Below are positions 1 through 64,000 of a DNA stretch of 64,000 nt, in pieces (the first letter of the stretch is position 1; the number at the start of each line of letters is the position of its first letter). The notes beneath the pieces are model-generated. The model ran no database searches, was not told where the DNA came from, and worked only from the letters and a program-made list of their open reading frames with translations. The DNA comes from Octopus vulgaris (Eukaryota). Where the stretch lies: the NCBI GenBank assembly GCA_951406725.2, contig OX597822.1, positions 6,200,001 to 6,264,000 of the forward strand, in the 5' to 3' direction. Made by a program: the position numbers and the translations under genes.

Positions 1-1917
1 GCCCAAGTATTCTCCCAATTCTCCGGGCTGACCCCAGAGCTATACGGTCGCTACTTGGACACCTGCATAGGCGCCATCTCCCTCTCCTGCAATCAACTCT
101 GTCACTTCATCTCTTTACTCTCTAACTTGTATGCCTCACTCCAATTTACCTCTACCGTCTCTAACACATCGGTTAACTTCCTAGATATCTCTTATCATTG
201 TCCTTATATCTCACTTTTACCACCTCTGCCTTCTTCAAACCCACAGATTTTTACCTCTCCCTGAACTTCTCCTCCACCCATCTCTCCCACACTAAACGGG
301 CCTTTCCCTACTCCCAGTTCCTCCTCCTCTGACTCTTGTGCAGCCGGTACCAGAAATTTGAGACCCACTCCCAGTACCTTGCGCGCCTGTTCATGCATCG
401 AGGATTCCCCTCGACCCTTGTTCAAACCGCCCTTGCCCGCGCTGGTCGAATCCATCGCACCACTCCCCTCTTCTTCCCCACACCAATCCCCTAACCGCAC
501 CCTATTTCCTCTCCGTTTCCACCCCTCCACCCTACACCTTCGTCGGAGGATCCTACGGGCCTTCCGTCGTCTCCAGCTAAGATCCCACTACCCACATCAT
601 TTTCACCAACCCACCCTTGTCCTCCTTTAAACGAGCCCGAAACCTACGCGATCTACTGGTCCGTATCACCTTCTCCTCTTCCCCCAGCCCCACCTGGATC
701 CTTCCCTTGGTCTAGATCCCGCTGCCACACCTGCCCTTTCATCACCAACACCACCTCCCTCACTGGTTCGAACCACAACCAGTGCACTCTCCACATTAGT
801 GCACACTCCTTCTCCTGCACCTCTTCAAGCCTTATCTATTGCATTAGATGTAATCTCTGTAATAAACTCTACGGAGGCTAGACGGGTCGCCAGCTGGCCG
901 CCCGGTTTGCCAAACATCTATGTGATGTTCGGCTACGCACGGACACCACCGTCGCACGTTATTTCTTATTTCTTTATTGCCCACAAGGGGCTAAATACAG
1001 AGGGGACAAACAAGGACAGACAAACGGATTAAGTCGATTATTATATCGATCCCAGTGCGTAACTGGTACTTATTTAATCGACCCGGGAAGGATGAAAGGC
1101 AAAGTCGACCTCGGCGGAATTTGAACTCAGAACGTAGCGGCAGACGAAATACCGTTAAGCATTTCGCCCGACGCGCTAACGTTTCTGCCAGCTCGCCGTT
1201 ATTTCTGCTTGACTAACCACTCCCCCTCTAATATCTCCGTCTCTGTCCTCGCCCTGCCCCACGGATCCACACACACGTGACTTCGCCTAGAACAGAGTTA
1301 CGTTTCCAGTCAACAGATACAAATTCCTCTCCGACTCAATACAACCCCCTCCTCTTAACGACTATCTCTACAAACTTTTTATTTTATCTACTAAATTTTA
1401 TTTGTGATTATCTTATTTTGTCCCCCCTTCCACCCCCTTACTTTTTCATACTCTTACCCCTTCTCCCTTTTTCAAATATTTTTTATATAATTTACTTTCT
1501 CTTGTTGTTTAACTTTTTAAGTGCATTATTTTTTATAATTGTATTAATTTCTATTTTATCCCTTTAATTTTTATTTTATATCTCATTTTTTATCTTGTAT
1601 CTGCTAATTTTTGTATTTTTTACACGTAGTACCCTTCCCCCTTTTTTATCAAGCTTATTTTATTATAGTTTATTTTATTTCTATATACACGCACACACAC
1701 ATACACCCACGTACATATACACACACACGAAAAAATACACGCACCCGTGCACACACATGCGCACACACACATACATGCGCGCACACACACCCGTACAGGA
1801 AGAAGAGGGTCTGCTCGAAACGTTAAACCATCTTTGTTACCCTGAGCGCCTGCTAATACTTTACATGTACCACGTCCTCGGGTTGTTTTTTGTGCTTCTT
1901 CTTCTTTTTTGGGATTT

Positions 1918-1919
<2 letters not shown>
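1..1919 (+). mobile_element. Penelope-like retroelement remnant (RT C-terminus, GIY-YIG endonuclease, 3' pLTR), interrupted by a SINE
   Basis: Manual translation gives YGRYLDTCIG (decayed RYxDD), VNFLDIS, FKPTD..HTKRAFPYSQF..RGFP, a Cys linker SRSRCHTCPF and LIYCIRCNLCNKLYGG*TGRQLAARFAKHL (GIY-YIG). Stops and frameshifts are present. An AT-rich tail carries a hammerhead-like motif at ~1796-1826 and ends at (TA)n. Confidence 0.88.
968..1197 (-). mobile_element. tRNA-derived SINE, family A
   Basis: GGCGAGCTGGCAGAAACGTTAG head, GAGTTCAAATTCC B-box, GTCGACTTTGCCTTTCATCC core and AAGAAATA tail. 10-bp TSD CGTTATTTCT at 958-967 and 1198-1206. Many near-identical copies in the window. Confidence 0.9.
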
Positions 1920-1962
<43 letters not shown>

Positions 1963-1994
1963 ACATATATATGTACACACATACATACATACAT

Positions 1995-2044
<50 letters not shown>

Positions 2045-3399
2045 TTATATATATATATGTATATATATCACAATCTAGGTTAGTTGAAATATGCTTGTCA
2101 CACATATTTCAAAAGGTAATGGTAAATACACTGCCGTCACCGTGGGGAAAATCTCTCTTATGGTAAAAAGGTGTGAAAACTCCCAGTCGATGGATCTGAA
2201 AAAATACCAGTGAATCTCCATCAAATCGTACCTTTGAACAATGAAAAGGAGGAGACGTGTGTGTTCGGGATAATGTAATCCTGGTTGTGTGTTATACATA
2301 ATAAATAGATCGGATGGAAACAGTTGTAATACCATTGGTAACTAAATCTAACCAGGCAGATCTAAACAATAGACCAACAGCAATAAGCCGGTGGATTGGC
2401 CACACTTAAAGCGTCGGATAGAATGCCTTGGGATATTTGCAGCTCTCTGGACGTGAAATTTATCTTTCTTCTTTTGAGGGTCGATAATAGGGTACCAACC
2501 CCAAGCAGTTGCTTCGTGGAACTGTAAGAAGCTCGTAGTGGACACGTGCGTTATTTGCTTCGTCTCTTCCTGCTCTGAGTTCAGATTTCACCAAATTCAA
2601 CTTTATTGTCCGTTTACCGAGGGTCGATATTAACGTAATAATTTCTTGTACAGTTGATGGATAGAACTGTAAGGAAGTCATACCGGATGTATTATGTCAT
2701 TTGCTCCAATTCTTGGCATTCTGAGTTCAAATCCCGTCATAGTCTACTTAACACCGCTTGGCACATTGGGTTTCTGTCAGCAGAGTCCATTTTGCTGCAA
2801 GTATTTTGACGGGTTTCTGGTTTGAGGATACTTTACTCTCTCCTTCCCTTCTAGTAATCTTGGGCCCATGTGACGGTCACTGGCGTTGTCTTTCTCATTG
2901 GCTAAAACATACAAAACATGAAAATTAAATTTCTGTCGGTATGTCTGGCTATCGCATGTCTGTGCGTCGTTTTTTGGTCATCCGGTAATTGGAATCCCTG
3001 CTCTTCAATGAAAAGAATCCAGGTCAATTATAATTATTAATCTTTTTTTTATTTTTTAAAAATTACCTTAGTCATTATATTGTGAATTTTTGAAATATCA
3101 ATTTGCTGTAATTTAGAATACAAAAACCAGGAACAAAGAACGCAACACAAACCTTCAGACACGCTAACAATTCCGACAGTAACTGCTCCAGCAAGATTTT
3201 TATTTCATCGATCACGAGTGGAGAAGAAGCAAAGTTTATTTTGACATAAGTTCAGTTCAGATCTCATGAAACAAAAGCTACAAAGCATTTTATTCTACGC
3301 TCTAAAGACTATTTATTCTCTGTATGGGTGCATTAAGATCCGCCATTCCACAAGAAGCGAAAGAATAGAAACTCACTCTGCTTAGTTATATTTCGGTCA

Positions 3400-3800
3400 A
3401 CACATTACACTCGAGGGGTCATATATTAGGGAGTTATGTGAGCGTTGATCATATCTCTCTCATCCATGTGATCAGATTACCGTTCAACTTGTCTTTGAGA
3501 TTCCGGCCTTTCTGCTTATAATCTCACTGCAGTTCTTATCTATCAGGACCCATTTACGGTAATCCAAACTTCATTCCGGCCTATGCAAATCGATGTATGC
3601 ATATCGATTTGTCTTGGTTAATTCTTGCTTCAGTTACCACCTCCCATCCCATCAATATTTTAGCGAACATCTCCATTTCAAAGATATCCGAGAGTGTGAA
3701 AATGACATAAAAACACGGTTTTACTGTGTTCCGATTCGTGTAGATTATTCTTGAAGACATTTGAGTTCTGCAGCATGGCTCAAGACCGAAAACTTATATA
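3400..3800 (-). pseudogene. Highly decayed L1/Tx1-like LINE RT fragment
   Basis: Minus-strand fragments EARINQDKSIC and GPD..DKNCSEIISR resemble the AKINxxKS and GPDLQxEKNWSEV motifs of Tx1-type RTs. Many disruptions. Confidence 0.4.
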
Positions 3801-4289
3801 TGAAAGTCGAAAGCTGACATCATTGATGGAACAAGCCTGTGGTTCTAAACTGTTTCGGTTAGAGATCATATAATTTTGATGCCCGACTAGATGTCACCTT
3901 TCATAGATGGGAACGAATTTCTGAAACGAAACCGCAAAGGTCCCATTTAGTACGGTTGATAGATTTCAATGATTTTTCCCGTTGAAAACTTAAACTTCTC
4001 CAAATCATCGGTTCTTTATGTAGCACAGCGTGCCCCCGTTTTACAAAATGACATTTTACAAACACCCCCTACTCATGGTTTTTCAAAACTAGCCAGCAGA
4101 TTATTTTAATCAAACATAAGCTAATTTTGTGCAGTGGTTTATTATCTATATTTCCCAGTACTATCCCATCCAGCATATGCCACATTTTAGATATTTGCGC
4201 GAACAAGGCCCCGCTTTATATTACATTTTTATGGCAATTAGTAAATGAGATCATTATATAATACTTTTCATTATAAGCATGAGGCCTGA

Positions 4290-4450
4290 AATATTTTCGG
4301 GTTGGTGGAGAGGAAGGTGGGATAGTCGATTACTTCGACACTAGTGTTCGACTGATACTTATTTCATTAACTTCAAAAGGATGAAACGGCCAAGTCGGTC
4401 TCGATGAAATTTGAACTCAGAACACAAAGACGGGAAGCATTTTGTCAGGC
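4290..4450 (-). mobile_element. Degenerate SINE family A
   Basis: AAAAGGATGAAACGGCCAAGTCGGTCTCGATGAAATTTGAACTCAGAAC matches the family A core. Confidence 0.7.
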
Positions 4451-5273
4451 ATCAGACATAGTTAAGCTCACAAGTAATACAATGTCTTATTTATATTTTA
4501 ATCCTGAAAATGATTTATTTTTCGAAAACGAGTTTAAAATATTAGTACTGTATCCAATTTAACTTTCTGAGAAAAATTACGACTCATCGACGTTCGCAGC
4601 AGACATCAAGTAAGTGCCACTGGGCACTGCTTAACTTCTGCAGCCTTTTCTAGGCTTACAAGACACCACCGCTCGGTTTCTAAACCGGTGCTCTAAATTC
4701 GTTACAGCCTCACCAAAGCGATATTTAGTTCCTATGTACATGTCTACACACCATCAAGTCTTATGTATGTACTCAAATACAGCAATAGTACTTTGAGGCA
4801 GTGTCGACATACATTGTGTAGTATACTTTCAATAAAACTCGAAGCCAAAGGGAAACAACTGCACTGTACCTAAGGCACAGAGAGCTATGCTCAGTAATGC
4901 AGTGAAATCACGCAATGAAAATAATACAGCAAAAACAAAAAAAAAACAAGAAGAAAAATTAATATTTTTTAATGATATTGATACTAATAATTAGTTGAAA
5001 CCTTTGTAAAAGTATGGATTTTTCATTTCTTGGTCTGTTGCTTCTTGGTAATTTTTCGTGCACACATTTTTCTTTGTTGGATGTTATGGGACCATCGTAT
5101 GTATATATGCATCAGATTTCAGCCAATCAGATATAAAGAGTTAGAGGGGAGAGCGGGAGAAGTAAGAGGTGTGTGTATACCTGAGTGGTGTTGATGTGAT
5201 TAAAAGAAATTGGTAAAGATGAGAAGATTGGTAATAGGAGAGAGCGAGCGAGAGAGAGAGAGAGAGAGAGAGA

Positions 5274-5304
<31 letters not shown>

Positions 5305-5674
5305 TGTGTGCGTATGTGTGTAATGGAAGGAAACTAGTGGAATAGAGGATGTAGGAAGTGGAGAGTAAGAAACAGAAGGGAGATATACAAGGAAGTGGCG
5401 GAGAGTGCGTAAACGAAACGTTTGGGTAGGTAAGAAACATACCTATACACCAATGAAGAGAGAAAGAAAGGGCGAGAAAAAGAGAAAGGAGAAAATAGAG
5501 AAGAAACGGAACAAAACAATATAAAGGAAGTGGAATTAAAGGATGAATAAATAACACAAAGGGAAATTTGGAAAAAAACAATAAATAGGAGAGTAAGGAA
5601 AGTGAGCAGAAATAGAAAGAAAAGGGAAATTAATGAGGAAAGATGAATAGAAAGAGACAAAAGGAAAAGAACAT

Positions 5675-6130
5675 GAGAGTGAGAAAGAGAGAGAGAGAGC
5701 GAGAGAGTGAGAGAGAGAGTGAGAGGGAGAGAGTGAGTGAGAGAGAGAATGAGTGAGAGAGAGAGTGAGTGAGAGAGAGAGTGGGTGAGAGAGAGAGTGA
5801 GTGAGAGAAAGAGAGAGTGAGTAAGTGAGAGAGAAAGTGAGTGAGAGAGAGTGAGTGAGAGAAAGAGAGAGAGTGGGTGAGAGAGAGAGAGTGAGTGAGA
5901 GAAAGAGAGAGAGAGTGGGTGAGAGAGAGAGAGAGTGAGAGAGAGAGAGAGTGAGAGAAAGAGAGAGAGAAAGTGAGTGAGAGAGAGTGAGTGAGAGAGA
6001 GTGAGTGAGAGAAAGAGAGAGAGAGTGGGTGAGAGAGAGAGTGAGTGAGAGAAAGAGAGAGAGAGGGTGAGTGAGAGAGAGAGTGAGTGAGAGAAAGAGA
6101 GAGAGAGTGAGTGAGAGAGAGAGGGAGAGC
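5675..6130. repeat. Purine-rich (GA)n/(GAGT)n compound micro/minisatellite
   Basis: About 450 bp of GAGA/GAGT units; it explains the LS/H-rich ORFs. Confidence 0.95.
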
Positions 6131-6695
6131 AGGGAGAAGAGCAAAGAACAAGAAATGTCTTCCGAACTGGTATTATCAATTTTGCGAAATTTCCTTTCTA
6201 TATTCTCTCCTTCGTTCTGTTTCCTTCCTTCGGTTCATCCCTTTTTTCCTTGATGCCTTCCTTGTTCCTTCATTTTTCCTTCTCTCATTATCATATAAAG
6301 GCATGTAAACAAGCATTAACAAACCTATATTGGTAAATATATGCATATGCATGTCTCTACTCCTAATAAATGCATATATTAATATATTACGCCGGGGCCT
6401 AAAATATATAAGCATGTATGTATATATATATGTACACGTCTGTCAATCTGTTTGCCGTTTGCTTTGTCATTCTGTGTGTTTGGGTGTGTGTGTGCGTATA
6501 TATATATATATATATATATACACATACACATATATATATATATATACATCCATAATTCTACATATATAAATACGCACGTATATGCACACCCGCCCACGCA
6601 CACACATACATATTTGTATTTGTGCATGTATATATTTACGACTAAGTGTGATCTTAAATGTTATAATATTAAAACTAATTTTAGAAAATAAGAAC

Positions 6696-6850
6696 GGGCG
6701 TGGCTGCGTGGTAAGACGTTTGCTTTCCAGCTACATGGTTCCGGGTTCAGTCCCACTGCTTGGCACCTTGGGAAAGTGTCTTCTACTATAGCCTCGGGCC
6801 GACCAAAACCTTGTGAGTTGATATGGTAGACGGAAACTGAAAGAAGCCTG

Positions 6851-6944
<94 letters not shown>

Positions 6945-7161
6945 TTGTGTCAGTATTTCTCCCCCACCATCGCCGCTTCACAATCGGTGTTGGTGCGCTT
7001 ACGTCCACGTAACTTATCGGTTCGGCGAAAGGATAGAATAAGTGTCAGGATTTAAGAAGACATAACTACTTGGGTTGATTCATTCGACGAAAAGCCTTTC
7101 AATGCGGTGCTCCAGCATGACCGCAGTCAAAATGACTGAAACAAGTAAAAGAGTAAAAGAA
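6696..7161 (+). mobile_element. tRNA-derived SINE, family B (internal microsatellite)
   Basis: TGGCTGCGTGGTAAG A-box, GGTTCAGTCCC B-box, internal (TA)n(TG)n, tail AAACAAGTAAAAGAGTAAAAGA. Confidence 0.88.
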
Positions 7162-7679
7162 TCACTACTGACCAAAAGGTTGAGTTCTCAGTACTGCAGG
7201 GTAAGGCCGATGTATTGTAAAATCCGCCGTGGTTGCCGTTTAATATTTCACGTATCGGATTCTTCTGGACTCTTCGAATAATTCGTTAGTCAAAAGATGA
7301 AGTCCCAGTTAACATAAGTACTGGCATATATACTTTCGAAACTCCCAGCTTCTAAATCTATACCAATAACAACTGATGCATTAGACTTTGTGAGTAAATG
7401 CCTAAGTGACAACCTGGATAAGCTAGGTTCTTCAGAAAAAAGAAGTTAACCAGCTAACACGCACATTACAAATACAATTTGCAGGTGGAACAATAAAAAT
7501 ATACAAGACTTTTCTCAAGTTTAGAATGTGACATTGCTTTTGTTATCTACATTCAATCTATTTTAGAAACCAGTTCATTCTTCTGATGGAGAATTTTAAT
7601 AATTAGAAAGCATAACAGAATATAGAATGATAGATAGATAAATGGATTGATAGATAGATTGATAGATAGACAGAGGAGA

Positions 7680-8003
7680 GGGCACCTTACGCTCATGAAT
7701 GACCATGCGATTGTACCGAGAGAGTTCCCCTGAAATGCCCATGTCCGGGCCAGGTTGTATATATAGAAGCCCGACAGTTGCCAATACATACCGGTCTCTC
7801 CTCTCCACGCCACCGTGTCCAAGGGAAAGACAAAGACCTTTACAGCTTGGTACGAGTGACGTCGCAAATCATTTCTACAACTGAATGGACTGGGGCAAGG
7901 TGAAATAAAGTGTCTTCCTCAGGAACACAACACGCAGTCCGGTTCAGGAATCGAACTCACTATCTCATGAAGATGAACCCGACGGTCTAACCAATGAGCC
8001 ATG
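7680..8003 (-). mobile_element. tRNA-derived SINE, family D-related
   Basis: The minus strand reads TGGCTCATTGGTTAGA...GAGTTCGATTCC...GTGTTGTGTTCCTGAGGAAGACACTTTATTTCAC, sharing head and core with 50112-50370. Confidence 0.75.
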
Positions 8004-8159
8004 TACATACATACATACATACATATGTATTTGTATTTATATAGAGAGAGTTATCTTTTATCATGTACCTTTTACTTTCTACAGTCATGTGACTGCAGCG
8101 ATGCTGGAGCACCACCTTAAACACACACACGCACACACACACACGAAGACATACATAAA

Positions 8160-8192
<33 letters not shown>

Positions 8193-8623
8193 ACATACAT
8201 GTCTAGAGATTTTGAAGTGATGTACAGATGTACAAGCTGGATCTGGTATGCGGAGCTTTCGACTGGTAGCACTTGCATGTGAAAGTTGTTTGCAAAACGT
8301 GTATATATATATATATATATATGCAGTGTACATTTAAGCACATAAGGGGTAGCCATCATAGGACTGCCTGCACGCTAGAGAGGACAGTTAAATTCCGTAC
8401 CACTGTTAGAGATAAAGATAAAATATCAATGGGATATATAACCGTAAAATGCGTTAAGTTATGCAAATCGATTAAACATGTTCTGTGGAGCATTCATTTA
8501 TAATAGTGACTTTATTTTTCCGTAGGGAGTTAAAATGTGCACTAGGCTGCACAGAAGATCCTAAGCTAAGAATTGAAGCTTGTTCACTGTTTTTTTTTAT
8601 TCTGTCGATGAATATATTGTATA

Positions 8624-8881
8624 TGTATGCACATATATGAGTGTATGTGTGTATATATATGTGCGTACCTGTGTATATGTGAATGTGCGTGTGGGAGTGC
8701 ACTCCAACATCAAATTTAAGCCCTATTTTTAGTGCACGTGATTTATTAATCTCGATTTTTTTTGTGTGTGTTTTTATGCGTCACTAAATTGTACGGCATC
8801 GGCAATGATCCGTTGGGATCTACTCCTTACGCACACGCACACACAAACAGATTGAGTGATATACTCCCACATGTATAAACA
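8624..8881 (+). repeat. Segment A, directly duplicated at 9535-9791
   Basis: About 257 bp near-identical with a few substitutions (TCACTAAATT vs TCAGTAAATT). Confidence 0.92.
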
Positions 8882-9092
8882 CATAAACACGCGCGTGCAA
8901 ATGGCATATACTCTCATACGCCCAAAATTTAAACTGAATTTAATGATATGGTAACAGGAAAATAATATTTTTATTTTCATAGGGATAATTGTCAGGCTGA
9001 AAACACTTGGAGAACCCATCGTATAGAGAGAAAGCGAGAGGAGAGAGTGTGAGAGGTAGATAGATAAGAAAATAAATAGATAGATAAATAGG

Positions 9093-9161
<69 letters not shown>

Positions 9162-9168
9162 CGGTAGT

Positions 9169-9213
<45 letters not shown>

Positions 9214-9347
9214 GAAATTGTGGGGGCGGAAGAATGGTTTTATTGGGTAAAAGAGAGGAGAGAAAATGTAGATTTAACCAGCTAAATTATTGTATACACG
9301 TAATATACCCATGAATACTGGCACTTATATATATATATATATATATA

Positions 9348-9510
9348 TATTGTTATATTTCGGAATGGTCATATTGCCAGTTTAGCCAATAAAAACACAC
9401 GCACTATATATTTGGTGTTATTTTGCTTCAGTGATATTTATTTTTTACATTAATCTTAATCTTATTTCGGCCAAAGTTCTTTCGTCACACTCCTGTGACC
9501 GCATCAGTGG
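9348..9510 (-). mobile_element. PLE pLTR-like terminus with hammerhead-like motif; inverted partial copy at 10159-10307
   Basis: Minus strand reads CCA CTGATGCG GTCACA-GGAG-TGTGAC GAAA GAAC TT TGG. 9348-9494 is the reverse complement of 10159-10307. Confidence 0.65.
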
Positions 9511-9790
9511 TCCTTTGTTTTCTTCTCACTTACTTGTATGCACATATATGAGTGTATGTGTGTATATATATGTGCGTACCTGTGTATATGTGAATGTGCG
9601 TGTGGGAGTGCACTCCAACATCAAATTTAAGCCCTATTTTTAGTGCACGTGATTTATTAATCTCGATTTTTTTTGTGTGTGTTTTATGCGTCAGTAAATT
9701 GTACGGCATCGGCAATGATCCGTTGGGATCTACTCCTTACGCACACGCACAAACAAACAGACTGAGTGATATACTCCCACATGTATAAAC

Positions 9791-9867
<77 letters not shown>

Positions 9868-10078
9868 CATGTGTGTGTGCATATACATATACATGTAATT
9901 CAACAAAGCAATATCGTAAAATGTTATGAGAGTAAAAAAGGCAAACATAAAAATTAGAATTGGAAAGTTGAATATATGTATGAATTATGTATGCATGAAT
10001 GAATGTATGTATGTGCGTGTATATGTGTGCGTGTGCATATACATATTGGTATTTTTGCTGAGTTCTCTGTTTCACATG

Positions 10079-10159
<81 letters not shown>

Positions 10160-10360
10160 AGGAGTGTGACGAAAGAACTTTGGCCGAAATAAGATTAAGA
10201 TTAATGTAAAAAATAAATATCACTGAAGCAAAATAACACCAAATATATAGTGCGTGTGTTTTTATTGGCTAAACTGGCAATATGACCATTCCGAAATATA
10301 ACAATATCTGTTTCAACACACGACTTCACATAAAAAATCTTGCACAACAAATATTTAAAC

Positions 10361-10408
<48 letters not shown>

Positions 10409-10477
10409 ATAGACATGCACATCTATTCATATTTATATACATATATGTACATGTGCATGTGTTTTTCCATCTATCCC

Positions 10478-10533
<56 letters not shown>

Positions 10534-10987
10534 CCTATCTATCTGTGCATATATATATATATGCACACACAAACACACACACATATATACATACAAACAC
10601 TGTATTTGCATTTGTATTGCCATCAATTTTCTTCCCTTCCTAACCATAACCCAACCTCACTCATCTTCCAATCTCTAGCTAAAGAGTACACCATATTTGG
10701 CAACACAACATCCTTCGAAGGAGGAGAATATTTAGTTTATGATTGATATAAGCTATCAATTTGTTTTATGTAATGGAATAATTTTGATTGATTGTTTCTC
10801 CTTTCAATTCCACATCTATTTCTCCATCAAGTTTTACCACCTCTTTATTCATGCCTTATATTTCCTGATCTTTCAGAAGACATTCAACTTTCCAATTCAA
10901 ATTTTTATGTTTGCCTTTTTTACTCTCATAACATTTTACGATATTGCTTTGTTGAATTACATGTATATGTATATGCACACACACATG

Positions 10988-11046
<59 letters not shown>

Positions 11047-11145
11047 GGAGCAAGCGCTAATCCGAATGATATGATATATATGTAAAATGTAATATATAAA
11101 TAAATATCTACAAATATGAACCATCTGATCTGATTACCTCAATTT

Positions 11146-11193
<48 letters not shown>

Positions 11194-11311
11194 CGATGTA
11201 TTATGTATGCATGAATGAATGTATGTATGTGCGTGTATATGTGTGCGTGTGCATATACATATTGGTATTTTTGCTGAGTTCTCTGTTTCACATGCTATCT
11301 ATCTATCTATA

Positions 11312-11376
<65 letters not shown>

Positions 11377-11449
11377 CTATCTATCTCGCTAACTATCTAT
11401 CTCTATCTATCTATCTATCTCTCTATCAGTCTGTTTGTCTATCTATCTG

Positions 11450-11515
<66 letters not shown>

Positions 11516-11525
11516 AGTCTGTTTG

Positions 11526-11575
<50 letters not shown>

Positions 11576-11880
11576 AGTCTGTTTGTCTATGTATTCATCT
11601 ATCAATCTATCCCCCTGTCTCTCTCTAGCTCTCTTTTGTCTGGTATGATGCCACTTACTTGCTCTCTCTCTCTCCCTCTCTCTCTCTTTGCCTCTCACTC
11701 TTTGTTTCCCTCTCTCTCTGTTTCTCTTATTTGGCGAATGCCAATTTTCAATTTATATAATGAATTCCGCTCTATGCGTATCTATGGGGCTAACACTCTT
11801 ATTCAAACAAGCAAACACATACACGCATAGGCATACTTACATTCATATATGTACACACGCATATATATATAAATGTAGAT

Positions 11881-11980
11881 ATACATACTCCTACCAGTAC
11901 TTCACCTCGTATACGGAATTATACATACCTACTGCCCCTATACATGTCCACATATGCATACATATGAATATATATACATA

Positions 11981-12054
<74 letters not shown>

Positions 12055-12138
12055 TATGTATGCATATGTGGACATGTATAGGGGCAGTAGGTATGTATAA
12101 TTCCGTATACGAGGTGAAGTAGTGGTAGGAGTATGTAT
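11881..12138. repeat. Long inverted repeat centred on (TA)n
   Basis: About 90-bp unique arms (CATACTCCTACCA...CATATGAAT / ATTCATATG...TGGTAGGAGTATG) around a (TA)n spacer. Confidence 0.93.
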
Positions 12139-12139
12139 G

Positions 12140-12187
<48 letters not shown>

Positions 12188-12675
12188 TGCGTGAGTCGTC
12201 GAAGAGGCCACAAGTCAGGGAAAGATGCACTCATATATCTGTCAGTAGAGTGGGTATATCATTCGAATTGTATAGTACTAAATATGTATCACGGCTGATC
12301 TTATCAATCAGTTTCACGTAAATAATGTAATGGAGTATTAGGTAACAATCTAATTATATAACTTTATATTCATCAGAGTTAGCCGATATGGAAGGGAATA
12401 TGGCGACTACTCTCTATTGTCGGAGGCGGATTAGCACAACCGGTCAGCAGCTGCTGTGAAAAAGGTGGTGAAACAGAAAAGGGCCAGGGGACTAGGTTAA
12501 TAGTTATGTCCCTTGGTTGGGTATGATGTGAAGCCGTCAAGAATTATCTTGAATTGGAGAAAGTGTATATTATTAATGTGGTGCTCCTATGAAGTTGGAG
12601 GTGTATGATATGAGGTGTGTGGGATGTGTAGCGGTGTGATATGAATAGTTTTTTACGGGATGTAGATATATATAG

Positions 12676-12759
<84 letters not shown>

Positions 12760-12761
<2 letters not shown>

Positions 12762-13169
12762 TCTTTACTCTTTAACTTGTTTCAGTCATTTGACTGCGGC
12801 CATGCTGGAGCACCGCCTTTAGTCGAGCAAATCGACCCCGGGACTTATTCTCTGTAAGCCCCGTACTTATTCTATTGGTCCCTTTTGCCGAACCGCTAAG
12901 TGACGGGGACGTAAACACCAGCATCGGTTGTCAAGCTATGCTAGGGGGACAAACACAGACACACAAACACACAACACACATACATATATATATATATACA
13001 TATATACGACAGGCTTATTTCAGTTTCCATCTACCAAATCCACTTACAAGGCATTGGTCGGCCCGGGGTTATAGCAGAAGACACTTGCCCAAGATGCCAC
13101 GCAGTGGGACTGAACCCGCAACCATGTGGTTGGTTAGCAAGCTACTTACCACACAGCCACTCCTGCGCC
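12760..13169 (-). mobile_element. SINE family B, full length
   Basis: Reverse complement of the GGCGCAGGAGTGGCTGTGTGGTAAG...GTAAAGAGT consensus, flanked by (TA)n. Confidence 0.92.
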
Positions 13170-14689
13170 TATATGTATATATATGTATGTGTGTGTGTGT
13201 GTGTTTGTATGTGTATGTTCGTTCAATATTTAGTTCCCTTTAAGTAACGAGTTGGCAGAATCATTAGCACACCAGAAAATTACTGTGCTTGTGCTAATAT
13301 ACGACACCATTCTTTAGTTCACTTTTAATATATTTTGCAAAAGAATTATTTTCTTCAAAATTTTTAGCGAACTTCTTAAAATTCTTGCACATCGGCGCAC
13401 ACACTCACGCACAAAATATTTAAGTGAGTATTTGTATATATGCATGTTTATCTCTCCCTATATTTTCTGCTAGCAAATGGGTTACCAGAGAATTCCCGAC
13501 ATTTCATGCTTGCATTGCTATATTAATCGTTGTATTTTACTTTGAACACTTCGTATTTGCTGTTCCTAGATTAAAACTTCGCAGCACTTGATTTATTGTG
13601 TGAATACTACAAACACGAACTTGTGTCCGGATAAAAAAAAGCATTTTATAAATGCATTTATATAATTGTTCTTAATATATGTCATGCTTTTATTATATAA
13701 TGTCCGTTACTTTCAGCATCTATTTCATTTCATTACGTTATTGCTGAAATCATGAAATCATGAAAGTTTCCGGAGGTCTAAGCTAAAATGCTTTACACGT
13801 TATATTCTCGATATATTTCTGAGGAAGTTATTTCTATTCCGCTTCTTTTTCTATTTCTCTATTTCTCTCTCCCAAAATAGCAAAGTTATTGCATTCATTG
13901 TTGCTTGTGTAGAGAGGGATTGTTCCTTCAAATGTACGTTCCCTGAAATATGAAAATGCAAAAAGCATTCAATGTGTCTAGATGGATTAACGTATCGTCG
14001 CAAGAAATGCACTCTTTGGTCTTTGACGGAAAACACGGGTGCGTGCTATTCGATTTCAAACCCGTGTGCACGTTCGTAGCATCAATTTTCCCAACTGTAC
14101 TTGAGATATGAAGGACTCTTCGAAGTAGATTTAAAAGCGGTCTTCGGAGTCTAACTCGACTCTTGCTGGAAAACATTTAGTGCTGAACGAAAGTATTGCA
14201 ACGAATATATTTCAGGAGCCAATTAATAAATCAATAAGACGTCTTGGCTTAACAGCCTCACCGTTTGATTTTACTGTCTTGTTCTATCTGTCCTGTTCTT
14301 GTTACCACTTCCTCCCTCCACAAAAAATCCCAAATTTTATTCAATTTGCTTTGCGGGAAGGACTGTTTCAATGAAGCCGCGTATTGTCCTTGCCTTCAGA
14401 CGCGGAATAGATGAAACAGGAACAACTGATGAAGGGGAATATTCTTTATGTTGCATGTCTTTTTTCCGTTTTTTTCTTTATTCGAAAAAAGTTCGTTTTC
14501 TATGTTTTTGTTTTTATGTTTTCGTTTCTCATTGTGTTGAACGTTTTTTTTTATCTCCTGTACCCATATATGCATGTATATATACGTATATATGTAGGTG
14601 TGTACATATATGTATGCATATATTTATATATTATTTATATTATTATGTGATCGAACGCCACGCATCCTTTTCCAAGTAAGCTTTATCTG

Positions 14690-14814
<125 letters not shown>

Positions 14815-16011
14815 TTATCTATCTATCGATATATATATATATATTTTTTTTTTCATATATACCTCAGTGTTGCTGTCTAGTCCAAGACCAGCATAGATTG
14901 TGCTGTCCTGTTACTAAGAACTATCTACTCATGCTCTTTAACTTTATATTTTTTCCAGGCACTCCTCACTTCCCTAAACTACATATCCTTCCAAGTTGTG
15001 ATCGCAGGAAACTATAGCAGTTATTTTTAGCAAGCCAAGTGACACAGAGAGGTTCCGTGACAAAAACGTGGAGTTTATAGATAAAATAATCAATATAATG
15101 TATCATCTGAAGGAATAGTTATTTTAATTATGATATTGCACTCGTCTTTCTCCGACTACTACCCCCAACACCAACACCAACACCTAACCACCACCAATAC
15201 CAGCACCAGTACCCCCGTCATCACAAATGCTATGACGCTAAATTACTTATGTATATTCATTACAGCTTAACACTTTTTCATCTTTCCTTGCAGCAATTAG
15301 ATTCTCTAATTATTGATGTATTTTATCTATTTTATGTTTATCATTCGGTTTTCGATCTCATTTGTGAACCAGAGTTATTAATTTCTATTTATATATATAT
15401 CTATAATCCACACATACACGCGTACACACACACACACATTCACACACACATGTTGGTGTATATATATATATACTTGTATATATTTATATATATATACATG
15501 CATATATGTATACACACACACACATTTATATACATACAAACACTCTCACACGATAGTATCGAACTGAGAATGAGTTCTCAAGACCGCACCGCATTTTGGC
15601 AGATAAAGCAGATAAAGTTAATAAAGCAACGAATGGTTCAATGTGGACAAACTCTCTGTAATTCTTTAAATGATCCTCTTTAGAATGCTTGTGATGGTTT
15701 CCCTTATGGATGAGAATACATGAGCTTACGCGAGACTAGGCGTAATAGAAACAAATCAAAGGTGATTTATAAGAATTTCTGAATTGTTATCTCCCTTAAT
15801 TAATTCCTTAATGGTGTTATGTGAGAACCTTCACGCACACTCGTTTCTATAAATACCTAGAGCACACAGCCTGTTTATGCATAATATCTTTTATGGGGTT
15901 TTCCAGGATTTGAACGCAATGTTAATTCAGGAAGTCGAAAGTTCACAAAGACATTTGTAAGTTTATACGCATGTAATTTTGTGAATCGTGTGATATCATA
16001 TGTTATGTATA

Positions 16012-16396
16012 TCTTTATATATAAAAGAGAGGTTGTGTGCTGTCTGTCTCCTACGATTTAGATTTCTAACTACTCCCACATTTTGCGGTGCAGTTTAACC
16101 AAAACCGGGTATCTTATAGTCGTGATTCATTTCGAGCCCTTCTGGGTATTAGCGCGCGTCTACGATTAAAAAAAAAAATTATCATCAATTTTTCCCATTT
16201 TTAATGCATTTTTGGCATATATAATGGAAGTAACTCTCTAAAAATTTATTAAATCTTAGAACGTAAAAAGCTACAGTAACACCCCCCCTCCTTTGTGGTT
16301 AGCCATATTGAGATGGCTATTATAATTTACATCTCTAAAACTGCTTATATAGTTATTTCCCTTACAAACCCGAGCAACGCCGGGCGATATTGCTAG
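16012..16396 (+). mobile_element. Non-autonomous Helitron
   Basis: 5' TCTTTATATATAAAA, subterminal hairpin CCCGAGCAACGCCGGG, 3' CTAG, inserted between host A (16011) and T (16397), no TSD. Confidence 0.85.
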
Positions 16397-16404
16397 TGCT
16401 TTAT

Positions 16405-16577
16405 ACAAGGCTGGCGACTAGAGTTGCCTGGCACCCCGGACAAACTGAACTTCGGCGCCCGTACAGGCTTAATTTTTTAAAACTTTCACAAGGAGAAACA
16501 CTGAAAATGTAGGCTAAAAAGTACATGGCGTCTTGGGCGACTGCCCAAGTTGCTGGTACGTTGAACCGGTCCTGGTT
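16405..16577. mobile_element. Possible MITE
   Basis: Imperfect termini CAAGGCTGG / CCGGTCCTG with GC-rich subterminal GGCGCC/GGGCGA motifs. Confidence 0.3.
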
Positions 16578-16619
16578 ATACATATCTGTATAATTAAGAA
16601 TTCCAGCGTGGATTCCTTG

Positions 16620-17075
16620 GGTTACTTATATGTAATGCATGTTGTGCATACAATCGATAACCAAAAAACTTACCACTGTTGGATAAGTGGCAACTGTTGA
16701 TGATAGGATATTAAATCTCTCTGTAATATAGAGCTTGCATTTGCTCACAAGACCTTAGCTATGATGCTGATCTTAGCTATGATGCTCCAATTCATACGAG
16801 ATAATCTGCGTTCTTCTCTTTAAGGGTCATACAATAGTAGATAAACATGTTGCATGTCTTTTGTTCTATTCTTGAAACGAAAGGAAATGCTGCGTGTATC
16901 TTGCCTTGAAGGTATTTCCAGTTAGTCTGATGTAATATCATATTCTTCTGTTCATATCGCTGATGCTGGCCTTGTACACCGGCTCTGTTTCCAGGCACAT
17001 ACTTTTCAGGAGACAGTTATCAGCGAATCTACACTTACAAGATATTTGAGGAATATTTTTAACGTTATTCTTATA
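16620..17075 (-). mobile_element. Penelope-like GIY-YIG endonuclease remnant
   Basis: CKCRFADNCLLKSMCLETEPVYKASI..YYIRLTGNTFKARYTQHFLSF..LKEKN..CKLYITERFNIL, the CxC-CPL-C / VYKA / YIGLT / FKxRY pattern, with stops. Confidence 0.8.
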
Positions 17076-17564
17076 GTGATTGGAAATCAATGTTAGGGAA
17101 GTAAATATAGCTAACACACACACACATATGTATGTGTGTGGCTATGTGTTTGTGCTTGAGTGCATATGTATATGTGTGTGTGTGTTTCCAACAGTGGAAT
17201 TGGCGTGACCAGTATAAATTATAAATGCGGGGTAGCGTTACAATGATCTCGTGTAAAGGTGCTTAAGTATATGTAGTTAGAAAATAGCGATAGAAAATAG
17301 TAGATTAGAGAACAAGTTTTTTGATAGACTAGAAAAGACTTTTAGAAAGGTATCACAGCTAACGCGAAAAAGTAAAAATAACCACTGACGATGTTCTCGA
17401 AGCTCATCTCAAATGTTGAGCGGTTTACTAATGCAACACATTTTACGGTATGAAATCCAGAAATATTTGAAGGCCATGGTGAGTTGAAGTGTGATGTGGT
17501 AAGAAAGCCTCGGCATCGTGCTGCTTTTCAAATTATATGTATAAACATCCAGTAGCACTCCAGG

Positions 17565-17755
17565 AATCTCTTTGTTCGGAGATGGGTTACAAAGTCTACT
17601 ACGATGGTTTTCTAGAAGGTTAAGCGATGTTAAATTAAAATGGAATGATAAATGATATGGTGCAAAGTGTATCATTACATTTTAATTTAACATCGCTTAA
17701 CCTTCTAGAAAACCATCGTAGAAGACTTTGTAGCCGATGTCCGAACAAAGAGATT
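17565..17755. repeat. Long fold-back hairpin (~86-bp arms, ~19-nt loop)
   Basis: 17565-17650 is the reverse complement of 17670-17755 with few mismatches. Confidence 0.92.
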
Positions 17756-18228
17756 ATTTGGGAACACACCTGCTTCGTAGGAAAAAAAAATGAATTTGCT
17801 GGTTCAGCAAATCTAATTTCAAACCTTAAATTTGAAAAGTATTACCAAATCTCATTTCTGTGGTCAGAATATATAAGCGCACCCTTGATAGCAAAACAAA
17901 AAAAAAAACAACAACAAAAAAAAACGAAGTTACAATTAAAACAAAGTACAAAGGTAATGACATGTTGGTACTGCTGTACTAAGTTTCAACCTAAATGAAC
18001 ACATAAATTACTATAATAATCAGTGTTTCCTTTCCTTAATTAACAAACGTTTATTCTTTTCTTCTCAGACACCGTAACATTTTAATAAAAACAGATAGTA
18101 ATCTTCTTGTAGGTAGACACATTACACTCGCGCGCGCACACACAGACACACACACAGACAAACAAACAAGCACACTTACGCACGCTCACATACGCACACT
18201 CACACACACAAGCACACTTACGCACGCA

Positions 18229-18263
<35 letters not shown>

Positions 18264-18545
18264 TAATAGCGTGCTATTCCGTTCGTACAATGCATATATA
18301 TTAATTTGGCTTACTAAAATGGCCTTTTAAATAATATGGTGCAAAACAAATCATTTCATTTGAATTTATTCATCGCTAGAAAAGAATGAATGCGAAACGT
18401 TTCTGCTTTCAACGGTCGATTATCTGATTTTTAGGATGCGTGAGTTTGACCATTTTATTTGTTGTTTGTCTGTATGAGTGTACGTTTAATTAGGCTGATG
18501 CATATCAAAACTTGTGTCTGCGTGCTCTTGTCTCCATTGTAATTA

Positions 18546-18851
18546 CATGATCACCGTGACCGTGACCGACCAGGCCATCAGATGTTGTTACACATCGCTG
18601 GTCACAATGCACTTCGCACTGTTTTAGCCTTCAAATGACGCCACCCCGCTGGCTAAGCGAGCAGGCCAACAGAAGAAAGAGAGAAAGAGTGGTGAAAGAG
18701 TACAGCAGGGATCACCACTCCCTGCCGGAGACTCGTGGAGCTTTTAGGTGTTTTTCGCTCAATAAACACTCACAACGCCCGGTCTGGGAATCGAAACCGC
18801 GATCCTATGACCGCGAGTCCGCTGCCCTAACCACTAGGCCATTGCGTCTCC
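18546..18851 (-). mobile_element. tRNA-derived SINE, family C (RTE-like tail)
   Basis: Head TGGCCTAGTGGTTAGGGCAGCGGAC..GGTTTCGATTCCC; second copy at 41131-41422. Confidence 0.88.
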
Positions 18852-20121
18852 ACAATTACATGATATAATTCGTTATATTATTTGATTTGTAAGAGATATA
18901 TTTTCAGTGACTCTTCGTATTAGCTATGATTCTTTTTCTCTTTGTTAAGAAATGTATTATTTTATGTGGGCGTGTTCAAACATACGCGTCTGTAAGTATA
19001 TTTCTGTTTTTCATGAAACATTATTATGGCGGTTAATTTGTGACTTAAAAATAAAAATAATGAATAGAATTTGTATTCCTCAGTGGGATGTTGAAAACGA
19101 GCTATTTCAGCAATAATCAAATTCATTGAATTCTTGTATATTCGTTTATCTTGTAATCTCAAGAAAATTCTTATGTAGTGGAAGCCAGTGTATCGTTATT
19201 AATTGAGAACAAAACACTTTTGCAATATGGAAGAGAACAATTTGTCATAATATGTTCAGTTTATATGTTACTGCTGTTCATATGCTGTTATGTTATTTAA
19301 GAAGGTAGTTGCACATGCGCATTATGTGATGACATTAATTCTGTGTACATATTAAATGTTTTAGGTTTGGTGATTCATAATTTATATCTTACACAGATCG
19401 GAAAGGTTGAAGAAAATATTTCATTGTCTTAAATATGATGCATGTACCTAATAATCCGAAAACATATGGCCCGCAAACAACGTGTCCTATCACCAAAATA
19501 CGTCGCTTTGCTTACTTTCATATCTTAAGAGATATTAAATAAAGGCCGATTAATAAATCTTACAGAACATTGCTGAAAGAGAGGTGCTAAGTTTAAACTA
19601 GAAATTTTATCATAAAGGGTGATTAACCAGCTACAGATCAGTATATATATATATATATATATGTGTGTATATATATATATATGTACATATATATATATAC
19701 ACACACAGAACCACCCAGCGAACATCCACCATGGGTCATCACATTTGCTTAAGGTAAAAATGAATTCCTCGCTCTTTCGGAAACATCAATCTTCTGTATT
19801 GACCGCTTTCCACCACTTTGATCTGTTTTTTGTATTGAATACGTATCGCCACCGTGGGCCACTGCATCGAACACTTTGAACATATACTTCAAACTATATA
19901 TCAACTATACATGAACTATATATCAACTATACATGAACTCTAAGATGTCTGACTCCGTTGTGTATTATAAATGAATTTCTTGTGTTTGACGGCATGAGCT
20001 GTCTTTTTTATATATAACTTTTTTTGATAAAGTTCATTTCAGGAACTGAAACATGTTATAATGTATATATATAAAAATTAAAAATTGTATAATACAGCAG
20101 CATTTTCGAACTTCATTTTTT

Positions 20122-20216
<95 letters not shown>

Positions 20217-21388
20217 TATATATATACACATATATATATATATACATATATATACATATACATATATATACACATATATATACATACACACACATATACA
20301 TATATACATACATTTATACAGATAAAGATATATGACTCCTGTCAAAGATTCCATTAGAGAGGAAAGGAAGAAAGCGCAATTGACCAATGTACCCTCTACA
20401 AGTTCAGGGTATGTTAGACTATTTACTAAGAGACTCTTACAAGACCAGTGCCGTTAATTCCTAGAGAATTAATCTGAATGAGACACACACACACACACGC
20501 ATACAAACACACGCACACACGCACACACATACTCATACACACTTACACACACACTCACATACACACACACTCATGCACACACACATACATACAAACACAA
20601 ATCGAGCAGACCATCTTTGGAACTGAGGTCTCCTTTAGTGTAAAGATGAAAGTAGGCATCCTTGGTGAGAGAAGCAGTGTAAAGGAGATAGTAATGATTA
20701 AGCAGGCTTCTATTGGACGGCTATGGATGGGCAGATATTGTTGATGGTGCTGGAAATGCCGAGGAAAGGAACAGAGTTGTTGGATACAGATAATATAAAA
20801 AAACAATGTGCGGTGGAAAGTGTTAAGAAAGAAGATGAACTTCATAATGAAGCCACTCAAACTTGTAAACGTGTCACCGACGTTTTTGAATTCGAGTTTT
20901 TCTTTCGATTCTCACACCTTCACTTTCATCGTTCCCAATCACATCCTTCAACTCCTATCTCAACTAAAATTTTCTCCCTATCATCTTCGTTTGCTTCTCT
21001 TCATATTTTCATTCTCTTTCCATCTCCTTATCTCACACTATTCCCCTCTCCTACTACGTGTGCAAATTCACGCTGCTTTGCTTCCCCCAATCGTCTGCAG
21101 CCAGTTTCGCAAACAAAGAAGTAGAAAAACTCTGCTGTGTTTTTGTTAATACTCAACGGGTTTCTTTATCCTAAAGGAGGACACATTTAGAATTCCCGAG
21201 GCAATTTCAATACACTGTTTATGCCACTTTATCTATATATAGAAATACCAATATAAACATACATAACTACATATATGTCTATATATACATATACATACTC
21301 ACACATATATAAACATTCACACGTACATACGTATGTATGTATTTATACACATACGTATACATGCATATATACATACACACACACATTC

Positions 21389-21460
<72 letters not shown>

Positions 21461-21535
21461 TTATATATATACATATATATATATATATATAAAGAAATTC
21501 ATATACATATATACAAATATATATACATAAATATA

Positions 21536-21766
21536 TATTTCTTTACTACCCACAAGGGGCTAAACACGGAGGGGACAAACAAGGACAGACAAAGGGATTA
21601 AGTCGATTACATCGACCCCAGTGCGTAACTGGTACTTAATTTATCGACCCCGAAAGGATGAAACGCAAAGTCGACCTCGGCGGAATTTGAACTCGGAACG
21701 TAACGACAGGCGAAATACGGCTACGCAGGTCGCCCGGCGTGCTAACGTTTCTGCCAGCTCGCCGCC
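21536..21766 (-). mobile_element. SINE family A
   Basis: Full-length match to 968-1197. Confidence 0.92.
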
Positions 21767-22671
21767 TTGTATATACTAGCTGACGTACACGGTAATTCTT
21801 GGGAAAGCGTGGCTTATCCCTTTGTTCCGTTCTCATAATTGTTTCGCTAATCCAATAAAAACAATACAAAGTATGTAACCCTTAAAACGGTTTTAGTGCA
21901 TTTAAAGAGAATACCGAACTGGATCTTGTTTTTAGGAATTCCCAAGAAGTTATGAATACCCAAATTGTGAAGTCAGTTATGTAATAACGTGAAATTAGTA
22001 CCCCGATAGGAAGAATTCAAATAAAGTAGCTCCGAAAAGGACTTTAATGCGTTCCCAGAGTTTATAGAACTTAGGAGGAAATACTAATAAGTTATGTATA
22101 CTAAAATCGTGAAGCATGTTACCTAATAACAGGCTAATCAGATATGAGATAATAACAATTCAAAGTCAATAACTATGAAAAGGGCTTTTGTGCTTTCGCA
22201 GAGAATATTACCCTCAGCGGCGTTAGTGCTGGTATATTCGTGAATAAACCATTAACCGAAATAAGTGGATCTATTGTTTAGGAAAGTACTATTTACTTGT
22301 TTAAGTGTTGTACTGGATAAATTACGAAAATAACTCTAACAGTTCAAATGCTAAGAAATTAGCATACACAATTTTATTTACACCAAATGATTTAGGGAAG
22401 TGAATGGGTTATTTCCCTTACCTGCTAAAATCCGGGAAAATAGGTTATTTCCGTTGACTGTTAAAATGAAATATATTAGATGTATATAAGGATCCCTTCC
22501 AGGGGCCCTATTATTGATCTTTTCAACAATCTGAGTATGCTATGAGTTTTCCAGACATGAGTTCTACTCATGTGCCAAGTTTTATCAAAATCGAGTTAGC
22601 TAACAATTCCACAAAGACTCCCGCAGACAGAATTTCCCACATATGAATATATATATGTGTATATATAAAGT

Positions 22672-22709
<38 letters not shown>

Positions 22710-22716
22710 CTCTCTA

Positions 22717-22803
<87 letters not shown>

Positions 22804-22870
22804 ATCTATATATATATATATATATATATATCTAGATAGATATATAGATATCTATATATCTATCTATCTA

Positions 22871-22966
<96 letters not shown>

Positions 22967-23799
22967 TATGAAATGTATTGAGTTTTTCAGAATCCTTATC
23001 ATCACAAAGAATGTCTTTATCATACTGTTCCGCTTTCAACCATCAGTATCACTTTCATCATCTGCACCATCGAGCTGCTCTCATTATCTCGTAGTCGAAG
23101 TCTCCGCCATCACCTCAGTCACCGCCTCTGCAATCGTTGTCGTCGATGTCGTCGTCGTCTGCCTTTTTGTCACTTGCAGAGCATGTTTCAGTCCCATGAA
23201 ACATCCTCTGCGTCCAATATTACATGAAGTCAATTATGTCAACGACGTCTATCATGTTTGGAATGCATTATACAATGCTGTATATAATTATATTCAAGAA
23301 GAAGCATAATGTGCGTAGTTATGAAAGGCACATCTTCATTTTTTTTTCTTCAGAATTTGTTTTATGTTTCACGTTTCTGAATAGAAACTCAAGCACTATC
23401 CGACTGGGAAGGAATATTTTTCTTTCCCCTCCCTTTGCGAACCTGGAATGCGTTATACCACTTTTTCCATTTTTTAGGTGATAAGATGCTTTCGGACAGA
23501 CACTTGGCTGTTATTTATAGAATGTCAAGGACTACGTAGAATTTCCTTTATTGACTCACCAAATAGTTTTACTGTAGTCCTTATTTAGCACACGCTATTC
23601 CTCACAGAGCAGAACATAGATTAATAGTATTCCAAGCAATGAATATCCCCTTGATTTAAGGATGCCTTATAATATATGTTTTAGTACGTTCTTACCGTTT
23701 TGTGATAATAGAAATGAATTGTTCTTATGGCCTTTGTAGCTCCCTTCTATACCATTCAAAGATCTGTAAGATCTATACATTAACATTACTGTAGAATTA

Positions 23800-23995
23800 A
23801 AGCGGTGAGCTTAATTATCCTTAAGCAAGCCGGGAAAAATTCTCAGCTGTTTGTCATCCATCGTTACGTTCTGAGTTCAAATTCTACCAAGGTCGACTTT
23901 GCCTTTCATCTTTTCCAGCTCGATAAAATAAATACCAATTGAGTATTCGACTTACCTCTTCCCTCGAAATTGTTGGACTAGCATCAAAATTTGAA
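23800..23995 (+). mobile_element. Degenerate SINE family A
   Basis: GTTCTGAGTTCAAATTCTACCAAGGTCGACTTTGCCTTTCATC core. Confidence 0.75.
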
Positions 23996-25066
23996 ATCAA
24001 TATTTCTATAGAATAGTTGCAATTTAACAGTTGCAGGAAAAGAAAAAGAAAGGTATTTCAGAGAGAAAAAATATGTTCTAGGAAAAAGAACTGGAAGTAT
24101 GGCTAGTGCGGAGCACGGGGGAAAATGCATAGAATATGGTAGTCAAAAAGATGAGGAAACGAATGAATCGACAGTCGCTGATTGAGAAGACTTGAGAGAA
24201 AACTGCTCTTATATGTAGAGACTAATGTAGTTATGGTAGAAAAAGCAGGGTGGGGGGAGGGAGAACAGAGCGACTCTGTGCCAGTGTCCATTGGGTATTG
24301 GTAAGCAGCGAGTTCATGATAATTAGTCGAATGGTTTCGTGTTTTGTTGAAACCAGTCGACCTATTGAGTAGTGTGTGTGTGTGTTTGTGTTTGTGTGTG
24401 TGTTTGTTTGTGTGAGTGTGTGTGTGTGTGTGCGTACCAGTAGCCTCATCTCGGACGTAGGGGTATCACATCGTTTGGGTCTCATTTCATGTATGTAAGA
24501 TGTAGCTACTGTTTCGAGTAGGCTGAACGCCCACGTTGAGATTCCATACTTGTTTCAATAATGCAAAAATAAATAAATAAATAATAAAATAAATAAATAA
24601 ATAAAAAAAAAAAATGGGGGAACTAAATTTCAAGCATAAAATACATGCAAAAATCTAAATAAATAAACAAACGAACCGATCTACATTGATTATTTAGTAG
24701 AAGCGCTGAGCAGAAACAAAAGAATATTAAATCCTATCTGAATTGATATCAATTGATGTCAATTCATTCGAGTAGAAAATTAAAACGAAACCTCGCAGAC
24801 ATGAAGTTATAACGAGAACTTCAACACAAATAAAATATTTCAATGAAATACAATTACTGAAATAGTCATAGATAATTACAAATTTGCTGTTGGTATAATT
24901 CGATAGTGTCTTAAGTTGAATTAGACTTAAGAATGAAATCAGTTTAATACATACATACGTACTCATACCACATATACATACATTCACAGAAATATATATA
25001 TATATATATATATATATAAGTATATATATATATGTATAAATATATATATATATGTATGTATGTATG

Positions 25067-25128
<62 letters not shown>

Positions 25129-25732
25129 AATATATATATATATATGCAAATATATATAATAACAATCAAAACTTTTTTGTAATGTAATCATCAAGTCACA
25201 CATTATGAGAACTGAGTGAAGTTGATTATATTTTTCCTCATTTAGACGTTGGTACATATTTTATCGATCTCGAAAAAAATATGTAAGACAAAATTGATGT
25301 TGGCGGGATTTCATCTTAACGATGAAACACAATTAAATATTCAAAAACGTACCATGTCTACCTGGCCAAAGTAGGCTGGAAGAAAACATGGAAATATCAA
25401 TATTATAAGAATAAAGAAACACTCATATATATACACACAAGCATACATATGCATGAGACAGTAGTTAAAAAGAACCATGGACTCGTTTTGATCTATGTAT
25501 GCAAGAATCTCAAAGCTCATACAATATTGAAAAAGAAAAAAATACAGAGAGGAAAAATGACCTTTTTTTAATCTGTGTGTTGTTAAAGATTTCTGAATCT
25601 TTTATGAAATCAATATATATATATATATATATATGTATTATTGTGTGTGTGTGTATACATATATATAGGTAAGTATGTATGTGTGTATGTGAGTATCTAT
25701 CTATCTGTATATATATTTATGTGTGTGCGTTT

Positions 25733-25781
<49 letters not shown>

Positions 25782-25840
25782 CACACACACACACACATAC
25801 ACACACACACACACATACACACAGACACACACACACACAT

Positions 25841-25871
<31 letters not shown>

Positions 25872-26149
25872 CATACATGCATGCATACAAAAACGAAAAT
25901 AATAAAAAATAGGGCAGAAATATAACATAAAAAAGATGTATCTGAAATCAAAGACTGCCTGATAAAAAGAAGTCCTCCTTAAATAGTAAAGTCTTCATCC
26001 ATTTGAAAAGCGACAACATTTCTTTTTACAATAAATCCCAGTTCGACATAGAGATAAAAGGATTTTTATCAAGAATTAGATAATAATAAATCATAAGTCA
26101 ATATAGTGACAACATAAAAGGAAGGAGAAAAAAATGAATAGGGAAGGGA

Positions 26150-27150
26150 TTGCTACGGGAGTGAATGTTTAAAACAAATCCAGCAACTGATATAAATATT
26201 TTAGGATGCTAAAAAGATACGAGATGTAGTCCAGTGTTTACAGATAAAGATAAAGTACATAGAAAAGTCTTGGAAATGAGCCAGACACAGGCTTGTTTTT
26301 GAAGAGGCACATATCAAAATATTTCCAAAAGTATTTAATACCCTACAGGCGGAACAGCAAACAACAACAGAGTGTTTTACTCTGGGGGAAAATATTTTAA
26401 TCCACATGGCTTAATAAACTGCAAACCTCGGAACGATAGAGCCATATCAGGCCTTTTTATGTTTTATAAAACAATTGTATAACAGAAGATAAACGATTAC
26501 TTGGAAAATAAACGAGTCAATCCGAGGGCAATAGAGAGGATGCTGCAAAGGCTAATGTAGTTATAAAGATCAAATTTGATCAATAAGGCCACAGTTTAAG
26601 ACCGTAAATAAAAAGTGAAATTAAACATGGTGTCTATTGACTACGAGAAGGCATCCGATAATTTTGCCTACAAAAGGATTCGGCACACTTTAGTCATAAA
26701 TAAGGTTGTTTTGAATAGACATTAAACAATTCTACTGGTATAGGCAAAAGACGGAGTTAAATAAACAACTTTATCTGCGTTGGGTGAGGAATATTCCGAA
26801 AGGGTAGTTTCTCTTGTACGATTTTACAATCTAACATTAAAACATTTAAGAATTTGTTCAGACTTTACTCAGATACAAATGATAAGAGAAGATATTCAAC
26901 GATATTTCTTATATGTAGGATCTGAAGTGGTACGATGCAGAGCGAACACTAGAGATAACACGAATTTGTTTGAAAAATTAATACGAATTTCGGGTTAGAA
27001 AATAACCAGTCACAAACATTTCGAGACAAAGAAAATTATCAAACACAGCAAGTTTTTAAGAATTACAGTTAATAAAATTAGAATAATCACGGACATAGAA
27101 ACAATTATGAATTAATGAACTCAGCAGAATACAAAAAACGCAAACAGGGA
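26150..27150 (+). pseudogene. Decayed RT of an R4/Dong/NeSL-type non-LTR retrotransposon
   Basis: Fragments PRNDRAIS (PENYRPI), YKDQI*INKA (CKDQLLINKA) and LNMVSIDYEKASDNF (LSMAWIDYKKAFDSV). Confidence 0.6.
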
Positions 27151-27969
27151 ATAGTAAAAATATGTTTGATTAATATTTGAAATTACATAAGTGAAAATAT
27201 ATTGTAATATTAAGCACAATATTTATATGTGTGTGTGTTGTGTGTAAATGTGTGAGTGTAAATGTGTGTGTGTGTGTGTATGTGTGAGTATGTGCATCTT
27301 TTATTTTTTACTTGTTTCTGTCATTTGACTGCGGCCATGCTACGGCACCATTTTGAAGGTTTCAGTCGAAGTATTCTCATGCAATACTTATACATTTTGA
27401 AAGCCTGGTCCTTTTGCCGAACTTCTATGTTACGGGGATATAAACAAACCATCACCGGTTGTTAGTAGGTGGGAGGGAGACAAACGCAAATACACATAGA
27501 TGCACCCCCACACACACACAAACACACACATATGAAGTGAAAAAGTGCGACAAAGGCACTACTGGATGAATTGTAGGAAAAGTAAAAGGAAAATACATTA
27601 AGGGAGAATTGTTTAAAATCATTGCTATCTGTTTGGTCACGAACAGATTCTGATGATATTAATTCCATTTCACTAAACAAGCAATACTCGTCGACTTCGT
27701 AACTATTTTACTTTGTAAATATATTTCTGAATATAAATATTTCAGTACATTTTCCTTTTCAATCTTACTTCCTAAAAGTTTTAACCTACACCTACAGACT
27801 CAAAGGAAAGCCACCTTTAGCCGTTTTGAACATGTCAATCACGTAGCTACAGCTTCAGGTGTTGTTCAAACTGGAATTTTGGTGGCAGACCTATTTGAGC
27901 TCTCAGAATGCATACCTATTAGTCTGAGTCATCCATGTATATATATCCAATATATACATATATATATAT

Positions 27970-28387
27970 ACTCTTTTACTCTTTTACTTGTTTCAGTCAT
28001 TTGACTGTGGCCATGCTGGAGCACCACCTTTAGTCGAGCAAATCGATCCCAGGACTTATTCTTTGGCAGCCTAGTACTTATTCTATCGGTCTCTTTGGTC
28101 GAACCGCTAATTTACGGGGACGTAAACACACCAGCATTGGTTGTCAAGCGATGATGGGGAGGGACAAACACAGACACACAAAAACATACACACACGTACA
28201 TATATATATATATATATACATATATACGACGGGGTTCTTTCAGTTTCCGTCTACCAAATCCACTCGCAAGGCTTTGGTCGGCCCAAGGCTATGGTAGAAG
28301 ACACTTGCCCAAGATGCCACGCAGTGGGACTGAACCCGGAATCATATTACTGGTAAGCAAGCTCCTTACCACACAGCCACTCCTACG

Positions 28388-64000: not shown

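Follow-up and report, generated by a model that had tools for sequence, protein, structure and literature searches.

Flank-derived DNA between the two arms of a young Penelope-like element insertion in Octopus vulgaris

How does DNA from both sides of an insertion site come to lie inside the insertion itself? In a window of 64,000 nucleotides from Octopus vulgaris (OX597822.1, positions 6,200,001 to 6,264,000; coordinates below are those of the window unless a locus is named), pairwise alignments show three pieces of copied DNA, A (direct), B′ (inverted) and C (direct), enclosed by two 3′ ends of a young Penelope-like element (PLE) of the Neptune type that face outward. We are highly confident that the observation is real. 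The order X′–A–B′–C–X had been proposed in a sequence-only reading of the window, and pairwise alignments bore it out with small corrections to the coordinates.

The block and the sources of its middle

The features of the block and of its surroundings are as follows.

8624 to 8885, + strand: assembled source of A (alignment, probe)
9326 to 9349, no strand: left half of the (TA)n target tract, read from the sequence; its final ATAT is common to the short end of the left arm
9347 to 9537, − strand: left PLE arm X′, a 5′-truncated 3′ end that stops at the short end, without the tail (191/191 to the natural copy L042)
9469 to 9513, − strand: minimal type I hammerhead motif (fold prediction)
9535 to 9795, + strand: piece A, direct copy of 8624–8885 (alignment, probe, allele in run X1); TGT is common with the left arm
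9792 to 9863, no strand: (TA)5(CA)10(TA)n linker, in which the two halves were presumably sealed; B′ shares the TA portion of the linker
9821 to 9973, − strand: piece B′, inverted copy of 10882–11034 (152/153; probe found twice in the genome)
9974 to 10159, + strand: piece C, including a lead-in of 10 nt; it copies 11200–11368 directly and has (TATC)20 at its end (alignment, probe)
10159 to 10361, + strand: right PLE arm X, which starts within hammerhead stem II and stops at the long end (205/205 to L042, including two shared TA bases)
10308 to 10361, + strand: 54-nt tail, present on the right arm only (comparison of family ends)
10362 to 10399, no strand: right half of the (TA)n target tract (sequence)
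10882 to 11034, + strand: assembled source of B (alignment, probe)
11200 to 11368, + strand: assembled source of C (alignment, probe)

The segment 9347–9495 of X′ is the exact reverse complement of 10159–10307 in X (149/149). The inverted arrangement of the arms was thus read correctly at first, but the right arm, which had been ended at 10307, runs on for the 54 nt of the PLE tail to 10361, and the left arm extends to 9537. Since both arms are identical to the L042 copy, the insertion is very young.

Piece A differs from its upstream source at 5 of 262 alignment columns, all of them at or after 9682 (E 1e-125 when the window is compared with itself by BLAST). B′ shows a single difference from the reverse complement of its source, as does C over 9984–10152, where the difference falls within the TATC tract and the portion 9984–10080 is identical to the source (97/97). 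The three sources lie 440–1000 bp from the insertion site. When the 2.8-Gb genome was probed with 30 nt of A, of B and of C, every probe had exactly two matches, all inside the block locus, and the A–B–C unit is therefore not a dispersed repeat. These results indicate a non-element insert that duplicates DNA near the target; they support the earlier view that the middle was copied from local flanks, and they exclude the objection that the whole X–A–B–C–X unit exists dispersed elsewhere.

The junction alignments agree with the proposal that the pieces were joined through microhomology or microsatellites. Some of the internal junctions do fall in simple repeats, but not all, as had been stated: X′ and A have just TGT in common, and B′ and C have AT in common, with 10 nt there that deviate from the source of C as assembled. 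The A|B′ junction is a 72-nt linker, the only such tract in the window, and its (CA)10 is absent from both assembled sources and from the rest of the window. Between C and X the shared sequence is C, or CAG if copying moved by slippage to the later TATC tract, whose end is at 11515. Neither for the (CA)10 nor for the 10 nt that lead into C does the assembly contain a source, which counts against the explanation that we favor below.

Could the substitutions in A serve, as had been argued, as evidence against an assembly artefact? The comparison with public contigs covered the left part of the block, with the simple repeats beside both junctions there skipped, and none of the contigs spans the block; neither a junction of the block nor an empty allele turned up in them. 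A 566-nt contig from run X1, the best run, equals the inserted A over 9578–9770 with 0 differences, continues for 243 letters and then enters 9216–9315, a continuation that identifies it as the source locus of A in another haplotype. At this source locus, 4 of 4 testable sites (4 of the 5 differences in A) have the state of the inserted copy. These four differences are thus a natural allele and provide no argument against an artefact; by the same allele, post-insertion decay and polymerase error were rejected as their cause. Run X1 may be the window's own sample and so does not count as independent support; runs X2, X15 and X4 gave no junction evidence, and missing cover in them proves nothing. 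The intervening stretch of the X1 contig is 112 nt shorter than in the window; the shortened part is the GATA-tract stretch at 9051–9213, a difference of 28 units.

The haplotype that supplied piece A is not the one that the assembly shows upstream. On the plain reading, the insertion sits on a haplotype of the X1 type and the assembly mixes two haplotypes. We lean toward A having been copied in cis in an assembly that is a haplotype mosaic; copying from the homologous chromosome seems unlikely, and later recombination or other causes of the allele of A seem more unlikely still.

Elsewhere in the window, 11838–12181 consists of 172-nt arms, 90% complementary and without a spacer, centered on a TA tract, which is possibly a fold-back or the symmetry of a simple repeat.

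The element family and its usual insertion form

To which family do the arms belong? The window itself contains only element 3′ ends, and the evidence for an open reading frame comes from L042, where, as in L056, full-length copies lie in tandem with a period of about 4.6 kb. On the minus strand of L042 (1213–5148), a 1312-aa open frame carries YVDD, a CX4CX2C linker and GIY-YIG, as well as the motif VYxIxC...CxxxxxxYVGET. Pfam matches to RVT_1 (E 6e-4) and GIY-YIG (E 3e-4) were both below the curated cut-offs, weak but rightly placed, and a scan of the whole L042 protein against Pfam gave no match. The protein has 178 homologues, nearly all unnamed, the best of which is 99% identical to an Octopus vulgaris protein. 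A single frame with reverse transcriptase (RT) and, at its C terminus, GIY-YIG (in L042, at weak Pfam scores), together with pLTR units in tandem (L042, L056) or inverted with a one-sided tail (40 of the 43 end pairs described below), is what characterizes endonuclease-positive PLEs, and the full-length copies support the reading of the block as a PLE insertion. The Neptune clade is recognized by a CX2-5CxxC linker between RT and endonuclease and by microsatellite targeting, as set out in the relevant sections of PMC8557442 and PMC3846280. In the octopus family, CX4CX2C stands just before GIY-YIG and TA-rich DNA precedes 110 of 114 short ends, and by the linker of its predicted protein the element is a Neptune-type PLE. 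The frame of L042 also has a long Asn/Ser-rich stretch ahead of the RT that recalls the Asn-rich inserts described for rotifer PLEs in PMC3846280. The Penelope families of Octopus vulgaris have been counted in PMC13282606, whose account of them, in the part consulted, does not describe insertion structure.

The hammerhead motif consists of stem I GG-A-CCA/UGG-CC, the core CUGAUGC, one unpaired G, a 6-bp stem II and GAAA, with predicted cleavage after CUU; its fold has a z of about −1, which is not significant alone. The window copy has both stems, GAAA, the NUH triplet and the unpaired base that precedes G10.1, as given in the description of the motif in PMC4209133. The core differs from C3 U4 G5 A6 N7 G8 A9 by a C at position 9, in the window copy as in the young subfamily. 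Older relatives mostly have CUGAUGA, and 691 matches have a base other than C at this position. The young subfamily (window 9501, and family-wide) thus combines C at core position 9 with the triplet CUU where older relatives have A and CUC; judged from these sequences, an expanding PLE may carry a weakened ribozyme. Rfam gave no match at the gathering score in the window, and no hammerhead stood among 76 weak matches in 9200–10500. A 32-nt pattern from the hammerhead region had 1384 exact matches in the genome, and those listed mostly occur as a minus match followed closely by a plus match.

Both termini had been called hammerhead-bearing. The left arm does hold the whole motif, but the right arm begins inside stem II, as the sequence-only reading itself had correctly noted. 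Hammerhead cleavage as a cause of arm truncation was not supported: of 51 ends within the 121 nt around the predicted cleavage site, 6 were observed at the site itself against 4.6 expected. Given this lack of enrichment, the start of the right arm in stem II is probably chance, and the hammerhead appears incidental. Truncation points among 159 ends show peaks, with 23 near reference position 540, 17 near 610 and 32 at 350–379.

Copies of the family stop at either of two fixed points, which lie 54 nt from one another, and are followed by (TA)n. Counted genome-wide by exact patterns, there are 2427 short ends and 1608 long ends of the main form plus 263 of a minor form. Among the 100 short and 90 long ends listed on C1 up to 185 Mb, 43 neighboring pairs lie within 20 kb, and 40 of these consist of one short and one long end facing outward; the 104 listed ends without a listed partner are explained largely by the exactness of the patterns.

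We sampled the long ends listed on C1 together with 40 stretches from C2–C4, leaving out the window, the duplicate L106 and the second ends L102 and L183, and kept 158 long ends. A short partner arm accompanies 114 of them, which makes the inverted short and long pair the normal form; the other 44 have no recognizable short partner within 8–10 kb, and not all of these are explained. The 114 pairs are joined by microhomology in 80 cases, bluntly in 9, through a filler of up to 40 nt in 21 and through a longer filler in 4, so that 110 of 114 are joined directly or with at most 40 nt. The lengths of the two arms correlate (rho 0.63, n = 110). The insertion in the window is hence the family's standard pair, set into a TA tract that it splits, and its right arm extends to 10361.

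A minimal insertion recurs in the sample, with a short arm of about 47 nt and a tail of 27–32 nt joined in an A-rich stretch (L097, L101, L107, L112, L117, L150, L162, L165, L166 and others). Its arms do not overlap on the RNA, so that one RNA could template both.

Locally copied DNA at other insertions

Is copying of nearby DNA a habit of the family or an accident? A self-match abuts the inner end of the long arm at 7 of the 36 C1 loci that are not directly joined (the window included), compared with 218 of 20078 random anchors (1.1%), and a second set contributes two further candidates near the junction. After inspection, unique local copies at the inner junction were left at 3 of 158 loci besides the window (L118, L132 and L108), a count that covers templates within the fetched flanks and would miss those more than 8–10 kb away. 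Against the 1.1% background, and for 35 to 50 non-direct loci, the post hoc binomial p is 0.006–0.017. At L118, 174 nt of direct copy touch both arms with a 6-nt microhomology; at L132 and L108, inverted flank copies of 202 nt and 40 nt, respectively, abut one arm only. These three loci and L066 all copy the flank behind the 3′ end of the abutting arm, an own-side rule that thus rests on four other loci, in one of which (L118) the single piece touches both arms.

Local templating as the usual mode of the family is rejected by this count of 3 in 158, and another three-piece, two-sided case was not found among the 158 loci; the window is thus an extreme case of a rare outcome. L061, L147, L152, L196 and L202 were discarded as local copies, the matching DNA being a dispersed repeat, of low complexity or derived from the element. 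L045, L073, L082, L105 and L113 were discarded likewise, their pieces matching other loci, being of low complexity or element-derived, or lying off the junction. Short fillers of 8–40 nt at 10 loci had the element or nothing as their source, with no convincing source in the flank.

Two of the loci have larger duplications. In L066 (4843–6201 and 6657–7988), a locus identified by its short end, the flank behind a single short-end arm also stands in front of the arm as a direct copy of 1.36 kb (95% identity), which is either a very long target duplication or a templated copy. L113 (about 1072–8787, oriented) has a 2.6-kb, 99% inverted duplication around the long arm, partly made up of other repeats.

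The middle of L070 comes from much farther away. Its 493 nt (L070:4438–4930; C1:62866157–62866649) match with 100% identity a portion of a dynein heavy-chain exon that lies 6.3 Mb distant, namely the C-terminal exon at L216:1501–1993 (Pfam Dynein_C, E 7e-77). The piece is joined through microhomologies of 3 nt and 6 nt and has the same sense as the short arm. A jump onto host mRNA is possible; since the piece lies within one exon, RNA and DNA templates look alike.

Mechanism and relation to known systems

What sequence of events could produce such a block? We think it probable that a young PLE inserted through two break-primed cDNAs, which were extended on nearby DNA before they annealed, leaving two arms bridged by flank copies. 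The GIY-YIG nuclease would cut both strands of a (TA)n tract, and each 3′ end would prime RT at its own fixed site on the RNA, the two sites being separated by 54 nt, giving the short and the long arm. Normally, the two cDNAs would anneal through a few bases. Here, the end of the left cDNA would have paired via TGT with upstream A and copied it, while the end of the right cDNA would have found the TATC tract downstream by pairing via C or CAG, and would have copied first C and next, after a change of strand, B. Sealing of the two halves would finally have taken place in the TA/CA linker, and each arm would thus be followed by DNA of its own side. Direct copies need a duplex template, and an inverted copy would fit snap-back on a resected strand, as in templated end joining. 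As to the copying enzyme, our first guess, from general knowledge, is a host activity of the polymerase-theta type, and our second is the RT of the PLE.

Could the templates have lain on the other chromosome? A more far-reaching idea, which we regard as doubtful, is that cDNA-tipped break ends search for templates like recombination intermediates, that they invaded the homologous chromosome several times and that the bridge is a three-piece copy of the other parent's alleles. If this were true, PLE insertions would record inter-homologue, multi-template repair in the germ line, and small allelic segments, at times distant exons, would move between PLE arms.

The favored course, with two separately primed cDNAs, departs from the sequence-only reading, which had a single polymerase hop from X′ to X. 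Such one-pass template jumping, with the PLE RT copying RNA or DNA while it makes one strand that runs from X′ over the three pieces to X, we consider improbable. It would account for the microhomology at the joins, the dynein piece in short-arm sense would fit a jump onto host mRNA, and host DNA is found between pLTRs in rotifer PLEs in the passages of PMC3846280 that bear on this. However, the three pieces call for templates from either strand and either side, which no single transcript can supply; the dynein piece lies in one exon, so that it does not discriminate between RNA and DNA templates; and the fixed long end of the right arm marks a priming event of its own. With fixed, outward 3′ ends on the outside of both arms, one short and one long, a one-polymerase hop fits less well.

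An equally improbable course is that a directly joined inverted pair formed first, that this palindrome broke at its center and that host end joining added the flank copies. Long palindromes are fragile, and the substrate is common, given the 110 of 114 pairs joined directly or nearly so. On the other hand, no difference from the family copy is seen in the 396 nt of the two arms, which leaves little time for a second event, and the flank copies of L132 and L108 occur with one arm, where there is no element palindrome. Least of all do we credit a chimeric read or consensus error that put flank copies between real arms: the differences in A are the alleles of another haplotype whose GATA tract is shorter, so that haplotypes may be mixed, and 0.78 of the sampled words are found in the best public run, a figure attainable without the junctions, but the three pieces are in order and come from both sides, the arm junctions show microhomology, both arms are complete with canonical ends in (TA)n, and similar structures occur at L118, L132 and L108, all of which speaks against it.

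How does the favored course, with two cDNAs extended on flanking DNA, compare with systems already described? Polymerase-theta or microhomology-mediated end joining leaves direct and inverted copies of break flanks with 1–6 nt of microhomology. By analogy, the octopus break ends would differ in carrying retroelement cDNA and in having pieces of 150–260 nt. Among PLEs, inverted 5′-truncated copies and a one-sided tail are known from endonuclease-positive elements in what PMC8557442, PMC3846280 and PMC4209133 report on them. The inverted pLTR units described there share with the block their (TA)n targets and opposite-strand minimal hammerheads a few hundred bases apart, whereas their tail of 30–40 nt is shorter than the 54 nt of the octopus family. 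The account of rotifer PLEs in PMC3846280 includes host spacers captured between pLTRs, which in the passages concerned are not traced to the flanks, while the octopus bridge is traced to both. For the Poseidon PLE of Anolis in vitro, PMC11167929 describes, in its relevant part, two RT start sites that define the tail and the cutting and extension of both AT-rich strands. The two families are alike in having two fixed 3′ ends whose spacing is the tail; the octopus family differs in its strict genomic pairing (40 of 43 long with short) and in being Neptune-type by its cysteine linker. According to the corresponding discussions in PMC11167929 and PMC8557442, the way in which a PLE insertion is finished once priming has occurred remains to be worked out.

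Our literature search, which covered main texts of mostly non-subscription papers, returned no description of flank-templated bridges between PLE arms, and a term search of bioRxiv 10.64898/2026.07.22.740005 returned no relevant passage. The form of PLE termini and flank-templated junctions for L1 are thus already known; new are the three-piece, two-sided mosaic, the frequency estimate and the allelic origin of A. As a single locus, the block is a striking one-off scar with no sign of function. The wider interest lies in the family, which is very young and whose about 1,900–2,400 exact ends form a large natural record of insertions, with strict long and short pairing, microhomology joins, correlated arm lengths and a flank-patched class of roughly 2%. 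These properties support a twin-priming-like model with central repair synthesis, one that can be tested by statistics within one genome.

The closest parallel is human L1. In the portions of bioRxiv 10.1101/2024.08.27.596794 that treat these events, 22 templated insertions were found in a set of 3,598, with pieces mostly below 250 bp and templates typically within 15 bp of the site. Twin priming, with two cDNAs joined by microcomplementarity, would be common to both systems, and both show a correlation of arm lengths (R 0.76 in L1, rho 0.63 in the octopus PLE) and a rare class that copies nearby DNA (the 22 instances in L1, 3 of 158 in the octopus). On the other hand, the second primer of L1 anneals at variable internal sites, whereas both priming sites of the octopus PLE are fixed; the three octopus templates, on both sides and 440–1000 bp away, also lie much farther off than those of L1, which counts against our explanation. 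The block is likely a rare repair scar of a kind known from human L1 rather than the product of a dedicated capture system.
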